Made by a program: the position numbers and the translations under genes. The notes under the pieces were generated by a model. It did no database searches, was not told the origin of the DNA, and worked only from the letters and a program-made list of their open reading frames with translations. Shown one piece after another: positions 1 through 64,000 of a stretch of 64,000 bases of DNA. This DNA comes from Escherichia phage vB_Eco_TB37. The stretch is taken from the sequence record OZ035850. The stretch is one strand, 5' to 3'. Position 1 is the first letter of the stretch; every line of letters begins with the position of its first letter.

Positions 1-1
1 T

Positions 2-1399
2 CAGGCATTTGGTTCTTTCTTAACAGAAGCTGAAATCGGTGGTGACCACGGTTACAATGCTACCAACATCGCTGCAGGTCAGACTTCTGGCGCAGTAACT
101 CAGATTGGCCCAGCTGTTATGGGTATGGTACGTCGTGCTATTCCTAACCTGATTGCTTTCGATATTTGTGGTGTTCAGCCGATGAACAGCCCAACCGGTC
201 AGGTATTCGCACTCCGCGCGGTATATGGTAAAGATCCGATCGCTGCCGGTGCTAAAGAAGCATTCCACCCAATGTATGGTCCAGATGCAATGTTCTCTGG
301 TCAGGGTGCTGCTAAGAAATTCCCAGCTCTGGCTGCTAGCACAGAAACCACAGTAGGTGATATCTATACTCACTTCTTCCAGGACACTGGTACTGTGTAT
401 CTGCAAGCTTCTGCTCAAGTAACAATTAGTGCAAGCGCAACTGATGCAGATAAATTAGATGCTGAAATTAAGAAACAAATGGAAGCTGGTGCACTGGTAG
501 AAATCGCTGAAGGTATGGCTACTTCTATCGCTGAACTCCAGGAAGGTTTCAACGGTTCTACCGATAACCCATGGAATGAAATGGGCTTCCGTATCGATAA
601 ACAAGTTATCGAAGCTAAATCTCGCCAGCTGAAAGCTGCTTACTCTATCGAATTAGCACAAGACCTCCGCGCTGTTCACGGTATGGATGCTGACGCTGAA
701 CTGTCTGGTATTCTGGCTACAGAAATTATGCTGGAAATCAACCGTGAAGTTGTTGATTGGATTAACTACTCCGCACAGGTTGGTAAATCTGGTATGACCC
801 TGACTCCGGGTTCTAAAGCTGGTGTATTTGACTTCCAGGATCCGATTGATATTCGTGGTGCTCGCTGGGCGGGTGAATCCTTTAAAGCTCTGTTGTTCCA
901 GATTGACAAAGAAGCAGTTGAAATTGCTCGTCAAACCGGTCGCGGCGAAGGTAACTTCATTATCGCTTCTCGTAACGTAGTTAACGTACTGGCTTCTGTT
1001 GATACTGGCATTTCTTATGCTGCTCAAGGTTTGGCAACCGGTTTTAATACTGATACTACTAAGTCAGTATTTGCAGGTGTTCTGGGTGGTAAATACCGTG
1101 TATATATCGACCAGTATGCTAAACAGGATTATTTCACTGTAGGTTATAAAGGTCCGAACGAAATGGATGCTGGTATTTACTATGCTCCATATGTAGCTCT
1201 GACTCCGCTGCGTGGTTCCGATCCGAAGAACTTCCAACCAGTAATGGGATTCAAAACTCGTTACGGTATCGGTATCAACCCATTTGCAGAATCCGCTGCT
1301 CAGGCTCCGGCTTCTCGCATTCAGAGTGGTATGCCTTCTATCCTGAACAGCCTTGGTAAGAACGCTTACTTCCGCCGTGTATATGTTAAAGGTATCTAA
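2..1399 (+). CDS. 23: Major capsid protein gp23, 5'-truncated at window edge
   Basis: Frame open from position 2; translation matches T4 gp23 C-terminal region (…GVQPMNSPTGQVFALRAVYGKDP… to …FRRVYVKGI). Confidence 0.96.
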   Translation, partial: QAFGSFLTEAEIGGDHGYNATNIAAGQTSGAVTQIGPAVMGMVRRAIPNLIAFDICGVQPMNSPTGQVFALRAVYGKDPIAAGAKEAFHPMYGPDAMFSGQGAAKKFPALAASTETTVGDIYTHFFQDTGTVYLQASAQVTISASATDADKLDAEIKKQMEAGALVEIAEGMATSIAELQEGFNGSTDNPWNEMGFRIDKQVIEAKSRQLKAAYSIELAQDLRAVHGMDADAELSGILATEIMLEINREVVDWINYSAQVGKSGMTLTPGSKAGVFDFQDPIDIRGARWAGESFKALLFQIDKEAVEIARQTGRGEGNFIIASRNVVNVLASVDTGISYAAQGLATGFNTDTTKSVFAGVLGGKYRVYIDQYAKQDYFTVGYKGPNEMDAGIYYAPYVALTPLRGSDPKNFQPVMGFKTRYGIGINPFAESAAQAPASRIQSGMPSILNSLGKNAYFRRVYVKGI

Positions 1400-1412
1400 T
1401 CTTTGACGATTT

Positions 1413-1444
1413 AAGGGACCTTCGGGTCCCTTTAGTTGTTTTTA
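1413..1444 (+). terminator. Rho-independent terminator after gene 23
   Basis: AGGGACC-TTCG-GGTCCCT hairpin followed by a T-rich tract. Confidence 0.75.
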
Positions 1445-1447
1445 TGG

Positions 1448-1455
1448 TATAAATA
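1448..1455 (+). promoter_or_regulatory. Late promoter (TATAAATA) for gene 24
   Basis: Exact TATAAATA 28 nt upstream of the gene 24 ATG. Confidence 0.7.
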
Positions 1456-1482
1456 AATCATATAAACCAAAAGGAAAGCGCA

Positions 1483-2766
1483 ATGGCTAAAATCAACGAA
1501 CTTCTGCGCGAATCAACCACAACGAATAGCAACTCAATCGGTCGCCCAAATCTCGTTGCTTTGACTCGCGCTACCACTAAATTAATATATTCTGACATTG
1601 TAGCAACGCAAAGAACTAATCAACCTGTTGCTGCTTTTTATGGTATCAAATACCTTAACCCAGACAATGAATTTACATTTAAAACTGGTGCTACTTATGC
1701 TGGCGAAGCTGGATATGTAGACCGAGAACAAATCACAGAATTAACAGAAGAGTCTAAATTAACTCTCAATAAAGGCGATTTATTCAAATATAATAATATC
1801 GTTTATAAAGTATTAGAAGATACACCATTTGCTGATATTGAAGAAAGCGATTTAGAATTAGCTCTTCAGATTGCAATTGTTCTTTTAAAGGTTCGTTTAT
1901 TTTCTGACGCAGCATCAACAAGCAAATTTGAAAGCTCTGATAGTGAAATTGCGGATGCTAGATTCCAGATTAATAAATGGCAAACCGCCGTTAAATCTCG
2001 TAAACTTAAAACTGGCATCACAGTTGAATTAGCACAAGATTTAGAAGCAAATGGATTCGATGCTCCTAATTTCTTGGAAGATTTGCTTGCAACCGAAATG
2101 GCGGATGAAATCAATAAAGATATTCTGCAGTCTTTGATTACAGTGTCAAAACGCTATAAAGTTACAGGAATTACTGATAGTGGATTCATCGATTTGAGTT
2201 ATGCATCTGCACCTGAAGCGGGTCGTTCATTATATCGAATGGTATGTGAAATGGTTTCACATATCCAAAAAGAATCAACTTATACAGCAACATTTTGTGT
2301 AGCTTCAGCTCGTGCTGCTGCGATTCTTGCTGCATCAGGTTGGTTAAAACATAAACCGGAAGATGATAAATATCTTTCACAAAATGCCTACGGGTTCTTA
2401 GCTAATGGTTTACCGCTTTATTGCGATACTAACAGCCCATTAGATTATGTAATCGTTGGTGTAGTAGAAAATATCGGTGAAAAAGAAATTGTTGGATCAA
2501 TTTTCTATGCTCCGTATACAGAAGGTCTCGACTTAGATGACCCTGAACATGTAGGTGCATTTAAAGTTGTTGTTGATCCAGAAAGCTTACAGCCGTCTAT
2601 CGGTTTATTAGTTAGATATGCTTTATCAGCAAATCCTTATACCGTAGCAAAAGATGAAAAAGAAGCAAGAATAATTGACGGTGGAGACATGGATAAAATG
2701 GCTGGTCGTTCAGATTTGTCTGTTTTATTAGGTGTTAAATTACCAAAAATTATTATTGATGAATAA
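1483..2766 (+). CDS. 24: Capsid vertex protein gp24
   Basis: 427 aa, N-terminus MAKINELLRESTTTNS as in T4 gp24; paralogous to gp23; late promoter upstream. Confidence 0.96.
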   Translation: MAKINELLRESTTTNSNSIGRPNLVALTRATTKLIYSDIVATQRTNQPVAAFYGIKYLNPDNEFTFKTGATYAGEAGYVDREQITELTEESKLTLNKGDLFKYNNIVYKVLEDTPFADIEESDLELALQIAIVLLKVRLFSDAASTSKFESSDSEIADARFQINKWQTAVKSRKLKTGITVELAQDLEANGFDAPNFLEDLLATEMADEINKDILQSLITVSKRYKVTGITDSGFIDLSYASAPEAGRSLYRMVCEMVSHIQKESTYTATFCVASARAAAILAASGWLKHKPEDDKYLSQNAYGFLANGLPLYCDTNSPLDYVIVGVVENIGEKEIVGSIFYAPYTEGLDLDDPEHVGAFKVVVDPESLQPSIGLLVRYALSANPYTVAKDEKEARIIDGGDMDKMAGRSDLSVLLGVKLPKIIIDE

Positions 2767-2768
2767 AG

Positions 2769-2797
2769 CAAAGGGACCTTTCGGTCCCTTTTTATTT
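2769..2797. terminator. Bidirectional terminator between gene 24 and rnlB
   Basis: AAGGGACC-TTTC-GGTCCCTT hairpin flanked by A-run and T-run between convergent genes. Confidence 0.75.
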
Positions 2798-3800
2798 AGC
2801 TCACCAACTCAATCCAAGCTGGACGAAGTACATCTTGTACCATTTTAACTAATTCCTTCTTAATCAAAGAAGGATTATCTGCTTGAGTTAGAGTAATACC
2901 TTCACGAGAAGTTTCTTCCAAAATATCTTGAACAGTTAGCCCCATCACCTTTCCAAAATCCTTTGGACCAATTTCGCCAATTTTAGAAATAACGTTATTT
3001 ACCCGGTTCAGTGTAACGTAACAAGCTAAAATTCCCACCAATTTGTTATCAGCTTCTGATAGTTCAACTTTAGCTTTAATAGGCTTATCAGACTTTTTCT
3101 TTTCACTAAATTTGGAATTCTTGCATTTAATCGCTACACGATTGCGATTAGGCAGCCAAGAAGGATAACAAGGTTTCAATACATATCCTTCAGCGGTAAA
3201 TACTTCGCCTTTTGCTTCGGCATTCCAAACGCATTTATTTGCATCAACTAATCCAGCATGGTCTACTGTAAAATTATAATCTTGGACGACAGAATCTAAA
3301 TCATTTGGCAATTTAATAAGTTCTTCAAATTTACCGCGACCTAAAAGTGGAGCCATTTTAAATTTAAACGTATTACAGAATGATTCCATCATATAATCAT
3401 CGACATAAGTCACATCACCACTTTCTGTAGTAACAATAATGTCAAATACATAAAAATCTTTATCGCCATAATCAACATTCTTCTGAATGCCAGGTCCAGC
3501 GAATTCGCCAAAGACTTGATAAGATACAACCGCTGAGGTTTCCATAATATCTTGTACTGCTTTAATGGAATCAGCGTAATTCTTCAAAATAATTTCATAC
3601 CCAAAGAAATCTTCAGCAGGAAGAATCGGTCCAGTACGTTTAGCACAAGTTACTTTATCACGCTCAATAATCAATGAAAAGTTTGTACCATGAATCTTTT
3701 CACGAGCTACCCATTCGCCGCCAGTCAATCCTAAACTGTAAAGTTTTTCAATAAATTTAGAGTTGTAATGATTTTCAAGACTGCTATACTTTTTAAACAT
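2796..3800 (-). CDS. rnlB: RNA ligase 2
   Basis: 334 aa, [17 protein letters not shown]-terminus as T4 Rnl2; nucleotidyltransferase motif I EKIHGTN. Confidence 0.95.
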
Positions 3801-3809
3801 AATTAATCC

Positions 3810-4088
3810 TCAAAATGTAATTTCTAACCAATCACCATCACGCTGATCACTATTGACTTTAAAGCTAAATCCTTCTTTTCTCAGCCAATCACCAATTTCT
3901 TCAGTAATCAATTTATCGCGAGCAGTACAATAATAACTAAAATATGTTTTACCTTGTTCAGCTGCTTTATTAGCAAGTTCCGAAAAATCTTTAATAAAAC
4001 ACTCTAGTTTAAACTGTTTACTTTTAAGTGCTTTTTCGCGTAATTGATTAGCAAAAGATTCATTTTCATAAAGATCATACTGTTCCAT
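3810..4088 (-). CDS. Hypothetical protein (T4 24.2 position)
   Basis: 92-aa ORF in early-gene orientation between rnlB and hoc. Confidence 0.6.
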   Translation of the reverse strand: MEQYDLYENESFANQLREKALKSKQFKLECFIKDFSELANKAAEQGKTYFSYYCTARDKLITEEIGDWLRKEGFSFKVNSDQRDGDWLEITF

Positions 4089-4290
4089 TTTTCACCTTTT
4101 TATTAATATGTCTTTTTCTATAGACAACTTTTTCTCGAGTCTCAAATTTATTTTTAGCAGTCATAGCTCGAGCCCATAATACAGCCACTTCTTTTGCCTG
4201 TAAGTTCAATTCACGAGCAATTTCAATGAATGACTTTCCAGACTCATGAAGAGTAAACACCACAACCTCAGTTCTCATAATCAATCTCAT
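4075..4290 (-). CDS. Hypothetical protein (T4 24.3 position)
   Basis: 71-aa ORF overlapping the preceding ORF by 14 nt. Confidence 0.55.
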   Translation of the reverse strand: MRLIMRTEVVVFTLHESGKSFIEIARELNLQAKEVAVLWARAMTAKNKFETREKVVYRKRHINKKVKNGTV

Positions 4291-4339
4291 GTTATCGAGT
4301 GGGTGCCATTATATACATCATTTTCTGATTGTGTTTTGT

Positions 4340-4376
4340 GTGCTTTCAAAATGAAGAAAGGGGCCGAAGCCCCTAA
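4340..4376 (-). terminator. Terminator downstream of hoc
   Basis: GGGGC-CGAA-GCCCC hairpin followed on the minus strand by a T-rich tract. Confidence 0.55.
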
Positions 4377-4378
4377 GA

Positions 4379-5509
4379 TTATGGATAGGTATAGATGATA
4401 CCAGTTTCTAAAGCAGTTTTATGAATGATGTATCCATTGCGCGATTCTTGAACATCAACTTCTGGGTAGTCTTTCATCATCTTCTGAAGAGTGTAACGAT
4501 GCAAGTAGTACTTACTATCTGGGTCGTCAGTTTTCCAATCTTTACCTTCTTCAGTCATTTTTTGGATTTCATCCATAACCCACCAACCGCACCAGATATA
4601 AGCTGAAGTACGATGTGGAAGAGGATGAACATAAGGTAATTCACCTTCTGGTTCCGGAGCAACTTTATCAGTCACTTGAACTTGGCCTTCTGCTGTAATA
4701 GTTTTGCTATCATAATCAGCGGCGGTAACAGTTGCAGTAACTTCAATGGTTTGACTTCCAATAGATGATGTATCAACGGTGTATACATTAGTTGACCCTT
4801 CTACAGGAGAAGAATCTTTCTTCCATGAATATTCGATTTGTGCTTCTTCTGGAGCATCCGTAACATTAGCCGTAAATGTAGCCGAAGCATCTTGCTGGAC
4901 GTTAATAGAAGGAGGAGTCAATGTAACCTGTGGATTCATTGTTTTCTTATTAACTGTCAATGACACTTCATTAGAAGTAACTTCCTTTGCATCATAATCT
5001 GTCGCTGTTACTTGGGCTACGCATTTAATTCTTTTTACTCCACTTGTAGTTGGAGTATAGCTAAATGTAGCGGAAGTTGCTTCACTAACAGGAGAATCAT
5101 CTACATACCACTGATACGTAGCAGATACACTTGGTGGCTGTGAATCTAAAGCAGCGGTAAATTCAACAGCTGTTCCGATTACTCCAGCATCAGGGCTACC
5201 AGGAGTTACTGCCAAGGTAGTTGTTTGTGTCTTATTTTGAACTGTGATAGTTGTACTAATTTCAGCTGTTTCGGGACTACTATCGGCAACTTGATTGGTT
5301 GCAACTACTTTAATAGTTTTTTGACCGGCAGGTCCTTTTAGTACATAACTAAAAGTTGCTGACGTTTCTTCCTGTGGTGCATCATCAACAGTCCAAGCAT
5401 ATGTAATAGGTCCATCTCCAGTTTGACCACTGGGTGTAGCAGTAAACTGCTGAGTCTGATCTATAACTCCAGTAGGTGTTTTAGGAGTTATATCAACTGT
5501 AAAAGCCAT
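4379..5509 (-). CDS. hoc: Head outer capsid protein Hoc
   Basis: 376 aa; Ig-like repeats and C-terminus …YIIHKTALETGIIYTYP as in T4 Hoc. Confidence 0.95.
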   Translation of the reverse strand: MAFTVDITPKTPTGVIDQTQQFTATPSGQTGDGPITYAWTVDDAPQEETSATFSYVLKGPAGQKTIKVVATNQVADSSPETAEISTTITVQNKTQTTTLAVTPGSPDAGVIGTAVEFTAALDSQPPSVSATYQWYVDDSPVSEATSATFSYTPTTSGVKRIKCVAQVTATDYDAKEVTSNEVSLTVNKKTMNPQVTLTPPSINVQQDASATFTANVTDAPEEAQIEYSWKKDSSPVEGSTNVYTVDTSSIGSQTIEVTATVTAADYDSKTITAEGQVQVTDKVAPEPEGELPYVHPLPHRTSAYIWCGWWVMDEIQKMTEEGKDWKTDDPDSKYYLHRYTLQKMMKDYPEVDVQESRNGYIIHKTALETGIIYTYP

Positions 5510-5518
5510 AAGTTATCC

Positions 5519-6199
5519 TTATTTTAATGTTACGAAAGAAGAATTGCGTGTTTCACGAATTAAAACTGATCCGTCACGGTTAATGTAATAAATTAAGCTA
5601 AATAAAGTTTGGTGTGCTGACGCGTGTTCAAAACTAGTTGGGTGAGATTTCCAATCAGGAGTTTCAGCAATCCATTGATAAATCCACCAAGGAACAGTGC
5701 AGAATCCTGGATTTTTTCCAATCAGCTGAAGATTTGGGCTAAAGTTTTCTGGAAGAGTAAATACAGACGGCTTTTCAGATTCAATAATCTCAGCTACAGC
5801 CTGTTCGAATTTTTCTTCAACAAAAGGAGTATCTTCAATCAAAACATCGGTATTTTCAGGAATTTTATCCGTTTCTACTACTTCAATTTTAATGTCAGAT
5901 TTAACCGGAGAATCAATCAGAAGTGCTGCCTCTGGATTGACTTCTTCATCGTCATATTTTAATCCGTCTGCAGCATCAGCAGCATCAATTAAGTCTTTAA
6001 TAGATAACCCATCAGTCTCTGGCATAGGTTCACTAGCGAGCTTCTGGAGGGCTTCTTCAATATCATTAACGATATTATCAAAAGATTTATTCTTTTTGAC
6101 CTTTATACCAAACTGTTCAGCATATTCAGCTAATTTAGCTTTAGCTTCTTTATTATCATCAAGAGCCTTCAGCTCTGCAATATAATCTTTATCTATCAT
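5519..6199 (-). CDS. inh: Inh, inhibitor of prohead protease
   Basis: 226 aa, position between hoc and uvsW and length match T4 inh. Confidence 0.8.
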   Translation of the reverse strand: MIDKDYIAELKALDDNKEAKAKLAEYAEQFGIKVKKNKSFDNIVNDIEEALQKLASEPMPETDGLSIKDLIDAADAADGLKYDDEEVNPEAALLIDSPVKSDIKIEVVETDKIPENTDVLIEDTPFVEEKFEQAVAEIIESEKPSVFTLPENFSPNLQLIGKNPGFCTVPWWIYQWIAETPDWKSHPTSFEHASAHQTLFSLIYYINRDGSVLIRETRNSSFVTLK

Positions 6200-6212
6200 A
6201 ATATTTCCTCAG

Positions 6213-6220
6213 TATAAATA
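6213..6220 (+). promoter_or_regulatory. Late promoter (TATAAATA) for uvsW
   Basis: Exact TATAAATA 30 nt upstream of the uvsW ATG. Confidence 0.7.
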
Positions 6221-6249
6221 TAGATATATTTATTACATGGTATTTAGAC

Positions 6250-7761
6250 ATGACTGACATTAAAGTACATTTTTATGATTTTAGTCACGTGAGAATTGAT
6301 TGTGAAGAAAGTACATTTCATGAACTCCGTGATTTCTTTAGCTTTGAAGCTGATGGGTATCGTTTTAATCCGAAATACAAATATGGCCACTGGGATGGAC
6401 GAATCCGTCTTTTAGATTATAATCGTCTTCTTCCATTCGGCTTAGTCGGGCAAATTAAAAAGTTCTGTGATAACTTTGGCTATAAAGCCTGGATTGACCC
6501 ACAGATTAACGAAAAAGAAGAATTATCAAGAAAAGATTTTGATGAATGGCTTTCTAAATTAGAAATCTATTCAGGAAATAAAAGAATTGAACCGCACTGG
6601 TATCAAAAAGATGCAGTGTTCGAAGGATTAGTTAATCGTCGTAGAATTCTTAATCTTCCAACATCTGCAGGTAAATCTTTAATTCAAGCTTTGCTTGCGC
6701 GATATTATTTGGAAAATTATGAAGGTAAAATTCTTATCATTGTTCCAACAACTGCTCTGACAACTCAGATGGCTGATGACTTCGTTGACTATCGTTTATT
6801 CAGTCATGCAATGATAAAGAAAATTGGTGGCGGAGCATCAAAAGATGATAAATATAAAAATGATGCACCAGTTGTTGTTGGTACATGGCAAACTGTAGTA
6901 AAACAACCAAAAGAATGGTTCTCACAGTTTGGAATGATGATGAATGATGAATGCCATCTTGCTACAGGAAAAAGTATTTCATCTATCATATCAGGTTTAA
7001 ATAACTGCATGTTCAAATTCGGTTTGTCTGGTTCATTACGTGATGGTAAAGCCAATATCATGCAGTATGTTGGAATGTTTGGTGAAATATTTAAGCCAGT
7101 AACGACTTCTAAGTTAATGGAAGATGGACAAGTAACTGAGCTAAAAATTAATAGTATTTTTCTTCGCTATCCCGATGAGTTCACTACTAAATTAAAGGGA
7201 AAAACTTATCAAGAAGAAATAAAAATTATTACGGGGCTCAGTAAAAGAAATAAATGGATCGCTAAATTAGCTATTAAGCTTGCGCAAAAAGATGAAAACG
7301 CTTTTGTCATGTTTAAACATGTATCGCATGGTAAAGCTATTTTCGATTTAATTAAAAATGAATACGATAAAGTTTATTACGTATCAGGGGAAGTTGATAC
7401 CGAAACCCGCAATATAATGAAAACCTTAGCTGAAAATGGTAAAGGAATAATTATAGTAGCTAGTTATGGTGTATTTTCTACTGGTATTTCAGTTAAAAAT
7501 CTGCATCACGTTGTTTTAGCGCACGGTGTTAAATCAAAAATCATTGTATTACAAACAATCGGTCGTGTATTACGTAAGCATGGTTCTAAGACAATAGCAA
7601 CCGTCTGGGACCTCATAGATGATTGTGGCGTTAAGCCAAAATCTGCTAATACGAAAAAGAAATATGTTCATTTGAACTATCTTTTAAAACACGGCATTGA
7701 TCGTATTCAGCGCTATGCAGATGAAAAATTTAATTACGTAATGAAAACAGTTAATTTATAA
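6250..7761 (+). CDS. uvsW: UvsW DNA/RNA helicase
   Basis: 503 aa; Walker A PTSAGKS and DECH box; N-terminus as T4 UvsW. Confidence 0.96.
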   Translation: MTDIKVHFYDFSHVRIDCEESTFHELRDFFSFEADGYRFNPKYKYGHWDGRIRLLDYNRLLPFGLVGQIKKFCDNFGYKAWIDPQINEKEELSRKDFDEWLSKLEIYSGNKRIEPHWYQKDAVFEGLVNRRRILNLPTSAGKSLIQALLARYYLENYEGKILIIVPTTALTTQMADDFVDYRLFSHAMIKKIGGGASKDDKYKNDAPVVVGTWQTVVKQPKEWFSQFGMMMNDECHLATGKSISSIISGLNNCMFKFGLSGSLRDGKANIMQYVGMFGEIFKPVTTSKLMEDGQVTELKINSIFLRYPDEFTTKLKGKTYQEEIKIITGLSKRNKWIAKLAIKLAQKDENAFVMFKHVSHGKAIFDLIKNEYDKVYYVSGEVDTETRNIMKTLAENGKGIIIVASYGVFSTGISVKNLHHVVLAHGVKSKIIVLQTIGRVLRKHGSKTIATVWDLIDDCGVKPKSANTKKKYVHLNYLLKHGIDRIQRYADEKFNYVMKTVNL

Positions 7762-7786
7762 GGGCTTCGGCCCTTTGGAGAAAAAG

Positions 7787-8017
7787 ATGTTACTAGAATT
7801 TAAACAATTTCTTTATGAAGCTTCTATTGATGAATTTATGGGTAAAATTGCCTCTTGTCAAACATTAGAAGGTTTAGAAGAACTTGAAGCTTATTATAAG
7901 AAAAGAGTCAAAGAAACTGAATTAAAAGATACTGATGACATCTCTGTGAGAGATGCTTTGGCAGGAAAAAGAGCTGAATTAGAAGATTCAGACGATGAAG
8001 TAGAAGAAAGCTTTTAA
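7787..8017 (+). CDS. uvsW.1: UvsW.1 small acidic protein
   Basis: ATG at 7787 with GGAG 8 nt upstream gives 76 aa; the ORF-track start at 7775 is TTG. Confidence 0.8.
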   Translation: MLLEFKQFLYEASIDEFMGKIASCQTLEGLEELEAYYKKRVKETELKDTDDISVRDALAGKRAELEDSDDEVEESF

Positions 8018-8095
8018 ATTAAAAAAGGCCCAACCAAAAAGGAAGGGCCAAAACTATAGACTAAAGGTCACACTATAGCAAAAGTTGTGTTTCAT

Positions 8096-8242
8096 TTAAT
8101 TGTTCTTCCGAACTTTCTGAAACTGGTAGTTCTTTAATGTAATTATAGCAAGGCCCAGGATGTACAGGACCTTTGTCTGTTTCAACAACCAATGCAGAAT
8201 CGATTGGAGTTTTACAGACAACACAAATCTTATCTGACATGA
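8096..8242 (-). CDS. Small Cys-containing protein (T4 uvsY.-2 position)
   Basis: 48-aa ORF read by hand (MSDKICVVCKTP…GPCYNY…); below the ORF-track size cutoff. Confidence 0.5.
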   Translation of the reverse strand, partial: SCQIRFVLSVKLQSILHWLLKQTKVLYILGLAIITLKNYQFQKVRKNN

Positions 8243-8269
8243 TTGTCTCCTCTGAATTATATATCCTAT

Positions 8270-8494
8270 TTATACAACTCTCATATGCATATCAATGCCC
8301 ATATCTTTAGAATAAAAATATTCATCAAGATATCCGGCAAATTTTCCTTTAATATAAAGGACATCTTCACCACACGGGTGGTCGGCCAGGATACGAATAT
8401 CCTGACGCTTAAGATTATACTTTTTCATTAAGAATTGAATCTCAGTTTCAAATTCTTCTTCATAATTAAAAGCATCATCAATGCTATATCTCAT
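8270..8494 (-). CDS. uvsY.-1: UvsY.-1
   Basis: 74 aa, matches T4 uvsY.-1 in sequence and position. Confidence 0.8.
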   Translation of the reverse strand: MRYSIDDAFNYEEEFETEIQFLMKKYNLKRQDIRILADHPCGEDVLYIKGKFAGYLDEYFYSKDMGIDMHMRVV

Positions 8495-8907
8495 TATTTT
8501 CCAGCCTCAAATGCTCGCATGTCTTGAATATGCTTAATAGCAAATCCACGTGATTTAATAGCATCAAGAGCTCCGCTACAGAAATCTAATAAAATCCCCC
8601 AATATTGTAACGAGGTATCAACCTTTAAAACATCCTTATCAGCTGATAGAACTGTCTTCATTTCTGATTTCTCGTAACGATCCATACTAAATTCATCACC
8701 ATCTCCTCGTCCCGAGTAGTAGTCTAATTTAGCTTTAAGAGCAACTTTCTTTTGCGCGTCAATTCTAAGCATTTCCTTTTTAATACTTGAATGCTTATTA
8801 AGCCATTTACTATATAACATCACATTATTAGCTGCTTCATACTGTAATTTAGTCGAATCTATAAACACATCTTTCTTCAATTCTTCTTGAAGATCTTCTA
8901 ATTTCAT
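8494..8907 (-). CDS. uvsY: UvsY recombination mediator
   Basis: 137 aa, near-identical to T4 UvsY; MotA-type middle promoter upstream. Confidence 0.95.
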   Translation of the reverse strand: MKLEDLQEELKKDVFIDSTKLQYEAANNVMLYSKWLNKHSSIKKEMLRIDAQKKVALKAKLDYYSGRGDGDEFSMDRYEKSEMKTVLSADKDVLKVDTSLQYWGILLDFCSGALDAIKSRGFAIKHIQDMRAFEAGK

Positions 8908-8946
8908 ATTGTTCTCTATTCAATTGTTATTGGATGGACTTAGATT

Positions 8947-8975
8947 CATTATACCACGTTTATACGTGAAGCATT
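8947..8975 (-). promoter_or_regulatory. MotA-dependent middle promoter for uvsY
   Basis: Minus strand reads TGCTTCA, 13-nt spacer, TATAAT (MotA box then sigma70 -10). Confidence 0.7.
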
Positions 8976-9372
8976 ATACTCTATTACTGGAAGCCAGTTG
9001 CAGTTTTATCTGCTCAATATCATCAGGATTATCGATGACTGAAAAGCGTATTTCTACTATCAGAGTATAATCATCATAAACCGGTATTACATTAACTGCT
9101 AATTTATCAATACGTGGCTCGTAGTTTCTTACTGCGCTTTCAATGTTACGCTCAACAGTATCAGCAGTAAGAGGAGTCATATTCTCAAAAAGCTGATCAG
9201 ATAAATCGCATCCAAATTCTGGGTCAAATGGCCTTGACCCTTTCCTGGTTGTAATAATTCCTAAAAGGCTATTTTTAATTGACCTTAATCCAAGAGATCT
9301 TGAAACATCTTTGTCCCAATCCATTTTCATTTCTGGGTCAATGTCAGAATAAAGCTTATTAATATTTGCCAT
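8974..9372 (-). CDS. 25: Baseplate wedge protein gp25
   Basis: 132 aa; start overlaps gene 26 stop (TAATG); hairpin-split RBS upstream. Confidence 0.95.
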   Translation of the reverse strand: MANINKLYSDIDPEMKMDWDKDVSRSLGLRSIKNSLLGIITTRKGSRPFDPEFGCDLSDQLFENMTPLTADTVERNIESAVRNYEPRIDKLAVNVIPVYDDYTLIVEIRFSVIDNPDDIEQIKLQLASSNRV

Positions 9373-9998
9373 TACAATAGCTCAAAGAATTCTTTGAGTC
9401 CTCTTATTACATGAGCGTGAGTTTTTCCACACTCTGGACACTTAATTGGAACAGCCAAATAAACAGTAGGCTTTAAAAGCATATCTTTTATAGCTACAAT
9501 ATCTGACTCTGTGATGATAGAATATAAATCTTCCAATTCTTTTTCATTTAAGTCTTCAACTGGAATGCTTTCACCGTTAGCATGAATCGTTTCTATACAT
9601 GATACTATCATGTGGGCTATATTTTTATCATCAAAAATTTTAGGGTAATGGAACTTAATTTTAATGTCACCCAGTGTATACCAGAGGTCTTCTGGTGCAT
9701 CTATTTGTGTATGTAATAGATTTATATGGGTTGATATTTCAGTTCCACAGGTGCACTTCCAGGAGTTTTCGTGATTAACTTCACCGAGAGAATGTGCCCA
9801 TAAATGAATCAACAATAGTTCTGATTCTTGGCGGTTTAAATCTTTTGCATTTGTGCAGTCTTTGATTAGCTTTTTAACAATTACTTCTACGGAACCATTA
9901 TTTTTGGCAGTAATAAGTTCTAGATATTCTTTAAGCGTGAATGCGCGACAATTGATTATTTTAGAACCAACTCTCACATCAAATTTGTATTCATACAT
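9372..9998 (-). CDS. 26: Baseplate hub protein gp26
   Basis: 208 aa; divergent from gene 51 with shared late promoter region. Confidence 0.92.
9373..9404 (-). promoter_or_regulatory. Hairpin-split ribosome binding site of gene 25
   Basis: AGAGGA lies 26 nt before the ATG; the intervening CTCAAAG-AATT-CTTTGAG hairpin would bring them together. Confidence 0.65.
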
Positions 9999-10020
9999 AT
10001 TTTAGCTCCTTTATTTATCA

Positions 10021-10028
10021 TATTTATA
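10021..10028 (-). promoter_or_regulatory. Late promoter (TATAAATA) for genes 26-25
   Basis: Reverse complement of TATTTATA is TATAAATA, overlapping the gene 51 promoter by 4 bp. Confidence 0.6.
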
Positions 10029-10032
10029 AATA
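10025..10032 (+). promoter_or_regulatory. Late promoter (TATAAATA) for gene 51
   Basis: Exact TATAAATA 18 nt upstream of the gene 51 ATG, within TATTTATAAATA. Confidence 0.7.
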
Positions 10033-10049
10033 GAATAAAAGGAGCATCT

Positions 10050-10799
10050 ATGGCAAACATTATTCGTTGTAAATTACCAGATGGTGTTCATCGTTTTAAA
10101 CCATTTACGGTAGAAGATTATCGAGATTTTTTGTTAGTTCGAAACGATATAGAACATCGGTCACCACAAGAACAAAAAGAAATAATTACTGATTTAATTG
10201 ATGATTATTTTGGAGACTATCCGAAGACTTGGCAACCATTTATATTTTTGCAGGTATTTGTAGGGTCAATAGGTAAAACAAAAGTACCAGTCACATTCGT
10301 ATGTCCAAAATGTAAAAAAGAAAAGACAGTTCCATTTGAAATATACCAAAAAGAATTAAAGGAACCTGTTTTTGATGTAGCTAATGTTAAAATTAAATTA
10401 AAGTTTCCTTCTGAGTTTTATGAAAATAAAGCAAAGATGATTACTGAAAATATTCATTCTGTTCAAGTAGATGAAATTTGGTATGATTGGAAGGAAATTA
10501 GCGAGTCTAGTCAAATAGAACTCGTTGACGCCATCGAGATAGAAACATTAGAACAAATTCTCGATGCAATGAATCCTATTAATTTAACTCTACATATGTC
10601 ATGCTGTAATAAGTACATTAAAAAATACACTGATATAGTAGACGTGTTTAAGCTATTAGTTAACCCAGATGAGATATTTACTTTTTATCAAATTAATCAC
10701 ACACTCGTAAAAAGTAATTATAGCTTAAATTCAATAATGAAAATGATTCCTGCTGAGCGCGGATTCGTATTAAAACTGATTGAGAAGGATAAACAATAA
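10050..10799 (+). CDS. 51: Baseplate hub assembly protein gp51
   Basis: 249 aa; TATAAATA 18 nt upstream; order 51-27-28-29-48-54 as in T4. Confidence 0.92.
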
Positions 10800-11974
10800 T
10801 GAGTATGTTGCAACGCCCCGGATATCCAAATCTCAGCGTTAAATTATTTGATAGCTACGACGCTTGGAGTAATAATAGATTTGTTGAATTAGCTGCTACT
10901 ATTACTACATTAACTATGCGGGATTCTCTTTATGGCCGAAATGAAGGAATGCTGCAGTTTTATGATTCTAAAAACATCCATACAAAAATGGATGGAAATG
11001 AAATAATTCAGATTTCTGTAGCTAATGCAAATGATATTAATAATGTTAAAACACGAATTTATGGATGTAAGCATTTTTCAGTGTCAGTAGATTCAAAAGG
11101 TGATAACATCATTGCTATTGAATTGGGAACTATTCATTCTATAGAAAATCTTAAATTTGGTAGACCATTTTTCCCTGATGCAGGTGAATCTATAAAAGAA
11201 ATGCTTGGTGTCATTTATCAGGATCGCACATTATTAACTCCAGCAATAAATGCTATAAATGCTTATGTTCCTGATATTCCATGGACTAGCACATTTGAAA
11301 ACTATTTGTCATATGTAAGAGAAGTTGCTCTAGCTGTAGGAAGCGACAAATTTGTATTTGTATGGCAAGACATCATGGGAGTTAACATGATGGACTATGA
11401 TATGATGATAAATCAAGAACCATATCCAATGATTGTCGGTGAGCCATCTTTAATAGGTCAATTTGTCCAAGAATTAAAATACCCATTAGCATATGATTTT
11501 GTTTGGTTGACTAAATCGAATCCTCACAAACGTGACCCAATGAAAAATGCTACTATCTATGCTCATTCATTTTTAGATTCTTCACTGCCAATGATTACTA
11601 CAGGAAAGGGCGAAAACTCTATTGTAGTGTCAAGGTCAGGTGCTTATTCTGAAATGACTTATAGGAATGGATATGAAGAAGCTATTCGTCTTCAAACTAT
11701 GGCACAATATGACGGCTATGCTAAATGTTCTACTGTCGGTAATTTTAACTTGACTCCTGGTGTTAAAATTATTTTTAATGATAGTAAAAACCAATTTAAA
11801 ACAGAATTTTACGTTGATGAAGTTATCCATGAATTATCAAATAATAATTCAGTAACTCATCTTTATATGTTCACTAATGCAACGAAACTGGAAACAATAG
11901 ACCCAGTTAAGGTTAAAAATGAATTTAAATCTGATACTACCACTGAAGAAAGTAGTTCTTCCAATAAGCAATAA
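10799..11974 (+). CDS. 27: Baseplate hub protein gp27
   Basis: 391 aa, matches T4 gp27 length and position. Confidence 0.94.
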
Positions 11975-12452
11975 AGAAGTTTCTATTCCTAAAATGGGTC
12001 TTAAACATTATAACATTTTAAAGGATGTTAAAGGTCCTGATGAAAATTTAAAACTTCTTATTGATTCTATTTGTCCGAATTTATCACCGGCAGAAGTTGA
12101 TTTCGTTTCTATTCATTTATTGGAATTTAATGGAAAGATTAAATCTCGTAAAGAAATAGATGGCTATACTTATGACATTAATGATGTCTATGTATGCCAA
12201 AGATTGGAATTTCAATACCAAGGAAATACATTTTATTTTAGACCTCCTGGAAAATTTGAACAATTTTTAACGGTGAGCGATATGTTATCTAAATGCTTAC
12301 TTAAGGTCAATGATGAAGTTAAAGAAATTAATTTTCTTGAGATGCCAGCATTCGTTTTAAAATGGGCAAATGATATTTTTACAACTTTAGCAATTCCTGG
12401 CCCTAATGGTCCAATAACTGGAATTGGCAATATTATTGGATTATTTGAATGA
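11919..12452 (+). CDS. 28: Baseplate hub distal protein gp28
   Basis: 177 aa; overlaps gene 27 3' end by 56 nt in a different frame. Confidence 0.88.
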
Positions 12453-14221
12453 AAAAGCCACAAGAAATGCAAACGATGCGTAGAAAAGTTATTTCAGATA
12501 ATAAACCAACACAGGAAGCGGCTAAATCTGCTTCTAACACTTTATCTGGACTTAATGATATATCTACGAAATTGGATGATACTCAAGCTGCTTCTGAATT
12601 AATAGCTCAAACTGTCGAAGAAAAATCGAATGAAATAGTTGGAGCAATTGGTAACGTAGAAAGCGCAGTGAGTGATACTACTGCCGGTTCTGAGTTAATT
12701 GCTGAAACTGTCGAAATTGGCAACAATATTAATAAAGAAATCGGTGAATCACTCGGAAGCAAATTAGATAAATTAACGAGTTTATTAGAACAAAAAATTC
12801 AGACAGCTGGAATTCAACAGACTGGGACTAGTTTAGCTACAGTTGAAAGCGCTATTCCTGTTAAAGTCGTTGAGGATGATACTGCTGAATCTGTGGGTCC
12901 TTTATTACCGGCTCCCGAAGCAGTTAATAATGATCCTGACGCTGATTTTTTCCCTACCCCTCAGCCAGTTGAGCCAAAGCAAGAATCACCAGAAGAAAAA
13001 CAGAAAAAAGAAGCATTTAACTTAAAATTATCTCAAGCTTTAGATAAATTAACAAAGACAGTTGATTTTGGATTTAAGAAATCCATTTCAATTAGTGATA
13101 AAATATCAAGCATGTTATTTAAGTACACCATCAGTGCTGCTATTGAAGCTGCTAAAATGACTGCAATGATATTGGCTGTTGTTATTGGAATAGACTTGCT
13201 GATGGTTCATTTTAAATATTGGTCAGATAAATTTTCAAAAGCCTGGGATTTATTTAATACTGACTTTACTAAATTCTCTAGCGAAACCGGAACATGGGGT
13301 CCTTTATTACAGAGCATCTTTGATTCTATTGATAAAATTAAACAACTTTGGGAAGCGGGAGATTGGGGTGGATTGACAGCAGCTATTGTTGAAGGACTCG
13401 GAAGTGTTCTTTTTAATTTAGGTGAACTTATTCAATTAGGTATGGCTAAATTATCTGCTGCAATTCTTCGAGTCATTCCTGGTATGAAGGATACTGCTGA
13501 TGAAGTAGAAGGAAGAGCATTAGAAAATTTCCAAAATTCTACTGGAGCATCTCTCAATAAAGAAGACCAGGAAAAAGTTGCAAATTATCAAGATAAACGA
13601 ATGAATGGAGACCTTGGTCCGATAGCAAAAGGATTAGATAAAATTGCTAATTGGAAAACTCGTGCATCTAATTGGATTCGTGGGGTTGATAATAAAGAAG
13701 CACTAACTACCGACGAAGAGCGTGCGGCAGAAGAAGAAAAATTAAAGCAACTTTCACCTGAAGAAAGAAAAAATGCTTTAATGAAGGCTAATGAAGCCCG
13801 TGCCGCAATGATTCGCTTTGAAAAATATGCTGATTCAGCTGATATGAGTAAAGACTCAACGGTTAAATCAGTTGAAGCTGCCTATGAAGACCTTAAAAAA
13901 CGGATGGATGACCCGGATTTAAATAATTCACCGGCAGTTAAAAAAGAACTTGCTGCTAGATTTTCTAAAATTGATGCTACTTATCAAGAGCTCAAGAAAA
14001 ATCAGCCTAATGCCAAACCTGAAACTTCTGCTAAATCACCAGAAGCGAAACAAGTCCAGGTGATTGAAAAGAACAAAGCACAGCAAGCTCCTGTTCAACA
14101 AGCATCTCCTTCAATCAATAATACTAATAATGTTATTAAGAAAAATACTGTCGTTCATAATATGACACCCGTAACGAGCACAACTGCTCCTGGTGTATTT
14201 GATGCGACTGGAGTTAATTAA
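12449..14221 (+). CDS. 29: Tail length tape-measure / baseplate hub protein gp29
   Basis: 590 aa; ATGA overlap with gene 28; length as T4 gp29. Confidence 0.93.
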   Translation: MKKPQEMQTMRRKVISDNKPTQEAAKSASNTLSGLNDISTKLDDTQAASELIAQTVEEKSNEIVGAIGNVESAVSDTTAGSELIAETVEIGNNINKEIGESLGSKLDKLTSLLEQKIQTAGIQQTGTSLATVESAIPVKVVEDDTAESVGPLLPAPEAVNNDPDADFFPTPQPVEPKQESPEEKQKKEAFNLKLSQALDKLTKTVDFGFKKSISISDKISSMLFKYTISAAIEAAKMTAMILAVVIGIDLLMVHFKYWSDKFSKAWDLFNTDFTKFSSETGTWGPLLQSIFDSIDKIKQLWEAGDWGGLTAAIVEGLGSVLFNLGELIQLGMAKLSAAILRVIPGMKDTADEVEGRALENFQNSTGASLNKEDQEKVANYQDKRMNGDLGPIAKGLDKIANWKTRASNWIRGVDNKEALTTDEERAAEEEKLKQLSPEERKNALMKANEARAAMIRFEKYADSADMSKDSTVKSVEAAYEDLKKRMDDPDLNNSPAVKKELAARFSKIDATYQELKKNQPNAKPETSAKSPEAKQVQVIEKNKAQQAPVQQASPSINNTNNVIKKNTVVHNMTPVTSTTAPGVFDATGVN

Positions 14222-14229
14222 GGAATAAT

Positions 14230-15324
14230 ATGGCAATTGTTAAAGAAATAACTGCTGATTTAATTAAAAAGTCCGGTGAGAAAATTTCAGCCGGACAGAG
14301 TACTAAATCAGAAGTAGGAACTAAAACATACACTGCCCAGTTTCCAACTGGGCGTGCTAGTGGTAATGACACTACAGGGGACTTCCAGGTAACAGATCTA
14401 TATAAGAATGGATTATTATTTACTGCATACAATATGTCATCTAGGGATTCTGGAAGTCTTAGATCGATGAGATCTAATTACTCTTCTTCATCTTCGAGTA
14501 TTTTACGTACAGCTAGAAACACTATTAGTAGTACAGTATCAAAACTATCAAATGGATTAATATCAAATAATAATTCAGGAACAATAAGTAAAGCTCCTAT
14601 CGCAAACATTCTTTTACCGAGATCTAAATCTGATGTTGATACATCATCACATAGATTTAATGATGTTCAAGAAAGCCTTATCAGTAGAGGCGGAGGTACT
14701 GCTACTGGTGTGCTAAGTAATATTGCTTCAACCGCAGTATTTGGGGCACTGGAAAGTATAACACAAGGTATAATGGCTGATAATAATGAACAGATTTATA
14801 CGACAGCCAGAAGTATGTATGGTGGTGCTGAAAATAGAACTAAAGTGTTTACATGGGATTTGACTCCACGTTCAACAGAAGATTTAATGGCTATTATTAA
14901 TATCTATCAGTATTTTAACTATTTTTCTTATGGTGAAACGGGTAAATCTCAATATGCTGCTGAAATAAAGGGATATTTAGATGATTGGTATCGTTCTACG
15001 TTAATTGAACCTTTATCTCCGGAAGACGCAGCTAAAAATAAAACACTATTTGAGAAAATGACATCGAGTTTAACTAACGTTCTAGTAGTTTCAAACCCGA
15101 CAGTTTGGATGGTGAAAAACTTTGGTGCAACATCTAAGTTTGATGGAAAAACGGAAATATTCGGTCCATGTCAAATCCAGAGTATCAGATTTGATAAAAC
15201 ACCTAATGGTAACTTTAACGGATTAGCTATTGCTCCAAACCTCCCTAGTACATTTACTCTTGAGATTACTATGAGAGAAATTATCACGTTAAACCGTGCT
15301 TCTTTATATGCGGGGACTTTTTAA
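14230..15324 (+). CDS. 48: Baseplate tail-tube junction protein gp48
   Basis: 364 aa, position and length as T4 gp48. Confidence 0.93.
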   Translation: MAIVKEITADLIKKSGEKISAGQSTKSEVGTKTYTAQFPTGRASGNDTTGDFQVTDLYKNGLLFTAYNMSSRDSGSLRSMRSNYSSSSSSILRTARNTISSTVSKLSNGLISNNNSGTISKAPIANILLPRSKSDVDTSSHRFNDVQESLISRGGGTATGVLSNIASTAVFGALESITQGIMADNNEQIYTTARSMYGGAENRTKVFTWDLTPRSTEDLMAIINIYQYFNYFSYGETGKSQYAAEIKGYLDDWYRSTLIEPLSPEDAAKNKTLFEKMTSSLTNVLVVSNPTVWMVKNFGATSKFDGKTEIFGPCQIQSIRFDKTPNGNFNGLAIAPNLPSTFTLEITMREIITLNRASLYAGTF

Positions 15325-16289
15325 TGTATTCTTTAGAGGAATTTAATAATCAAGCAATAAACGCAGATTTCCAACGTAATAATATGTTTAGCTGCGTTTT
15401 TGCGACAACTCCATCAACTAAAAGCTCTTCGTTGATAAGTTCAATTAGCAACTTTTCTTATAATAACTTGGGCCTAAATTCAGATTGGTTAGGATTGACT
15501 CAAGGTGATATTAATCAGGGAATTACCACGCTAATTACTGCTGGCACACAAAAACTGATAAGAAAATCAGGGGTTAGTAAATATCTTATTGGTGCCATGA
15601 GTCAACGTACAGTTCAAAGTTTATTAGGCTCATTTACAGTTGGTACATATTTAATTGACTTCTTTAATATGGCATATAACTCATCTGGATTGATGATATA
15701 TTCAGTAAAAATGCCAGAGAATAGATTATCCTATGAAACTGACTGGAACTATAATTCTCCTAATATTCGTATAACTGGGAGAGAATTAGACCCTTTGGTT
15801 ATTTCATTTAGAATGGATTCAGAAGCATGTAACTATCGTGCAATGCAAGACTGGGTTAACGCTGTTCAAGACCCAGTAACTGGATTACGCGCTTTGCCAC
15901 AAGATGTCGAGGCAGATATTCAGGTTAATCTTCATTCTCGCAATGGATTACCTCATACTGCGGTGATGTTCACAGGATGCATTCCAATATCAGTGAGCGC
16001 TCCTGAGTTATCATATGATGGAGATAACCAAATAACTACATTTGATGTTACTTTTGCGTACAGAGTGATGCAGGCTGGAGCAGTTGATAGGCAAGCTGCG
16101 CTTGAATGGCTTGAATCTGCTGCTATAAATGGTATTCAAAGCGTTCTCGGAAATAGTGGAGGTGTTACTGGACTATCTAATTCGCTTTCACGACTTAGTA
16201 GATTAGGAGGGACTGCTGGAAGCATTTCAAACATTAATACTATGACAGGAATTGTTAATTCGCAGAGTAAAATATTAGGAGCAATATAA
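15324..16289 (+). CDS. 54: Baseplate tail-tube initiator gp54
   Basis: 321 aa; followed by a GC hairpin terminator. Confidence 0.93.
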   Translation: MYSLEEFNNQAINADFQRNNMFSCVFATTPSTKSSSLISSISNFSYNNLGLNSDWLGLTQGDINQGITTLITAGTQKLIRKSGVSKYLIGAMSQRTVQSLLGSFTVGTYLIDFFNMAYNSSGLMIYSVKMPENRLSYETDWNYNSPNIRITGRELDPLVISFRMDSEACNYRAMQDWVNAVQDPVTGLRALPQDVEADIQVNLHSRNGLPHTAVMFTGCIPISVSAPELSYDGDNQITTFDVTFAYRVMQAGAVDRQAALEWLESAAINGIQSVLGNSGGVTGLSNSLSRLSRLGGTAGSISNINTMTGIVNSQSKILGAI

Positions 16290-16291
16290 CA

Positions 16292-16324
16292 ATGGGGACC
16301 GAAAGGTCCCCATATTTTTATTTA
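16292..16324. terminator. Terminator between gene 54 and the convergent early ORF
   Basis: GGGGACC-GAAA-GGTCCCC hairpin followed by ATATTTTTATTT. Confidence 0.75.
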
Positions 16325-16608
16325 CGGAATGAAATGAAAGCAGAAACTGAAGCAACTAAACTGTCTTCAATATAAACTTCAATTTTTACCGGAGCTTCTG
16401 ACTCGAATTTACCTGTTACTACACCTTGGAAAATACTTTCAGTTTGTTCTGGCTTTGAAAAATTTTCAGAAGGAAAAATTCCGAACTTTTTATCTGTTCC
16501 AAAAATTTTGATAAATTCATCATAAACTGCTTCATTAAAAGCATTATCAGCAGGAATAACGCCTTCAACTACAAGTTCTTGACCTAAAAAGCGCAAAGAA
16601 GATTTCAT
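16318..16608 (-). CDS. Hypothetical protein (T4 alt.-3 position)
   Basis: 96-aa ORF directly downstream of an early promoter. Confidence 0.6.
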   Translation of the reverse strand: MKSSLRFLGQELVVEGVIPADNAFNEAVYDEFIKIFGTDKKFGIFPSENFSKPEQTESIFQGVVTGKFESEAPVKIEVYIEDSLVASVSAFISFRK

Positions 16609-16629
16609 TTTGTGTTCCTCATGTTATGT

Positions 16630-16672
16630 CAGTAAGACTACTATAACACAACACGAGGGACTTGTAAACTAC
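16630..16672 (-). promoter_or_regulatory. Early promoter upstream of the alt.-3-position ORF
   Basis: Minus strand reads GTTTACA, 17-nt spacer, TTATAGT; 54 bp near-identical to the alc promoter region. Confidence 0.6.
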
Positions 16673-18726
16673 ATCTTGAACTTTTTAGACATTCCGTTGA
16701 TGTTAACCAAAGAAGCCAAGATTTGAGAAACTTCGTTTTCCTCTTCTTTTGATTCTTCTACAAGGAATTGATTAAATCCAGCCATTGGACGAACTTCACC
16801 AGTTTCCATTAAATGGTCGCCATCATATACTGATTCTTCTAATTGTTCAGAAGGAGGAACGATTGTACCTTCGATTAGATACTTGTTATAAGCAGTTTCT
16901 TTCATAAAGTACGTACTTACTTTATTAATCTTCAGTAAAATTCCACGCGGTAGAATAACTTCAGCTTCTGATGGAAATCCTGATAAATGACCTGGAACGA
17001 TAACTTTGATTCGCTCAGCTCCTTTAATTACCATACCCACGCTAGTTTCAGCATCTTCAATGGCATATGTAGAATGACTACCCATATGCATTAAATCTTC
17101 TGCATCAACGGAACCTTCTCCTTCGCCAGAAAATACTGCGCCGGAATCATCTAGAGCCATATAGTTTTTACCATGCTCACCGAAGATATTTGGTTTAAGT
17201 GATGTCGATACGAAGTTCTTGAAATAGAACATTTTGTTTTCAATGTTATGACGCAAAGTTTTAAAGGTAACTTCTTGTCCACGGTAAAGTGTAGTTCCTG
17301 GAGGAAGAACTGATCCTTTGGCAAAGGCAGAATCCAACGTCTCGATGTGCTTAATAGCTCGTTCCATATATTCTTCACGGGTAGAATCTGGTTTACCCAA
17401 AAGGAACGAGTTCATTTCAACATATGAATCTGCACAATAATCTTCAATTACATCAGATTCAGCTTGGGTTAATCCTTTTGGAGTTACTTCGGTGCTTGCG
17501 TATTCATATGCCTGGGCAGCAGATTCATTAATCAATTTATAAATGCCATTCATGACAAATTGAATAATAGCTGTCTTTTCATCTGGCGTAGCTTTAGAAC
17601 CTTTAACTAAATCATTAATAATTTTCTTAATAACATCAAAGCTATTAGAAATATTAATGTCAGCAAGATCGCTTAAAATTTTATCAGTTTTATAATCAAA
17701 GAATTCTTTATTCTTTAAATATTCTTGAGAACCTTGATATGTTATATCGCTCTGCAACTTGATAGATGGATCACGTAAACGTGCATGGGCTAATGCAATA
17801 TGATTTCGGAAGTTTTCTAGTTCATAATCGTTAGATTTAAAACGAGAAGCACTTCTCATACCACCGATAGCTCCTTTGCTAAAGTTTGAACCAATCTGGA
17901 TAACCCCGGAGTTCATCGGACCTTCTGCTTTATATACCGGAACTTTAGATTCAAACTCTTGATATTTCTTGGCAGCGAAGCTATCACCCTGGAGTGAAGC
18001 ATCAACAGTAGAATATTGAGCTTGTGCTGCTAATCGACGACTAATTTTAGTTTTCTGAATAACAGCTTGATCCGTGCGCTTATCATTTTCTAAAGCAATA
18101 GAAGCAGCAACAGCAACAGCTTTAGGAACAGCATTACCTGTTTTAACGTCTACATAAACATCACCAACCTTTGATTCAACTTTTGTGAATAACTCAGTTG
18201 AAATAGGAGGTACACCTGGAATGTCTTCTAAATTGGCATTTTTACGGTAAACCATAATATATGCATATTTCTTATCATAGTCCCAGATTTCCTTTAAGAG
18301 AACATATCGACCTGCTCCTTTAGTACGTACTAAACGGTCAGCAATAACTTGCATTTGACGAGCTGCGCCATTTGTTTTACTCTTTAGTACGCGGAATAGG
18401 CATGCGTCGATTTTATACTGTTTCATTGTTTGAAGAGCAGTATCAAAAACAGCATTAATGACGCCAATTGGATTTCCACCCAAGTTTCTAAGCTTAACCA
18501 GCGATAATTTCTCGTTGACACCTATCATTACGATATGCATCATTTTATCGCCCGGCTTAACGTTTTTATTTGTATCACCGCCAGAGGTGTATGTACAAAA
18601 TCTAAATCCAGGAAGCACGCTTTCTTCACCGGCTTGAATAGCAAAAATTTGAGGTATTTTATGCTTAGGATTTAAGTTAACAACCGGCGCCGAAGCGCCG
18701 TCAAATAATTCTGTAATAAGTTCCAT
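16669..18726 (-). CDS. Alt-like ADP-ribosyltransferase, second paralog
   Basis: 685 aa; N-terminus MELITELFD…; R-S-ExE signature read as YRGQ, FVSTSL, EAEVILPRG. Confidence 0.85.
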   Translation of the reverse strand: MELITELFDGASAPVVNLNPKHKIPQIFAIQAGEESVLPGFRFCTYTSGGDTNKNVKPGDKMMHIVMIGVNEKLSLVKLRNLGGNPIGVINAVFDTALQTMKQYKIDACLFRVLKSKTNGAARQMQVIADRLVRTKGAGRYVLLKEIWDYDKKYAYIMVYRKNANLEDIPGVPPISTELFTKVESKVGDVYVDVKTGNAVPKAVAVAASIALENDKRTDQAVIQKTKISRRLAAQAQYSTVDASLQGDSFAAKKYQEFESKVPVYKAEGPMNSGVIQIGSNFSKGAIGGMRSASRFKSNDYELENFRNHIALAHARLRDPSIKLQSDITYQGSQEYLKNKEFFDYKTDKILSDLADINISNSFDVIKKIINDLVKGSKATPDEKTAIIQFVMNGIYKLINESAAQAYEYASTEVTPKGLTQAESDVIEDYCADSYVEMNSFLLGKPDSTREEYMERAIKHIETLDSAFAKGSVLPPGTTLYRGQEVTFKTLRHNIENKMFYFKNFVSTSLKPNIFGEHGKNYMALDDSGAVFSGEGEGSVDAEDLMHMGSHSTYAIEDAETSVGMVIKGAERIKVIVPGHLSGFPSEAEVILPRGILLKINKVSTYFMKETAYNKYLIEGTIVPPSEQLEESVYDGDHLMETGEVRPMAGFNQFLVEESKEEENEVSQILASLVNINGMSKKFKM

Positions 18727-18729
18727 GAT

Positions 18730-20826
18730 TTATCCTTGAACGAACTTGTAAGGCATGTTTGTAATATCTATGCAAGACGCAATAATTCCAAGAGATGATT
18801 CTACTTTCTGTTTAATATTTGATGAAACAAATGATGCAAAGTCAACTCTGTCTTCTATTTCAATATCACCTGTCATTGCAACTACTTCGCCGGTTTCCAT
18901 TAAACGGTCTCCGTCATAGATTACCGATTCGGTGAGTTCTTCCGTGGTCATAACTTCAGCTTGAATGAGTTTTGTATTATTAGATGTTGTTCCGTCATTA
19001 TTAGAAGCATCGGTTATTTTATTAACTTTGACCATCAATCCGCGCGGTAGAATAACTTCAGCTTCTGTTGCTATTCCGAGACTTCCTGGATATACAACAT
19101 TAACTTTATGAGCTCCATCAATTGCCCATCCTATTTGAACTTTAACGTATTCAGGATTTTCTTTATACGCTCTTATTTCGTTTGGATTAATAGTTATTCC
19201 TTCTTCATTTTTATCAACTGTTAATTCATTACGAGCTTCTGGTTCTAAAAGACCAATACCAGCATGTGTAATTCCAAAACGTCCAAAAATGATAGGAGTT
19301 AAAGAAGTAGATACAAAATTTCTGAAATAGAACACTTTATTTTTAACTAGTGCTTCGTATATAGGAGCAGTCATACTTTGAGCACGATAAACTGTAATGC
19401 CTTCCGGTATGCGGTCACCATTTTCAAAAGCTGAATCTAAATTATTTATAGCAGATTCAATTTCTTTTTCACTCATTACATCATATCGTTCTGGATTGTA
19501 ACGACCTAAAAGAAGATTATTAATGTCTGTATATCCTGAACCGCAATATTCTCTAATGCCACGCTTTTGTGATGGAGTATATTTAGAACCATCACGGGCA
19601 ATAGTAATATCAATCATTGGACCAGCACCAATTCCAGAAAAGCTATAAATCATTCGTTTGAGGAATTTAGTTTTTGCTGCATTCCAGGCATTTTTAGTTA
19701 TTTCTCCCCAGACTTCATCTGGCTGCCCTTTACGAGTTTTATTATGTTTATCAAGCCAATTATCTTTATATTCTTCAAAGAGTTGATTAACAGCTGCTGC
19801 GTATTTCTCTAAACATTTTATTGAAGTAGTTGGTTCATTTTTAATCGCATTAAGAATTACATCTTTAATTTTTTCAGAAACTTCATTAACCTCACTTTTT
19901 GAAAAGAATTTATAGTCATAATGAAGTTCATTCGCAGTTCCTTCGGCAATAATTTTTGCTGCCTTAGTTTTAGAAGCTAATGAATTAATTCCAAGCTTCA
20001 TTTCTTCTGCTTCGGGAATTAAAGGAGCGGTAGCAGGTTTATTGAAATTAGCTGCGGTAGATTCATACTTCTGGAATAATTCACTTTCAAATCTAGAAGA
20101 TTCCAATGATTGACTTTGCGCAATTGCTCTACGGGAAATTTTAACTTTAACGATTACAGCTTGGTCAGAACGTTTATCATTTTCTTGTGCAATAGATGCT
20201 GCAATTGCCTCATTTTTAGTTACTTGAGCTCCAGTATCTTTATTGATATAAACATCGCCGACTTTCGATTCAACTTTAGTAAAGAGCTCGGTACTAATTT
20301 CCGGAACTCCTGGAATGTCTTCTAGTGATACATTTTTGCGATGTATAAGAATATATGCATACTTTTTATCATAATCCCAGAGTTCCTTAAGAAGGACGTA
20401 TCTGCCACCTGAACGACTACGGATAAGTCTATCAGCAATAACTTGAATTTGTCGAGCTTGACCAGCGGTTTTAGACTTAAGAATACGAAGCATACAAGCA
20501 TCAATTTTATACTGACGCATTGTTTGCATTGCAACAGTAAAAACTGAATTGATATAATTAATTGGGCTTGGACCGAGACCTTTTAATTTAGCAATTGAAC
20601 CTTTGGCAGTTAATGTAAAAGGAACAATATGCATCATTTTATCGCCCATCTTTAAATCGCGATTAGTATCACCTCCAGATGTATAGGTACATAAACGAAA
20701 TCCTGGTTGTTCAATTGCATCATCAACGTGAACTGAAAAAATTTGTGGTATTTTCTTCTTTGGATTTAAGTTTGTAATCGGAAGAGTAGTATCTTCGTCA
20801 AATAATTCTGTAATGAGTTCCATCAT
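18730..20826 (-). CDS. alt: Alt ADP-ribosyltransferase (packaged, injected)
   Basis: 698 aa; N-terminal 200 aa nearly identical to T4 Alt; YRAQ, FVSTSL, EAEVILPRG motifs; late promoter upstream. Confidence 0.9.
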   Translation of the reverse strand: MMELITELFDEDTTLPITNLNPKKKIPQIFSVHVDDAIEQPGFRLCTYTSGGDTNRDLKMGDKMMHIVPFTLTAKGSIAKLKGLGPSPINYINSVFTVAMQTMRQYKIDACMLRILKSKTAGQARQIQVIADRLIRSRSGGRYVLLKELWDYDKKYAYILIHRKNVSLEDIPGVPEISTELFTKVESKVGDVYINKDTGAQVTKNEAIAASIAQENDKRSDQAVIVKVKISRRAIAQSQSLESSRFESELFQKYESTAANFNKPATAPLIPEAEEMKLGINSLASKTKAAKIIAEGTANELHYDYKFFSKSEVNEVSEKIKDVILNAIKNEPTTSIKCLEKYAAAVNQLFEEYKDNWLDKHNKTRKGQPDEVWGEITKNAWNAAKTKFLKRMIYSFSGIGAGPMIDITIARDGSKYTPSQKRGIREYCGSGYTDINNLLLGRYNPERYDVMSEKEIESAINNLDSAFENGDRIPEGITVYRAQSMTAPIYEALVKNKVFYFRNFVSTSLTPIIFGRFGITHAGIGLLEPEARNELTVDKNEEGITINPNEIRAYKENPEYVKVQIGWAIDGAHKVNVVYPGSLGIATEAEVILPRGLMVKVNKITDASNNDGTTSNNTKLIQAEVMTTEELTESVIYDGDRLMETGEVVAMTGDIEIEDRVDFASFVSSNIKQKVESSLGIIASCIDITNMPYKFVQG

Positions 20827-20846
20827 ATCCTCTCTAGTGTTTATTC

Positions 20847-20854
20847 TATTTATA
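20847..20854 (-). promoter_or_regulatory. Late promoter (TATAAATA) for alt
   Basis: TATAAATA on the minus strand about 21 nt upstream of the alt ATG; AGAGAGGA RBS between. Confidence 0.6.
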
Positions 20855-20875
20855 AAATTAAAGGCCCGAAGGCCT

Positions 20876-21064
20876 TTAATAATCTATTGGTAAGAGAGTA
20901 CGATATATTTCAAACTTTGGACCTTTTTCATAAGCATCAAAAGTTTCTGTGAATTTATTATAAGCATATGCATCTATAAATTCAATCATGATTTGTGATA
21001 CAGAAGTAGAAACATCTCCACCTTCTTTTTGAGCCACGACAATTGTTTCTAAGTAAGCTTTCAT
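20876..21064 (-). CDS. Hypothetical protein
   Basis: 62-aa ORF between gene 30 and alt; stop lies within a GC hairpin. Confidence 0.45.
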   Translation of the reverse strand: MKAYLETIVVAQKEGGDVSTSVSQIMIEFIDAYAYNKFTETFDAYEKGPKFEIYRTLLPIDY

Positions 21065-22524
21065 AGACCAGTTACCTCATGAAAATCACCAAATACATCT
21101 TCGAATGTATTAGCTTTAGTTTTATCTTCACGTAAACGAATCGCAATCGGAAGAAATAATTTAACGTAATCAGTGCGGCCATCAGATTTTAACCAACCGT
21201 TGCATTCGCACTCTAGAATTTTTCCAATATAATAATTTTGATTTTCCATAATGCGAGTACGGTCAAGTTCATGTGATTTTACGCCGGCTTTATCTTTTAA
21301 GCCTGAACCCGCATTTACCTTAATTTTTCCACACTCTGACTCAAGAATAAATCCACCTGCTTTAGTAGGGTCTTTACGGTGAGGATAAATTCCTACAATT
21401 TTTAAATCAACATCAATTACTTCTTTAAATTTATAGAGATTTTTTGAACGAGCATTTTCCCATAATCCATCGATATTTTTGAGAATAATACCTTCAAGAC
21501 CTTGGTCAATATACTTTTTATAAATTACCTTAGCTTCATCTAGGTTATTTACTACTTGGTTTTCAATTAAAATTACTTTATCATAGCCTGATGTCATTTG
21601 TTCTAGTTTAGAAAAACGTACATCATATTTCAAACGAAATGCTGGAAGACCGTATATTTCTACCAACGGAACATAATCCCAGACCTGAAACTTCATGCAT
21701 TGTGCTTCTTTTTCTGAAATAGTTCCCTTTAAAGATTTATTAGCGATTCCATTAGAAGTAGTACGTGATTCAGCTACTTCAGCAAACTCTTTAGCTTTAC
21801 TAATTTCAGGATAAGCATCAAAAAGAAAATCTAGGCCTTCTGGCTCCTTTTTAACTTGCTCATGGTATACCAATTCGCCATCAATTAACACACCTTCTGG
21901 ATGAATCTGGCGGGCTTCAGCGGTCATTTTGATTAACTCTTCCTTAAGAAGATCTAATCCTAGATATTCATTACCAGCTCGTGATAAAAGACGGACATCA
22001 TCTAATTCATCACCTCTAACTTCAGCAAAACACCGAGCTCCATCTGCTTTTAATTGTGCAAAGGCTGGAAATTTGATATTCTTACTAATGCCTTTTTCAT
22101 CATAAGAACTTGCGAGCATTTGAGGTTGTTCAGGAATTAAACCTGGCCAAACTTTGTTTGCAATAGATACTGAAGCACCACATTCAAGGTCTCGCATCAT
22201 CACTCGACGCAAAACTTCAACATCATCTTTTTTACCGTCAGTAATATAACCTACTAATTCCTCAATTGCCGCATTTCCAGTCAATTTCCGAGTAGCTAAT
22301 GTAAATTCAATGAAGTCAAGCATATCGGTAAGAGTCAACATTCCAAAACTCTGGGTAGCAATACCAGGTTTAGGCCATTTCTTGATATAATACTGCAACC
22401 CACGAGAATAAGTCAGACGATATACTCGTTTAAGCAATTCATTATCTTTATTCTTTTCAAGAATTGCTTGCTTCTGCTTAGTTGAACCAATAGATGCTAT
22501 TTCGTTCAGAATTTTAAGAATCAT
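21061..22524 (-). CDS. 30: ATP-dependent DNA ligase gp30
   Basis: 487 aa; adenylation motif KADGARC; N-terminus MILKILNEIASIGSTKQKQ as T4 ligase. Confidence 0.97.
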   Translation of the reverse strand: MILKILNEIASIGSTKQKQAILEKNKDNELLKRVYRLTYSRGLQYYIKKWPKPGIATQSFGMLTLTDMLDFIEFTLATRKLTGNAAIEELVGYITDGKKDDVEVLRRVMMRDLECGASVSIANKVWPGLIPEQPQMLASSYDEKGISKNIKFPAFAQLKADGARCFAEVRGDELDDVRLLSRAGNEYLGLDLLKEELIKMTAEARQIHPEGVLIDGELVYHEQVKKEPEGLDFLFDAYPEISKAKEFAEVAESRTTSNGIANKSLKGTISEKEAQCMKFQVWDYVPLVEIYGLPAFRLKYDVRFSKLEQMTSGYDKVILIENQVVNNLDEAKVIYKKYIDQGLEGIILKNIDGLWENARSKNLYKFKEVIDVDLKIVGIYPHRKDPTKAGGFILESECGKIKVNAGSGLKDKAGVKSHELDRTRIMENQNYYIGKILECECNGWLKSDGRTDYVKLFLPIAIRLREDKTKANTFEDVFGDFHEVTGL

Positions 22525-22790
22525 TGTTCATCCTTTAGAGTTTGGTTTACAGCTCTATTATAAATCAATTCATCATTAAGCTCAGTCAAAGACCTATGAT
22601 ATGTGGTTCTAACTTTATTTCCTTGCATCCAGTGCTTGACGTAAATGAAACCTTGCTCTACACATTTTTTAAAAATTCGTTCGTCTTTTTGAGCTCGGAA
22701 TTCTGGATTGCATCTAAAAAATTGATTTACGTGACCATAATCACGTGTAGTATTACCTTCATTTTCATAAATAGTGTGAACAACAAACAT
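22521..22790 (-). CDS. Hypothetical protein (T4 30.1 position)
   Basis: 89-aa ORF, ATGA overlap with gene 30. Confidence 0.6.
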   Translation of the reverse strand: MFVVHTIYENEGNTTRDYGHVNQFFRCNPEFRAQKDERIFKKCVEQGFIYVKHWMQGNKVRTTYHRSLTELNDELIYNRAVNQTLKDEQ

Positions 22791-23626
22791 TAGAATGCTC
22801 CTTGGAAAATATTATCACCACAAGTAGGTCTATTATACAAATACTCTATACCACCGGGTTTAATATAGTTCCATGTCTGAAACGGATGCGTCTGATATGG
22901 ATGATATGGATTATAAGGATTAAATCCAGGAGTTCTCCAGGTAGTGTTCCAACGAAAAGAATCATTTTTAATCATCTTCTCGATTGTATCTTTTATAGCT
23001 TTTTCACGATCAAAACTTTCTTTATTTTCCTTCAATGGAAAAAGCTTATTCTCTACATCATTCCATGTATAAACTCGCTGTGCAGTTTTTGGAATACTGT
23101 CACGCTCTCCTCGAGCCATCCAATACACAGGAACACGTAATATTTCACTCGCATGATCGCAGTGGTGAGCGAGATCGTCAATATAACAAATTACGTTATA
23201 TTTCTCTTTTGCCTTTTTGAACAACTCTTCTTTTGAAGAATCATGACCACACATCATTACTTCTGAGAAGGCACCAGGAAAAAGAGCATTCAAATTAAAT
23301 TGACGATTCAACAGAGCGTCAATAGAATCACCCAATGCTGTAACAGCTACAAAATTATAATCTTCTTTTAATTTGTTAATTACACACAGAGCATCTTTAT
23401 ATGGAGACAAGTAACGAATAAAATCTGATCGATTGTATTTTTCAATTAGCTTAACGCCAAGTTCTTCATCACAGTTAAAGAGTTTACCAGGAGAAATAAA
23501 TTTCTCATCTTGGATCATTTTTAAAATATGTTCTAACGGAAGATTATATTTCTGAGCAAAATAAGGAAGGCCTGATTGCCAGCTTAAACATACTCCATCA
23601 ATATCAGTTAAAATAGTAGGCTTCAT
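22790..23626 (-). CDS. HAD-superfamily hydrolase-like protein (T4 30.2 position)
   Basis: 278 aa; N-terminal ILTDIDGV resembles HAD motif I; C-terminal NPYNPYHPY repeat tail. Confidence 0.65.
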   Translation of the reverse strand: MKPTILTDIDGVCLSWQSGLPYFAQKYNLPLEHILKMIQDEKFISPGKLFNCDEELGVKLIEKYNRSDFIRYLSPYKDALCVINKLKEDYNFVAVTALGDSIDALLNRQFNLNALFPGAFSEVMMCGHDSSKEELFKKAKEKYNVICYIDDLAHHCDHASEILRVPVYWMARGERDSIPKTAQRVYTWNDVENKLFPLKENKESFDREKAIKDTIEKMIKNDSFRWNTTWRTPGFNPYNPYHPYQTHPFQTWNYIKPGGIEYLYNRPTCGDNIFQGAF

Positions 23627-24087
23627 AGAGAGTCTCTTAATAGGTTTAACACATCAATAAATTCAGCTTCGGTTAGTATTGTATCATCTTTTGTTAGACC
23701 ACTAGCCATGCTGTGCTTCAAAACTTTTCCTTTCGAGGCTTGTAATGCATCACGAAAGCCCTTGTTTTGGATCGCTGCTTCAAAATATGCATTTGTGTAT
23801 AATTCTTTCCACGCCGGGGAGTATCTTGAAAATGGAACTCCAAGCCAGAAGAGGGTCCCATGGTCCTGAGCTCTAGCATAAGACCTTCCAGCTTGTTGGG
23901 CGGCAAGCCCGGATAATCCAAATATACGACGTTGTTGTTCAACGTTTTTCACCTTACATCCTTGGAGGAATCCTTCGAGACCTCCGAATTGAATACCATC
24001 CATGACGAAAGGCCATTGGGCAAAATTACTTAATGCGCATGATGGCCATCTAAAATTACTTCTAATCTCTAACTCAGACATTTTCAA
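23623..24087 (-). CDS. NADAR (YbiA-like, DUF1768) domain protein (T4 30.3 position)
   Basis: 154 aa; LSNFAQWPFVMDGIQFGGLEGFLQGCK resembles the E. coli YbiA/NADAR core. Confidence 0.6.
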   Translation of the reverse strand: MKMSELEIRSNFRWPSCALSNFAQWPFVMDGIQFGGLEGFLQGCKVKNVEQQRRIFGLSGLAAQQAGRSYARAQDHGTLFWLGVPFSRYSPAWKELYTNAYFEAAIQNKGFRDALQASKGKVLKHSMASGLTKDDTILTEAEFIDVLNLLRDSL

Positions 24088-24280
24088 TGCTTATAATTTC
24101 AACATCAGCCCAATGACCATAGCAAGGAAGACGAAATTCAACTGGCCAGTTAGGGTCCTTTTCTAATATAATAGACTTAACTTGTGGTTCTTCGTGTTCA
24201 TCAGTATACGGATTTTTATCTGTTACTTTATATGTGACCTTAATGTACTGAATTCCAAAAATCTTATTAATTATATTCAT
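24074..24280 (-). CDS. Hypothetical protein
   Basis: 68-aa ORF in the early cluster between 30.3 and rIII. Confidence 0.5.
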   Translation of the reverse strand: MNIINKIFGIQYIKVTYKVTDKNPYTDEHEEPQVKSIILEKDPNWPVEFRLPCYGHWADVEIISIENV

Positions 24281-24474
24281 ACTAATTCCTTTAATCCGTA
24301 GATAGGAGATAATTCATCACCCATACGAAGGTCTTCATTTCCATCTACCCAGGAAACAATATAAGCCTCTTTTATTTGAATACCACTCCATTTAAATGGA
24401 GGTAGAACCTTAGAAATTAATCCAGGTATACCAACTCCCTTTAATTCAACAGTTTGACCTAAAAAGAATTTCAT
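24277..24474 (-). CDS. Hypothetical protein
   Basis: 65-aa ORF, ATGA-type overlap with neighbours. Confidence 0.5.
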   Translation of the reverse strand: MKFFLGQTVELKGVGIPGLISKVLPPFKWSGIQIKEAYIVSWVDGNEDLRMGDELSPIYGLKELV

Positions 24475-24761
24475 TAGAACCTCATCTGAAAACCGTGCGA
24501 TTTAACATTACCGCCGCCAATATCAGAAATGTTAATTTCACGCGCAATTGAAGGGTCAATGTCAATTTCGCGATTGAGTTTAGTGATAGCTAAAGTATCA
24601 CGCCCATTTACTGTACGGAATTCTAAAGGACAAACCACATCAACGTAGTTTTTAATCGATTCGCTAGTAGGTTGCAAATGTGCAGGAAGGTCTTTAGGTG
24701 CCTTTGAGAAAACAACTTCACAGAAATTTTTGCGGGTATCAAAATAAGTAGTCATAAACAT
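24474..24761 (-). CDS. Hypothetical protein
   Basis: 95-aa ORF. Confidence 0.55.
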   Translation of the reverse strand: MFMTTYFDTRKNFCEVVFSKAPKDLPAHLQPTSESIKNYVDVVCPLEFRTVNGRDTLAITKLNREIDIDPSIAREINISDIGGGNVKSHGFQMRF

Positions 24762-24801
24762 AATATTTTCCTCAATAGGGACCGAAGCCCTTTATTTTAT
24801 T

Positions 24802-25179
24802 TTAAATATCAAATTCGTTAAGAACTACATCAAAGATTGCTTCAAGATGCTCAGGTTTAGCTCTGTTACTCAGAATATGACGAATCCAAGTTTTAACTAA
24901 GAGTTTACGATTAGCACCATTCCAGCAAGGATGAGTCCCTAAATCGCGTTGACGGAAATCATCATCCAGAGCGATTTTGAAGTTGGAACCTTCCATCGTG
25001 ATTGAAACCGTGATACCGTTTTCAAATCGCATATAAACGTAGTTAGGAGTCATATACTGTTCAATTTCGCATACTGATCCGTTTTGATGTTTCCAGAGGC
25101 AAATAGTATCAATAGAACCTGCAATACCATTAGAAACATATTTACGTTCAAAGTTGATGTAGTTCATTTTATTCTCCAA
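24802..25179 (-). CDS. Hypothetical protein
   Basis: 125-aa ORF just downstream of an early promoter. Confidence 0.6.
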   Translation of the reverse strand: MENKMNYINFERKYVSNGIAGSIDTICLWKHQNGSVCEIEQYMTPNYVYMRFENGITVSITMEGSNFKIALDDDFRQRDLGTHPCWNGANRKLLVKTWIRHILSNRAKPEHLEAIFDVVLNEFDI

Positions 25180-25194
25180 GATGTTTAATTGCGG

Positions 25195-25235
25195 TACAGG
25201 TATATAATATCATATCCTGTACCAAAGTAAACAAT
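25195..25235 (-). promoter_or_regulatory. Early promoter
   Basis: Minus strand GTTTAC followed by an AT-rich -10 (GATATTATATA), upstream of the 125-aa ORF. Confidence 0.5.
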
Positions 25236-25567
25236 TATTTTACTACTTTCCAATGCTGCATGTCAAGTTTACCAACTTTTTTCATCTTCTCAATTAAGCG
25301 TTCTGCACGTTGGCGAGCTGTAACATAATGCCATTCGCCTAATTCATTTTGTTCAATTTTTCCAACGATTACTGTATTCAATTCATAAATCCAACCAGTA
25401 AAGAAATTATGAACTTGAATTGTAAAGGTGAAATCTGTTCCCATACCTTCTGTTGTTTCTACTTCAATAATATCACCTTCAACTGCCATTAAGAACCACA
25501 TAGTTTCATTATATTTACCATTGAAGCATTTAGTTTTAACTGCAGCGTTCAGATTAATCGTTTTCAT
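25235..25567 (-). CDS. Hypothetical protein
   Basis: 110-aa ORF just downstream of an early promoter. Confidence 0.6.
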   Translation of the reverse strand: MKTINLNAAVKTKCFNGKYNETMWFLMAVEGDIIEVETTEGMGTDFTFTIQVHNFFTGWIYELNTVIVGKIEQNELGEWHYVTARQRAERLIEKMKKVGKLDMQHWKVVK

Positions 25568-25587
25568 TTTATTCTCCTTTGTTTGTG

Positions 25588-25628
25588 TAAGATAATACTA
25601 TCACAAAGGAACTATACTGTAAACAACT
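25588..25628 (-). promoter_or_regulatory. Early promoter
   Basis: Minus strand GTTTACA then GATAGTATTATC, upstream of the 110-aa ORF. Confidence 0.5.
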
Positions 25629-25677
25629 TTATGCAATCTTTGGAAAATAAAAAAGGACTCCCGAAGGAGTCCTCAAC

Positions 25678-25854
25678 TTATGCTTTCTGCTTACCAAAAC
25701 GAGAAGCATCATCTCGAAGAACCGCACGTGCTCGGCGCATGATCTTCTCAACAGTTTGATTGATACGAGAGTTCGACCCACGCTTGTAACCAGCGCGTTT
25801 AGAATCACCAACTTTCTTTTCAACTGCTTTCTTTGCTTTAACTTGTTTTGCCAT
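25678..25854 (-). CDS. Small highly basic protein
   Basis: ATG at 25854 with AAGAGAA upstream gives 58 aa (MAKQVKAKKAVEKK…); the longer ORF-track version has no good RBS. Confidence 0.5.
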   Translation of the reverse strand: MAKQVKAKKAVEKKVGDSKRAGYKRGSNSRINQTVEKIMRRARAVLRDDASRFGKQKA

Positions 25855-26143
25855 TATAAATTCTCTTTTAAATGAAAATGCAGGACTTATTGGCATTGCC
25901 TGCGCAAGCCCTCAAAGGGGTACTTAGGTTTTGAATATTTACCGACAGGATAACCATAAACCTCGTCATCATACCACCAAGACTTACACAGATAACACTT
26001 TTCTGACGCATGATAGTAACATTCAAGAGGTACACCATAAAACTGCCGGGGTCTTAAAACTATAATGATTCGCAAATCATTAATCAGACAGTTCGATGGC
26101 TCCTCGATTTTAGCTCACACTAAGGCAGTGAATCTCCAATAAA

Positions 26144-26392
26144 TTACTTCAATGTTACCACAAAGTGACGAACTGCTTTTCGTGCAGCAGAAGCCAGAGG
26201 CTTAGCATACTTAAGTTCATCTTTTTCCTGAAGCTCAGCAGCTAATGCAGTTTGAGCAGGATTCAGATGTTTGAAATAACGCAGGATTTCAAGAGCTTCG
26301 GCTTCAACATCAATAGATGCGCCATAGTTTTCGTGACCATTATTCCATGCGTTTCGTTGCAGTTCAAGAGCGTGTTGTAATTGTTTAATCAT
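26144..26392 (-). CDS. rIII: rIII lysis-inhibition accessory protein
   Basis: 82 aa, MIKQLQHALELQRNAWNNGHENYG as T4 rIII. Confidence 0.93.
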   Translation of the reverse strand: MIKQLQHALELQRNAWNNGHENYGASIDVEAEALEILRYFKHLNPAQTALAAELQEKDELKYAKPLASAARKAVRHFVVTLK

Positions 26393-26531
26393 TTAAAAAT
26401 TCTCGTTAGAGATTAAAACTCGGTAGTCACGTTCTTCTGAATTTCATCTTCTTTCGACAGATCTCTCAGTTGTAGACTACCACATAGAATTGTTCGGTTA
26501 ACTTATTATTCCGACACCCAATTCATATTAT

Positions 26532-26539
26532 TATTTATA
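26532..26539 (-). promoter_or_regulatory. Candidate late promoter upstream of rIII
   Basis: TATAAATA on the minus strand about 140 nt upstream of rIII. Confidence 0.4.
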
Positions 26540-26875
26540 TCACTTATAAAGACACGGAATAGCTTTATAGTGACAAGTAACGAATTTTTGTTTAATTTCT
26601 TTTGGCTGCTTAAGACCCAGAGCTACAAAAGGATGCGGAACATTTCGAATTTGACCAACTGGAAGAGAAGTCAAATCACCAACTTCGCAGAAACCTTCAG
26701 GAACATCAGGACCAACAGAGTGAACTACACACAATTCAGGAACTTCACCTTGAACACGTTTACCAATAATAAGCCCTGATTCTGTGACTTCTTCATCGCC
26801 AGCTTGTGCAGGTTCAGAAACTAAAATAACATATTCACCGACAGCACGAATTGGTAGCTGTTGTACTTCAGACAT
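26540..26875 (-). CDS. 31: Co-chaperonin gp31 (GroES analogue)
   Basis: 111 aa, matches T4 gp31; MotA-box middle promoter upstream. Confidence 0.95.
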
Positions 26876-26905
26876 CGTTTTTCCTTTTTGTTAACAGATG
26901 AATTA

Positions 26906-26930
26906 ATAATAACAAATAATTCTTAAAGCA
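26906..26930 (-). promoter_or_regulatory. MotA-dependent middle promoter for gene 31
   Basis: Minus strand reads TGCTTTA, 12-nt spacer, TATTAT, about 30 nt upstream of the gene 31 ATG. Confidence 0.65.
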
Positions 26931-26931
26931 T

Positions 26932-27240
26932 TTATTTACCAATAAATTGAAGCAAATGCTCAACTTTCATACCATTAACGGAAATCAATTTGTCAATAGA
27001 AAAACCTCGCCACGCACCAAGCTCAACATCAAATACTGGAATCATATCAGTAGATTCTTTCCGAGTAGATTCAGTCAATTTACCAGTTTGCATGGTTGGC
27101 ATAAAGTCAGCATCACGAGTGCCTTTCATAGTACGAATAGTACCATCAGACTTTTCAAAAACTACGTTTGAAACCCCCATGGACAATTTAGTTTTCAAAA
27201 TTTCACGAATTGCTACTTTTTGTTCAGTCGTTAGTTTCAT
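26932..27240 (-). CDS. Hypothetical protein (T4 31.1 position)
   Basis: 102-aa ORF. Confidence 0.6.
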   Translation of the reverse strand: MKLTTEQKVAIREILKTKLSMGVSNVVFEKSDGTIRTMKGTRDADFMPTMQTGKLTESTRKESTDMIPVFDVELGAWRGFSIDKLISVNGMKVEHLLQFIGK

Positions 27241-27477
27241 TTATTTACCTATTACAGTTTTAATATGGGTTGTTCCACGTTCTTTAAGAGTGGAAAGCAA
27301 TTTTTGGCATTTTTCTAAATCAGATTTCCAACTATACGGCCTATCAATACAAACCCATTCTGACTTATAATACTGCTTCCATTTAGAGAAAAAATATTTC
27401 TTATACTCTACAGCAAATGAAATATTCTCGTTAGAATAAGAACTAATTGCTGTGAGCTGTACCAAGCGAAATTTCAT
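27241..27477 (-). CDS. Hypothetical protein (T4 31.2 position)
   Basis: 78-aa ORF. Confidence 0.55.
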   Translation of the reverse strand: MKFRLVQLTAISSYSNENISFAVEYKKYFFSKWKQYYKSEWVCIDRPYSWKSDLEKCQKLLSTLKERGTTHIKTVIGK

Positions 27478-28058
27478 TATTCACCACAGAATTCGTTGAT
27501 ATTTTCCCAGTTTAACTTATTCAAGTTTTTCTTAGGAACATTAAACACTTCAATACCCGCATTTCGCAGAATATCATCCCAGCCAGGTTTATTTTTATCA
27601 TATGTTTCACAATAAACCAGCTTTTTAATACCAGATTGAGCTATCGCTTTTGCACAATCTGGGCATGGAGAAAGTGTTACATACATAGTAGCACCTTCAA
27701 TTGAAGAACCGTTTCGTGCAGCAAACAAAATCGCATTTAGTTCAGCATGAATTTCATTTTTAGACGACCATTCAGAGTGAGCGCTACGGTGTTCTTTCGC
27801 CAAGACAAAACGATCAGTTGAACCAAACGATACGCATTCGGGCTTATGACCTTGAATGATAGTATGTTTAGGCTTATTCAGCAACCAACCTTGCTCAGCA
27901 GCATAATCACAACAGTTCACACCCCCGGCAGGTGAACCATTATATCCGGTAGAAATAATACGTCCATTCTTTTCAATTACTGCTCCTACCTTCCAGGAGC
28001 AACATTTTGATTCTTGTGATACTAAATATGCAATTTGAAGTACTGTACTCGCTTTCAT
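27477..28058 (-). CDS. cd: dCMP deaminase
   Basis: 193 aa; zinc-binding HAE and PCPDC motifs of cytidine/dCMP deaminases. Confidence 0.95.
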   Translation of the reverse strand: MKASTVLQIAYLVSQESKCCSWKVGAVIEKNGRIISTGYNGSPAGGVNCCDYAAEQGWLLNKPKHTIIQGHKPECVSFGSTDRFVLAKEHRSAHSEWSSKNEIHAELNAILFAARNGSSIEGATMYVTLSPCPDCAKAIAQSGIKKLVYCETYDKNKPGWDDILRNAGIEVFNVPKKNLNKLNWENINEFCGE

Positions 28059-28393
28059 TTCATAATCACCAGATAAGCAGATTTAGCAGTTTCAACACGA
28101 TAAATTTCGTGACGAAGTTTAGTTATACTTTTAATAACAGAACTAATTATATTCTGCCCATCTTTAAAGCGGTTTTTCTTATCAATAAAAATTGCGCCAA
28201 CCATCTTTTTGTGAAGCTCAACTGGATACTTCGTCACAATAATAGCATCATACACAGAAGGATGAATACTATTCACTAGAGTGTCATTCATTAAAGTTAT
28301 TCTAATGAACTGTGCTGTTTCAGAGTCAAGCGCTCTATGATCGCCAGTATCATTTTCAAGACAATTATCAATTATATCAGTTAAATTCATCAT
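28055..28393 (-). CDS. Hypothetical protein (cd.1 position)
   Basis: 112-aa ORF, ATGA overlap with cd. Confidence 0.6.
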   Translation of the reverse strand: MMNLTDIIDNCLENDTGDHRALDSETAQFIRITLMNDTLVNSIHPSVYDAIIVTKYPVELHKKMVGAIFIDKKNRFKDGQNIISSVIKSITKLRHEIYRVETAKSAYLVIMK

Positions 28394-28626
28394 AGTACGC
28401 CATACACCCTTTGTGCTTCAACTAATCCATCAAAATCCAATTTGAGATGTGTTATTTGATCACCATCACCTGGATTCACAATTACTAATACTGAACGAGG
28501 AGTTTCGGTAATAACGCGAACCGATGTTTCTGGAAATCGTTCAGAAACCTTATTTACCAATTCCTGAGCAAATAGTTTAACTTTTTCTTGGAATTCTTTA
28601 ACAGTAATTGGTTTTTCACTTAGCAT
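28390..28626 (-). CDS. Hypothetical protein (cd.2 position)
   Basis: 78-aa ORF downstream of an early promoter. Confidence 0.55.
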   Translation of the reverse strand: MLSEKPITVKEFQEKVKLFAQELVNKVSERFPETSVRVITETPRSVLVIVNPGDGDQITHLKLDFDGLVEAQRVYGVL

Positions 28627-28639
28627 TTTGTTTTCCTCA

Positions 28640-28680
28640 TTTGTTTCGGTAGAGCTATAATATCACAACTCTACCACAAA
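28640..28680 (-). promoter_or_regulatory. Early promoter
   Basis: Minus strand GTTTAC then GATATTATAGCT, upstream of the cd.2-position ORF. Confidence 0.5.
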
Positions 28681-28690
28681 GTAAACTATA

Positions 28691-28966
28691 TTAAATTGCT
28701 TTGAATTCTGATGTCTGCGATTCAAAACGAATATCACCTTTGATGACTAACTCAGCGTCAAGACCGAATACGACAATGATATGCGCGGAACCTGGATACA
28801 GCGTAATGGCAATAGAATCCACCTGGTCTGGAAGCAAAGTGTTCAATACATGAGTCACTTGAGCATGAATTCGAAGCTCGGCTGCGTTATCAAGCTTTTC
28901 AAACATATTATTAGCAATAATTTGGCTAAACACTACTTCTACGATTTTAGAATAAGTCGGAAACAT
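28691..28966 (-). CDS. Hypothetical protein (cd.3 position)
   Basis: 91-aa ORF. Confidence 0.55.
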   Translation of the reverse strand: MFPTYSKIVEVVFSQIIANNMFEKLDNAAELRIHAQVTHVLNTLLPDQVDSIAITLYPGSAHIIVVFGLDAELVIKGDIRFESQTSEFKAI

Positions 28967-28968
28967 AT

Positions 28969-29169
28969 TTACCTCACATAATTTTCTTCAAGCCAATCAA
29001 TAACATCTAACGCATTATCAAAAGTTGAACCATCTACTTTGTCTTCTGTTTCATAATCAAGAACATCTAAGCCTACTCTTCCATTAACAATAGGCCATAA
29101 ACAAAATAAATATTTCTTTTCTTTTTCAATTTTATCACAAAGTTGATAAATCTTTTCTATGTTATTCAT
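28969..29169 (-). CDS. Hypothetical protein (cd.4 position)
   Basis: 66-aa ORF. Confidence 0.5.
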   Translation of the reverse strand: MNNIEKIYQLCDKIEKEKKYLFCLWPIVNGRVGLDVLDYETEDKVDGSTFDNALDVIDWLEENYVR

Positions 29170-29358
29170 AAGTTTTCCATGGTAAAGGCAGTTTAGTTTT
29201 CTTTACTGTTAGTTCAACATCAGGATTCTTTTCTCTTAATTTAAGGCATTCCTCCCAAGCTCTGATTTCACTAGTGAATACACAAAATTGCCCATTACTA
29301 GTACCAACTAAACCACTATTTACAATAACAATAGACCAAGTTTCATGATGCCACGCCA

Positions 29359-29359
<1 letters not shown>
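29162..29359 (-). CDS. Hypothetical protein (cd.5 position)
   Basis: ATG at 29359 overlaps pseT stop (TAATG), giving 65 aa; the ORF-track extension is less likely. Confidence 0.5.
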
Positions 29360-30584
<1,225 letters not shown>

Positions 30585-30587
30585 TTA

Positions 30588-30812
30588 TTATTTCTCAACC
30601 AATGATTGAATATAATCATGCAGGTCTTTAGATGCTTTACCCCACTTATTTTGGTATTCATTTTTAAGATTAGCACGTGATTGAGCTAATAAAACATCAT
30701 TAGTTGGAGGTAAAGATTCTAACCGCTGAATCTGGCGTCCATAAATCATTGCAGCCATCTCGGATTCATAAATCAATCCTTTGAGATGTTCAAATTGATG
30801 CCATGAAATCAT
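30588..30812 (-). CDS. Hypothetical protein
   Basis: 74-aa ORF. Confidence 0.5.
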   Translation of the reverse strand: MISWHQFEHLKGLIYESEMAAMIYGRQIQRLESLPPTNDVLLAQSRANLKNEYQNKWGKASKDLHDYIQSLVEK

Positions 30813-31108
30813 TTACATTTATCCTCTTTTAACTCTTGACGATAATAACATATCATAGTTTTCTGGTCATGTACATATCGTTTTACATCATTAAGCCAAA
30901 TACGAAATTCCTGGGAATCTTCAAATGGCATACCGACCCAAGCTTTACCATCGATAACTTTAACTTGCCAAGATAGTTTAGCTTCATCATATGACTTTAT
31001 TTGTACAGGCCAATTAGGATGAACTGTTTCTTTCTTTACTTCTAGAGGCTTTGTCGAACAACCAACTAGAAGACCAATAGATAATATTACTGCTGATAGT
31101 TTAATCAT
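30809..31108 (-). CDS. Outer-membrane spanin (o-spanin) lipoprotein
   Basis: 99 aa; signal peptide with lipobox LLVGC (MIKLSAVILSIGLLVGCS…); ATGA overlap with upstream i-spanin gene. Confidence 0.7.
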   Translation of the reverse strand: MIKLSAVILSIGLLVGCSTKPLEVKKETVHPNWPVQIKSYDEAKLSWQVKVIDGKAWVGMPFEDSQEFRIWLNDVKRYVHDQKTMICYYRQELKEDKCK

Positions 31109-31458
31109 TTAGAAAGGTCCTGGATGTCTTCTGCGAACTTGTTGAAGGAGTTGTTGATTTGTTTTTCAACCAATCCTGGCTTACGAGCCACCACATCCGC
31201 CTTCTTTGCATCTTTGCGCAGTTTTTCATTTTCACGCTCAATAGCAGCAATTGCCTCACGATTTTTATTATTCATCGCATCAATATAATTATACTGAATT
31301 CGCAAATTATTTAATGCTAAGGCGTTTTCATTGGCCGTTTTTGTAATTTCAGTAACTGATGTTTCTAATCTTTCTACCTTATTTTTTAAAATAATAGATG
31401 TTCCACCAAATACTATTACAAGTAATAGCAAACCTGCTGTCGTATTACTTAATTGCAT
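31105..31458 (-). CDS. Inner-membrane spanin (i-spanin)
   Basis: 117 aa; N-terminal TM helix (AGLLLLVIVFGGTSIIL) followed by predicted coiled-coil, Rz-like. Confidence 0.7.
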   Translation of the reverse strand: MQLSNTTAGLLLLVIVFGGTSIILKNKVERLETSVTEITKTANENALALNNLRIQYNYIDAMNNKNREAIAAIERENEKLRKDAKKADVVARKPGLVEKQINNSFNKFAEDIQDLSK

Positions 31459-31955
31459 AAAGTTTTAATAACCTCTATAATATCGTCTTGAGAAAGACCG
31501 TTAATTAAAATATGATGTTCCGCCGGAGATTTAGAAATTTTAAAGCATGCCGCAACATCTTCTGCCATATCCGATGCGCTACGATTTGGATTACTAATTC
31601 CAAGACGATGTTTTCCCGTTAAAGGATTAACGATAATATAGCATTTACAGCTATTGATATGAACATTAGGTTGAGTCTGATTAATGAACACTTCACAATC
31701 ATACTTAGCGAGTTGATTTTCTAAAAAGACTTTCATCTCCTCAACTGCATCAGGAAGCATATCACGGGCTTGCTCAAGACGACGATTTCGATATTCTTTA
31801 ATGGTCGTTTTCCGCTTGACTTGCTTAGCTAAATCTTTCTTAAGATCGGTGATATATCCAACTCGCCGATTTCCTTTAAATACAGAAATCCCATCTGTAG
31901 TATCACCGTATGCTTCAACGACCATTTCAGTAGTAATAAGCTGCAAATCCATCAT
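31449..31955 (-). CDS. alc: Alc, inhibitor of host transcription elongation
   Basis: 168 aa, position between spanins and rnlA and length match T4 alc; early promoter upstream. Confidence 0.8.
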   Translation of the reverse strand: MMDLQLITTEMVVEAYGDTTDGISVFKGNRRVGYITDLKKDLAKQVKRKTTIKEYRNRRLEQARDMLPDAVEEMKVFLENQLAKYDCEVFINQTQPNVHINSCKCYIIVNPLTGKHRLGISNPNRSASDMAEDVAACFKISKSPAEHHILINGLSQDDIIEVIKTLCN

Positions 31956-31974
31956 AAAGTCCTCATGTTATGTT

Positions 31975-32016
31975 AGTAAGACTACTATAACACAACACGA
32001 GGGACTTGTAAACAAC
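31975..32016 (-). promoter_or_regulatory. Early promoter for alc
   Basis: Minus strand GTTTACA, 17-nt spacer, TTATAGT; duplicate of the 16630-16672 cassette. Confidence 0.6.
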
Positions 32017-33604
<1,588 letters not shown>

Positions 33605-33633
33605 AATAAAATGGGCCTTGCGGCCCACTCCTT
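33605..33633 (-). promoter_or_regulatory. Candidate hairpin-split RBS of denA
   Basis: AAGGAG lies 23 nt before the denA ATG with a GGGCC-GCAA-GGCCC hairpin between. Confidence 0.45.
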
Positions 33634-34810
33634 AAAAGTATTTTTTAAAACTCATCATAACTTTATCATCAACATCATTATCAATCTGTGCAACAAGGTA
33701 AGATGACAGTTCTACTTCTTGTGGCGCGGATTGAACATTATCAGAATTAAGATATTCACGAATCCAAGGATATGGATGTTTAACCGGAGCATCGGTAATC
33801 GGGCATGGAAGACCACACTGTTTCATACGAGATACAGTTAAGTAATCAATAAAGCTCCACATGCTATTTGTATTTAATCCAGGAACATCGCCATCTTTAA
33901 ATAAATGAACTGCCCAATCTTTTTCTTGGCGGTTAACTTCCATGAAAATATCAACTGCTTCTTGTTCACACTCTTGAGCAATTTTAACCCATTCATCGCC
34001 ATCAGTGCCAAGTTGAAGTTGACGAATAATATATTGAGTGCCTTTAAGGTGAAGCTGCTCATCACGTGCAATGAACTTCATAATCTTGGCATTACCTTCC
34101 ATGATTTCCATGTTCTTATGGAAGTTAAAGGTACATGCGAAAGATACATAAAAACGAATAGCTTCCAATGCGTTGATTACATGCAAACAGAGGTAAAGAG
34201 ATTTCATTAGCTCATGCTTCCAATACGTCTCATGCTCAATAGCATCTTCAATAACGTCTTCGTCTGCATTAATTTCTTTTTGGTATTCGATATCAGCTTT
34301 AGCGTTTTCCCAATAACGAGTTTTAATCAGAACATCATCATAATAACGTCCAATGGATTCAGCACGTTTCATAATAGCTTCATCTAATACAATTTCATCA
34401 AATACCTTCGATGGATCAGTATAAAGATTTCGCATGATATGTGTATATGAACGGCTGTGAATAGTTTCACTAAAAGTCCACGTAGCAACCCATGTATCAA
34501 GGCTTGGGTCTGAAATTAATGACATAAGTACAGCAGACGGCGCACGACCCTGAATGCTATCCAAAAGTGATTGATACTTCAGGTTATTAGTAAAAATATT
34601 CTGCTGATACTGAGGAAGTTTATTAAATTGTGCAGCATCCATCATCAAGTTTACTTCTTCAGGACGCCAGAAAAATGATAATTGCTTTTCAGTCAAATCT
34701 TCAAAAACTTTATGGCGTTGAATATCATAACGCGCAATACCAAGACCTGAACCGAAGAACATAGGTTCTTTTAAAACATCAACTGGATTTGTATTAAAAA
34801 CTGTGCTCAT
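33632..34810 (-). CDS. nrdB: Ribonucleotide reductase small subunit, uninterrupted
   Basis: Single continuous 392-aa ORF, MSTVFNTNPVDVL… to …MMSFKKYF. Confidence 0.95.
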   Translation of the reverse strand: MSTVFNTNPVDVLKEPMFFGSGLGIARYDIQRHKVFEDLTEKQLSFFWRPEEVNLMMDAAQFNKLPQYQQNIFTNNLKYQSLLDSIQGRAPSAVLMSLISDPSLDTWVATWTFSETIHSRSYTHIMRNLYTDPSKVFDEIVLDEAIMKRAESIGRYYDDVLIKTRYWENAKADIEYQKEINADEDVIEDAIEHETYWKHELMKSLYLCLHVINALEAIRFYVSFACTFNFHKNMEIMEGNAKIMKFIARDEQLHLKGTQYIIRQLQLGTDGDEWVKIAQECEQEAVDIFMEVNRQEKDWAVHLFKDGDVPGLNTNSMWSFIDYLTVSRMKQCGLPCPITDAPVKHPYPWIREYLNSDNVQSAPQEVELSSYLVAQIDNDVDDKVMMSFKKYF

Positions 34811-34861
34811 AAATTTTCCGCTTAGTTAATAGTTGGTGACTCGTCCGTGAGTCAAATTATA

Positions 34862-37126
34862 TCATAATTTACAGGATGAACAATCTTCAGCTTTTGGAGT
34901 TTCTATTTCATAATCATCAGTACCAGAACCATCGCGGGTATTATGATAATAGAAATTTTTTCCGCCAAAATACCAAAAATACAAAAGGTCATCAATCATT
35001 ATTGACATTGGAACCTTGCCTTTAGGGAAGATTTGGGGGTCATAGTATGTATTCGCCGAAGCTGATTGACAAACCCATTTCAGCATAATAGCTACCTGCG
35101 TAAGATAAGGTTTATTACCTTTCTTAGCTAATTTCCATGTATAGTCGTAAAGGTCTATGTTATGCTCAATATTGGGCACGACTTGATTAAAGGAGCCCTC
35201 TTTTGATTCTTTAACAGAGACTGGTCCACGTGGAGGCTCGATACCGTTTGTACTGTTAGAAACTTGGGAAGATGACTCACATGGCATAAGTGCTGATAAT
35301 GTGCTATTACGGATGCCAAAGAGCTTAAGGTCTTCCCGCAGCGACGACCAGTCACAAACGTATTTTGGAGCTGCGATTTGGTCAATCTTTTTATTGTACC
35401 AGTCGATAGGTAATTCGCCTCGAGACCAACGAGTGTCTGAATAATATTCGCAAGGTCCTTTTTCTTTGGCGAGCTTAATGGATGCTTTAATGAGTCCATA
35501 CTGTAATCTCTCAAATAGTTCATGTGTTAAATCGTTAGCATCTTCATAAGAAGCAAAGTTACTTGCCAGCCAAGCTGCATAGTTAGTAACACCTACACCA
35601 AGGTTTCGACGCTTTTTAGCTTTTTCTGCTTCAGGAACTGGATATCCTTGGTAATCCAAAAGATTATCAAGAGCACGAACTTGAACTTCTGCCAATTCAT
35701 TAATTTTATCTTGGTCTTGCCAATCAAAGTTATCCAGCACAAATGCAGATAATGTACACAATCCAATTTCAGCATCAGGACTATTCACATCATTTGTTGG
35801 AATAGCAATTTCACAGCACAAGTTGCTCTGACGAATAGGTGCCTTTTCACGAATAAATGGCGTATAGTTATTCGTATTATCAATGAACTGCACATAAATC
35901 CTTGCTGTTCCTGAGCGTTCAGTCATGAGCAATTCAAATAGTTCACGGGCTTTAATGCGCTTTTTACGAATATTAGGGTCTTTTTCTGCTGCTTCGTATA
36001 ATTCACGGAAACGGTCTTGGTCTTTAAAATAAGAATAATAAAGCTCGCCACCCATTTCATGCGGACTGAACAAAGTAATGTAATCATTCTTTCCAAAACG
36101 TTCCATCATTAGATCATTCAGTTGAACACCATAATCCATATGACGGATACGGTTTTCTTCTACACCTTTGTTATTTTTCAAAACGAGAAGATTTTCAACT
36201 TCCAAATGCCAAATAGGATAATAAGCAGTAGCAGCGCCGCCACGAATTCCACCCTGTGAGCATGATTTAACAGCAGTCTGAAAATGTTTCCAAAAAGGAA
36301 TAACACCAGTATGGCGTACTTCACCCATGCCAATCTTAGAACCTTCGGCACGAATCATACCAACGTTAATACCAATTCCAGCGCGTTTGGAGATATATTC
36401 AACAATTGAAGCAGAAGCCTTATTGATAGACTTTAATGAATCACCTGCCTCAATAACAACGCATGAACTAAACTGCCGAGTTGGAGTACGGCAACCAGCC
36501 ATAATAGGAGTTGGTAATGAAATCTGTCGAGTAGATACTGCTTCATAAAAACGAATAACGTGTTTTAATCTATCAACAGGTTCATCTTGATGCAATGCCA
36601 TTCCAATAGTCATAAATGCAAACTGTGGAGTTTCATAAATTTGACCAGTGGTTTTATCTTTAACTAGATATTTTTCTTTTAATTGCATCGCCCCGGAATA
36701 AGTAAATTCCATATCCCGCTCATGCTTAATTTTTGATTCTAAAAATGTAATTTCTTCGGCAGAATATTTTGACAACAGTTCAGGGTCATATTTACCTTCA
36801 TTTACACAGTAAGAAATATGGTCAATAAATGAACGTGGTTCATACTGCCCGTAAACATGCTTACGAAGAGCGAACATTAAACAGCGTGCAGCTACATATT
36901 GGTAATCAGGCTCTTCAACTGAAATAGAATTCGCAGCAGCCTTAATTACAATGGTTTGAATGTCATCAGTGGTCATTCCATCACGGAGATATGATTTAAT
37001 ATTTTCATATAATTCATAAGGATCTACAGATGTTCCTTCAGCTGCCCAAGATAAAACTTTAATAATTTTTTGTGGGTCAAAGCTCTGAGAAACACCACTA
37101 CTTTTGATAACATTAATTAATTGCAT
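34862..37126 (-). CDS. nrdA: Ribonucleotide reductase large subunit
   Basis: 754 aa; active-site SNLCCEI; N-terminus [20 protein letters not shown]. Confidence 0.97.
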   Translation of the reverse strand: MQLINVIKSSGVSQSFDPQKIIKVLSWAAEGTSVDPYELYENIKSYLRDGMTTDDIQTIVIKAAANSISVEEPDYQYVAARCLMFALRKHVYGQYEPRSFIDHISYCVNEGKYDPELLSKYSAEEITFLESKIKHERDMEFTYSGAMQLKEKYLVKDKTTGQIYETPQFAFMTIGMALHQDEPVDRLKHVIRFYEAVSTRQISLPTPIMAGCRTPTRQFSSCVVIEAGDSLKSINKASASIVEYISKRAGIGINVGMIRAEGSKIGMGEVRHTGVIPFWKHFQTAVKSCSQGGIRGGAATAYYPIWHLEVENLLVLKNNKGVEENRIRHMDYGVQLNDLMMERFGKNDYITLFSPHEMGGELYYSYFKDQDRFRELYEAAEKDPNIRKKRIKARELFELLMTERSGTARIYVQFIDNTNNYTPFIREKAPIRQSNLCCEIAIPTNDVNSPDAEIGLCTLSAFVLDNFDWQDQDKINELAEVQVRALDNLLDYQGYPVPEAEKAKKRRNLGVGVTNYAAWLASNFASYEDANDLTHELFERLQYGLIKASIKLAKEKGPCEYYSDTRWSRGELPIDWYNKKIDQIAAPKYVCDWSSLREDLKLFGIRNSTLSALMPCESSSQVSNSTNGIEPPRGPVSVKESKEGSFNQVVPNIEHNIDLYDYTWKLAKKGNKPYLTQVAIMLKWVCQSASANTYYDPQIFPKGKVPMSIMIDDLLYFWYFGGKNFYYHNTRDGSGTDDYEIETPKAEDCSSCKL

Positions 37127-37241
37127 AAGTCCTCAACTTGAAAATCGTCTTTAAACAATCGGTCTGAGAAACACCACTACTTTTGATAACATTAATTAAT
37201 TGCATAAGTCCTCAACTTGAAAATCGTCTTTAAACAATCGG
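37084..37241. repeat. Perfect 79-bp tandem direct duplication across the nrdA start
   Basis: 37084-37162 and 37163-37241 are identical base for base (boundaries ambiguous by 1 bp). Confidence 0.95.
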
Positions 37242-37522
37242 TTAACTATATGAGCTATTATATCACCATGACACGGCTTTGGTTTACATGTGCATCCTAG
37301 CCTCATTCCACGTAAAGGCTCTAAATGTGCTTTAGTTATTTCTCCGGATTTAATTCGACGTATAAAATCTTTTTTGAATAATTCAATGGCAGCCTCCCGG
37401 CTGCCAGCATCTTTACCGACGTAATTTCCCCAAAATGTACCGCGGTGAATATTAACATCAAAGTCGGATTTGTATTTATTCACTACCCGGCATAGACGGC
37501 CCACGCTGGAATAATTCGTCAT
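37196..37522 (-). CDS. Hypothetical protein (nrdA.1 position)
   Basis: 108-aa ORF ending …[10 protein letters not shown] inside the upstream copy of the 79-bp tandem repeat. Confidence 0.6.
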
Positions 37523-37739
37523 ATTGTTTTTCCGTTAATACAGTAATATCATAGTAACAATCGGAAGAAGTTTTAACTGTGGAAATTTTATTATCAAAAT
37601 ACTCACGAGTCATTTTATGAGTATAGTATTTTTTACCATAAATGGTAATAGGCTGTTCTGGTCCTGGAACTTCTAACTCGCTTGGGTTAGGAAGTGTAAA
37701 AAGAACAACGCCAGAAGTATCTTTAAATCGTAAAATCAT
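37476..37739 (-). CDS. Hypothetical protein (nrdA.2 position)
   Basis: 87-aa ORF; 3' end overlaps the next ORF by 47 nt. Confidence 0.5.
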
Positions 37740-38596
37740 ATTGCCATTTTCCCTTTAATTGCTGGATGCGATTCATAATTTTCAAGGATAAAATCTTTCG
37801 GTTTCATGTATTCAGTTAACCAGTAAAGCTGTGTTTCGGTGTCACAATTTCCAAACTCTATAGGCCAATCAATTTTAAGTTCACACAGTTCTTTAGGCTC
37901 ACGACGTAAAATTTCTTTACATTGCGCAGTATGATTCATATAGATGTGAGTATTACCACCAGAAAATATCAAATCTCCTGGGATAAGATTACACATCTTA
38001 GCCACAATATGCGTCAAGGCAGCGTACGAGGCAATGTTGAATGGCAAGCCCAAGAAAACATCTACACTTCTTTGGTACCATTGTAAATCAAGATAACCAT
38101 TACGCACATTAAACTGATAGAACATATGACAGGGCGGTAATGCCATTTGATTGATTTCAGCTGGATTCCATGCTGAAACGATTTGACGTCGATCAGTTGG
38201 TAATTTTTTAATACGATCAATAGTTTCAACTAATTGATCCACACCACCGAAATCACGCCATTGTTTACCGTATATAGGACCAAGTTCACCACTATGATAT
38301 CCTAGGTCTTTAGCCTGGTTTTCATAGTTATCGTCCCAAATAGTTTTACCTTGAATAAGACTGCCATGAGTGCGAAGACGTAAATCATTAACATTGGTAG
38401 AACCGGAAATAAACCATAGAAGCTCAGCAATGCATGCATTCCAGGCGAGCTTTTTAGTTGTTATTGCAGGAAAACCTTTTGTTAAATCCCAACGCAATTT
38501 AGTACCGAACAAAGCAATTGTTCCTGTGCCTGTTCGGTCATCGGTTTCATAGCCATTTTCAAAAATGTCTTTAATTAAATCTTGGTATTGTTTCAT
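37736..38596 (-). CDS. td: Thymidylate synthase, uninterrupted
   Basis: Single continuous 286-aa ORF; active-site PPCHMFYQF; [25 protein letters not shown]. Confidence 0.97.
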
Positions 38597-38640
38597 TTAG
38601 TACCTTATATAAATTATAATACATTTTATGAAGCTAATAA

Positions 38641-38988
38641 TTAATACGGTTTAGCATCAAATTTTCTCTCAATTTCAGGCGTGAAATATAATTCTTTACC
38701 GCGTTTGGAAAAGCGACCAATAATATGATAATTATTCTCATCAAACGTAATATTACCAATATCCATAGCTTTCAACCAAATATCGATATTTCTATCCAGC
38801 TTTATGTCAAAATTCCAATATGGAGAACTATTACCGAAAATACTGCAAGCGGATTCAGTGAAACAACTGCTATAAATCTTGTCTTTAGGAACTACTAATT
38901 GATAGACACCTTTAATAAACTGAGGACCTTGCCATTTTGGCTGTTTCGTGTCTTTTTCTAATAGAATAGGGTAATAATTAAAATTCAT
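38641..38988 (-). CDS. Hypothetical protein between frd and td
   Basis: 115 aa from ATG at 38988 (119 aa from GTG at 39000); no recognisable motif. Confidence 0.5.
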   Translation of the reverse strand: MNFNYYPILLEKDTKQPKWQGPQFIKGVYQLVVPKDKIYSSCFTESACSIFGNSSPYWNFDIKLDRNIDIWLKAMDIGNITFDENNYHIIGRFSKRGKELYFTPEIERKFDAKPY

Positions 38989-39008
38989 ATTTTCCGCCAC
39001 GCGTTATT

Positions 39009-39835
<827 letters not shown>

Positions 39836-39845
39836 ATTATTTTCC

Positions 39846-40088
39846 TTAAACAGACTTTTTCACAATTTTCCAATCAGCTTTAAACTGCTCGACGTCAGAA
39901 TGGTAAATCCAAAATCCTGCGCTTTCTCCGTCTTCATAAAGAGGACATCCATCACATTCATCTTCCCACCCCATATCACGTAAAAGGTGTTCAGCTTTTT
40001 CAACAAGCTCAGAATCTTTACCGATGATATTAAAATACCATTTACCTCTAACTTCTGAATCTTTAATGCTCTGACGTTGTAATCTCAT
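39846..40088 (-). CDS. Hypothetical protein
   Basis: ATG at 40088 with GAGGAGAAT RBS gives 80 aa; the ORF-track extension runs into the promoter. Confidence 0.5.
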   Translation of the reverse strand: MRLQRQSIKDSEVRGKWYFNIIGKDSELVEKAEHLLRDMGWEDECDGCPLYEDGESAGFWIYHSDVEQFKADWKIVKKSV

Positions 40089-40109
40089 TTTATTCTCCTC
40101 ATGTAGTTG

Positions 40110-40150
40110 ATAGGGTAATAGTATCACACTACTACCCTGTTGTAAACAAT
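40110..40150 (-). promoter_or_regulatory. Early promoter
   Basis: Minus strand GTTTACA then GTGATACTATTACC, upstream of the 80-aa ORF. Confidence 0.5.
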
Positions 40151-40155
40151 TATTT

Positions 40156-40452
40156 TTAAATTTTATCGAGCCACTTACCAAGCTTAATCATTTCTTTAGT
40201 AGCCTTTTCCATACTTCTGAACTTAACCAATAGAGGATAGGTATCGACACCCATAACTAAACTGGTTACAAGACTGTGTTCACCCACAAGCCATAACGAA
40301 TACGTTTGAATATCGAGCCCGTAATTTCTGTCTTTATGGACCCGTACACCCATCACTTCAAATTTCTCACTAGCTTTTTCTACCGCATCCAGGAAATCAT
40401 CTTTAGTCATATTAGGCCTTAAAAGTTTTTCGCAAAAGTTCAATGATTTCAT
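40156..40452 (-). CDS. Hypothetical protein
   Basis: 98-aa ORF. Confidence 0.55.
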   Translation of the reverse strand: MKSLNFCEKLLRPNMTKDDFLDAVEKASEKFEVMGVRVHKDRNYGLDIQTYSLWLVGEHSLVTSLVMGVDTYPLLVKFRSMEKATKEMIKLGKWLDKI

Positions 40453-40777
40453 CTACATTGTTTTCGTCAACAATGCAGTGAATTTTTGTTACGCCATAAA
40501 CCTCGTCTTTGACTTCATCTTCTTCAGAAGTCGGTTCTTCATACTCACGAAAACAATGAAATTCGTCTTCACAAACGTTAAAGTAAAAATGCTTTCCATT
40601 TGCGCATTCAATGTGTTTTATTACTCTAAATCCATCAACAAAGAAAGCTTCTTTAACTTCAAACCATCCTCCATTTTCTTGAATAATTTTAACTATTGAT
40701 GAATTAGAACGTGGGCGATAATTAATAAATGTATCAATAAGTCTTGGAACAAGTTCATACTTTTTGCCGATATACAT
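40412..40777 (-). CDS. Hypothetical protein
   Basis: 121-aa ORF with ATG and GAGGAAAA RBS. Confidence 0.55.
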   Translation of the reverse strand: MYIGKKYELVPRLIDTFINYRPRSNSSIVKIIQENGGWFEVKEAFFVDGFRVIKHIECANGKHFYFNVCEDEFHCFREYEEPTSEEDEVKDEVYGVTKIHCIVDENNVDEIIELLRKTFKA

Positions 40778-40821
40778 TACGTTTTCCTCATTTTAACGGG
40801 GCTGTAATAGCCCCTTGATAA

Positions 40822-41052
40822 TTATTGTTCAATCAATCCCATGTAAAATTCTGCGTCTTCAGAATCCATGCCATCACAATATTCATTAGCCATAAAGCGG
40901 GTGAGGTCTTCAAGAGGACCTTCAATGACAATAGAAAAATTGCAATAATTGGGATCATCATGAATACTTGTGATACTAAGTTCAGGATAACGATTACGAA
41001 TAATTTCTTCGATATATTCAAAATCAACGATGTCAATATCAACTTTAGCCAT
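40822..41052 (-). CDS. Hypothetical acidic protein
   Basis: ATG at 41052 with AAGAGGAAAA RBS gives 76 aa; the ORF-track N-terminal extension overlaps the promoter. Confidence 0.5.
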
Positions 41053-41077
41053 ATTATTTTCCTCTTTAATCATCAGC

Positions 41078-41120
41078 AGTATTGCCGATAGTTGTATAGT
41101 ACCATGGAAGGACAAGGATG
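41078..41120 (-). promoter_or_regulatory. Early promoter downstream of the gene 32 terminator
   Basis: Minus strand GTTTACA, spacer, GGTACTATACAAC; conserved block shared with three other promoters. Confidence 0.55.
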
Positions 41121-41127
41121 TAAACCA

Positions 41128-41166
41128 TTTTGTGAAAAAAATTTTTGAAATAAAAAAGGGGACCCT
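41128..41166 (-). terminator. Rho-independent terminator after gene 32
   Basis: GGGGACC-CUAGA-GGUCCCC hairpin followed on the minus strand by UUUUUUAUUU. Confidence 0.75.
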
Positions 41167-41198
41167 AGAGGTCCCCAATTAATTAGTAATATAATCTA

Positions 41199-42107
41199 TT
41201 AAAGGTCATTCAAAAGGTCATCCAGGTCCGTGTCATCAGCACTAGATGAACTGCCAGAGCTTGAGCTCATAAAATCATCTTCAGTTTTTGTATTGAAGTC
41301 ATCAACATTGAATGCATCCAAATCATCAGCAACTTTATCAGCTTTCTTAGCAGCAGTTGCAGCAGCACCGCCCATCACAGCAGTTCCCATAACTTGACCA
41401 AATTTAGTGCTCAGTTCTTCAAACGATTTGAATTTATCTTTAGAAGTCATTTCAGAAAGGTCAACCATTTGTTCGAACAGTTCTTTCTGGAAAGATTCAT
41501 CATCAATGTTTGGAATCGCAGATTGATTCAGGAATTTAGATTCGTCGTAGTTACTAAATCCAGAAACTTGTTTAACTTTCAGTACAAAGTTAGCACCTTC
41601 CCACGGACAAGTTACATCAACTGGAGTTTCACCCATTTCAACATCAACCGCAATCATTGCATTGATTTTATCCCAGATTTTCTTACCGAAACGGTATTTA
41701 AATACTTTACCTTCGTTTTCTGGAGCAGCTGGGTCTTTTACTACAAGAATGTTAGCCCAGTAAGAAGTTTTACGTTTAACAAGACTGTACTCTTTATTGT
41801 CAGTGTTGTACAGATCATTTTTACTAATGTATTGACATACTGGGCAAGAATCGTAATCACCGTGGGTAGATGAACAGTTTTCAATATACCATTTACCATT
41901 TTTCTTGAAACCGTGATTTACAAGAATTGCGAATGGTGCTTGTTCATCATTTTTAGACGGAAGAAAACGAATTACTGCTTGACCATTACCCGCATTGTCG
42001 AGTTTCAGTTTCCACTCGCCTTTATCTTCAGAAGAAAAACCACCTTTATTTCCAGCCAGTTTAGCCATTTGTGCAGCGAGTTCAGCAGTAGATTTACGTT
42101 TAAACAT
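41199..42107 (-). CDS. 32: Single-stranded DNA-binding protein gp32
   Basis: 302 aa, [17 protein letters not shown]… to …[12 protein letters not shown] as T4 gp32. Confidence 0.97.
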
Positions 42108-42175
42108 TTTTATTTCCTTTTTAATTTAATTAACAGTTGGTGCTATGACGATGTATGACCTCATAGCTGGTCAGT
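42108..42175 (-). promoter_or_regulatory. Gene 32 translational operator (autoregulatory leader)
   Basis: Unstructured UUAAUUAAAUUAAAAAGGAAAUAAAA directly before the ATG, preceded by a structured region. Confidence 0.6.
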
Positions 42176-42182
42176 GAGATAA

Positions 42183-42210
42183 TTATAATCTATTTATAAT
42201 AAGCAATTAA
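42183..42210 (-). promoter_or_regulatory. Gene 32 promoter cluster (MotA box, -10, overlapping late TATAAATA)
   Basis: Minus strand reads TTGCTTATTATAAATAGATTATAAT: MotA-like box, TATAAATA and TATAAT within 25 bp. Confidence 0.55.
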
Positions 42211-42860
42211 TACTTACAAGATTTCACAGTTTCAATAAAAACTTTTTTAGCTTCCTGTGAATCAATATTTAAAATTTTTCTATAAGCCTTTAACTTTATA
42301 GAATAATTATTCCAAACTAAATTATCAGTCTGTTCATCATGTTTATCGATTATATTTAAAAACGAATCAAGCAAGATAAACGTCTCAAACGAAATTATAT
42401 TCGATTGAAGTAGTTTAAAAATATAACTTGACTGAACTTTTGGATTATACTCAAAGATTTCTTTAAAAGCAGAAACTTCAACTTTTTTACTAAAATAATA
42501 AATGTTGCGAATATCTTCTTCAAACTTAAATTTAATTTGCTTTAAGCGTCCGATATATTCACGATAAAACACAAGTGCATCAGCGTCAGAGATGTCACCA
42601 ATCCAAGCATCTTGGTTAGCAACCAAATTGCTTATAAAGATTAAAGCAAGTTCCTTTAATTTATATTTTTCTGATAACTTCTGGAAAAAATACTTATCCC
42701 TTCGCTTTTGATAAGCAGCATCAGACACCCGCATGCACCAATTATACTTAATAACATCATACTTTCCATTCATATGCTGTTTTATCATTAAGTATAATTT
42801 ATAAACTGATTTACCATCAATGTATCTTTCACCACCAGCAGGCATGCGGAGTTTAATCAT
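42207..42860 (-). CDS. 59: Helicase loader gp59
   Basis: 217 aa, MIKLRMPAGGERYIDGKSVYKLYLM as T4 gp59. Confidence 0.95.
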   Translation of the reverse strand: MIKLRMPAGGERYIDGKSVYKLYLMIKQHMNGKYDVIKYNWCMRVSDAAYQKRRDKYFFQKLSEKYKLKELALIFISNLVANQDAWIGDISDADALVFYREYIGRLKQIKFKFEEDIRNIYYFSKKVEVSAFKEIFEYNPKVQSSYIFKLLQSNIISFETFILLDSFLNIIDKHDEQTDNLVWNNYSIKLKAYRKILNIDSQEAKKVFIETVKSCKY

Positions 42861-43195
42861 AGCAGAAAATCTAATGTATTAGTTTTTTCACAACGAACAA
42901 CAGAAGGACGTAAAAGATTTTCGTCAATAGCTTCCGACTGAATTTTTTCAATTATACCAGAAGGAATAAATTTAGCAAATTGAGTTTCAGGAATAGAGTT
43001 TTCTTCCAAGAATGCTGTCGTAGCTTCAAGATAACTCATTCCAAATTCTTCTACCATTTTTTCAATAATAAATCCATTTTCTTGACGATCAAGAAGCTTT
43101 GCTATTTCATCCTTTTCTTTCTTGATTGAAAGTTCTTTTTCTGAAAGACCGGTCTCATCGACCGGGCGAATATCATTTAGAGAAAACTGTGTCAT
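42857..43195 (-). CDS. 33: Late transcription co-activator gp33
   Basis: ATG at 43195 gives 112 aa (MTQFSLNDIRPVDE…); the ORF-track start is TTG. Confidence 0.9.
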   Translation of the reverse strand: MTQFSLNDIRPVDETGLSEKELSIKKEKDEIAKLLDRQENGFIIEKMVEEFGMSYLEATTAFLEENSIPETQFAKFIPSGIIEKIQSEAIDENLLRPSVVRCEKTNTLDFLL

Positions 43196-43442
43196 AAAGT
43201 TCAACTACCTCTTCGGTTTCAGCTTCAAACACATCACGGTTATCTTTATGATATAGAGCCAAAAGACGATTAAACATCTTGCCATCAACACCAAGTTCAT
43301 CTTTAGCACGAATTCGAATATCTTTAATCAATTCATTATAACCAGAAATTTTCAGTTTATGATCAGATGCTTCTTTAATAAATTTAGCCAAATCTTCGCC
43401 ATGGATAGCTTCATCAAATTCAACCATTTCTTTTTTAGCCAT
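43173..43442 (-). CDS. dsbA: DsbA double-stranded DNA-binding protein
   Basis: 89 aa, matches T4 DsbA; 3' end overlaps the gene 33 start. Confidence 0.9.
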   Translation of the reverse strand: MAKKEMVEFDEAIHGEDLAKFIKEASDHKLKISGYNELIKDIRIRAKDELGVDGKMFNRLLALYHKDNRDVFEAETEEVVELYDTVFSK

Positions 43443-43450
43443 TATTCACC

Positions 43451-44368
43451 TCAAAATTCATTAATGCTATTAGTTAATTTAGAAAGACCCGCTTTTACAA
43501 AATATGAATAAATTTTGCCACGCGGTGGTAATTTATATGAATTATAGTAATTCACAATGTTTGAAGCAATATTATCAGGAATATAATCAAAATCAATTAG
43601 AACTAAATTTTCTTTATAACGATTATATTCAGATTCTGTAAGAAGCACCTTAGCTTGCTCACGGTCATTAGCAATAGCTTCAACGATTGAAGTTTTCATT
43701 GAAGGAGTTCGTTCACCTTCAACTCTGGTAAACCAAAAGTCAGATCGTACTTTAACTGAAGCAACGTTGTCCTTTTTGTCGCCTTTAAGGATTTTAGTCA
43801 TACAGTCAATTTCAGCAGAACCGCTTTTAATTTTAACCCATTTCTTGTGCATCGGTGACCATTGCTTAACATTTGGGTATTTGTGAAGCTGTGTAAAGTC
43901 ACCATCCGACGAAATGATTAAAATCTTATGTCCTTCTAAAGAGAACTTTTTAACAAGAACAGCAATGTGGTCATCTGCTTCATACTTATCAATATCCATA
44001 ACAATGTATGGCATATAAGCTTTCAATTCATCTATAACTTTATGACTGGATTCAAAATAACCTTCCCAGTCCCAAGTCGATTCTTCTCGTGCTTTTCCAC
44101 GGTTTTTCTTATAATAATAAGCAAAATCACGGCGCCAGTATCCAGATTTCGCGTTATCAATACACAGTACAATTTTAGTGTATCCAAGCGTTTTTGCTTT
44201 TTTGACATTAAACTTAATTGAGTTCAATATCAAATGACGAACCATTGATAAATTAATTTTTTCTTTATCTGGGAAGTTTACTAAAGCAGTTGAAAGCGCA
44301 ATTTGACTAAAGTCAATAAAGCAAATTCCTTCTTTGTAATCTTCATCCAGCATCATTTCTAAATCCAT
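43451..44368 (-). CDS. rnh: RNase H (5'-3' exonuclease)
   Basis: ATG at 44368 gives 305 aa starting MDLEMMLDEDYKEG; the ORF-track start is TTG. Confidence 0.95.
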   Translation of the reverse strand: MDLEMMLDEDYKEGICFIDFSQIALSTALVNFPDKEKINLSMVRHLILNSIKFNVKKAKTLGYTKIVLCIDNAKSGYWRRDFAYYYKKNRGKAREESTWDWEGYFESSHKVIDELKAYMPYIVMDIDKYEADDHIAVLVKKFSLEGHKILIISSDGDFTQLHKYPNVKQWSPMHKKWVKIKSGSAEIDCMTKILKGDKKDNVASVKVRSDFWFTRVEGERTPSMKTSIVEAIANDREQAKVLLTESEYNRYKENLVLIDFDYIPDNIASNIVNYYNSYKLPPRGKIYSYFVKAGLSKLTNSINEF

Positions 44369-44430
44369 ATGAACCTCGTTCAATTAGTGAGATTTCTATT
44401 ATATACCATCCAAATCTTAAAGTAAACAAG

Positions 44431-44438
44431 TATAAATA
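44431..44438 (+). promoter_or_regulatory. Late promoter (TATAAATA) for gene 34
   Basis: Exact TATAAATA 35 nt upstream of the gene 34 ATG. Confidence 0.7.
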
Positions 44439-44472
44439 CTTATTATTGAAAACACAATAGGAGCCCGGGAGA

Positions 44473-47400
44473 ATGGCCGAGATTAAAAGAAAGTTCAGAG
44501 CAGAAGACGGTCTGGACGCAGGTGGTGATAAAATAATCAACGTAGCTTTAGCTGATCGTACCGTAGGAACTGACGGTGTTAACGTTGATTACTTAATTCA
44601 AGAAAACACAGTTCAACAATACGATCCAACTCGTGGATATTTAAAAGATTTTGTAATCATTTATGATAACCGCTTTTGGGCTGCTATAAATGATATTCCA
44701 AAACCGGCAGGAGCTTTTAATAGCGGACGCTGGAGAGCATTACGTACCGATGCTAACTGGATTACGGTTTCATCTGGTTCATATCAATTAAAATCTGGTG
44801 AAGCTATTTCGGTTAACACCGCAGCTGGTAATGATATTACATTTACTTTACCATCTACCCCAATTGATGGTGATACTATCGTTCTCCAAGATATTGGAGG
44901 AAAACCTGGAGTTAACCAAGTTTTAATTGTAGCTCCGGTGCAAAGTATTGTAAACTTCAGAGGTCAACAAGTACGTTCAGTACTAATGACTCATCCAAAG
45001 TCACAGCTAGTTTTAATTTTTAGTAATCGTCTGTGGCAAATGTATGTTGCTGATTATAGTAGAGAAGCTGTAGTTGTAACACCAGCGAATACTTATCAAG
45101 CGCAATCAAATGATTTTATCGTACGTAGATTTACTTCTGCTGCACCAATTAATGTTAAACTTCCAAGATTTGCTAATCATGGCGATATTATTAATTTCGT
45201 TGATTTAGATAAACTGAATCCACTTTATCATACAATTGTTACTACATATGATGAAACGACTTCAGTACAAGAAGTTGGAACTCATTCCATTGAAGGCCGT
45301 ACATCGATTGACGGTTTCTTGATGTTTGATGATAATGAGAAATTGTGGAGATTGTTTGACGGGGATAGTAAAGCACGTTTACGCATTATAACGACTAATT
45401 CTAATATTCGTCCAAACGAAGAAGTTATGGTATTTGGTGCGAATAACGGAACAACTCAGACAATTGAACTTCAGCTTCCTACTGATATTTCTGTTGGTGA
45501 TACTGTTAAAATTTCCATGAATTACATGAGAAAAGGACAAACAGTTAAAATCAAAGCTGCAGGCGAAGATAAAATTGCTTCTTCAGTTCAATTGCTGCAA
45601 TTCCCAAAACGCTCAGAATATCCACCTGAAGCTGAATGGGTTACAGTTCAAGAATTAGTTTTTAACGGTGAAACTAATTATGTTCCAGTTTTACAACTTG
45701 CTTATATAGAAGATTCTGATGGAAAATACTGGGTTGTACAGCAAAACGTTCCAACTGTAGAAAGAGTTGATTCTTTAAATGATTCTACTAGAGCAAGATT
45801 AGGCGTAATTGCTTTAGCTACACAAGCTCAAGCTAATGTCGATTTAGAAAATTCTCCACAAAAAGAATTAGCAATTACTCCAGAAACATTAGCTAACCGT
45901 ACTGCTACAGAAACTCGCAGAGGTATCGCAAGAATAGCAACTACTGCTCAAGTGAATCAGAACACCACATTCTCTTTTGCTGATGATATTATCATCACTC
46001 CTAAAAAGCTGAATGAAAGAACTGCTACAGAAACTCGCAGAGGTGTCGCAGAAATTGCTACGCAGCAAGAAACTAATACAGGAACCGATGATACTACAAT
46101 CATTACTCCTAAAAAGCTTCAAGCTCGTCAAGGTTCTGAATCATTATCTGGTATTGTAACTTTTGTATCTACTGCAGGTGCTACTCCAGCTTCTAGCCGT
46201 GAATTAAATGGTACGAATGTTTATAATAAAAACACTAATAATTTAGTTGTTTCACCTAAAGCTTTGGATCAGTATAAAGCTACTCCAACGCAGCAAGGTG
46301 CAGTAATTTTAGCAGTTGAAAGTGAAGTAATTGCTGGACAAAGCCAAGAAGGATGGGCAAATGCTGTTGTAACGCCAGAAACGTTACATAAAAAGACATC
46401 AACCGATGGAAGAATTGGTTTAATTGAAATTGCTACGCAAAGTGAAGTTAATACAGGAACTGATTATACTCGTGCAGTCACTCCTAAAACTTTAAATGAC
46501 CGTAGAGCAACTGAAAGTTTAAGTGGTATAGCTGAAATTGCTACGCAAGTTGAATTCGACGCAGGCGTCGACGATACTCGTATCTCTACACCATTAAAAA
46601 TTAAAACCAGATTTAATAATACTGATCGTACTTCTGTTGTTGCTCTATCTGGATTAGTTGAATCAGGAACTCTCTGGGACCATTATACCCTTAATATTCT
46701 TGAAGCAAATGAGACACAGCGTGGTACACTTCGTGTAGCTACACAGGTTGAAGCTGCTGCAGGAACATTAGATAATGTTTTAATAACTCCTAAAAAGCTT
46801 TTAGGTACTAAATCTACCGAATCGCAAGAAGGTGTTATTAAAGTTGCAACTCAGTCTGAAACTGTGACTGGAACGTCAGCAAATACTGCTGTATCTCCAA
46901 AAAATTTAAAATGGATTGTGCAGAGTGAACCTACTTGGGCAGCTACTACTGCGATAAGGGGCTTTGTTAAAACTTCATCTGGTTCAATTACATTCGTTGG
47001 TAATGATACAGTCGGTTCTACCCAAGATTTAGAACTGTATGAGAAAAATAGTTATGCGGTATCACCATATGAATTAAACCGTGTATTAGCAAATTATTTG
47101 CCATTAAAAGCAAAAGCTGTAGATAGTAATTTATTGGATGGTCTAGATTCATCTCAGTTCATTCGTAGGGATATTGCACAGACGGTTAATGGTTCACTAA
47201 CCTTAACCCAACAAACGAATCTGAGTGCCCCTCTTGTATCATCTAGTACTGCTACGTTTGGTGGATCAGTTTCGGCAAATAGTACATTAACTATTTCTAA
47301 TACTGGAACGGCAACTCGTCTGATTTTTGAGAAAGGACCTCAAACTGGAACTAACCCAGCACAGACGATGACTATCAGAGTTTGGGGAAATCAGTTTGGT

Positions 47401-48342
47401 GGCGGATCAGATACAACACGTTCTACTGTATTTGAAGTTGGTGATGAAACATCTAATCACTTTTATTCTCAACGTAATAAAGCTGGTAATATTACGTTTA
47501 GCATTAATGGTACTGTGATGCCAATAAATGTTAACGCTTCCGGTTCATTGAATGCGAATGGCGTAGCAACATTTGGTAGTTCAGTTACAGCCAATGGTGA
47601 ATTCATTAGCAAGTCTGCAAATGCTTTCAGAGCAATAAACGGTGATTATGGATTCTTTATCAGGAATGATGGCGGCAGCACATATTTTATGCTTACTGCA
47701 TCTGGTGATCAGACCGGTGGATTTAATGGATTACGTCCATTATCAATTAATAATCAATCCGGTCAAGTCACAATTGGTGAAAGCTTAATCATTGCCAAAG
47801 GTGCTACTATAAATTCAGGCGGTTTAACTGTTAACTCGAGAATTCGTTCTCAGGGCACTAAAACATCTGACTTATATACCCGCGCACCAACATCTGATAC
47901 TGTAGGATTCTGGTCAATTGATATTAACGATTCAGCCACTTATAACCAGTTCCCGGGTTATTTTAAAATGGTTGAAAAAACTAATGAAGTGACTGGGCTT
48001 CCATACTTAGAACGTGGCGAAGAAGTTAAATCTCCTGGTACACTGACTCAGTTTGGTAACACACTTGATTCGCTTTACCAAGATTGGATTACTTATCCAA
48101 CGACGCCAGAAGCGCGTACCACTCGCTGGACACGTACATGGCAGAAAACCAAAAACTCTTGGTCAAGTTTTGTTCAGGTATTTGACGGAGGTAACCCTCC
48201 TCAACCATCTGATATTGGTGCTTTACCATCTGATAATGCTACAATGGGGAATCTTACTATTCGTGATTTCTTGCGAATTGGTAATGTTCGCATTATTCCT
48301 GACCCAGTGAATAAAACTGTTAAATTTGAATGGGTTGAATAA
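44473..48342 (+). CDS. 34: Long tail fibre proximal subunit gp34
   Basis: 1289 aa; TATAAATA 35 nt upstream; internal 120-bp repeats. Confidence 0.95.
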   Translation: MAEIKRKFRAEDGLDAGGDKIINVALADRTVGTDGVNVDYLIQENTVQQYDPTRGYLKDFVIIYDNRFWAAINDIPKPAGAFNSGRWRALRTDANWITVSSGSYQLKSGEAISVNTAAGNDITFTLPSTPIDGDTIVLQDIGGKPGVNQVLIVAPVQSIVNFRGQQVRSVLMTHPKSQLVLIFSNRLWQMYVADYSREAVVVTPANTYQAQSNDFIVRRFTSAAPINVKLPRFANHGDIINFVDLDKLNPLYHTIVTTYDETTSVQEVGTHSIEGRTSIDGFLMFDDNEKLWRLFDGDSKARLRIITTNSNIRPNEEVMVFGANNGTTQTIELQLPTDISVGDTVKISMNYMRKGQTVKIKAAGEDKIASSVQLLQFPKRSEYPPEAEWVTVQELVFNGETNYVPVLQLAYIEDSDGKYWVVQQNVPTVERVDSLNDSTRARLGVIALATQAQANVDLENSPQKELAITPETLANRTATETRRGIARIATTAQVNQNTTFSFADDIIITPKKLNERTATETRRGVAEIATQQETNTGTDDTTIITPKKLQARQGSESLSGIVTFVSTAGATPASSRELNGTNVYNKNTNNLVVSPKALDQYKATPTQQGAVILAVESEVIAGQSQEGWANAVVTPETLHKKTSTDGRIGLIEIATQSEVNTGTDYTRAVTPKTLNDRRATESLSGIAEIATQVEFDAGVDDTRISTPLKIKTRFNNTDRTSVVALSGLVESGTLWDHYTLNILEANETQRGTLRVATQVEAAAGTLDNVLITPKKLLGTKSTESQEGVIKVATQSETVTGTSANTAVSPKNLKWIVQSEPTWAATTAIRGFVKTSSGSITFVGNDTVGSTQDLELYEKNSYAVSPYELNRVLANYLPLKAKAVDSNLLDGLDSSQFIRRDIAQTVNGSLTLTQQTNLSAPLVSSSTATFGGSVSANSTLTISNTGTATRLIFEKGPQTGTNPAQTMTIRVWGNQFGGGSDTTRSTVFEVGDETSNHFYSQRNKAGNITFSINGTVMPINVNASGSLNANGVATFGSSVTANGEFISKSANAFRAINGDYGFFIRNDGGSTYFMLTASGDQTGGFNGLRPLSINNQSGQVTIGESLIIAKGATINSGGLTVNSRIRSQGTKTSDLYTRAPTSDTVGFWSIDINDSATYNQFPGYFKMVEKTNEVTGLPYLERGEEVKSPGTLTQFGNTLDSLYQDWITYPTTPEARTTRWTRTWQKTKNSWSSFVQVFDGGNPPQPSDIGALPSDNATMGNLTIRDFLRIGNVRIIPDPVNKTVKFEWVE
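45901..46044 (+). repeat. Internal 120-bp direct repeat within gene 34
   Basis: ACTGCTACAGAAACTCGCAGAGGT at 45901 and again at 46021; encodes RTATETRRG…ITPKKL repeats. Confidence 0.8.
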
Positions 48343-48350
48343 GAGGTATT

Positions 48351-49466
48351 ATGGAAAAATTTATGGCAGAGTTTGGACAAGGATATGTCCAAACGCCATT
48401 TTTATCGGAAAGCAATTCAGTAAGATACAAAATAAGTATAGCGGGTTCTTGCCCGCTTTCTACAGCAGGACCATACGTTAAATTTCAGGATAATCCTGTC
48501 GGAAGTCAAACATTTAGCGCAGGCCTTCATTTAAGAGTTTTTGACCCTTCCACCGGAGCATTAGTTGATAGTAAGTCATATGCTTTTTCGACTTCAAATG
48601 ATACTACATCAGCTGCTTTTGTTAGTTTTATGAATTCTTTGACGAATAATAGAATTGTTGCTATATTGACTAGCGGAAAGGTTAATTTTCCTCCTGAAGT
48701 AGTATCTTGGTTAAGAACCGCCGGAACGTCTGCTTTTCCATCTGATTCTATATTGTCAAGATTCGACGTATCATATGCTGCTTTTTATACTTCTTCTAAA
48801 AGAGCTATCGCATTAGAGCATGTTAAACTGAGTAATAGAAAAAGCACAGATGATTATCAAACTATTTTAGATGTTGTATTTGACAGTTTAGAAGATGTAG
48901 GAGCTACCGGGTTTCCAAGAAGAACGTATGAAAGCGTTGAGCAATTCATGTCAGCGGTTGGTGGAACTAATAACGAAATTGCGCGTCTACCAACTTCAGC
49001 TGCTATAAGTAAATTATCTGATTATAATTTAATTCCTGGTGATGTTCTTTATCTTAAAGCCCAGTTATATGCTGATGCTGATTTACTTGCTCTTGGAACT
49101 ACAAATATATCTATCCGTTTTTATAATGCATCTAACGGATATATTTCTTCAACACAGGCTGAATTTACTGGGCAAGCTGGGTCATGGGAATTAAAGGAAG
49201 ATTATGTAGTTGTTCCAGAAAACGCAGTAGGATTTACGATATATGCACAGAGAACTGCACAAGCTGGCCAAGGCGGCATGAGAAATTTAAGCTTTTCTGA
49301 AGTATCAAGAAACGGCGGCATTTCAAAACCTGCTGAATTTGGCGTCAACGGTATTCGTGTTAATTATATCTGTGAATCTGCTTCACCTCCGGATATAATG
49401 GTACTTCCTACGCAAACATCATCTAAAACTGGTAAAGTGTTTGGGCAAGAATTTAGAGAAGTATAA
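48351..49466 (+). CDS. 35: Long tail fibre hinge protein gp35
   Basis: 371 aa, position and length as T4 gp35; terminator hairpin downstream. Confidence 0.9.
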   Translation: MEKFMAEFGQGYVQTPFLSESNSVRYKISIAGSCPLSTAGPYVKFQDNPVGSQTFSAGLHLRVFDPSTGALVDSKSYAFSTSNDTTSAAFVSFMNSLTNNRIVAILTSGKVNFPPEVVSWLRTAGTSAFPSDSILSRFDVSYAAFYTSSKRAIALEHVKLSNRKSTDDYQTILDVVFDSLEDVGATGFPRRTYESVEQFMSAVGGTNNEIARLPTSAAISKLSDYNLIPGDVLYLKAQLYADADLLALGTTNISIRFYNASNGYISSTQAEFTGQAGSWELKEDYVVVPENAVGFTIYAQRTAQAGQGGMRNLSFSEVSRNGGISKPAEFGVNGIRVNYICESASPPDIMVLPTQTSSKTGKVFGQEFREV

Positions 49467-49470
49467 ATTG

Positions 49471-49498
49471 AGGGAGCCTTCGGGTTCCCTTTTTCTTT
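49471..49498 (+). terminator. Rho-independent terminator after gene 35
   Basis: AGGGAGCC-TTCG-GGTTCCCT hairpin followed by TTTTTCTTT. Confidence 0.75.
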
Positions 49499-49505
49499 AT
49501 AAATA
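49498..49505 (+). promoter_or_regulatory. Late promoter (TATAAATA) for gene 36
   Basis: Exact TATAAATA directly after the gene 35 terminator, 24 nt before the gene 36 ATG. Confidence 0.7.
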
Positions 49506-49528
49506 CTATTAAAATAAAGGGGCATACA

Positions 49529-50191
49529 ATGGCTGATTTAAAAGTAGGTTCAACAACCGGAGGCTCTGTCATTTGGCATCAAGGAAATTTTCCATTGAAT
49601 CCAGCCGGTGACGATGTACTCTATAAATCATTTAAACTATATTCAGAATATAATAAACCACAAGCTGCTGATAACGATTTCGTTTCTAAAGCTAATGGTG
49701 GTACTTACGCCGCGACTGTTCGATTTAATGGAGGAGTACATGTTCCTACTATAGGTAGTAGTCAACAGTGCGGTGTTTATCCAGGTAACGGTGATGCAGC
49801 TACTTTTGCTATGGCAAATATTGACATCGTTTCGTGGAATGGTATTGGTTTTAAATCATCACAAGGTTCAGCAGACCGAACTGTTGTAATTAATGCACGT
49901 AATGGTGATATTAGTACAAAAGGCGTTGTGACAGCAGTAGGTCAAATAAGAAGTAATGCAGTTGCTCCTATAGCAGTGAATGACCTTACTAGAAAGGACT
50001 ATGTTGATGGAGCAATAAATACTGTTACAGCAAATGCGAACTCTAGAGTGTTACGATCTGGCGACACTATGACGGGTAACTTAACCGCACCAAACTTTTT
50101 CTCGCAGAATCCCGCATCTCAACCTTCACATGTTCCACGATTTGACCAAATCGTAATTAAGGATTCTGTTCAAGATTTCGGCTATTATTAA
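49529..50191 (+). CDS. 36: Long tail fibre distal connector gp36
   Basis: 220 aa; TATAAATA upstream. Confidence 0.9.
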
Positions 50192-50199
50192 GAGGACTT

Positions 50200-53100
50200 A
50201 TGGCTACTTTAAAACAAATACAATTTAAAAGAAGCAAAACCGCAGGTGCACGTCCTGCTGCTTCAGTATTAGCCGAAGGTGAATTGGCTATAAACTTAAA
50301 AGATAGAACAATTTTTACTAAAGATGATTCAGGAAATATCATCGATCTAGGTATTGCTAAAGGCGGTCAAATTGATGGAAATGTAACTATCAATGGTCTT
50401 TTGAGGTTAAACGGTGATTATGTACAAACAGGTGGAATGACCGTAAATGGACCTATTGGTTCTACTAATGGCGTAACTGCAAAAGTTTTCAGATCTACAC
50501 AGGGTTCATTTTATGCAAGAGCAACAAACGATACTGCAAATGCCCATCTTTGGTTTGAAAATACAAATGGCTCAGAACGTGGCGTTTTATATTCAAAACC
50601 GCAGTCTGAAAATGAAGGCGTAATTACAATGCGTGTTCGTCAAGGAACCGCTGCGGGAGCTCAAAATTCAGAATTTCATTTCATTTCTACTGATGGTGGT
50701 ATCTTCCAGGCACGCAAATTAACTGCTTTAACTTCTATTAGTACACCAACTATTAGTGTTAATTTAATTAATCATGATTCTAAAGCCTTTGGACAATACG
50801 ATTCACAATCATTGGTTCAGTATGTTTATCCTGGAACTGGTGAAACAAATGGTGTAAACTATCTTCGTAAAGTTCGATCTAAGTCAGGCGGAACTATTTA
50901 CCATGAAATTTGTACAGCTCAGACTGGACTGGCAGATGAAATGTCATGGTGGACTGGTAATACACCGTTATTTAAACTATATGGTATTCGTAACGACGGT
51001 AGAATGATTATTCGCAATAGCTTGGCCATTGGTACTGTGACGCAAGGGTTTCCGTCAAGCGATTATGGAAATGCTGGGGCACTAGGAAATATATTTCTTG
51101 CTTTAGGCGATAATGGAACTGGTCTAGTTTATAGAAAAACTGGTGTATTTGATTTCGTTGGTTCTGGTTTATCTTTGGCATCTATCACACCTGATAGTTT
51201 CCGTAGTACTCGTAAAGCAATATTTGGACGCTCAGAAGACCAAGGTACAACATGGATTATGCCTGGAACGAACGCTGCATTTTTGTCAGTTCAAACCCAA
51301 GCTGATGAAAACACTGCTGGAGACGGTCAGACACATATTGGCTATAACTCAGGCGGAAAAATGAACCACTATTTCCGTGGTAAAGGCAAAACCAATATTA
51401 ATACCCAAGAAGGCATGGAAGTTAACCCTGGTATTTTGAAATTGGTAACTGGCTCTAATAACGTACAGTTTTATGCTGACGGAACAGTATCTTCAATACA
51501 AAGAATTAAATTTGATAACGGATTAGTTCTTACTGGTGCTAGACCCGACGGTATTCAACTTGACGCTCCTACAACAACAGATGGCACTAAAACTATATTG
51601 TGGGCCGGCGGTACTCGCCCAGGTCAGAATAAAAGTTATCTATCTATCAAAGCATGGGGTAATGCCTTTAATGCATCTGGCGATCGTGCTCGTGAAACAG
51701 TTTTTGAAGTATCAGATGGACAAGGTTACCATTTTTATTCTCAACGAGTTGCTCCCGGATCAGGTTCTACCGTCGGACCTATTCAATTTCGAGTTAATGG
51801 TGGTTTATTAACTTCTGGTGGTATTACATCATCTGGTTCTATTGTTACTGAATCAAGTTTAGTTGCAAATAATGGATTATCTGTAAATGGTCAGGCTAAA
51901 TTCGGTGGAACGGCAGATGCATTAAGAATTTGGAATGCCGAATACGGTGCTATTTTCCGTCGCTCAGAAACAGCATTGCATATTATCCCGACTCCTAAAG
52001 ATGCTGGTGAAAGTGGTGGAATAAGTAATCTCCGCCCGTTAAGTATTAGTCTTAATAATGGTATGGTACAAATGCGCCATTCTGTTACGTTAGGCGATGA
52101 TGGCGCTGGCGGTAATATGATTACTGTGGACAACGATAACAAACATGTTGTTGTTGCTAGTAATAGTCGTATTGCTCCTAATTTCAGAATGCAATTAGGA
52201 CAATCATCTTATATTGATGTAGAATGTACTGATAGAGTTCGCCCGGCTGGAACAGGTTCATTTGCTTCTCAGAATAATGAAAATGTCCGGGCGCCGTTGT
52301 ATATGAATATAGAGCGTACTGCTACTTCTGAATACATTCCTATTATTAAACAACGTTATGTTCAAGGTAACGGTTGCTATTCATTGGGGACTTTAATTAA
52401 TAATGGTAATTTCCGAGTTCATTATCATGAAGGCGGAGATAACGGTTCTTCAGGTCCACAGACTGCTGATTTTGGATGGGAATTTATTAAAAACGGTGAT
52501 TTTATTTCCCCTGGTAAATTAGGTGCTGGTGCGGTTCGTATTGGTACTGACGGTAATATCACGGGCGGTTCATTACCTAACTTTGCTAACTTGAACTTGA
52601 CATTAGACCGTAAAGTCAATACCCGAATGGTTTCTTATTCAGGTACTGGTGGTTGGTATAAATTAGCCACTGTAACAATGCCACAATCCACTTCAACCGT
52701 CACATTCGAAATTGCTGGTGGTAATGGCTATAATGTCAACACCCCACACCAATGCGTTACTTCGAAAATTGTTTTAAGAACTTCGAACAATAACCCGAAA
52801 GGTATTAACGCTGTTGTTTGGTCGATGGATACCGGTCAGGGTATTAAGAATGTTGCAACGGTTAATACATCAGGCGATGTTTATGACATCTATGTAAACG
52901 TTGGTACTTATGCTCAGGCGCTAGCAGTTTCTTATTATGCTACTCCTAATGCTACCATTAACCAGGTATTTGCAACGGACCAACCGGGTGCAACAGAAAC
53001 TGCGGTTGAACTTCCTGAGACGGCTATTCAAGGACAGGTTGCTAGTGTTCTGAACAACTTGGCTCCTACCCCTAACGGTGTGAAGCGTTATGAAGCCGAT

Positions 53101-54060
53101 TCTGAAATAGCTATTAATAGCCAAACCGGTATTCGTATCAGAAGCAATGGCGATAAAACTGGTTCTGTGGCTACAATGTTACGAAATGACGGCGGCAGTT
53201 TTTATATTCTGTTTACAGATAAAAATGCCACCGATGGCGCAGCAACTGTTAATGGTGATTGGAATAGTAAACGTCCTTTCGCAATTAACTTAACAACCGG
53301 CGAAGTGATGATGAATAATGGCATAGCTGTTCGCAGCGCTGCTTTATTCTATAATAGCATAAACGTCAAAGATAATGGTTCTATTAACTTTGATAAATCA
53401 GGCGCTAACCCGAGAAATATGAGAATATTTCATGCTGGTGATGCTTCTCGCGGTAACCGTATTGAAATTGCTGATGAAACTAACTATATTGCTTACTTTG
53501 AAAAAACTCCAGGTGGAGCTAACCGCTTTGTAGTAAATAATGCTACTGTGGCTGGTGTTAATCAAATGAATTCATTTGGTATTAACATCAATAACGCACT
53601 TGGTGGAAACAGTATAGCATTTGGTGATAATGACACTGGCATTAAACAATCCGGTGACGGACTTCTTGATATCATTACTAACGCCGCACGACGAATGAGA
53701 TTCCAGACGGGTGACACTTATTCTGACATGAATATAAATGCTCCAAACGTTTATATTCGTTCTGATATTCGTTTGAAATCTAATTTCAGACCTATTGAAA
53801 ATGCTCTTGAAAAGGTTGAGCAGCTTGATGGTTTAATCTATGATAAATCTGACTATATAGGTGGTGAAATTGTTCAGACTGAAGCAGGTGTTATTGCTCA
53901 GAAATTGAACGAAGTATTACCTGAAGCAGTTCGTGAAGTTGAAGATATTAAGGGTAATAAAATACTCACTATTTCTTCTCAATCCCAGATTGCTCTTCTA
54001 ATTGAAGCTGTGAAAACACTTTCTGCTCGTGTAAAAGAACTTGAATCTAAACTTATGTAA
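50200..54060 (+). CDS. 37: Long tail fibre distal subunit gp37 (T2-type, long form)
   Basis: 1286 aa; shares the gp34/gp37 homology block (…TVFEV.D…HFYSQR…); C-terminal helical domain. Confidence 0.9.
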
Positions 54061-54061
54061 A

Positions 54062-54089
54062 AGAGGGCTTCGGCCCTCTAAGGATTTTT
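54062..54089 (+). terminator. Hairpin between genes 37 and 38 (attenuator or RBS-structuring)
   Basis: AGAGGGC-TTCG-GCCCTCT hairpin, then AAGGA and the gene 38 ATG. Confidence 0.45.
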
Positions 54090-54090
54090 A

Positions 54091-54882
54091 ATGGCAATTG
54101 TAGGTGTTCCTGGCTGGATTGGCGAATCTGCCGTGAATGAAACTGGACAACGCTGGATGGATGCTGCGATGAAAGCTGTTCGTGTTTCAGTTCCCGGTTG
54201 GATGAGTTCAATGGCTGGACAATCTAAAGAAGTATATTATAGCGTTGGTGCTAGCAATTCTTACAATAAAGACACACTAATAAATTGGATAAAAGCCCAA
54301 GGCAGTACTCCTGTTGTTATTACTATTACAGGAAATATTGTTTCTCAATCTACTGGTGTTCCATGCTTAGATTTTCCTAGCTCATTAACTAATGCATATG
54401 TTACCTTAAATATTAATAGTGGGGTTCATGTATTAGGTCGGGGAGGAAATGGCGGAAGTAACTCTGCTGGCGGAGCAGGAGGAACTGCAATAAATAACGG
54501 AATTGGAACTCGTTTAAGAATAAACAATAATGGTATTATTGGTGGCGGCGGAGGTGGCGGCGCTGGTGCTAGATACCATCCTTTCCCTCAAATGGATATG
54601 ATATTTGGTGGCGGCGGAGGTCGTCCATTTGGCGCAGCTGGCGCAGCAGGAGGTGGCGCAGCGGCAGCATCCGCTGGTACAATTTCTGCTCCTGGTAAAG
54701 GTACTGTTTCTGGGGTTCACTATGGAGGAAATGGTGGAGATTTGGGAGCTGCTGGCAAATCTTCATATATTCAAGGTGGTACTGGAGGAACTGTTCACTC
54801 GGGCGGTGCGGCTGGTAAAGCTGTTACCGGTAATGCTCCAACTTGGACTAAAGTTGGTACAATATATGGTTCAAGAGTATAA
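54091..54882 (+). CDS. 38: Tail fibre adhesin gp38 (T2-type, glycine-rich)
   Basis: 263 aa; several poly-Gly/Ala tracts (GGGGGGGAGA, FGGGGGRPFGAAGAAGGG) separating variable segments. Confidence 0.85.
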   Translation: MAIVGVPGWIGESAVNETGQRWMDAAMKAVRVSVPGWMSSMAGQSKEVYYSVGASNSYNKDTLINWIKAQGSTPVVITITGNIVSQSTGVPCLDFPSSLTNAYVTLNINSGVHVLGRGGNGGSNSAGGAGGTAINNGIGTRLRINNNGIIGGGGGGGAGARYHPFPQMDMIFGGGGGRPFGAAGAAGGGAAAASAGTISAPGKGTVSGVHYGGNGGDLGAAGKSSYIQGGTGGTVHSGGAAGKAVTGNAPTWTKVGTIYGSRV

Positions 54883-54914
54883 TTTTTGAATAAATATCCT
54901 TAAAAGGAGGGTCT

Positions 54915-55571
54915 ATGGCAGCACCTAGAATATCATTTTCGCCCTCTGATATTCTATTTGGTGTTCTAGATCGCTTGTTCAAAGATAACGCTACCGGGAA
55001 GGTTCTTGCCTCCCGGGTAGCTGTCGTAATTCTTTTATTTATGATGGCGATTGTTTGGTATAGGGGAGATAGTTTCTTTGAGTACTATAAGCAATCAAAG
55101 TATGAAACATACAGTGAAATTATTGAAAAGGAAAGAAATGCACGCTTTGAATCTGTCGCCCTGGAACAACTCCAGATAGTTCATATATCATCTGAGGCAG
55201 ACTTTAGTGCGGTGTATTCTTTCCGCCCTAAAAACTTAAACTATTTTGTTGATATTATAGCATACGAAGGAAGATTACCTTCAACAATAACTGAAAAATC
55301 ACTTGGAGGATATCCTGTTGATAAAACTATGGATGAATATACAGTTCATTTAAATGGACGTCATTATTATTCTGACTCAAAATTTGCTTTTTTACCAACT
55401 AAAAAGCCTACTCCCGAAATAAACTACATGTACAGTTGTCCATATTTTAATTTGGATAATATCTATGCTGGAACGATAACCATGTACTGGTATAGAAATG
55501 ATCATATAAGTAATGACCGCCTTGAATCAATATGTGCTCAGGCGGCCAGAATATTAGGAAGGGCTAAATAA
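54915..55571 (+). CDS. t: Holin T
   Basis: 218 aa; single N-terminal TM segment; MAAPRISFSPSDILFGVLDRL as T4 T. Confidence 0.95.
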   Translation: MAAPRISFSPSDILFGVLDRLFKDNATGKVLASRVAVVILLFMMAIVWYRGDSFFEYYKQSKYETYSEIIEKERNARFESVALEQLQIVHISSEADFSAVYSFRPKNLNYFVDIIAYEGRLPSTITEKSLGGYPVDKTMDEYTVHLNGRHYYSDSKFAFLPTKKPTPEINYMYSCPYFNLDNIYAGTITMYWYRNDHISNDRLESICAQAARILGRAK

Positions 55572-55844
55572 TTATTTGTTCGTATACATCTCTAGATATC
55601 GATATACACCCTCAAAACCCTCGTTGAATTCGTCGATGAGGGTTTTCTTATCTTCTTGAGTTAATTCAGAAACAATTTTACGGAATGAATTCTGATTTAA
55701 TTTTCTACCTTCATGCGTTACTCCAATCTCATTCAGAAATGCAATAAAATTAGCACGATTTTCAACAATATCTTCTCTGGAAAATTTAATCAAAATAGAC
55801 GCAACAGTAATAATTTCACGAACTGTATCAATGTTTTTATTCAT
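55572..55844 (-). CDS. asiA: Anti-sigma70 factor AsiA
   Basis: 90 aa, MNKNIDTVREIITVASILIKFSREDIVENRANFIAFLNEIG as T4 AsiA. Confidence 0.95.
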   Translation of the reverse strand: MNKNIDTVREIITVASILIKFSREDIVENRANFIAFLNEIGVTHEGRKLNQNSFRKIVSELTQEDKKTLIDEFNEGFEGVYRYLEMYTNK

Positions 55845-55856
55845 TAACTATACCAC

Positions 55857-56009
55857 TCAATTAGTTGACTTTGTTATAATATCATCAGACGCTTGATTTG
55901 TAAACTGGTCTGTGTTATTTTCTTCAAAAATTTTTTCTACGAATTCCTTGAACGACTTACGTTCCTGAGCTACATTATGCTCGATTACTTTTTCAAGATT
56001 ATGACTCAT
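55857..56009 (-). CDS. Small hypothetical protein
   Basis: 50-aa ORF read by hand (MSHNLEKVIEHNVAQERKSF…); 4-nt overlap with arn. Confidence 0.35.
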   Translation of the reverse strand: MSHNLEKVIEHNVAQERKSFKEFVEKIFEENNTDQFTNQASDDIITKSTN

Positions 56010-56284
56010 TCGAAATAATCTTCAATTTCATAATCATGGACGTAAATCATTATAGTTTTTAATACATCATCAATACTTTTTCCTGGAGCTGGAATTACGT
56101 AGAAATATCCTGCTTTTGAGAGGTCTTTATAAGTTCCAATCAAGAAATCATTATTCTCAAGATGTAGTTCTTCAACTAATTCATTGACAATTGAGTGGTA
56201 TAAATTTGGTAGAAACTTATATAGCTTTTCTAGAATATCAATTTTGATTGTATATTGAACCACAGACTGAGAATCAATAATCAT
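56006..56284 (-). CDS. arn: Arn anti-restriction protein (McrBC inhibitor)
   Basis: 92 aa acidic protein at the arn position downstream of asiA. Confidence 0.85.
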   Translation of the reverse strand: MIIDSQSVVQYTIKIDILEKLYKFLPNLYHSIVNELVEELHLENNDFLIGTYKDLSKAGYFYVIPAPGKSIDDVLKTIMIYVHDYEIEDYFE

Positions 56285-56367
56285 AGACCTTCCCCTTATG
56301 TTTCTGTTTGCGATTAGATTCTTTAAATGCTTTCTTCTTATCTTTATGAACAGAAGCTTTATTAAAA

Positions 56368-56586
56368 TTATGCTTTGCGACTAAATTGTTCATAGTGCTG
56401 AATTACCTCTCTTAAACATTTGCATGTGAATGAAAACTTTTTAGCTACACCACATTCAAATATATGTTCTCTTAAATCGCGTGTATCGGTATATCCCATC
56501 TCAACAATAAAATGCCGTATTAGATTTTTATCTTTATCATTGAGAGAATTAAAATAATCAGATTTTGAATTAATTTCCCTGGCCAA
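56368..56586 (-). CDS. Hypothetical protein (arn.1 position)
   Basis: 72-aa ORF. Confidence 0.5.
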   Translation of the reverse strand: MAREINSKSDYFNSLNDKDKNLIRHFIVEMGYTDTRDLREHIFECGVAKKFSFTCKCLREVIQHYEQFSRKA

Positions 56587-56866
56587 ATTGAATCACCTTC
56601 AGTTGACGTTTTAATTCTTTTATCATTTCTTCGTTCATCGCAATATAAAGATCACGTAAAGCGGGTTTTAACATTCCATTTACTGGAGAACTAAATGGAC
56701 ATACATAATCTTTTCCTACGAGCTTTTTGGTGAATTCCATATTACAGAACTGAAATGCCGGTTCATTAGCATAAATTCCCCATTTAGTTGACATCATTTT
56801 ATTGGCATATTCCAATGCATTAATTTGATTCGTAATTCCATCAATTTGAAACTTTTTAATATTCAT
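56570..56866 (-). CDS. Hypothetical protein (arn.2 position)
   Basis: 98-aa ORF. Confidence 0.55.
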   Translation of the reverse strand: MNIKKFQIDGITNQINALEYANKMMSTKWGIYANEPAFQFCNMEFTKKLVGKDYVCPFSSPVNGMLKPALRDLYIAMNEEMIKELKRQLKVIQFGQGN

Positions 56867-57327
56867 TAGTAAAGGTCCTCAGAGTAAAGTTCTTTTTCAT
56901 TACCACCACGTTCAATACGTACTTGTCCAGCGTAAGTTGCAATAATCATTGCTTCTTCACGTGTCCAATAATTACTATATTGGTCAATAAACCCTTGGTC
57001 ATCATCACAAACTTGTTGAGTAACTAATTGAGGTTTAACTACATCTAAAACTTCTGCCATATCTTTAGAATAATGACGAGCACCTGGAATAATAAGAGTT
57101 CGTCCATCTTTTAATTTAAAACGATTAGCTGCGCAGACAATTCGTCGTTGATACTTTTGGTTTTCATCCCAATACGCAGTCTGCCAACAAATTTCAGGAA
57201 CTTCTTTCAGAATATCTTCTTCTGTGCATTTATAACCATGCGCTTTAAATTTTTCAACAAGACTTTCTGGAGTTTCACGAGATAAAGGAACATTCAGCAT
57301 TTTTAAACGATTAATAAATGGGTTCAT
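56866..57327 (-). CDS. Hypothetical protein (arn.3 position)
   Basis: 153-aa ORF. Confidence 0.6.
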
Positions 57328-57653
57328 TTAAACCATCCTTTAATACGTTGCCACAAAGTTTTCTGTTGAGCTTTGTTAACACCAATTGAACGAATAACCG
57401 GTTGAGATTCCTGGAATTCTTTATAATCAGCAAGGTAAATTTCGTAAGCTGCATCCGTAAATGAACTTATCGCTGCCATAAAATTATTGCGAATACCTAC
57501 TGGAGCATCTTTACTTTCACGAATAATCATGTATTTACCAGTCTTAATCTTTACGATAGTTCCAAGATAAGCTCCGTGGTACCAGATGTCCCAACCCTCT
57601 TGAGTAGGTTCTGCGCAACGACGAAGTTCATTAACAATTTCTAACTTGTTCAT
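57324..57653 (-). CDS. Hypothetical protein (arn.4 position)
   Basis: 109-aa ORF. Confidence 0.6.
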
Positions 57654-57663
57654 TATTTATTCC

Positions 57664-58299
57664 TCACAGTTCAGATGCTACAGCGATTACAGCTTCAATG
57701 TTTTCTGCCGAACGTTTAATGTCAAGATACACATTACCGTTTTTAGCGATTTTACATGACATTCCGATGTCAGTAAATTTCTGAATATGATGTTCCATCA
57801 TTTTATATCCAAAAATTCGCATATTTCCATTGTTGTTAATTTCAAAATTACGAATTCCGTGAGTGCGTTTTTCTAAAATAGCGAGATAGTTACTGCGATA
57901 AGTTTCAACCTTTTTAAGAACAAATCCATTTTCATCTAAAAGTTTTAACATGAGGTCTTTATCTTCTTCCATATCGGAAGTAATCTCACGAGCTTTACGA
58001 GTTGCTCGTTTTTTCAGCAGTTCCGGAGCATTTTCCTGCGCGTATAAAGTTGCTGCATTTGAAATAATATCCTGAGCTTCACCTGTAATGATTAATCCAT
58101 CACCAGATTTCTCCACCAGGCCTTTTTTAATCAATACCCCAATATTACTATTAACTACTGCGTTACCTAAATCTGGATGCACCTCACGAACTTCTGCGGC
58201 TGTAATGAAATCTTTCTTAGCAATGGTAATTAAAATCGCAGCAGTTTTTTCATTCAGAACATCGTTAGAAGCTTTGATGATGTAAGTTACTTTAGACAT
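57664..58299 (-). CDS. motA: MotA middle-transcription activator
   Basis: 211 aa, MSKVTYIIKASNDVLNEKTAAILITIAKKDF as T4 MotA; early promoter upstream. Confidence 0.95.
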   Translation of the reverse strand: MSKVTYIIKASNDVLNEKTAAILITIAKKDFITAAEVREVHPDLGNAVVNSNIGVLIKKGLVEKSGDGLIITGEAQDIISNAATLYAQENAPELLKKRATRKAREITSDMEEDKDLMLKLLDENGFVLKKVETYRSNYLAILEKRTHGIRNFEINNNGNMRIFGYKMMEHHIQKFTDIGMSCKIAKNGNVYLDIKRSAENIEAVIAVASEL

Positions 58300-58331
58300 T
58301 TTCTAATCTCCGTAATTCTGTATCAGTAGTT

Positions 58332-58372
58332 GATAGTTGTATAGTACCACAGTATGCTTTGGTTGTAAACCG
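58332..58372 (-). promoter_or_regulatory. Early promoter for motA
   Basis: Minus strand GTTTACA, spacer, GGTACTATACAACTATCAAC; follows an A-rich UP-like tract. Confidence 0.6.
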
Positions 58373-58380
58373 TTTTGTGA

Positions 58381-58423
58381 AAAAATTTTTAAAATAAAAA
58401 AGGGAGAGCCTCGGCTCTCCCTA
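58381..58423 (-). terminator. Rho-independent terminator upstream of the motA promoter
   Basis: GGGAGAGCC/GGCUCUCCC hairpin followed on the minus strand by a long U-rich tract. Confidence 0.7.
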
Positions 58424-58426
58424 AAA

Positions 58427-58576
58427 TTACTGCATGACTGTGATAACTGTCATGATAACACGTTGAATTCCGAACGCAAGAAGACCTCCTGCTACGGCTG
58501 GAATAACACCTACCCCCGCTAGTAAAATGCCGCCAGATACTAATGCTGCGCTTGTAATACCTATAAATGGACTCAT
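58427..58576 (-). CDS. Small hydrophobic membrane protein
   Basis: 49-aa ORF read by hand (MSPFIGITSAALVSGGILLAGVGVIPAVAGG…); ATGA overlap with gene 52 stop. Confidence 0.45.
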   Translation of the reverse strand: MSPFIGITSAALVSGGILLAGVGVIPAVAGGLLAFGIQRVIMTVITVMQ

Positions 58577-59901
58577 TTGATTTCCTCTAAATCTTTAGTG
58601 TATTCGGTAACTACATCAGTAGTTTTCCAATATTCGTTTTCTTCTTTCTTAGCTTTAGCTTCTTCAGCAAGTTTCTTTGCTTCGTCGGAAGTCATATGAA
58701 AAATATTCATTCCGACTAGTTTATCAACATAAGAAGAATACATCTCAATTTTAGAAAGTTCTTCGGTCAGTTCTTTGCGAGTTTTACCTTGTACAACAAT
58801 TTCACCTGAAATTACTTTCTTAATGAAATGTGCCTTGGCAAAGGCTAAACGAAATGCTGATTCAGTTTCTTTGATTTTGTTATCAATTCGTTTTTGGACA
58901 TAAGTTTTACGAACTTCAACGAAGTCTTTGATTAAATCAACTACGTTATCGTAAACTTGTAGCTTTCCTTTCTCATTAATAACGGTGATATTCTGGGAAC
59001 GACGCTCAATCAACCCAAAGTCTTTCATGATTTTTGCATGGCGTTCTTCTTCGTTATCGCTTAAGGAATATTCTTTACGGAATTTAACTTTGAAGCCAAA
59101 ACCATGCTCACCGCAAGCATCATCCCACGTAATGAAGCCTTTATCTTCAAGCGGGTCTAAGATTTTACTCACATAAGTTTCACGATCATACTTATACGGA
59201 ATCTCAGTGATATGCATTTGAGTTCGTGAAGTAAACTTGTATGTTCCACGAATTTCATATTGACCGTCAATTTCAACGACTTCACCGCGAAATTCTGGGA
59301 ATTCTACCTTCGGTTTAGTTACTTTCTTTCCTTGAAGAGCTTGCAGTACAGCTTTCTTGACAGAAGAAACGCTATGAGGAAGAATGTAAGTTGCATAACC
59401 AGTTGCAATACCGGAAACACCATTAAGAAGAACAGTAGGAATAATAGGCAAATAGAAAGCAGGCGGAATGTGTTCTTTATCTTGATGTACCGGAGCATAT
59501 TCAGTATCTTTATATACATTATAGAAATTTTTACTTACACGAGCAAAAATATAACGACTTGCCGCTGCTTTTTGAACGGTACGAGAACCAAAGTTTCCTT
59601 GACCATCTAACAAAGGAAAGTTATTATTCCAAGTGTTAGCCATCAAAGCACCTGCGTCTTGCGCAGAGTTTTCACCATGATGATATCCAAGGTCTGCTAC
59701 ACCGCCTGCAATAGAAGCGAGTTTGTGAAACTTATCTTTATTTCCTCGTGCCAAATCAAGAGCTCGAGCAATAACAAATCGTTGAACTGGCTTAAATCCA
59801 TCAATCATATTTGGGATAGCACGATTTTCAACCGTGTACATAGCATAAGCCAATGCTTCATTATCAATGATACTTTTTAAATCGCGATTATTCAGTTGCA
59901 T
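58573..59901 (-). CDS. 52: DNA topoisomerase II medium subunit gp52
   Basis: 442 aa, MQLNNRDLKSIIDNEALAYAMYTVENRAIP as T4 gp52. Confidence 0.95.
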   Translation of the reverse strand: MQLNNRDLKSIIDNEALAYAMYTVENRAIPNMIDGFKPVQRFVIARALDLARGNKDKFHKLASIAGGVADLGYHHGENSAQDAGALMANTWNNNFPLLDGQGNFGSRTVQKAAASRYIFARVSKNFYNVYKDTEYAPVHQDKEHIPPAFYLPIIPTVLLNGVSGIATGYATYILPHSVSSVKKAVLQALQGKKVTKPKVEFPEFRGEVVEIDGQYEIRGTYKFTSRTQMHITEIPYKYDRETYVSKILDPLEDKGFITWDDACGEHGFGFKVKFRKEYSLSDNEEERHAKIMKDFGLIERRSQNITVINEKGKLQVYDNVVDLIKDFVEVRKTYVQKRIDNKIKETESAFRLAFAKAHFIKKVISGEIVVQGKTRKELTEELSKIEMYSSYVDKLVGMNIFHMTSDEAKKLAEEAKAKKEENEYWKTTDVVTEYTKDLEEIK

Positions 59902-59905
59902 AAAT

Positions 59906-60046
59906 TTACCATACTAGTGAATGTAGTGCCATAATAACATCAGAAATGAAAAGCACGACTTGAATTAATCCGAACATTACTCCATAATATAGTGCTACCA
60001 ATAAAGTAGCAAGGGCTAATGAATAGCCCAAGATTTTCTTAATCAT
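59906..60046 (-). CDS. Small hydrophobic protein
   Basis: 46-aa ORF read by hand (MIKKILGYSLALATLLVALYYGVMFG…). Confidence 0.4.
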   Translation of the reverse strand: MIKKILGYSLALATLLVALYYGVMFGLIQVVLFISDVIMALHSLVW

Positions 60047-60197
60047 TAGTAGATAACAACACAAATGTTAAATATGCACACATACCCTGGGCTAAAGCTT
60101 GTGAAAACACACTGCTAGCATCGATACAGATAGTTAAAACACATGCTACTATCCAACAAATAAATGAAATAACTCCTAATAATTTTGCGATATTCAT
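60039..60197 (-). CDS. Small membrane protein
   Basis: ATG at 60197 with GAGGAGAAT RBS gives 52 aa (MNIAKLLGVISFICWIVACVL…). Confidence 0.45.
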   Translation of the reverse strand: MNIAKLLGVISFICWIVACVLTICIDASSVFSQALAQGMCAYLTFVLLSTND

Positions 60198-60207
60198 AAT
60201 ATTCTCC

Positions 60208-60363
60208 TCAACTATTTTTAGAACCAATGTACGCGAATAATGATAAAATCGCTAATACGCCCTGAGCTGATGCTTGCAAAAATACTGAAGTTTCTCCGGT
60301 TATTACTGTTCCGATGCATAAAAAGAACCAACAGAAAAAGGCTATACCGTGAACAAATTTCAT
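60208..60363 (-). CDS. Small membrane protein, possibly ac
   Basis: 51-aa ORF read by hand (MKFVHGIAFFCWFFLCIGTVITG…) with GTGAGGAAAAT RBS; size and position fit T4 ac. Confidence 0.5.
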   Translation of the reverse strand: MKFVHGIAFFCWFFLCIGTVITGETSVFLQASAQGVLAILSLFAYIGSKNS

Positions 60364-60370
60364 ATTTTCC

Positions 60371-60451
60371 TCACTGGCGTCCGAAGACGCCTTTGGTTTT
60401 AAGATTGTTACGATAGAACTGCATCACATGTTCGTTATGGAAATTACTCAT
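60371..60451 (-). CDS. stp: Stp peptide
   Basis: 26-aa [29 protein letters not shown] read by hand; 3' end forms a GGCGUC-UUCG-GACGCC hairpin. Confidence 0.75.
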
Positions 60452-60909
60452 TAATATGCCTGCAAAACAAATTTAAAGTTATCAGCCAACATACGGTTCA
60501 TTTCTTCAAGTGTTTGATACTCAGAATGATGATTACGAGTAAACGCTAAAGCTAACTGTCCTTTTCCAAATCCCGTCGTCAAAGGTTTCATCTTAGAAGC
60601 AGGCAGATAAAATACTGTGTATGGAACATTGTTATTTGCAATAGTACGTGCAAGTTGAGACCGGCGTTGACGAATATGACTTAGAACTGCACTGAATCCT
60701 TGCTTAGAACGCTGATTACCTACATAAAATCGTGCAGACACACATGGATTACTAAATGGACGACCATCTAATTTACACACTAAAAAGTAAAATCCAGGTT
60801 TAGATAAAATATCTTTATGCGGAGTTCCCAAAAACCACTCACCACCCTTGATTGTACCAATAACAGTAGCGCCTGCATTGTTCAGATCAGTAACAGTCAT
60901 GTATTTCAT
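60451..60909 (-). CDS. ndd: Ndd nucleoid disruption protein
   Basis: ATG at 60909 with AGAGGAAATT RBS gives about 152 aa ([28 protein letters not shown]…). Confidence 0.9.
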
Positions 60910-60969
60910 AATAATTTCCTCTAAATTATTTTCTACTCCAAGGCCGCATGAATACACACGGCCATTAAA

Positions 60970-61185
60970 TTAATCGTCGCAGTCGACGCTCAATTCCCAA
61001 AACTCTTCTACGGTATAAGTTTCAGTATCATTTTCAATACAGAAACGTTCATTACTGTTATTTGCTAAAGTAGCGTTAACTGTCGGTTTCTCGCTAGTGC
61101 TCTTAAGAGGTGAAATACGAATTAACTGATCACCGTTATCTAAACAGAAAATTTCACCAACTTTTACATCTTTAAAAATTTTCAT
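60970..61185 (-). CDS. Hypothetical protein
   Basis: 71-aa ORF with GAGGTG RBS. Confidence 0.55.
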   Translation of the reverse strand: MKIFKDVKVGEIFCLDNGDQLIRISPLKSTSEKPTVNATLANNSNERFCIENDTETYTVEEFWELSVDCDD

Positions 61186-61193
61186 AATTCACC

Positions 61194-61301
61194 TCAAGGA
61201 GTATAAAATCCGAATGCAGTTGTTGACCATCCCATCCAATATGGAAAATTTGCACCAATGTAAAACATAAGAATATAAAACCAACCGCTCAGCAAATTCA
61301 T
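61194..61301 (-). CDS. Very small hydrophobic ORF
   Basis: 35-aa ORF read by hand (MNLLSGWFYILMFYIGANFPYWMGW…); ATGA overlap with the upstream ORF. Confidence 0.3.
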   Translation of the reverse strand: MNLLSGWFYILMFYIGANFPYWMGWSTTAFGFYTP

Positions 61302-61519
61302 CATTTTACACCATTCCAAATTGTTTCAACCACAGATTTTAAACCATTTTGATGAATATCAATTCCGACTACTGTCATCAAATAGATTCCAACTACAACT
61401 GAACCTAAGGCAAAAATCAGCATGAAAATGAATAAAGCCGGAAAAATATTATCGAAAAACCATTCAATAAATGTAAAAGCACTGCGTTTACGCTTCATAT
61501 TTTCCTCACATAAATCCAA
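61301..61519 (-). CDS. Small membrane protein
   Basis: 72-aa ORF with a central hydrophobic helix. Confidence 0.5.
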   Translation of the reverse strand: MDLCEENMKRKRSAFTFIEWFFDNIFPALFIFMLIFALGSVVVGIYLMTVVGIDIHQNGLKSVVETIWNGVK

Positions 61520-61619
61520 AGTAAACGTTTAATACATCAATCATTAAAACGATTGGGAATATACACAAAACTGTTAGTATTATAACTACATTCCATATAG
61601 CTTTAACAATCTTTTTCAT
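61506..61619 (-). CDS. Small membrane protein
   Basis: ATG at 61619 with GGAGG RBS gives 37 aa (MKKIVKAIWNVVIILTVLCIFPIVLM…). Confidence 0.4.
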   Translation of the reverse strand: MKKIVKAIWNVVIILTVLCIFPIVLMIDVLNVYFGFM

Positions 61620-61639
61620 TTTCTGTTCCTCCGTAGTTG

Positions 61640-61680
61640 ATAGTTGTATAGTACCACAGAGGAACAGTCTTGTAAACAAC
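61640..61680 (-). promoter_or_regulatory. Early promoter
   Basis: Minus strand GTTTACA, spacer, GGTACTATACAACTATCAAC. Confidence 0.55.
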
Positions 61681-61862
61681 TTTTTTAAAAATATTCGTAA
61701 TAAATGTGAATACCAATCACTACTGCCGAAACTTGTGCAACCAACCATGCACACGCAATAAGTACAGAATTCAAAATTTTCATAATAACCTCATCACAAA
61801 AGTAAATGTTAAACAAATTACTGGAATACTAATTAACCAAACAAAACACCACCATAATGAAC

Positions 61863-62126
61863 TCATAGTTCAATCTCAACGATTTCCAGGTGTTTTTGTT
61901 TTATTGCCTTTTTAACACAATCATGGACTAAATATGACCATGAATCATTATATTCTCCATTAACTAATCGTTGGAGATCTTCACGTGATGATAAGTAAGG
62001 TTGATCTGATTCCCATTTTGATAAAAATACTGCAGTAAAAATATCTCCTTCACCTGTAGTTGAAGTCGTAAATGCAATAAATTCACCGGTAATTTTATGT
62101 TTAGCGTAATAAAATTTAAATTTCAT
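61863..62126 (-). CDS. Hypothetical protein
   Basis: ATG at 62126 with GGAGGAG RBS gives 87 aa (MKFKFYYAKHKITGEF…). Confidence 0.5.
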   Translation of the reverse strand: MKFKFYYAKHKITGEFIAFTTSTTGEGDIFTAVFLSKWESDQPYLSSREDLQRLVNGEYNDSWSYLVHDCVKKAIKQKHLEIVEIEL

Positions 62127-62145
62127 TTTTACTCCTCCGTAGCTG

Positions 62146-62186
62146 ATAGTTGTATAGTACCACGGTCCTTGTGGTATGTAAACCAT
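62146..62186 (-). promoter_or_regulatory. Early promoter
   Basis: Minus strand GTTTACA, spacer, GGTACTATACAACTATCAGC. Confidence 0.55.
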
Positions 62187-62202
62187 TTTGTGAAATTTTT
62201 TT

Positions 62203-62760
62203 TTAAATGGAAAGATACCATCCGTTGTAGTTGCTTTTTCTTACAACCTTACGAAGGTCTTCTCTGTCACCGATGAACTTCGGAGTGTACTGGATGACAC
62301 CTGGATGAATTTCTTTAGTGTTGAATATAATTATACAGTCAGCGACTTGATGATTTAGAATGGGCCCTAAATTTATTCCAGAACCATATGGATACTCTCC
62401 GCTGCATCCCGTTGTTACCGAAATCCAACGCGAGTCAGTTTGGTGTGTCTTAACTTCTACACGAAGCCCGCAATATTTTGGATGCGCTAAAACATCCCAT
62501 GCATACGTGTACGGATCATCGACATTTTCTTGGCCTTTATTGACATATCCGCTTAGCCAATCTGCCACAAAAAACTCTGCGTACACAGCGATACGGCATC
62601 TTTCGATAACTTCTGCTTTATCCTGGTTCGGGTTTTGTTTTAAAGAGTATCTTGCTGTATCAGCAATTTTGACCTTCATTTCACTAGTCAAGTCACTGTT
62701 CGATAGGGTAAATGTCGGAATCTGAAATAGTCTCTGTAAACCCGGATTCGTTTTCTGCAT
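62203..62760 (-). CDS. denB: Endonuclease IV
   Basis: 185 aa, position and length as T4 DenB. Confidence 0.88.
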   Translation of the reverse strand: MQKTNPGLQRLFQIPTFTLSNSDLTSEMKVKIADTARYSLKQNPNQDKAEVIERCRIAVYAEFFVADWLSGYVNKGQENVDDPYTYAWDVLAHPKYCGLRVEVKTHQTDSRWISVTTGCSGEYPYGSGINLGPILNHQVADCIIIFNTKEIHPGVIQYTPKFIGDREDLRKVVRKSNYNGWYLSI

Positions 62761-62789
62761 TTAAACTTTCCTTTATGTCGGAATCATAA

Positions 62790-62830
62790 TTTCTCTTAAA
62801 ACAAAAGGGCCGAAGCCCTTATTTTATTTG
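62790..62830 (-). terminator. Terminator hairpin between denB.1-position ORF and denB
   Basis: AAGGGC-TTCG-GCCCTT hairpin with U-rich tract on the minus strand. Confidence 0.55.
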
Positions 62831-63018
62831 AATTGTGCGATTCTTTTCTCTAGACACTCAGCATAAGATTTCATTGAGATGAACTGTGAAAGCAGCAGTT
62901 CTTGCTCAACTGCACTAACCGTTAGAAACTTTGTGCTTTCTAAAAATTTGCTCAGTGCATTAATTTTGAGCATTAATTGATCGTATTCTTCTTTTACTCG
63001 TGCTTGATAACCTAACAT
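62824..63018 (-). CDS. Hypothetical protein (denB.1 position)
   Basis: 64-aa ORF flanked by GC hairpins. Confidence 0.55.
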   Translation of the reverse strand: MLGYQARVKEEYDQLMLKINALSKFLESTKFLTVSAVEQELLLSQFISMKSYAECLEKRIAQFK

Positions 63019-63035
63019 AATTTTCCTTAATATGA

Positions 63036-63054
63036 TAAGGGCCGAAGCCCTTAT
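63036..63054 (-). terminator. GC hairpin immediately after rIIB
   Basis: TAAGGGC-TTCG-GCCCTTA hairpin overlapping the rIIB stop; no strong U-tract. Confidence 0.4.
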
Positions 63055-63989
63055 TTAAATTGTTCAGTAACGTCTTCAACTACTTCGTATTGGCAGGTAC
63101 GCATTTTAGCATCGTTGTAATCAATCGGAATTGATACTACATCACGTGGATGTACTTTAACTTTTACAACTCGGCTGGTTGAACTGCCAAAGTGACGAAT
63201 ATAAGATTTAGAACACACATGCAGACCACGAGAACAAGTTTGTGTATCATCGTCATTCACACGAGTACGTGGCATTTTAACTACTTTACCAGGACTGTTA
63301 TCAAAGGTGTTTGAGTGACAGTCAAAGTAATTGCTGCGAACTACTTTCCAAGCATAGAAGTAACCATCTTCTGTAATTTCAATATCGTTTGCTACCAAGA
63401 AATCAAAGAGTCGAGATACCGCTTTTTGGCTTGGGTTTTCCAGCAGATTTTCCAAGAACGGGAAATAAAATTCAAAGTTTTCGCCTTTTTCCATCGAATC
63501 AAGAATACGATCAACTAAACCAGACCGCAATTCAATATTTTGATAGAACAAGCTTCCACCTTCAATTCGAACATCGCCGGAAATATATTTTTCAACAGCG
63601 CGACGAACATTAATTTTTTGTGCAGCTTCTTCCAGCTTATCCGCTACAAGCAGATTAAGAATTTCCTGGAAGTTTGAATGAGTATTAGGAGTTGCGTTAT
63701 AAGTTACACCGTCAACAGTAATTGAAATGAATTTTTTAGATGCATTCCAAATAATGTCAGATTTAGCAACTGGAGCAATAACTGCATCGCTATTAACTTT
63801 AACTGTAATATCACCGCTAATAGTAACTTTAGGACGTTTAGCTTCTTCAGCATTTTTCAAAACACGACGGATTGTGTCAACCGATACATCCTTCCAATAA
63901 GCTAATTCCTGCTGAGTGTAATTACCACTTGAATACAGTTTGACAATTTCAGCTTGTTCGTTTTTGGTCAGGCATTTAATATTGTACAT
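63051..63989 (-). CDS. rIIB: rIIB membrane-associated protein
   Basis: 312 aa, MYNIKCLTKNEQAEIVKLYSSGNYTQQELA as T4 rIIB. Confidence 0.95.
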   Translation of the reverse strand: MYNIKCLTKNEQAEIVKLYSSGNYTQQELAYWKDVSVDTIRRVLKNAEEAKRPKVTISGDITVKVNSDAVIAPVAKSDIIWNASKKFISITVDGVTYNATPNTHSNFQEILNLLVADKLEEAAQKINVRRAVEKYISGDVRIEGGSLFYQNIELRSGLVDRILDSMEKGENFEFYFPFLENLLENPSQKAVSRLFDFLVANDIEITEDGYFYAWKVVRSNYFDCHSNTFDNSPGKVVKMPRTRVNDDDTQTCSRGLHVCSKSYIRHFGSSTSRVVKVKVHPRDVVSIPIDYNDAKMRTCQYEVVEDVTEQFK

Positions 63990-64000
63990 AATTTTCCTTA

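Follow-up and report, generated by a model that had tools for sequence, protein, structure and literature searches.

The alt locus of Escherichia phage vB_Eco_TB37 holds two Alt-type ADP-ribosyltransferase genes side by side, which raises the question of whether the second encodes a spare copy of the first or an effector in its own right. T4 Alt is a head-packaged, injected arginine mono-ADP-ribosyltransferase. The window analyzed here, a 64,000-nucleotide stretch of DNA (record OZ035850), carries two adjacent intact open reading frames on the minus strand, at 16669..18726 (685 amino acids) and 18730..20826 (698 amino acids), with the positions and lengths given by an earlier sequence-only reading. 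That reading described a tandem pair of full-length Alt-type enzymes with an intact R-S-ExE signature, and homology, Pfam profiles, and alignment confirm it. It further proposed that both products are injected and act on different targets in the host.

Layout of the alt locus

The upstream frame is the alt ortholog (18730..20826, minus strand). Its mechanical open reading frame opens with ATG-ATG: the length of 698 residues holds when counted from the first ATG (MMELITELFD), whereas T4, T2, and RB32 annotate the second, at 20823, which gives the MELITE start and 697 residues. The downstream frame (16669..18726, minus strand, 685 residues) encodes a second Alt paralog, named alt.-2 in RB32 and belonging to the lineage of Dhakavirus altB. 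A 3-nt spacer (18727..18729, minus strand) separates the alt stop codon TAA from the alt.-2 ATG, and the AAGGA Shine-Dalgarno sequence of alt.-2 sits within the alt 3' end. T4, T2, and T6 have exactly this junction, and IME08 has a similar one.

On the minus strand at 20847..20854, 21 nt 5' of the first alt ATG, the box TATAAATA matches the T4 late-promoter -10 consensus exactly and is kept in T4, T2, and T6; from established T4 knowledge, it would act as a late promoter. Because no TATAAATA box was found between alt and alt.-2, the two genes are probably co-transcribed, with coupled translation likewise predicted. The evidence for late expression consists of the TATAAATA consensus match together with the gene layout and its 3-nt gap. 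A hairpin read from the sequence (AAAGGCC-TTCG-GGCCTTT, 20860..20877, minus strand) overlaps the alt.1 stop and is likely the terminator of the unit upstream of alt. It is unchanged in T4, T2, T6, and IME08 and absent from the terminator list of the consensus scan. Between the alt.-2 stop and alt.-3 lies a TG-extended sigma-70-type promoter-like site (TTTACA-17-TATAGT, 16640..16668, minus strand), a consensus match only. The sigma-70 promoter scan returned 19 sites against 18.9 in shuffled sequence, that is, no excess, so the promoter argument uses the T4-specific TATAAATA box only.

The final gene of the cluster, alt.-3 (16318..16608, minus strand), encodes a 96-residue DUF5498 protein, and a two-way terminator-like hairpin (16292..16313, either strand) lies between it and gene 54. 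Extension mutants of T4 Alt.-3 escape CmdTAC (PMC11618068); the mentions of "Alt" in that paper concern alt.-3, not the ADP-ribosyltransferases.

Domain architecture and catalytic residues

Aligned end to end, the two products share 41% of their residues, and an E value of 5e-162 places this homology far above chance. Both have the full T4 Alt architecture, consisting of a 6-residue propeptide, an alpha/beta domain, a helical domain, the ADP-ribosyltransferase (ART) domain, and a C-terminal propeptide. By region, they share 67% identity in the N-terminal domain (residues 7-235), 18% in the central domain (236-415), 36% in the ART domain (416-631), and 44% in the C-terminal tail. The sequence-only reading had called the N-termini highly similar and the centers divergent; the contrast stands, but 67% is substantial identity that falls short of near-identity. 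Recent N-terminal gene conversion between alt and alt.-2 in the window phage was considered and rejected, with nucleotide identity at 60-72% and dS at 0.9-3. Since it is ruled out, the N-terminal similarity within this genome must reflect older events or lineage-specific constraint.

Along alt.-2, all on the minus strand, the MELITE sequence (residues 1-6, 18709..18726) is the predicted N-terminal propeptide and ends at the gp21 site ITE-6. Residues 7-235 (18022..18708) form the alpha/beta domain common to alt, residues 236-415 (17482..18021) the all-helical central domain, and residues 416-631 (16834..17481) the ART domain, in which an insert at 517-555 is highly divergent and modeled with low confidence. 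The predicted C-terminal propeptide (residues 632-685, 16672..16833) follows the gp21-type site LEE-631 and includes a conserved YDGDHLMETGE motif.

The 68.2 kDa form of T4 Alt arises by cleavage at ITE-6 and LTE-619 (PMC5694885), and the mature T4 Alt mass computed here agrees, at 68.2 kDa. The MELITE sequence with ITE-6 is identical in T4 Alt, window alt, and alt.-2. Window alt has gp21-type sites at ITE-6 and LTE-632, with a predicted mature protein of residues 7-632 and 70.0 kDa; alt.-2 has ITE-6 and LEE-631 at the aligned T4 Alt positions (LEE-631 against LTE-619), with a predicted mature mass of 69.2 kDa. In each protein, a conserved SV(I)YDGDxLMETGE motif comes after the C-terminal site (LTE-632 of alt, LEE-631 of alt.-2). 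Because (L/I)-x-E triplets are common (7 in alt.-2, 11 in alt), the two sites are supportive only through their aligned positions.

The motifs quoted in the sequence-only reading are all located in both proteins. Counting MELITE from 1, alt has YRAQ at 479-482, FVSTSL at 503-508, and EAEVILPRG at 587-595, and alt.-2 has YRGQ at 481-484, FVSTSL at 505-510, and EAEVILPRG at 587-595. The catalytic residues are R480, S505-T506-S507, and E587-x-E589 in alt; those of alt.-2 are R482 (17281-17283), S507-T508-S509 (17200-17208), E587 (16966-16968), and E589 (16960-16962). An alignment with T4 Alt, ModA, and ModB, which the same reading had proposed as a check, leaves the R, S-T-S, and ExE columns invariant across all five proteins. 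PF03496 (ADPrib_exo_Tox) scores 129.2 bits on alt and 71.8 bits on alt.-2, against a gathering cut-off of 23.4 bits, and is the sole family that the local Pfam search reported for them. Precomputed annotations additionally list PF26846 on both proteins. Each matches phrog_802 (Alt-like ART) end to end, and NCBIfam holds no family matching either. Profile and motifs place both proteins among the R-S-E clade ADP-ribosyltransferases (PF03496, Alt/VIP2 clade), and since both have ExE rather than QxE, arginine is the predicted acceptor.

A PDB sequence search with alt.-2 returned nothing at E <= 0.01, so no Alt structure was available. The full-length AlphaFold model of alt.-2 has a pLDDT of 72.6, a moderate confidence; it is poor between S-T-S and ExE and of low confidence from residue 629. 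Foldseek matched the modeled ART domain to Vis, C3, iota, CDTa, and VIP2 at probability 1.0, with TM scores of 0.56-0.63 normalized to single-domain targets. In the model, this domain thus has the ART fold, similar to that of the bacterial R-S-E toxins C3, Vis, iota-CDTa-VIP2, and Certhrax.

Relatives of the pair and the deletion in T4

The window comes from a T2-like Tequatrovirus, and its alt locus has the form that is both common and ancestral. The tandem pair is not new: it is already annotated and normal in most T-even phages, and the unusualness that the sequence-only reading implied was overstated, the same pair being standard in T2, T6, RB32, and about 400 further public genomes. T2 and RB32 carry the same two genes at 97.5-97.8% nucleotide identity over a 4.9-kb query, T6 has the same gene layout, and in all three, as in the window, the pair occupies the slot between alt.1/gene 30 and alt.-3/gene 54. 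There is no difference of substance, and the window is a further member of this set. RefSeq names both genes "Alt-like RNA polymerase ADP-ribosyltransferase" (e.g., YP_803137 and YP_803136 of RB32), and in some GenBank records the second is still listed as a "hypothetical protein". The second gene is found in about 400 phage records at no less than 90% amino-acid identity and in about 396 at no less than 95%, and its protein cluster has 772 members. Among the window, RB32, T2, and T6, alt.-2 shows a dN/dS of 0.02-0.05 at a dS of 0.10-0.14; the gene is under strong purifying selection.

T4 is the exception at this locus, having lost most of the second gene. The T4 record shows one intact alt plus small alt.-1 and alt.-2 frames, as the sequence-only reading had stated, and it describes the small frames itself as the remnant of an old alt duplication; a 2006 paper counts them among the alt paralogs. 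Comparison with the window shows that they are what is left of an alt.-2-type gene after a 1.7-kb deletion and a frameshift: 1,699 nt are missing between CTAAA(G/A)AGT microhomologies, with a 1-nt frameshift in addition, and 390 nt of the downstream gene remain. In window coordinates, the missing segment spans 16688..18387 (minus strand), with CTAAAGAGT starting at 18387 and CTAAAAAGT at 16688. Only 91 records have the T4-type junction; the full gene is present in about 400. The sequence-only reading had allowed that the second frame might prove to be the standard T4 arrangement; the window instead has the complete 2,058-nt downstream gene, no T4 junction, and the standard T2/T6 arrangement. 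T4 grows well without the second gene, and alt itself is non-essential in T4 (PMC9026906), so any role of the second gene is conditional.

Window alt and T4 Alt (NP_049811) are orthologs, 70% identical overall and about 99.6% over residues 1-248. Alt.-2 is 41% identical to T4 Alt over its full length and has the same domain order, catalytic residues, and aligned gp21 sites; of these Alt proteins, T4 Alt is the one with known activity, packaging, and targets. One feature of Alt-type injected proteins is known for T4 Alt only (PMC10468400). T4 ModA and ModB share the R-S-ExE columns with both paralogs but are about 200 amino acids long and 16-19% identical, without the N-terminal and central domains or the propeptides. 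They are early, non-packaged ARTs encoded elsewhere in the genome.

Dhakavirus (JS98/IME08) has a pair named altA/altB in its records, with the slot, order, and adjacency seen in the window. In the IME08 record the two genes abut; counted from an in-frame ATG lying 3 nt inside, the junction reads TAA-ata-ATG. IME08 AltA groups with window alt (66% central, 95% ART, where T4 Alt reaches 67%), and IME08 AltB groups with alt.-2 (46% central, 55% ART, 67% C-tail), whereas the Dhakavirus N-terminal domains are merely 41-46% identical to those of the window. Compared within one phage, the N-terminal domains of the two paralogs share about 66-67% identity. Alt.-2 shares 25% central and 47% ART identity with the downstream copy of Moonvirus CF1, which is split into two ORFs; between the two effector lineages, the values are at most 19% and 35-40%. 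The effector part of alt.-2 therefore forms a lineage apart from alt that is common to Dhakavirus AltB and the Moonvirus copy. Phage SCS4 has a single chimeric alt with an alt.-2-type body, and since it has that body only, the alt.-2 effector can be the sole Alt of a phage.

The arrangement itself, textbook-adjacent and already annotated, changes little. The additions made here are the T4 deletion junction, the purifying selection, the predicted shared late unit, the kept gp21 sites, and the AltB/Moonvirus lineage.

Possible roles of the second gene

On the likeliest reading, which we favor with some reserve, alt.-2 encodes another arginine ADP-ribosyltransferase that is packaged in the head and injected, with targets different from those of Alt. 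Two injected effectors with different targets, as the sequence-only reading suggested, are plausible given the shared late unit, the propeptide, the gp21 sites, the selection, and the divergent center and ART loops. One late transcription unit would yield two paralogous Alt proteins from genes lying back to back; both would be made late and built into the prohead core, as for T4 Alt, and the gp21 protease would trim both at ITE-6 and at an L-x-E site some 55-65 residues before the C-terminal end. Injected with the DNA, both would perform NAD+-dependent ADP-ribosylation of host-protein arginines. Each paralog would owe its own set of targets to the exchangeable central domain and the ART loops. 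Where T4 injects a single enzyme of this kind, most T-even phages would inject a pair. That the targets differ is suggested by sequence divergence only. T4 Alt acts on many proteins, and the targets of the two paralogs could therefore overlap.

A redundant back-up or dosage copy would also be packaged but would share the targets of Alt, above all the alpha subunit of RNA polymerase. It would fit the architecture, catalytic residues, and transcription unit that the paralogs have in common, the fact that T4 manages without the second gene, and the one chimeric gene of SCS4. Such redundancy is nevertheless quite improbable, as the central domains are just 18% identical and the ART domains 36%, the effector lineages stay apart both in Tequatrovirus and in Dhakavirus, Moonvirus has a related downstream copy, and a dN/dS of 0.02-0.05 indicates that each sequence is maintained as it is. 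If it served dosage only, one would expect homogenization, or loss in more than 91 of about 500 records. It is similarly unlikely that the second protein stays unpackaged and works as an active late ART on host or phage proteins inside the producing cell. Packaging is established for T4 Alt alone, which leaves room for this idea, but alt.-2 retains the MELITE propeptide, the Alt N-terminal domain, and both aligned gp21 sites, features without obvious use outside the prohead, and it would be translated from the late message of alt, directly after alt.

Decay of the gene into a pseudo-enzyme or incipient pseudogene, as in T4, is hardly credible for the window. Truncation in T4 and 90 other records and the broken copy in Moonvirus CF1 speak for it. 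Here, however, the 685-codon frame is unbroken, with its R, S-T-S, and E-x-E residues in place, and the low dN/dS and the roughly 396 records at 95% amino-acid identity or above speak against decay.

The locus is of modest value, chiefly in showing that T4 is atypical here: knowledge of injected ADP-ribosylation comes nearly all from a phage lacking one of the pair of enzymes found in most of its relatives. For the second paralog, which is abundant and tightly conserved, literature searches returned no experimental study (virion proteomics, targets, or work on T2 or JS98), and the word Alt does not occur in PMC12373910. Deletion of most of the gene in the model phage T4 may be why it escaped notice. 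A more far-reaching proposal, which we hold tentatively and would not yet back, is that the alt.-2/AltB lineage is an overlooked second injected ART with its own targets, possibly a host defense or stress protein, and that Alt proteins are modular. A phage-specific N-terminal head-packaging domain would then be joined to an effector cassette of central and ART domains, and the cassettes would be swapped between genera and reshuffled by recombination of the tandem copies. If this is true, alt.-2 could account for some of the ways in which T2, T4, and T6 differ in host range or defense sensitivity. The exchange of effector bodies between genera would also be a neat example of how an injected phage effector evolves by modules.

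Two intact Alt-type genes in tandem

The alt locus carries two intact ORFs on the minus strand, separated by only 3 nt: alt (18730..20826, 698 aa), the ortholog of T4 Alt, and a downstream paralog, here called alt.-2 (16669..18726, 685 aa). Their products are homologous end to end (41% identity, E = 5e-162). Both score far over the curated cut-off of Pfam PF03496 (ADP-ribosyltransferase exoenzyme) and match PHROG 802, "Alt-like RNA polymerase ADP-ribosyltransferase", over their full length. These results confirm the tandem pair of ADP-ribosyltransferase (ART) genes proposed by a sequence-only reading, and every motif quoted there occurs in the two proteins. When the two proteins are aligned with T4 Alt and the early T4 enzymes ModA and ModB, no variation is seen at the catalytic R, S and E-x-E positions. 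The N-terminus is alike and the centre diverged, as that reading also stated: identity is 67% in the N-terminal domain (alt.-2 residues 7-235), 18% in the central region (236-415), 36% in the ART domain (416-631) and 44% in the C-terminal tail (632-685).

Two consecutive ATG codons open alt (20821-20826, minus strand), an arrangement kept in T4, T2 and T6. The second is the annotated start in T4, T2 and RB32, giving a 697-aa protein beginning MELITE, and agrees with the published ITE-6 numbering of the site cut by the prohead protease gp21. In precomputed annotations of alt.-2 (16672-18726, minus strand) and its homologs (P0001-P0120), a second Pfam family, PF26846, appears on nearly all full-length Alt proteins and presumably covers some part of Alt beyond the ART domain; a local Pfam scan of the window proteins reported only PF03496 at E <= 0.01, and not PF26846.

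The alt start codon is preceded by a hairpin (20860-20877), a late-promoter box reading exactly TATAAATA (20847-20854) and a Shine-Dalgarno sequence, in that order, a layout conserved in T4, T2 and T6. The alt/alt.-2 junction, identical in those three phages, contains no late box, and AAGGA sits directly upstream of the alt.-2 start. About 1.37 kb into the alt coding sequence (19443-19450, minus strand) stands a second exact TATAAATA. In AT-rich DNA such a match probably arose by chance, though the box could instead serve alt.-2 as an internal late promoter.

The pair is surrounded by T-even genes arranged as in T4, with gp29, gp48 and gp54 as flanking neighbours on the plus strand and, on the minus strand, alt.-3 (DUF5498), the two alt genes, alt.1, the DNA ligase gp30 and homologs of 30.1 and 30.2 in that order. 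Directly downstream of the pair, alt.-3 (16318-16608, minus strand) encodes 96 aa; mutants in which its C-terminus is extended enable T4 to evade the CmdTAC defence system (PMC11618068). The gap between the alt.-2 stop codon and alt.-3 contains a promoter-like site of TG-extended sigma-70 type (TTTACA-17-TATAGT, 16640-16668), and the alt cluster closes with a two-way hairpin.

T4 as the exception at the alt locus

The sequence-only reading implied that the pair is unusual, but it is neither rare nor lacking annotation. The same two genes occur in T2, T6 and RB32; RefSeq names both "Alt-like RNA polymerase ADP-ribosyltransferase", and RB32 labels the second "alt.-2 ... similar to alt". A tblastn query with the alt.-2 protein hits it, at >=90% amino-acid identity, in about 400 phage records (194 at >=99%, 202 at 95-99%), and its cluster at 90% identity in a large protein collection comprises 772 sequences. 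Many Tequatrovirus genomes, T2, RB32, RB27 and RB33 among them, share 97.5-98.8% identity with the 4.9-kb alt region, and 338 phage records match at least 80% of it in a single piece. Beyond this genus, Dhakavirus IME08 has altA and altB annotated in the equivalent slot, the Acinetobacter phage Ac42 record mentions an "alt gene duplication", and two alt copies occur in Moonvirus CF1. A 2006 comparative paper counted T4 alt.-1/alt.-2 among the alt paralogs, along with ORFs of RB49 and 44RR (PMC1524935). The tandem pair is already known as a genomic feature and is the standard arrangement, with T4 the exception.

T4 indeed has one alt and two small ORFs, as the earlier reading stated. The T4 record states that [quoted passage not shown], yet the alignment points elsewhere. 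Over its initial ~340 nt, the window's alt.-2 is about 95% identical to the T4 alt.-1/alt.-2 DNA, whose split into two ORFs arises from a 1-nt deletion within an A-run; the T4 alignment then skips straight to the final ~20 nt of alt.-2. The break is bounded by two CTAAA(G/A)AGT copies at nt 340 and nt 2039, so that 1,699 nt are missing and T4 retains approximately residues 1-116 of 685, without any ART domain. Two small PHROG families, phrog_23015 and phrog_15247, match alt.-2 (2e-40 and 1e-37) far better than alt (1e-21 and 2e-19); judging from their length and the positions they match, they appear to represent the T4 fragments. Just 91 records match a 201-nt probe spanning the T4 junction as a single segment, while about 400 match it in separate pieces. 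The T4 ORFs are thus what is left of a full-length paralog and do not stem from a copy of the beginning of alt alone. An RB32 note of an "apparent insertion in alt.-2" reverses the direction of the event, which is a deletion in T4.

The second enzyme

T4 Alt is a prohead-core protein present in about 40 copies (PMC9026906), cut by gp21 at ITE-6 and LTE-619 to a 68.2-kDa mature protein (PMC5694885), a mass our calculation reproduces. Both window proteins carry gp21-type sites at the aligned positions: ITE-6 and LTE-632 in alt (predicted mature mass 70.0 kDa), and ITE-6 and LEE-631 in alt.-2 (69.2 kDa). These sites do not prove packaging, yet a protein kept out of the prohead would have no evident need for propeptides and gp21 sites; we infer expression and packaging as for T4 Alt.

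The AlphaFold model of full-length alt.-2 (pLDDT 72.6, pTM 0.60) has four parts: residues ~12-215 form an alpha/beta N-terminal domain, which a flexible linker joins to an all-helical central domain (~250-415), followed by an ART domain (~416-625); confidence falls from residue 629, at the start of the predicted propeptide. The ART domain matches Vis, C3, iota/CDTa/VIP2 and Certhrax, toxins whose loops between the STS and ExE motifs help recognise NAD and substrate. In alt.-2 this stretch holds a low-confidence insert (residues 517-555) and is where the two ART domains have diverged most (11% identity, residues ~526-557).

Among the window, RB32, T2 and T6, alt.-2 has a dN/dS of 0.02-0.05 at dS 0.10-0.14, as tight as alt in the same phages (0.02-0.06); its frame is unbroken and its catalytic residues are all present. 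Escherichia phage vB_EcoM_SCS4 (ON506924), whose record labels every gene of the locus "hypothetical protein", has a single chimeric alt (L005, its alt locus, 2601-4661) that is 100% identical to the window alt to about residue 150 and then 95-100% identical to alt.-2. It looks like a deletion, the product expected from recombination between tandem copies. Because its body is of alt.-2 type, such an effector can be a phage's sole Alt. These sequence features are evidence for a functional alt.-2.

The earlier interpretation, two injected effectors with different targets, is supported in part: both genes are real Alt-type ARTs, and, judged from sequence, both products are probably packaged and injected and probably differ in target. 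The literature searched appears to hold no experimental characterisation of the second enzyme's function. Only this apparent gap and the atypical T4 locus give the pair more than minimal interest.

Proposed exchange of effector cassettes

Domain-by-domain identities divide the effector bodies (central plus ART domains) into two lineages. The window alt is nearer to Dhakavirus AltA (66% central, 95% ART) than to T4 Alt (33% and 67%), while alt.-2 groups with AltB (46% and 55%) and the downstream copy of CF1 (25% and 47%); across lineages, identity is at most 19% in the central and 35-40% in the ART domain. Within a genome, the N-terminal domains resemble each other more closely (67% in Tequatrovirus, 66% in Dhakavirus, 57% in Ac42) than do Tequatrovirus and Dhakavirus orthologs (41-46%). 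Recent gene conversion as the cause of this likeness in the window is excluded by dS values of 0.9-3.

The window alt (18730-20823, minus strand) is itself a mosaic: it shares about 99.6% identity with T4 Alt over residues 1-248, whereas its ART domain is closer to that of IME08 AltA (L004, the IME08 locus, 3489-5579), which suggests that the effector cassette was exchanged between genera. Public alt records fall into classes of 316 at >=90% and 212 at 60-80% identity, and alt allele and alt.-2 presence assort independently; phage Jbel, for example, combines a T4-type alt (70% identity to the window alt) with a full-length alt.-2. The simplest reading, a well-supported sketch, would be an old duplication, an N-terminal module specific to each phage lineage, and effector cassettes that are exchanged and reshuffled.

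The downstream copy of CF1 (MG250484; L009, the CF1 locus, 3501-5623) is annotated as two overlapping ORFs of 392 and 315 aa and retains the catalytic motifs LYRGQ, YVSTSL and EAEVILP; the split reflects either a frameshift that made it a pseudogene or an error in sequencing.

Follow-up and report, generated by a model that had tools for sequence, protein, structure and literature searches.

An intact adfN (gene 30.3) allele encoding a phage-type NADAR enzyme in Escherichia phage vB_Eco_TB37

Resistance of T-even phages to the DarTG1 system has been mapped to gene 30.3, renamed adfN for anti-DarT factor NADAR (Johannesman et al., Nat Commun 2025, PMC11825919). T4 gp30.3, i.e., AdfN, was necessary and sufficient for this resistance, as established with the T4 and T2 alleles (PMC11825919), and adfN-T4 supplied ectopically rescued RB69, a DarTG1-sensitive phage in whose own allele a frameshift removes the last 15 residues (PMC11825919). 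The substitutions E36A and K43A and a C-terminal truncation each weakened AdfN-T4; the purified enzyme, but not its E36A form, stripped ADP-ribose from DarT1-modified DNA, and AdfN did not bind DarT1 (PMC11825919). In an independent study, the T4 NADAR hydrolysed guanine-ADP-ribose (G-ADPr) but not thymidine-ADPr in vitro (PMC11125620), and a 2026 paper places a phage NADAR among the enzymes reversing G-ADPr but not C-ADPr (PMC12945103). When T4 was screened with transposons (HIDEN-SEQ preprint), insertions in 30.3 were neutral on K-12 and essentially eliminated on a DarTG1 host (Data S6: mean count falling from 261.0 to 0.7, log2FC -7.25, adjusted p ~0). The activity is specific to DarTG1, which acts on guanine, and is not directed against DarTG2, which acts on thymidine (PMC11125620; HIDEN-SEQ preprint). 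De-ADP-ribosylation of any DNA is an incomplete account of the mechanism, because AdfN-T4 did not rescue uninfected E. coli from DarT1 (PMC11125620) and helped the non-T-even phages T5 and Bas25 only weakly, for which the authors propose a T-even-encoded factor. Published experiments with T4-GT7 have excluded that this T-even specificity stems from hydroxymethyl- or glucosyl-cytosine in the DNA.

The NADAR assignment of gp30.3 was published earlier on bioinformatic grounds and its function was demonstrated experimentally in 2024-2025, and the copy described below is therefore not a new one. According to the bioinformatic literature, the NADARs of T4-like phages are early genes expressed together with ADP-ribosyltransferases. 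T-even phages carry two other counter-defences against DarTG systems, AdfA (T4 61.2) and AdfM (T4 tk.4), which differ from AdfN in their mode of action: the RB69 R164H allele of AdfA, found in an escape mutant, associates with DarT1 and is non-enzymatic (PMC11825919), and AdfM is a macrodomain protein acting against DarTG2, i.e., on thymidine (HIDEN-SEQ preprint).

The DNA analysed here, hereafter the window, is a stretch of 64,000 nt from Escherichia phage vB_Eco_TB37 (sequence record OZ035850). Over a 2-kb stretch around its adfN gene, identity is 100% with Escherichia phage slur07 (Tequatrovirus) and 97.5% with T4, and related phage records number 668; from T4 synteny, the genes for AdfA and AdfM should lie outside the window. 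The first-pass annotation had given the adfN product as 154 aa. The ORF itself is real, as it lies on the minus strand, is open without interruption and ends at 23623, but the proposed start did not stand: TTG at 24087 adds two codons to the reading frame from ATG at 24081, which in the window is the start of the 459-nt, 152-aa CDS annotated for 30.3 in the T4T and slur07 records. The TTG is a mechanical ORF boundary, and ATG 24081 is the likely true start. The gene and its two overlapping neighbours are as follows.

23623..24081, minus strand: adfN (T4 gene 30.3) CDS, 459 nt, 152 aa plus stop, phage-type NADAR DNA ADP-ribosylglycohydrolase
24074..24280, minus strand: gene 30.4, 68 aa, its end sharing 8 nt with adfN
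24074..24081, minus strand: 8-nt overlap, between the ATG that opens adfN (24079..24081) and the TGA that closes gene 30.4 (24074..24076), read from the sequence
22790..23626, minus strand: gene 30.2, HAD-fold protein
23623..23626, minus strand: ATGA, in which the TGA that closes adfN and the ATG that opens gene 30.2 overlap, read from the sequence

Through the 8-nt overlap, translation of adfN may possibly be coupled to that of 30.4. Within adfN, an internal ORF in the +1 frame (23718..23942, minus strand) corresponds to 30.3' annotated in T4, with 74 aa and a PHROG of its own (phrog_14037), and some distant relatives likewise have an uninterrupted +1 frame of 76-126 codons; base composition alone could explain this, and the sequences are too few to give it weight. 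A terminator-like hairpin inside adfN (23929..23945) was a weak match in a region where the counts of such sites equal those in shuffled sequence, and we treated it as a chance occurrence.

The window protein is identical to T4 gp30.3 at 150 of 152 residues, with R74H and I125M as the differences, and is collinear with it to the last residue. It matches the Pfam family PF08010 (Phage_30_3) over the entire profile of 138 positions, scoring 234.1 bits (E 5e-70) where the gathering cutoff is 36. We collected 103 homologues of gp30.3 and aligned the 63 that were full-length, down to ~35% identity (alignment A1); every one of the 63 matches PF08010. The link to NADAR rests on profiles and fold, because the protein's own sequence reaches neither the Pfam NADAR family PF08719, to which it gave no match even at E<=1, nor any NADAR chain: single-sequence phmmer against PDB sequences gave nothing meaningful, the NCBIfam search with the window protein alone gave no NADAR link, and the PHROGs search led only to an unannotated family. 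Read to the letter, the refuting condition of the first-pass annotation, absence of a significant NADAR profile match, thus applies to the single sequence; at family level, 8 of the 63 homologues match PF08719 (best E 1.5e-7).

The first-pass annotation had based its NADAR reading on the resemblance of a stretch of the product, LSNFAQWPFVMDGIQFGGLEGFLQGCK, to a stretch of E. coli YbiA, FSNFAAWPIKVDGKTWPTSEHYFQAQK. The former is present as residues 17-43 in the 152-aa numbering, and the latter corresponds without mismatch to residues 29-55 of YbiA from E. coli K-12. Their similarity goes beyond chance: when PDB was searched with the 63-member family profile, the sole match was YbiA (2b3w, E 0.006), over this very stretch, and hhalign of A1 against YbiA gave 94.4% probability (E 9e-8, residues 15-122). 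An AlphaFold2 model of the window protein built from A1 (pLDDT 92.8, pTM 0.88) has the alpha+beta fold of NADAR, with a helical core and small flanking beta-hairpins, and its top Foldseek ranks were YbiA (E 7e-5, TM 0.67), the Phytophthora NADAR with ADP-ribose (8bau) and the Geobacter lovleyi NADAR/DarG1 (8bat). The predicted structure is thus a NADAR fold and no unrelated one, and membership of the window protein in NADAR is real at the level of family and fold.

Residues on which published activity depends could be located in the window, together with a residue diagnostic of the subfamily.

23953..24033, minus strand: N-terminal NADAR motif LSNF...GLEGFLQGCK, codons 17-43, including E36 and K43
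23974..23976, minus strand: codon of catalytic E36, invariant in the 63 homologues
23953..23955, minus strand: codon of catalytic K43, at least 90% conserved in the 63 homologues
23713..23715, minus strand: codon of H123, invariant in the 63 homologues; strand 120-123 is the last beta-strand of the model
23626..23670, minus strand: C-terminal alpha-helix, codons 138-152, intact; helix 138-151 is modelled with high confidence

Residues 17-43 align to YbiA 29-55 with no gap, E36 corresponding to E48 and K43 to K55, so that the N-terminal E-x3-Q-x2-K motif of NADAR has both its catalytic Glu and its catalytic Lys; L17, S18, N19, F20, F25, E36, G37, F38 and Q40 are invariant in the 63 homologues. 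When the ungapped hhalign alignment is extended by one column, H123 stands opposite YbiA E125. A His in the last strand, in place of the Glu of YbiA-type or the Asp of DarG1-type proteins, is known as a hallmark of phage NADARs (PMC11543638; PMC11125620), and the window protein belongs to this phage (His) subfamily, not to the YbiA (Glu) subfamily and not to DarG1. The positions of R74H and I125M lie outside the columns that are invariant or at least 90% conserved in the 63-sequence alignment. Fragments of gp30.3 only, 86-109 aa long, are annotated in SV76, vB_Eco_NR1, UGJNEcP4 and RPN226 (proteins P0007, P0015, P0017 and P0051), and the match in vB_Eco_NR1 is 1 nt longer than the query; such fragments in Tequatrovirus records may represent recurrent adfN frameshifts as in RB69, or sequencing errors.

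Compared with AdfN-T4, the window protein has the same length, the same start, the same E36, K43 and H123 and an intact C-terminal helix, and its gene occupies the same place between 30.4 and 30.2, near the ligase gene and alt; the differences are the two substitutions and the number of full-length alt paralogues, two in the window against one, with remnants, in T4. It differs from the antitoxins of the DarG1/BC4488 type (Geobacter lovleyi NADAR, 8bat; E. coli C7 DarG1): the NADAR motif starts as early as residue 17 of 152, and the window AdfN is therefore core-only, lacking their N-terminal extension; its last strand has His and not Asp; its gene is flanked by 30.4 and 30.2 with no DarT; and, according to the literature, AdfN-T4 cannot replace DarG1 in uninfected cells. 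With YbiA, which is closest both by profile and by Foldseek, it has in common the SNFA-WP-DG...E-x3-Q-x2-K motif, but the identity is only ~18-20%, YbiA Glu125 is replaced by His123, and ybiA is a chromosomal housekeeping gene adjoining dinG and ybiB. Neither YbiA nor the T4 NADAR protects uninfected cells from DarT1 (PMC11125620).

On these grounds the window gene is almost certainly an adfN allele of the slur07 type, encoding a minimal, core-only NADAR enzyme of the phage subfamily that acts against DarTG1. The identity of the gene, its fold, the conservation of its motif and residues, its intactness and its synteny are established in the window itself. We infer that the allele is functional, because E36, K43, H123 and the C-terminal helix are kept and both substitutions are at non-conserved positions; the activity and the DarTG1 phenotype are known from the 99%-identical T4 protein. 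The proposal of the first-pass annotation that the product could counter guanine ADP-ribosylation by DarT-type toxins agrees with the experiments published on the T4 orthologue, which show exactly that; its wider wording, a factor against DarTG-like systems, holds for DarTG1 (guanine) and fails for DarTG2 (thymidine). In a host carrying DarTG1, the DarT1 toxin would ADP-ribosylate guanines of the phage DNA and replication would be blocked; AdfN would then cut the N-glycosidic bond between guanine and ADP-ribose, returning unmodified DNA on which replication could proceed. Catalysis would depend on E36 and K43, for which contacts to the distal ribose and to ADP-ribose are seen in the homologous PnNADAR structure, and H123 of the last strand would take over from the usual Glu/Asp, with the C-terminal helix needed for full activity. 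AdfN would be, in effect, an orphan antitoxin carried by a phage.

The surroundings of the gene are those of T4. The part of the window at 20.8-27 kb is a run of co-directional genes on the minus strand, and the gene order in T4T and slur07 is alt, alt.1, 30 (DNA ligase), 30.1, 30.2, 30.3, 30.4 and 30.5 onward. The neighbourhood of DNA ligase and Alt ADP-ribosyltransferases described in the first-pass annotation was found in the window as follows, along with a promoter candidate.

21061..22524: DNA ligase
16669..18726, minus strand: Alt-like ADP-ribosyltransferase, full-length, 685 aa
18730..20826, minus strand: Alt-like ADP-ribosyltransferase, full-length, 698 aa
25237..25266, minus strand: candidate early promoter, sigma-70-like, TTGACA-18-TAAAAT, 11/12, the best match in a consensus scan

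The two full-length alt-like genes are in tandem; in T4 a single alt is accompanied by alt.-1 and alt.-2, which are what is left of a decayed second copy. The promoter-like site precedes the gene string 30.7-30.6-30.5-30.4-adfN-30.2-30.1-ligase and is a candidate for its early promoter, the consensus scan being weak evidence, as the total of sites in the region was no higher than in shuffled sequence. Upstream of this site, between the 30.9/rIII region and gene 30.8, there is a strong terminator-like hairpin (25653..25674, minus strand) with a 9-bp stem including 5 G-C pairs, followed by a T-run.

Because YbiA is the sole PDB match of the sequence profile as well as the top Foldseek match, and because YbiA-type NADARs have been tied to riboflavin metabolism in the literature, the protein might be read as a YbiA-like N-glycosidase with a housekeeping role, its substrates being small molecules such as intermediates of the riboflavin pathway, and not DNA adducts. 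However, the last-strand Glu defining the YbiA subfamily is His here and throughout the 63 homologues, all gene contexts seen are those of phages, and the T4 protein acts on G-ADPr DNA, its loss giving a DarTG1-specific phenotype, so that we regard this reading as exceedingly improbable. We attach just as little credence to the idea that AdfN reverses off-target ADP-ribosylation of nucleic acids by the two neighbouring Alt paralogues, for which the co-localisation and co-expression of adfN with Alt-type ADP-ribosyltransferases would speak: Alt targets proteins according to the annotation of the T4T record, insertions in alt and in 30.3 are non-essential on K-12, with 30.3 mattering only in the presence of DarTG1, and distant homologues do not adjoin ADP-ribosyltransferases. 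Degradation of soluble immune signals or by-products derived from ADP-ribose, with DNA de-ADP-ribosylation as a side activity, had been put forward for phage NADARs in general ahead of the experiments, and a Nudix gene lies ~2.6 kb from the homologue on one metagenomic contig (L004); but the retention of the gene is already explained by the DNA activity in vitro and by 30.3 insertions being lost specifically on DarTG1, which makes this reading very unlikely as the main role, and it could co-exist with DNA de-ADP-ribosylation as a second activity of AdfN. This contig, 308 kb long and jumbo-phage-like, encodes the gp30.3-family NADAR at 6001-6468 (40% identity), with Nudix and Thg1-like genes a few kb away, and the gp30.3 family therefore extends well beyond T4-like phages and occurs in varied gene contexts.

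The remaining alternatives concern partners of AdfN among its neighbours. The first-pass annotation had described the adjacent gene product as a HAD-like hydrolase and a possible partner. The fold was borne out. Searches of gp30.2 assigned it to no Pfam or NCBIfam family, and the single-sequence search of PDB gave no HAD support, but a profile of 39 homologues weakly matched 5'(3')-deoxyribonucleotidases (2jao, E 0.016), and D8, D10, K132, D150 and D151, corresponding to the HAD motifs DxD, K and DD, are invariant in the alignment. Its AlphaFold model, confident for residues 1-220, matched 99 PDB chains at E<=0.001; the best 50 of these 99 are all HAD-fold, with deoxyribonucleotidases among the best and 2jao at the top (E 2.5e-8). 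Disorder is predicted for the last ~50 residues of gp30.2 (228-278), in which Pro, Tyr and Asn are abundant. A two-enzyme module, in which gp30.2 might, for example, dephosphorylate the released ADP-ribose or nucleotides, would be in keeping with the ATGA overlap, with the nearness of the fold to 5'(3')-deoxyribonucleotidases, with the invariance of DxD, K and DD, with the preservation of the pair in a T4-like contig (L010/L011; 58% identity for AdfN and 61% for gp30.2) and with the further T-even factor that full AdfN-T4 activity calls for in the literature. In T4, however, 30.2 is non-essential (HIDEN-SEQ preprint), and its insertions were neutral on DarTG1 (log2FC -0.12, p 0.61) when those in 30.3 were lost; AdfN is active alone in vitro (PMC11825919); and no 30.2 homologue was present within 5-6 kb in three AdfN lineages further removed, the pairing being found only within T4-like phages. 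We thus give such a module a slighter chance than the soluble-signal role discussed above, and a functional partnership of the two proteins in DarTG1 counter-defence is unlikely. In these lineages (L004-6 and L007-9, which are metagenomic, and L012-13) no homologue of gp30.1, 30.2, 30.4, 30.5 or 30.6 was found near the NADAR gene, and we rejected a conserved module of AdfN and HAD protein, as its neighbours are not shared there.

Gene 30.4 drew attention for another reason: the DarTG1 table of HIDEN-SEQ contains exactly two significant genes, 30.3 and 30.4, the latter with a mild effect (log2FC -1.79, adjusted p 0.014). It is improbable, if somewhat less so than the other alternatives, that gp30.4 is a factor needed for full AdfN activity in T-even infection. 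The simplest explanation is a polar or translational-coupling effect of the insertions on adfN, because the end of 30.4 and the beginning of adfN overlap, and a helper role is disfavoured also because the T4-like relative with 58% AdfN identity has a homologue of 30.5, and not 30.4, directly upstream of adfN.

The locus adds no new biology to what has been reported for T4, and the restriction of full AdfN activity to T-even phages has already been raised as a question in the literature. The practical value for this genome is the correct annotation of adfN, which nearly all the records listed label as "hypothetical protein" or "Bacteriophage protein GP30.3". AdfN clearly exemplifies an orphan antitoxin-like phage enzyme that undoes the chemical damage inflicted on DNA by a host defence, and from its intact allele the phage of the window is predicted to be resistant to DarTG1.

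What the first reader, a model, noticed from the sequence alone, without database searches (positions are those of the whole stretch)
37084..37241. Perfect 79-bp tandem duplication spanning the nrdA translation start creates a chimeric upstream ORF
The 79 bp at 37084-37162 recur without mismatch at 37163-37241. The unit holds the first 14 codons of nrdA, its start codon and about 36 nt of leader, which is also the 3' end of the nrdA.1-position ORF. Both flanking genes stay intact: nrdA starts in the downstream copy and nrdA.1 ends in the upstream copy. The upstream copy's ATG (37205) opens a 30-codon ORF ([14 protein letters not shown] then out-of-frame [16 protein letters not shown]) whose stop overlaps the genuine nrdA ATG, a layout that could couple or attenuate nrdA translation. 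Zero divergence implies a very recent event, or an assembly or construction artefact.
Basis: seen in the sequence. Interest (0 to 1): 0.7.

Follow-up and report, generated by a model that had tools for sequence, protein, structure and literature searches.

The report
Private 79-bp duplication at nrdA start
A T4-like phage sequence carries a perfect back-to-back 79-base repeat across the start of its ribonucleotide reductase gene; no other known genome has it, both neighbouring genes stay intact, and it is most likely an untrimmed assembly overlap or else a very recent, nearly harmless mutation.

Summary
Window 37084-37162 and 37163-37241 are identical 79-bp head-to-tail copies, the only perfect tandem repeat in the 64 kb. 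The window is a Tequatrovirus (T4-like phage); the genes lie on the minus strand. The unit covers -36 to +43 around the nrdA start codon, so nrdA (754 aa) and nrdA.1 (108 aa, identical to T4's) both stay intact, and a 30-codon chimeric ORF forms that overlaps nrdA by 14 nt.

The junction is absent from 50,697 phage records, IMG/VR, JGI metagenomes, GTDB genomes, E. coli genomes and plasmids. Every relative examined has one copy. The source genome itself could not be traced.

Real or artefact cannot be settled without reads. I lean to artefact (about 0.55). The period of 79 equals the end overlap left by MEGAHIT at k=79 or IDBA_UD at maxk 80. The junction has only 1 nt of microhomology. A 79-bp perfect repeat should also be unstable in a recombination-proficient T4-like phage.

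If real (about 0.4), it is an ordinary recent tandem duplication. The expected effect on nrdA is small, because the new ORF ends in nearly the same overlap geometry as the native nrdA.1/nrdA junction.

One caveat: Shigella phage Sf25 has an independent, private 178-bp perfect duplication that overlaps this one. Interest is low.

The parts
37084..37162 (-). Repeat copy 1 (downstream in coding sense). It holds the genuine nrdA ribosome-binding site, the ATG (37126-37124) and the first 14 codons.
   Evidence: 79 nt, 100% identical to copy 2. nrdA ORF 34862-37126.
37163..37241 (-). Repeat copy 2 (upstream in coding sense). It holds the true 3' end and stop of nrdA.1, plus a second nrdA-type RBS and ATG (37205-37203).
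   Evidence: The nrdA.1 ORF 37196-37522 ends in this copy.
37162..37163 (.). New junction created by the duplication (...AAACAATCGG|TCTGAGAAAC... on the + strand). It has only 1 nt of microhomology.
   Evidence: flank comparison; array length 2 x 79 + 1. The junction 40-mer/35-mer is absent from all collections.
37113..37205 (-). Chimeric 30-codon ORF: 14 NrdA codons, then a +1 frame read through copy 1. Its stop lies 9-11 nt past the nrdA ATG, giving a 14-nt overlap with nrdA.
   Evidence: No Pfam hit. Not on record as a gene product anywhere.
34862..37126 (-). nrdA, class Ia ribonucleotide reductase large subunit, intact (754 aa).
   Evidence: The exact protein is found in 221 collection blocks, with ATP-cone, Ribonuc_red_lgN and Ribonuc_red_lgC domains.
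37196..37522 (-). nrdA.1 (DUF4326, 108 aa), intact and identical to T4 NrdA.1.
   Evidence: (exact match to HM137666, T4T, and many others). (PF14216, E = 5.5e-22).
37131..37134 (-). Genuine nrdA Shine-Dalgarno (GAGG, -8 to -5). A duplicate lies at 37210-37213.
   Evidence: RBS annotated in T4 record J03968; sequence identical to T4.
37359..37386 (-). Homologue of the T4-annotated nrdA promoter (-10 at 37359-37364, -35 at 37381-37386). It lies outside the duplicated unit, so the leader would be 79 nt longer if the duplication is real.

Best explanation
The second copy is most likely not present in the phage. It is probably an untrimmed end overlap from a de Bruijn-graph assembly. T4-like genomes are circularly permuted and assemble as a circle, so the linear contig begins and ends with the same k bases. 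The same overlap arises when two contigs that share a k-mer end are joined. If such a sequence is rotated or concatenated without trimming the overlap, the result is an exact, spacer-free tandem duplication of period k at an arbitrary internal position. Under this reading the true locus is the ordinary T4 arrangement, with nrdA.1 ending 10 nt inside nrdA, and the 30-codon ORF does not exist. Shown: the exact repeat, its privacy to this sequence, and the fit of its length to assembler settings. Inferred: that the assembly was actually made and handled in this way.
For: - The copies are 100% identical and strictly adjacent.
- The period is exactly 79. Contig-end overlaps equal maxK for MEGAHIT and metaSPAdes, and maxK-1 for IDBA_UD. 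MEGAHIT's standard k-list is 21,29,39,59,79,99,119,141, and IDBA_UD steps by 20, so maxk 80 gives 79 (PMC10914622).
- Such overlaps in short-read phage assemblies are described as artefacts that must be removed before reordering (bioRxiv 10.64898/2026.07.08.737226).
- The junction shows only 1 nt of microhomology, which is no more than chance.
- The junction is absent from every collection searched. The method was validated by a positive control.
- All relatives that still carry the unit have exactly one copy: 28 loci with one exact copy and 1 with a single mismatch. About 489 phage records align at single-copy length.
- It is the only such repeat in the window, as expected for one circularisation seam.
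- From established knowledge (Singer et al. 1982, Cell 31:25; not checked here), T4 recombines efficiently on about 50 bp of homology. A real 79-bp perfect tandem repeat would therefore be lost quickly unless it is very new or under selection.
Against: - The source record, its reads and its assembler are unknown, so the k = 79 match is circumstantial. 79 is not the final k of the most common settings (SPAdes 77 or 127; MEGAHIT 141 for 150-nt reads).
- The unit happens to span a gene boundary, so both genes stay intact. That is somewhat more expected for a viable real mutation than for a randomly placed seam.
- Shigella phage Sf25 carries an independent, private 178-bp perfect duplication that overlaps this one by 18 nt. 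No other perfect tandem duplication occurs in about 740 kb of related sequence. That co-location hints at a real local hotspot.
Confidence: 0.55

Rival explanations
1. It is a real, very recent spontaneous tandem duplication in the phage stock, made by illegitimate recombination or replication template switching and fixed by a plaque-purification bottleneck. It would be close to neutral. Both flanking genes stay intact. The extra nrdA-type RBS and ATG would drive synthesis of a 30-aa by-product peptide. Ribosomes finishing that ORF stop 9-11 nt inside nrdA and can re-initiate at the genuine ATG, much as ribosomes finishing nrdA.1 do in the wild type.
For: - The repeat is head-to-tail and the ancestral single-copy state is seen in all relatives.
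- The unit spans the gene boundary, so nrdA and nrdA.1 keep products identical to those of other phages.
- The new 14-nt stop/start overlap resembles the native 10-nt overlap.
- The promoter annotated in T4 lies outside the unit and is unchanged.
- Small tandem duplications are a classical class of T4 mutation (established knowledge).
Against: - There is no microhomology beyond 1 nt.
- The period equals an assembler k value.
- A 79-bp perfect repeat should be recombinationally unstable in T4-like phages (established knowledge).
- No independent sequence carries it.
Confidence: 0.3
2. It is a real duplication at a local hotspot. The nrdA.1/nrdA junction would be prone to double-strand breaks or template switching, for example through a free-standing GIY-YIG homing endonuclease that occupies the nrdA.1 slot in other Tequatroviruses. 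Alternatively, changes in the nrdA 5' region are selected because they alter ribonucleotide reductase expression. On this reading the 79-bp duplication here and the 178-bp one in Sf25 are recurrent outcomes.
For: - Sf25 has an independent 178-bp perfect duplication spanning -196 to -19 from the nrdA ATG. It overlaps this unit (-36 to +43), starts inside an annotated stem-loop, and includes the T4-annotated -35 and -10 of the nrdA promoter.
- No other perfect tandem duplication was found in about 740 kb of related loci.
- In phage N2 and at least 7 other distinct Tequatrovirus genomes (9 records at >=99% identity, including one RefSeq duplicate), a GIY-YIG/NUMOD3 endonuclease gene replaces nrdA.1. 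Its right boundary lies 8 nt upstream of the nrdA ATG, inside the unit.
Against: - There are only two events and each is private to one record. Both could be assembly artefacts.
- With about 490 genomes, the expected number of chance co-locations is not negligible (my estimate is p of roughly 0.05-0.5, depending on the unknown per-genome rate).
- The endonuclease's cleavage site is unknown.
- Nothing shows that either duplication changes expression.
Confidence: 0.1
3. It is a construction scar from deliberate genetic engineering of the phage, for example a recombination template whose homology arm was integrated in duplicate.
For: Exact tandem duplications at gene starts can arise from single-crossover integration.
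Against: - No foreign sequence, tag, restriction-site or marker lies at or near the junction.
- The flanks are collinear with natural relatives.
- 79 bp is an odd length for a designed arm.
Confidence: 0.02

Closest known systems
Untrimmed k-mer end overlap of circular or joined de Bruijn-graph contigs (MEGAHIT and metaSPAdes: maxK; IDBA_UD: maxK-1)
   Same: An exact, spacer-free direct repeat whose length is a standard k value (79). It occurs once, at an arbitrary place, and is absent from all relatives.
   Different: Such overlaps normally sit at the two ends of a contig. Here the copies are adjacent and internal, which needs an extra step (rotation or concatenation) that I cannot document. 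The assembler is unknown.
Spontaneous tandem duplications in phage T4 (classical rII-region and small frameshift-type duplications; established knowledge, not checked in papers here)
   Same: A head-to-tail duplication of a short segment. It is expected to be unstable through homologous recombination between the copies.
   Different: Those were proven genetically or by sequencing of defined mutants, and many show short direct repeats at their end points. Here there is only 1 nt, and no physical evidence exists.
178-bp perfect tandem duplication in Shigella phage Sf25 (MF327009, 66916-67272)
   Same: Same locus, and the units overlap by 18 nt. It is also 100% identical, also has a 1-nt end extension, and is also private to one record.
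   Different: - The length and end points differ.
- It lies wholly inside nrdA.1 and replaces its last 8 residues.
- It duplicates the annotated nrdA promoter rather than the translation start.
Native nrdA.1/nrdA stop-start overlap (translational coupling layout common in T4 gene clusters)
   Same: The chimeric ORF ends 14 nt inside nrdA, close to the native 10-nt overlap. If the ORF is real, nrdA would probably still be translated by direct initiation plus re-initiation.
   Different: The upstream ORF would be a 30-aa fusion with no homologue and no conservation. Coupling itself was not measured.

Membership tests
Assembler end-overlap artefact | Two copies exactly identical and directly adjacent | tested here: met
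   79/79 identical, spacing 79.
Assembler end-overlap artefact | Repeat length equals the assembler's final k (or k-1) | tested here: inconclusive
   79 is in MEGAHIT's standard k-list and equals IDBA_UD maxk 80 minus 1. The assembler and settings of the source are unknown.
Assembler end-overlap artefact | No reads support the two-copy junction | not testable with these tools
   No read data are available and the source record could not be traced.
Assembler end-overlap artefact | Absent from all related genomes; single occurrence | tested here: met
   Junction absent in six collections. One copy in all 29 loci that retain the unit. It is the only perfect tandem repeat in the window.
Spontaneous tandem duplication (illegitimate recombination or slippage) | Head-to-tail direct repeat of a segment that is single-copy in relatives | tested here: met
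Spontaneous tandem duplication (illegitimate recombination or slippage) | Short homology at the end points (frequent but not obligatory) | tested here: not met
   only 1 nt (A) is shared, as expected by chance.
Spontaneous tandem duplication (illegitimate recombination or slippage) | Physical presence in phage DNA | not testable with these tools
   Needs reads, PCR or long reads.
Regulatory upstream ORF / leader-peptide control of nrdA | Upstream ORF with its own RBS and start, ending at or in the downstream start region | tested here: met
   same GAGG-N4-ATG as nrdA; the stop lies 9-11 nt past the nrdA ATG.
Regulatory upstream ORF / leader-peptide control of nrdA | Conservation of the arrangement in related genomes | tested here: not met
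   No relative has it. The peptide is not on record. No Rfam element lies there.
Regulatory upstream ORF / leader-peptide control of nrdA | Measurable effect on downstream expression | not testable with these tools
   Only an in-silico fold was possible. The predicted unpaired probability of the genuine SD falls from 0.26 to 0.06 with two copies, which is weak evidence.
Tequatrovirus td-nrdA.2-nrdA.1-nrdA-nrdB gene block | Gene order and protein families as in T4 | tested here: met
   This window lacks both the td intron and the mobE-type insert between nrdA and nrdB.

The most novel reading that the evidence does not exclude
The duplication is real and is one of at least two independent tandem duplications (79 bp here, 178 bp in Sf25) at the 5' control region of nrdA in Tequatroviruses. 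That would mark a local rearrangement hotspot. It might be linked to double-strand breaks from the free-standing GIY-YIG homing endonuclease that replaces nrdA.1 in other members. Alternatively it might reflect selection to retune ribonucleotide reductase expression: an extra promoter in Sf25, and an extra translation start with a coupled leader ORF here.
Probability: 0.1. Interest if true: 0.45.

Novelty: not a real feature. Interest (0 to 1): 0.12.

Why it matters
As it stands it matters mainly for quality control. A deposited or assembled T4-like genome probably carries a 79-bp seam that creates a spurious ORF and shifts coordinates, and it should be checked against reads.

If the duplication is physically real, it is a textbook-type recent tandem duplication with little expected phenotype. 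It would then be modestly useful as a natural one-versus-two-copy test of translational coupling at the nrdA start. Together with Sf25, it would also be a hint of a rearrangement hotspot next to a homing-endonuclease insertion site.

Tried and rejected
Tracing the source genome failed:
- The junction was not found in phages, IMG/VR, JGI metagenomes, GTDB genomes, E. coli genomes or plasmids.
- A 120-mer carrying three private SNPs was absent from the three contig collections.
- This window's exact td protein is not on record.
- The exact frd protein occurs only in OZ035789, a different phage that has a td intron.

Two search attempts were uninformative:
- The first junction search, with a 70-mer, failed because the tool stitched the two 35-nt halves together in single-copy genomes. 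I replaced it with a 40-mer that cannot seed a 28-mer in single-copy DNA. The Sf25 junction served as a positive control.
- The 'places versus records' count as a way to list all duplications at this locus did not flag even Sf25.

Ideas considered and rejected:
- A known RNA element or riboswitch: no Rfam match at E <= 1.
- A promoter or terminator created by the junction: none found, and counts were at background.
- A duplicated promoter in this window: rejected, because the T4-annotated -35 and -10 lie 118-145 nt upstream of the unit.
- A contig break caused by a mixture with the endonuclease allele: the N2-type divergence point (-8) does not match the unit borders (-36/+43), so it does not explain the seam position.

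Literature searches on nrdA.1, T4 tandem duplications and Sf25 returned nothing specific.

Full report
**1. Observation**

The 79 bases at window 37084-37162 recur exactly at 37163-37241. Tandem Repeats Finder gives period 79, 2.0 copies, 100% matches and no indels over 37084-37242. The repeat finder and a direct string comparison agree. It is the only tandem repeat, and the only perfect repeat, in the 64-kb window.

The genes lie on the minus strand:
- nrdB, 33632-34810
- nrdA, 34862-37126 (754 aa)
- nrdA.1, 37196-37522 (108 aa)
- nrdA.2, 37476-37739
- an intron-less td, 37736-38596
- frd, 39009-39590

In coding sense the unit runs from -36 to +43 relative to the nrdA ATG. It holds the last codons and stop of nrdA.1, the GAGG ribosome-binding site, the ATG and 14 codons. 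As a result:
- nrdA.1 ends normally in the upstream copy.
- nrdA starts normally in the downstream copy.
- The upstream ATG (37205) opens a 30-codon ORF ([14 protein letters not shown] + [16 protein letters not shown]).

The stop of that ORF (37115-37113) lies 9-11 nt past the nrdA ATG, giving a 14-nt overlap, and does not sit on the ATG.

**2. What the region is**

The window is a Tequatrovirus (T4-like) genome, about 97-98% identical over 24 kb to phages such as JK38, ESh33 and PhiZZ6. No record reaches 99% or more.
- The NrdA protein is identical to proteins in 221 blocks of the public collection.
- NrdA.1 (DUF4326) is identical to that of T4.
- With one copy removed, the -230 to +50 region around the nrdA ATG is 100% identical to T4 and to Sf25.
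- T4 record J03968 annotates the nrdA RBS at -8 to -5 and a promoter with -35 at -181 to -176 and -10 at -159 to -154.
- In this window the promoter corresponds to 37381-37386 and 37359-37364, which is outside the duplicated unit.

If the duplication is real, it lengthens the leader by 79 nt and adds a second translation start, but it does not duplicate the promoter.

**3. Is it found elsewhere?**

No.
- A 40-mer centred on the new junction cannot seed a match in single-copy DNA. It finds nothing in 50,697 phage records, 20,395 E. coli records or 72,556 plasmids.
- A 35-mer finds nothing in IMG/VR, JGI metagenome contigs or GTDB genome contigs.
- The method works: the equivalent 40-mer from Sf25's duplication finds Sf25 and only Sf25.
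- Of the 55 loci fetched, 28 have exactly one exact copy of the unit and JK38 has one copy with one mismatch. None has two. The rest are too diverged to carry it, or have nrdA.1 replaced.
- About 489 phage records align over the locus. All listed rows have single-copy length, except Sf25 and the endonuclease-replacement allele of phage N2.
- The 30-aa product is not on record among 153 billion gene positions.
- The source genome itself could not be traced. Absence therefore means only that nobody else has deposited this junction.

**4. Real or artefact?**

These tools cannot settle this, because no reads are available.

*For an artefact:*
- The two copies are exact and abutting.
- The period is exactly 79. 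De Bruijn assemblers leave end overlaps of maxK (MEGAHIT, metaSPAdes) or maxK-1 (IDBA_UD). 79 is a member of MEGAHIT's standard k-list, and it equals IDBA_UD maxk 80 minus 1 (PMC10914622).
- Such overlaps are recognised artefacts in short-read phage assemblies and must be removed before reordering (bioRxiv 10.64898/2026.07.08.737226).
- A circularly permuted T4-like genome assembles as a circle. Rotating it, or concatenating contigs, without trimming turns the overlap into exactly this kind of internal tandem repeat.
- The junction has only 1 nt of microhomology.
- From established knowledge, T4 recombines efficiently on about 50 bp of homology. A real 79-bp perfect repeat would be short-lived.

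*Against an artefact:*
- 79 is not the commonest final k.
- The assembler is unknown.
- The unit neatly spares both genes.
- Shigella phage Sf25 has an independent perfect 178-bp duplication at -196 to -19, overlapping this unit by 18 nt. An exhaustive scan of about 740 kb of other T4-like loci found no other perfect tandem duplication.

With about 490 genomes and an unknown per-genome rate, I estimate that this co-location has a chance probability of roughly 0.05-0.5. That is suggestive but not significant.

My weights are:
- artefact, about 0.55
- real and near-neutral, about 0.30
- real and part of a hotspot or selected change, about 0.10
- engineering scar, about 0.02

**5. How it would work if real**

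This section is inference.
- Transcripts from the unchanged promoter would carry two identical initiation regions.
- Ribosomes starting at the first would make a 30-aa peptide, run through the genuine RBS and ATG, and stop 9-11 nt inside nrdA.
- This geometry is very close to the native one, in which nrdA.1 ends 10 nt inside nrdA.
- nrdA would therefore still be translated by direct initiation and by re-initiation.
- Folding predicts a somewhat more base-paired genuine Shine-Dalgarno in the two-copy leader (unpaired probability 0.26 versus 0.06). Translating ribosomes on the new ORF would open that structure.
- No Rfam family, promoter or terminator is created.
- The expected net effect is small.

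**6. Context noticed**
- The nrdA.1 slot is a mobile-element site. In phage N2 and at least seven other distinct Tequatrovirus genomes (nine records at 99% identity or more, one of them a RefSeq duplicate), a 243-aa GIY-YIG/NUMOD3/I-TevI-type endonuclease gene on the opposite strand replaces nrdA.1.
- Homology to this window stops 8 nt upstream of the nrdA ATG. Copies about 90% identical lie next to td in Klebsiella T4-like phages.
- Relatives also vary in a td intron with I-TevI, an nrdB intron with an HNH gene, and a mobE-type insert between nrdA and nrdB. All three are absent here.
- This makes a break-induced origin conceivable, but nothing links the endonuclease to either duplication.

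**7. Verdict**

The feature is a private, zero-divergence 79-bp tandem duplication. It is most probably an assembly seam and otherwise an ordinary recent mutation. It is not a conserved regulatory device. Interest is low (0.12). The one reading worth a follow-up is a recurrent rearrangement hotspot at the nrdA 5' region (probability about 0.1).

Noticed in passing
L001 1046-1402 (Shigella phage Sf25, MF327009.1 66916-67272): An independent perfect 178-bp tandem duplication inside nrdA.1, at -196 to -19 from the nrdA ATG. It overlaps the window's unit by 18 nt. It starts inside T4's annotated stem-loop, includes the annotated nrdA -35 and -10, and replaces the last 8 residues of NrdA.1. It is private to Sf25.
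   Followed up: partly
L055 1683-2414 (Escherichia phage N2, ON645936.1 143353-144084); corresponds to window 37214-37513: A free-standing GIY-YIG/NUMOD3/I-TevI-DNA-binding endonuclease gene (243 aa, opposite strand) replaces the whole of nrdA.1 in N2 and at least 7 other distinct Tequatrovirus genomes. Copies about 90% identical lie next to td in Klebsiella T4-like phages. Its cleavage target is unknown.
   Followed up: partly
window 33632-38596: This phage lacks three mobile elements that vary among its relatives: the td intron with I-TevI, the nrdB intron with an HNH gene, and the mobE-type gene between nrdA and nrdB (only 51 nt separate them here).
   Followed up: no
L003 2730-3000 (ENA ERZ28580252 scaffold_64): nrdA.1 is frameshifted in its 5' half in this otherwise closely related 166-kb contig. 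The reading frame upstream of residue ~40 is lost and no gene was called.
   Followed up: no
window 41087-41166, 58332-58411, 61639-61718, 62145-62224: Four copies of an ~80-nt intergenic repeat (GATAGTTGTATAGTACC...TGTAAAC...). Read on the minus strand, this looks like T4 early-promoter sequence (GTTTACA ... TATAC). This was not tested.
   Followed up: no
window 16616-16672 and 31960-32016: A 57-nt direct repeat at 96% identity, 15.3 kb apart (TCCTCATGTTATG...GGGACTTGTAAAC). Its nature was not examined.
   Followed up: no

Follow-up and report, generated by a model that had tools for sequence, protein, structure and literature searches.

Layout of the frd–td interval

The window analysed in this study is a 64,000-nucleotide stretch of DNA from Escherichia phage vB_Eco_TB37 (OZ035850). 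It is a mosaic Tequatrovirus segment, with Shigella phage JK38 as its best 20-kb match (97.7%). On its minus strand, the genes for dihydrofolate reductase (frd) and thymidylate synthase (td) are separated by 412 bp (38597-39008), and nrdA.2, nrdA.1, and nrdA follow downstream of td on the same strand. The gap contains a sole ORF, which we denoted as ORF-X, in the same orientation as its two neighbours. A sequence-only reading of this stretch had described a gap of about 410 bp with a same-strand ORF of 115-119 aa, and our measurements agree on both points: the frame covers 38641-38988 from an ATG (115 aa) or 38641-39000 from a GTG (119 aa). The genes and features of the interval, listed in the direction of transcription, are as follows.

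39009-39590, minus strand: frd (dihydrofolate reductase), 193 aa, stop codon TGA at 39011-39009, from the ORF list
39007-39015, minus strand: left copy of the 9-bp direct repeat TAAATGAAA, holding the frd stop, from direct reading and a repeat search
39012-39004, minus strand: vestigial mini-ORF ATG-AAA-TAA, within and across the left repeat copy, from direct reading
38641-38988, minus strand: ORF-X, 115 aa, 13.7 kDa, pI 8.5, PHROG 1928, predicted small beta-barrel with one helix
38597-38640, minus strand: spacer between ORF-X and td, 44 nt, with the td Shine-Dalgarno sequence AAGG at 38606-38603 and a candidate MotA-type promoter at 38634-38611
38591-38599, minus strand: right copy of the 9-bp direct repeat, holding the td start codon at 38596-38594
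37736-38596, minus strand: td (thymidylate synthase), 286 aa, intron-less, a divergent allele

The ATG at 38988 is the likely start of ORF-X, since the homologues begin with MNFNYY, a GGA lies 5 nt ahead of it (38995-38993), and other annotators chose a 348-nt CDS, as in the T6, T2, and Ge15 records. The in-frame GTG at 39000, which would give the 119-aa version, has no ribosome-binding site. The junction between frd and ORF-X consists of a 21-nt spacer after the mini-ORF and not of an ATGA overlap, which implies that some rearrangement occurred there too. In phage F2 (NC_054913, 1470-1510), and also in JQD51, an extra A after the usual frd end extends frd by 12 codons to 205 aa. This read-through overlaps the start of ORF-X by 11 nt, and the window-type spacer becomes coding.

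On the other side of ORF-X, td has its own ribosome-binding site, the AAGG inside the 44-nt spacer. The same spacer contains, on the minus strand, a pattern resembling a MotA-dependent middle promoter (GCTTCA-N10/12-TATAAT/TAATTT). Patterns of this type occur 19 times in the window, about twice the 8.9 expected from shuffles, and the MotA-box-like site is treated here as a candidate promoter only. The F2-type spacer between ORF-X and td is ~31 nt shorter and does not contain the candidate MotA promoter. A sigma-70 scan of the interval found no promoter and no terminator, and the interval showed no Rfam family and no stable RNA fold (z = 0.03).

The td allele of the window shares only 83% nucleotide identity with td of T4 and T6 in its exon-1 part, and 72-88% in its exon-2 part. 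Its neighbours are nearly identical to those of T4 (frd 97%, nrdA.2 98%), and the change in identity coincides exactly with the two ends of td. The window and T4 also differ near the site of I-TevI intron insertion, with CTTGGGCTTGCCATTCAAC in the window versus CTTGGGT|CTACCGTTTAAT in T4. Further downstream, 79 bp are perfectly duplicated in tandem (37084-37162 and 37163-37241) across the 3' end of nrdA.1 and the start of nrdA. As a result, the first 14 NrdA codons recur within a newly formed 30-codon ORF on the minus strand (37113-37205). In the best 12 of 506 matching phage records, a 251-nt query of the duplication mapped onto only 172 bp, which corresponds to a single copy, suggesting that the duplication is either very recent or an assembly artefact.

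The ORF-X protein and its family

ORF-X matches the PHROG 1928 profile with an E-value of 1.1e-35, residues 8-115 of the 119-aa query aligning with positions 2-125 of 126 in the profile. Sequence comparison thus identifies it as an ordinary member of PHROG 1928, an uncharacterised family of T4-like phages whose members include RB32ORF229c, Shfl2p237, KMB99_gp163 of T6, and CDS0247 of T2. Hypothetical proteins annotated at the same locus in T2, T6, RB32, RB51, AR1, wV7, and hundreds more phages share 97-100% identity with it. The family splits into a short subfamily X and a long subfamily Y, the latter with an insertion of ~20 residues, and the window contains X only. Among 1.84 billion representative proteins, the family profile retrieved 43 clusters, which measured 95-139 aa barring three Ig-like false positives and two fragments; the three, long repetitive Ig-like proteins (P0041, P0050, and P0053), were judged spurious. 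Residues W19, G91, K95, and G97 are invariant in the family, and G27, Y29, F93, and F102 are nearly so. In a 195-aa NCBI protein (P0015), an unrelated N-terminal part of ~155 residues is fused to the C-terminal ~40 residues of an X-family member (…GNVMVKDDVVSIIGRFEKRGDQLFFTPLQEKFNA), which is probably a truncation or fusion at the frd–td locus of a Klebsiella-type phage.

The selection on ORF-X was estimated from seven Tequatrovirus alleles (those of the window, T6, T2, AndreasVesalius, Ge15, F2, and JQD51). The dN/dS ratios were 0.01-0.06, with dS of up to 0.7-0.97 and dN of at most 0.04; relative to the F2 lineage, ORF-X shows 30-35 synonymous and 10-11 non-synonymous differences (dS ~0.8). 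These values point to strong purifying selection and, together with the conservation of homologues across genera, indicate that ORF-X is a genuine, conserved accessory gene of the T4-like phages, the subfamily Tevenvirinae, and not a chance ORF. A frame that is open by chance, or a pseudogene decaying within a non-coding spacer, would fit with the lack of a known domain and with T4, which shows that ORF-X is dispensable. However, such a sequence is at odds with the low dN/dS, with a frame that is intact in hundreds of genomes, with residue conservation that persists down to 17-30% identity, and with a confident AlphaFold2 fold (pTM 0.74). The selection analysis has already effectively refuted it.

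The sequence-only reading had seen no recognisable motif in the protein, and database searches bear this out: ORF-X had no matches in Pfam, NCBIfam, or PADLOC at E ≤ 10, and PHROG 1928 was its only family. A search of 48 family members against Pfam likewise gave no match at E ≤ 0.1, and no significant sequence or profile match to ORF-X was found in the PDB (best profile E = 0.12). The AlphaFold2 model is compact and confident (pLDDT 79, pTM 0.74), with the order beta1-beta2-beta3-helix-beta4-beta5, and it predicts a small beta-barrel with a weak resemblance to OB folds. Its significant structural matches were only uncharacterised proteins of other T4-like phages. A kinship with cold-shock or S1 proteins, prompted by the motif KW...KG(I/V)Y, was rejected, as hhalign gave a probability of 0.2%. 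The protein is rich in aromatic residues (17%), and the family is mostly basic (median pI ~8.8). A profile search of all six-frame ORFs revealed no paralogue of ORF-X elsewhere in the window (next-best E 0.29), and a literature search on the locus, the PHROG number, and the locus tags found nothing specific.

It should be noted that ORF-X is annotated inconsistently in public records. It is labelled 'putative homing endonuclease' in three BASEL-collection records (MZ501050, MZ501066, MZ501046), 'putative glucose-1-phosphate adenylyltransferase' in PQ571308, MN580668, and OR125554, and dihydrofolate reductase in JQD51 (PV204681), where the product names are shifted by one gene. The homing endonuclease and glucose-1-phosphate adenylyltransferase labels are unsupported.

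Distribution of ORF-X and history of the frd–td junction

An 801-bp segment comprising the end of frd, ORF-X, and the start of td was matched at a coverage of at least 80% in 355 phage records, with identities of up to 98.4%. By tblastn, ORF-X was found in 588 phage records, 362 of them at an amino acid identity of at least 90% and 226 below 60%. The closer matches, as sampled, include T2, RB32, RB51, AR1, wV7, phiD1, and PST, and T6 is also a carrier; the order frd–ORF-X–td was found in T6, T2, F2, and Ge15 as well. The more distant matches belong to phages of Klebsiella, Salmonella, Citrobacter, Enterobacter, Serratia, Erwinia, and Edwardsiella. A homologue lies right after frd and ahead of td in all distant examples inspected, namely PEi20 (Kanagawavirus), KP1 (Jiaodavirus), STML-198 (Gelderlandvirus), CBH8 (Winklervirus), and the metagenomic T4-like contigs L013, L014, and L015. 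Stop and start codons usually overlap at the distant loci inspected, and several of these have a second ORF ahead of td that likewise belongs to PHROG 1928 (the paralogue Y, with the ~20-residue insertion). Between the window and other genera, amino acid identities were 45-52% for Frd, 75-80% for Td, and 29-45% for X, values that fit vertical descent of a faster-evolving small gene.

Within the genus of T4, the junction exists as three alleles. The X-type allele, with ORF-X between frd and td, was found in ~362 records, T2 and T6 included. The Z-type allele contains a 68-aa ORF unrelated to X (PHROG 9550) and was found in ~135 records at an identity of at least 90%, among them Escherichia phage EC121 (NC_054909, 3027-3233), JS98, pSs-1, fPS-90, and PYPS2T. 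The Z ORF overlaps both of its neighbours, its ATG sharing bases with the frd stop (ATGA) and its stop codon with the td start (TAATG). Homologues of Z with ~43% identity were also seen in Phapecoctavirus-type myoviruses such as phAPEC8. The direct frd/td fusion of T4, counted with a 36-nt probe that only such a fusion can match, was found in 32 records, 17 of which are T4, T4T, RB55, or RB59, while the other 15 represent ~10 phages. The three counts add up to 529, near the total of 536 records with any match to the flanks; these phage records are non-independent samples with many near-identical isolates, and their percentages describe the database and not nature.

A metagenomic contig offers a plausible picture of the ancestral interval. 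In L015 (Logan SRR23814683_3322, 2405-4739), frd is followed by X (115 aa), Y (113 aa, the PHROG 1928 paralogue), Z (69 aa, PHROG 9550), and td, and the frd/X, Y/Z, and Z/td junctions were read as ATGA overlaps. The simplest history would be an ancestral series of small, translationally coupled ORFs (frd, X, its paralogue Y, a 68-69-aa Z, and td) that lineages trimmed differently: the window, T2, and T6 would have retained X, EC121-like phages Z, and T4 and a few relatives none.

In T4 itself, the frd stop does overlap the td start, as the sequence-only reading had stated: frd occupies 145109-145690 of NC_000866 and td starts at 145112, giving a 4-bp ATGA. However, the tight coupling that the reading had taken as normal for this gene pair is rare, the ATGA overlap being found in 32 of ~530 related records. 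The window shares with T4 the frd 3' end TATATAAATGA and the td 5' end ATGAAACAATACC. The two ends are fused in T4 (145109-145112) via a shared 9-mer, whereas in the window 416 bp with ORF-X lie between them and td has its own AAGG. This 9-mer is the direct repeat TAAATGAAA, whose copies at the frd stop (39015-39007) and the td start (38599-38591) are spaced 416 bp apart; widened to 12 nt in the repeat search, the copies are identical at 11 of 12 positions. On the coding strand, the window reads ...CAGTATATAAATGAAATAACGCGTGGCGGAAAATATGAATTTT, then ORF-X, then ...TTATATAAGGTACTAAATGAAACAATACC..., and T4 reads ...CAGTATATAAATGAAACAATACC..., which equals the window sequence minus the 416 bp between the repeats. 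The homology of the window to T4, with frd 96.9% identical at the nucleotide level, stops at the left repeat copy. The T4 junction is thus the exact product of a deletion between the 9-bp repeats.

These data suggest that ORF-X is very probably a long-standing PHROG 1928 occupant of the frd–td interval and that the T4 state is a derived deletion. As most relatives of T4 carry ORF-X at frd–td, T4 would have lost the gene and the phage of the window would not have gained it. The overlap in T4 would have arisen through a 416-bp deletion between the repeats at the frd stop and the td start, in a T6-like ancestor bearing the td intron. T6 has the same filled junction together with an intron-bearing td allele, and its flanks are the closest to those of T4: frd is 96.6% and td exon 1 96.9% identical, whereas EC121 reaches 94.3% and 92.5%. 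The sequence-only reading had proposed an accessory gene insertion. What it got right is that a genuine, variable gene lies here on the same strand and that no ORF occupies this position in T4; the direction, however, appears to be the reverse, given the presence of X in ~362 records and other genera and the exact deletion junction, and the comparison had leaned on a single reference genome.

For an insertion, the T4-like frd-ATGA-td arrangement would be ancestral, and a 416-bp ORF-X cassette would have entered it, duplicating the 9-bp target TAAATGAAA. A direct repeat does bracket the segment and T4 resembles a clean empty site; a target-site duplication would look alike, but the pattern is equally expected for a microhomology-mediated deletion. 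In addition, close relatives differ in whether the locus has an X, a Z, or an empty allele, and the GC content of ORF-X (31.6%) is slightly below the 37-38% of the adjacent genes. However, few records show the empty site, nearly all of them from T4 and ~10 other phages, and it is nested among X-bearing relatives, T6, the nearest flank relative of T4, carrying X. In at least four other genera, as well as in metagenomic contigs, this slot is filled by X homologues whose divergence is comparable with that of Frd, and the 416-bp segment contains no transposase, integrase, nuclease, or terminal inverted repeats. Furthermore, the divergent F2 lineage, with a dS of ~0.8 in X, already has both repeat copies in the form of an 8-nt core, AAATGAAA, which indicates that the repeats are older than the split between F2 and the window and are not a fresh target-site duplication. 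Insertion is therefore disfavoured, and we consider it very unlikely.

A different kind of mobility would apply if ORF-X were a small free-standing homing endonuclease whose presence or absence reflects homing. The label in the three BASEL-collection records says so, and the variable presence between two conserved genes is also a property of the seg and mob genes of T4 (PMC2988022), with which ORF-X shares a variably filled slot among close relatives. However, ORF-X has no nuclease motif or fold, neither as a domain in Pfam, NCBIfam, or PADLOC nor among its fold matches. The protein is also too small, and homing endonuclease genes do not typically show the ancient conservation across genera that ORF-X does. 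Moreover, what varies at frd–td is gene loss and not gene spread. The probability that ORF-X is a homing endonuclease is accordingly minimal. Homing could still have acted through the neighbouring intron. I-TevI of the mobile td intron drives co-conversion biased towards exon I (PMC2988022), and the frd–td junction lies 549 bp upstream of the td intron site, so the empty junction could hitch-hike with the intron. Of the 32 records with the T4-type junction, 30 have the td intron. A strict mutual exclusion between ORF-X and the intron, implying loss by I-TevI co-conversion, was rejected; 79 records, T6 included, have both, and the link to the intron is therefore not obligatory.

Possible functions and implications

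The ORF-X product is probably a basic, aromatic-rich 13.7-kDa beta-barrel that binds a partner rather than catalysing a reaction, and we infer that ORF-X shares its transcripts with frd and td and is expressed early or in the middle period. Our best guess for its class, which is tentative, is a non-essential factor for host interaction or counter-defence, or for nucleic-acid binding.

The next most likely role, though an unlikely one, is that of a helper of the phage dTMP/dNTP-synthesis machinery, in which ORF-X would act as an auxiliary subunit or regulator of the thymidylate/dNTP-synthesis module. Binding to Td, Frd, or their mRNA would then account for its retention, translationally coupled, between frd and td. 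X keeps its position between these genes in all genera examined, and stop and start codons often overlap there; such a conserved place between two genes of the dTMP pathway might just as well reflect a metabolic role. The strong purifying selection and the basic, aromatic-rich protein with its predicted, weakly OB-like topology also speak for it. However, T4 and the Z-type phages do without ORF-X while keeping a near-identical Frd and a functional Td, no sequence or structural link of ORF-X to any nucleotide-metabolism protein was found, and the early regions of T4-like phages keep the gene order of many unrelated small ORFs. It is rather improbable that PHROG 1928 represents a new functional class, an orphan beta-barrel coupled to frd–td that serves as a regulator or chaperone of the thymidylate module or as a counter-defence against host systems that sense or starve nucleotides. 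If it did, the loss of the gene in the laboratory reference T4 would explain why PHROG 1928 was never studied, and ORF-X might underlie some of the host-range differences between T2/T6 and T4.

ORF-X was already known as an annotated hypothetical gene; it is an ordinary accessory gene, and the current view of phage biology is unchanged. Its product is one of many conserved, strongly constrained, uncharacterised early proteins of T-even phages, and it can be studied only in T2, T6, or RB phages and not in T4. The locus also illustrates reference bias: the frd/td ATGA overlap of T4, often cited as normal, is rare and appears to be a derived deletion state, while, in database proportions, approximately two thirds of the sequenced relatives carry ORF-X and a quarter carry a different small ORF. 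Our study provides what appears to be a clean natural example of the loss of a whole ORF by recombination between short similar sequences at the boundaries of coupled genes, with the coupling restored afterwards.

Follow-up and report, generated by a model that had tools for sequence, protein, structure and literature searches.

In phage T4, gp38 is an assembly chaperone of 183 aa that does not become part of the virion, and it is the tip of gp37 that binds the receptor. In T2, K3, T6, S16, and PP01, in contrast, gp38 was demonstrated to be located at the fiber tip of the virion and to function in adsorption. The S16 protein has an N-terminal three-helix bundle with three apex tryptophans that plug into the gp37 trimer and a β-helix of five rings, two long excursions of which form a three-layer polyglycine-II lattice from glycine-rich motifs; its hypervariable segments are distal loops presumed to contact the receptor (PMC6851490).

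Here we analyzed a stretch of 64,000 nucleotides of Escherichia phage vB_Eco_TB37 (OZ035850), referred to below as the window, in which an earlier note had proposed a glycine-rich adhesin gene. Our results make it highly probable that gene 38 of the window encodes the receptor-recognizing tip adhesin of a Tequatrovirus long tail fiber, a monomeric protein of the T2/S16 type that uses Tsx. As such it is a textbook T2-type adhesin, and several accessions with its annotated sequence exist already.

Gene 38 and the tail fiber gene block

Gene 38 belongs to a late tail fiber block with the gene order g36-g37-g38-t. The features of this region, in coordinates of the window, are the following:

44473-48342, gene 34
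48351-49466, gene 35
49498-49505, + strand, match to the T4-type late promoter consensus TATAAATA, 24 nt before the start of gene 36
49529-50191, gene 36 (Pfam Phage_T4_gp36)
50200-54060, + strand, gene 37, distal subunit of the long tail fiber, 1286 aa (open reading frame; gp37 annotated in syntenic phages)
53761-54057, + strand, intramolecular chaperone domain of gp37 (Peptidase_S74), aa 1188-1286 (Pfam PF13884, E = 2e-14, aa 1188-1245)
54062-54079, + strand, intercistronic hairpin with a UUCG tetraloop, AGAGGGC-UUCG-GCCCUCU (minimum free energy -13.4 kcal/mol, 7-bp stem, z = -1.7)
54091-54882, + strand, gene 38, T2/S16-type tail fiber tip adhesin (open reading frame of 263 aa, Pfam and PHROG matches)
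54915-55571, + strand, gene t, holin, conserved downstream flank (Pfam Phage_holin_T, E = 1e-116)

The open reading frame of gene 38 comprises 263 codons between the ATG at 54091 and the TAA ending at 54882 and is preceded by the Shine-Dalgarno sequence AAGGA (54080-54084). Glycine accounts for 23.2% of the encoded residues, which confirms the glycine-rich protein of 263 aa that the earlier note had placed here. The glycine content is 9.6% in aa 1-115 and 33.8% in aa 116-263, where glycine and alanine together make up 48%. Among the 41 open reading frames of at least 150 aa in the window, gp38 is the most glycine-rich, and since the runner-up reaches only 11.8%, this composition is not due to chance. 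The glycine/alanine tracts are located at aa 118-131, 151-160, 173-177, 181-196, 212-222, 229-233, and 238-242, and their codons explain the raised GC content of the 3′ part of the gene (0.50 versus 0.36 in the window). Three further open reading frames of 65 to 94 aa overlap gene 38 (54605-54889 on the + strand, 54514-54720 and 54569-54766 on the - strand). They coincide with the GC-rich tracts of glycine and alanine codons, look like compositional artefacts of these codons, and were dismissed as embedded genes.

Between the late promoter match at 49498-49505 and gene 38 no further match was found, and none lies directly upstream of gene 38. This arrangement suggests that genes 36, 37, and 38, and possibly t, are cotranscribed from the late promoter upstream of gene 36. 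The promoter motif occurs 12 times in the window versus 9 ± 3.6 times expected by chance, so it is not enriched and a single match is weak on its own. The UUCG hairpin sits in the 30-nt gap that follows the gene 37 stop codon, ahead of the AAGGA of gene 38. Very stable intercistronic hairpins are known from T4 mRNAs, and the one described here might shield the upstream message or affect the translation of gene 38. Scans of the whole 64 kb (1-64000) detected neither a tRNA gene nor an Rfam family at the gathering threshold, so that group I introns and small RNAs of the kinds listed for some T-even genomes are lacking in this stretch.

The C-terminal part of gp37 just upstream of the chaperone domain aligns to the S16 gp37 tip in 6F45_A (E = 2e-9). 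The chaperone domain itself, which is also present at the C terminus of the likewise long T2 gp37, opens with SDIRLK, and the motif SDxRLK is invariant among seven gp37 proteins. T2 gp37 and endosialidase-type chaperone domains are known to undergo C-terminal cleavage. By analogy, gp37 of the window would cleave itself before S1188 (YIR/SDIRLKS), which would release 99 residues and leave a mature protein of 1187 residues. In addition, gp37 holds two stretches that resemble the trimerization domain of gp34 (Pfam Gp34_trimer; best at aa 492-616).

Family membership and predicted fold of gp38

In profile searches, gp38 matched the Pfam families GP38 (PF05268; E = 8e-69; 232 bits at a cut-off of 25; profile positions 1-218 of 218) and Gp38_N (PF21721; E = 7e-18; 64.7 bits at a cut-off of 25; positions 1-40 of 40) as well as phrog_2056, described as "tail fiber protein; host specificity" (E = 2e-101; positions 1-267 of 267). 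The NCBIfam search returned no model for either this protein or T4 gp38. Alignment with the adhesins of T2, T6, and M1, which had been proposed as a check, gave full-length matches to T2 (63% identity), T6 (56%), and M1, and the same was true for S16 (49%); identity to PP01 gp38 was about 39-47%.

When the sequence was searched against solved structures, only 6F45_D (S16 gp38 in its tip complex with gp37, E = 1e-48) and 9V85 (receptor-binding domain of PP01 gp38, E = 7e-32) were retrieved. An AlphaFold2 model built from a family alignment of 93 sequences (pLDDT 93, pTM 0.87) led to the same two entries in a Foldseek search of the PDB, 6F45_D (E = 2e-23, TM-score 0.78/0.82) and 9V85 (E = 3e-19), besides which no match below E = 3 was obtained there. 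According to the model, gp38 adopts the fold of the S16 and PP01 proteins, a β-helix combined with a polyglycine-II sandwich, and shares their three-domain layout (TM-scores of the model, 0.78-0.82). The domains are:

54091-54225, + strand, N-terminal attachment domain, predicted three-helix bundle, aa 1-45 (Gp38_N match at aa 1-42; helices in the model)
54226-54435, + strand, central β-helix domain, first part, aa 46-115 (β strands in the model; aligns to the S16 gp38 β-helix)
54436-54831, + strand, glycine-rich specificity domain, predicted polyglycine-II sandwich plus the remaining β-helix turns, aa 116-247 (entropy, invariant glycine columns, Foldseek)
54832-54882, + strand, conserved C-terminal strands (NAPTW..VGTIYGSRV), aa 248-263, and stop codon (kept in all references; entropy 0.90 bit)

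The helices of the N-terminal domain comprise aa 10-18, 23-29, and 38-41 in the AlphaFold2 model. Tryptophans W9, W22, and W37 are invariant in an alignment of eight sequences (the window, T2, T6, Bas43, AV114, ADUt, Bas45, and S16), and W9 and W22 are at least 90% conserved across the 93 homologues. By analogy to the tryptophans in the S16 structure, aa 1-45 with these three residues probably dock on the gp37 trimer.

The name of gene 38 and its place between genes 37 and t, which is also that of T4 gene 38, would be compatible with a T4-type chaperone that folds gp37, stays outside the virion, and has no role in receptor recognition. Name and map position are, however, all that the two proteins have in common. 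The best BLASTP alignment with T4 gp38, the outcome on which the adhesin proposal had been made to depend, had an E value of 13. T4 gp38 matched phrog_105 ("tail fiber assembly"), phrog_7290, and phrog_1807, whereas the protein studied here matched none of these three and belongs to phrog_2056. A T4-type identity is thereby refuted at the sequence level. Moreover, the predicted fold is that of the S16 and PP01 adhesins, gp37 of the window has a chaperone domain of its own, and T6 gene 38 amber mutants form normal-looking virions that cannot adsorb (PMC3157838). We consider a chaperone role of this kind next to impossible. Fold, pattern of conserved and variable segments, and gene neighborhood are all those of a T2/S16-type tip adhesin, in support of the T2/K3/Ox2-type identity that the earlier note had proposed.

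Conserved glycine motifs and variable loops

The glycine-rich domain alternates between conserved and variable segments. Five glycine-rich motifs are conserved: GRGGNG (aa 116-121) together with GG (aa 130-131), G7 (aa 151-157), GGGGGRPFG (aa 173-181), GGNGGDLGAAG (aa 212-222), and GGAAG (aa 238-242). Across the 93 family members their mean column entropy is 0.18-0.97 bit versus 1.9-2.8 bit for the intervening segments, which also contain nearly all insertions and deletions of these homologues. The bounds of the variable loops were transferred by profile alignment from the crystallographic loops A to E of PP01 and are approximate, as this alignment crosses poorly alignable segments:

54454-54477, + strand, loop A (HVS1), aa 122-129, GSNSAGGA (mapped from PP01 loop A, W119-I124)
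54565-54606, + strand, loop B (HVS2), aa 159-172, GARYHPFPQMDMIF (mean entropy 2.57 bit)
54643-54678, + strand, loop C (HVS3a), aa 185-196, AAGGGAAAASAG (from PP01 loop C; entropy 1.93 bit)
54703-54723, + strand, loop D (HVS3b), aa 205-211, TVSGVHY (from PP01 loop D; entropy 2.83 bit)
54757-54801, + strand, loop E (HVS4), aa 223-237, KSSYIQGGTGGTVHS (from the PP01 mapping; holds Q228)

The entropy of loop A peaks at aa 123-128, and the main insertion/deletion hotspot of the family follows aa 207, at loop D. Loop C is rich in glycine and alanine and specific to this allele, with at most 5 of 12 residues identical to any reference. In PP01, loop E controls the specificity for OmpC (PMC12892980). 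The entropy profile of the 93 members bears out the earlier description of glycine/alanine tracts that separate variable segments, with two exceptions: the tracts AAGGGAAAASAG (aa 185-196) and GGTGG (aa 229-233) do not separate loops but lie inside loops C and E, respectively.

Assignment of the receptor

The gp38 proteins of JLBYU24 (UGO55595.1), vB_Eco_Geo (CAL1328833.1), and vB_Eco_T-01 are 100% identical to that of the window and are encoded at the same position between g37 and t; the exact sequence is present on 10 contigs of a large collection. RB18 and Shfl2 gp38 are 98.1% identical. A single residue distinguishes the proteins of Bas43 and Kelasse, which in Bas43 (TadeuszReichstein, QXV84823.1) is the exchange Q228K. 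The AV109, AV114, and AV115 proteins (WPK34987.1), from the genus Mosigvirus, differ at three residues. In AV114 and AV115 these are V48I, Y49H, and V52I, and aa 53-263 with every loop are identical.

Receptor data are available for several of these phages. According to the supplementary table of the BASEL study, the primary receptor of Bas43 is Tsx (PMC8594841), and AV114 and AV115 cannot infect a tsx deletion mutant of ECOR4 (PMC10844046). Since near-identical proteins were tested by experiment, the receptor of the window allele can be named: it is very likely the nucleoside channel Tsx, although the call is a strong one only because all loops are identical to those of AV114. The data for AV114, AV115, and Bas43 come from other genomic backgrounds with other gp37 proteins (1286 aa in the window versus 1312 aa in JLBYU24 and Bas43 and 1257 aa in AV114).

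Loop B points to Tsx as well, independently of these data but with less weight. It carries Y-x-P-F-[PS]-Q-M-x-[LM]-x-F, a motif that the window protein has in common with the Tsx-binding adhesins of T6, Bas35 (WilhelmHis), and JK38 and that the adhesins for OmpA, FadL, and OmpC lack, the core Y-x-P-F-[PS]-Q-M being found in the T6-like adhesins of Bas35 and JK38 just as in the window; loop B of JK38 reads GGYYSPFSQMKLTF. Loop B is identical at 7 to 8 of 14 positions to Bas35 and T6, both of which use Tsx, but at only 1 to 3 of 14 to the adhesins for OmpA (Bas45, M1), FadL (T2), and OmpC (PP01, S16). Loop B is the best candidate for the contact with Tsx.

The remaining comparisons set the window protein apart from each of the reference adhesins. 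T6 gp38 shares family, fold, and receptor, the latter predicted in the case of the window; T6 is known to bind Tsx in the area of loops 6 and 7 of that channel. Its loops C, D, and E are nevertheless unrelated (2/12, 2/7, and 3/15 identical residues), and the N-terminal half of the window protein is T2-like rather than T6-like. T2 gp38 has the same architecture and is 74% identical over the N-terminal 148 aa. The two proteins nevertheless diverge in every variable loop (loop B, 1/14; loop E, 0/15), and T2 uses FadL/OmpF as receptor versus Tsx predicted here. S16 (Salmonella) and PP01 (E. coli O157) both bind OmpC and have loops that resemble those of the window protein neither in sequence nor in length. 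The T6-type Tsx adhesins are nearly uniform according to Trojet et al. Because loops C, D, and E match no reference, T6-type Tsx binders included, the window protein represents, on sequence grounds, another subtype of Tsx-binding adhesin besides the T6 type.

The expectation of the earlier note that receptor choice depends on the variable segments is supported by published swaps and mutants (PMC3157838; PMC12892980; preprint 10.64898/2026.04.02.716166). A phage whose gp38 was exchanged from HVS2 onward used OmpA instead of Tsx, and the single HVS3 substitution Q206L in RB51/RB68 changed the receptor from OmpF to OmpW (preprint 10.64898/2026.04.02.716166). PST gained OmpA compared to T6 and uses both Tsx and OmpA. 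As single loop substitutions can switch or widen specificity, near-identity of gp38 is not proof of a receptor. The protein might accordingly be an adhesin of this family that in nature binds OmpA, lipopolysaccharide, or another β-barrel protein in place of Tsx or besides it, with loops C and E conferring a second specificity. The dissimilarity of loops C, D, and E to those of all references, the existence of two-receptor members (besides PST, T2 with FadL and OmpF), the ease of switching by single residues, and the residual plating of some Tevenvirinae on hosts lacking the primary receptor are in line with such a view. On the other hand, AV114 and AV115, which have the same loops, and Bas43, which differs at one residue, lost infectivity on tsx mutants in two independent studies with the hosts ECOR4 and K-12, and a second protein receptor is unreported for these three phages. 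A receptor other than Tsx, or in addition to it, is therefore improbable, and we retain Tsx as the predicted receptor.

Loop B is the only loop shared between the window protein and the classical T6-type Tsx adhesins. A speculative extension, which we consider rather unlikely, is that the protein is a natural loop chimera in which recognition of Tsx resides in loop B alone and can be transplanted with it, whereas loops C and E together with the residue Q228/K228 adjust the range of Tsx variants or additional surface structures that the protein accepts. If loop B alone were sufficient, it would represent a minimal, transplantable Tsx-targeting element, and tuning by loops C and E would explain differing host ranges among Tsx phages.

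The earlier note had also expected gp38 to predict host range. This holds for the primary receptor but not for the whole host range, because infection patterns differ among phages whose gp38 is identical (PMC12032242). The short-fiber allele, surface polysaccharides, and host defenses also affect host range.

Mosaicism of the tail fiber region

The tail fiber region was compared with eight genomes by sliding-window nucleotide comparison with collinear filtering. In the phage collection, no genome exceeded about 94% identity throughout the 49-58 kb stretch. Shigella phage JK38 (MK962755.1) is 97-100% identical at the 3′ end of gene 37 (53100-54100), with 99.3% identity in the segment for the gp37 tip and the chaperone domain (53400-54090). 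In gene 38, the identity to JK38 is 91-94% in the 5′ part, falls to 58-79% at ~54400-54800, and returns to 96-100% from ~54800 onward. JLBYU24, Bas43, and AV114 behave in the opposite manner: all three are 97-100% identical at ~54400-54800, whereas upstream of gene 38 the identity to the phages with near-identical gp38 falls to 68-82% (3′ end of gene 37, JLBYU24 and Bas43), and the flanks of gene 38 in the Mosigvirus AV114 are 66-82% identical. In the OmpA phage Bas45, 90-95% identity in the 5′ half of gene 38 is followed by 62-65% in the loop region. These shifts in identity argue that the loop-encoding segment of ~400 bp moved as a recombination cassette across genera and that the breakpoints, which are sharp in the comparison with JK38, lie within conserved regions of gene 38. 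The modular design of gp38 has been proposed to permit such cassette exchange (PMC3157838).

The gp37 shaft region (50800-53100) is a patchwork in which the best match per 200-bp bin varies between ADUt, Bas45, Bas43, and AV114, and many bins are less than 80% identical to all eight compared genomes. Gene 37 of the JK38 record is annotated as two overlapping coding sequences (1170-3890 and 3877-5661 in coordinates of the compared locus), which may reflect a frameshift or a sequencing error, unlike the single uninterrupted frame of 1286 codons in the window.

Discussion

The results are consistent with the following course of events. Genes 36, 37, and 38 would be expressed late in infection, and gp37 would trimerize with the aid of its C-terminal chaperone domain (aa 1188-1286), which would then be cut off. 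A single gp38 would cap the exposed gp37 tip via its three-helix bundle, W9, W22, and W37 entering three equivalent pockets. The β-helix and the polyglycine-II lattice would serve as a rigid scaffold presenting loops A to E at the fiber end. The loops would bind a β-barrel protein of the E. coli outer membrane, predicted to be Tsx for the window allele, and this reversible binding by the long fibers would lead to binding of the short fibers and sheath contraction.

The sharply delimited swap of the ~400-bp loop segment compared to JK38 illustrates how cassettes are exchanged in nature, a process now imitated by engineers and a principle already published. With a Tsx-type adhesin, the primary receptor of the phage is predicted, and loss of tsx is the expected commonest route to bacterial resistance. 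Resistance to the phage is also predicted for hosts without a functional tsx gene, E. coli B REL606 among them, and for use in phage cocktails it should be paired with phages of other receptors.
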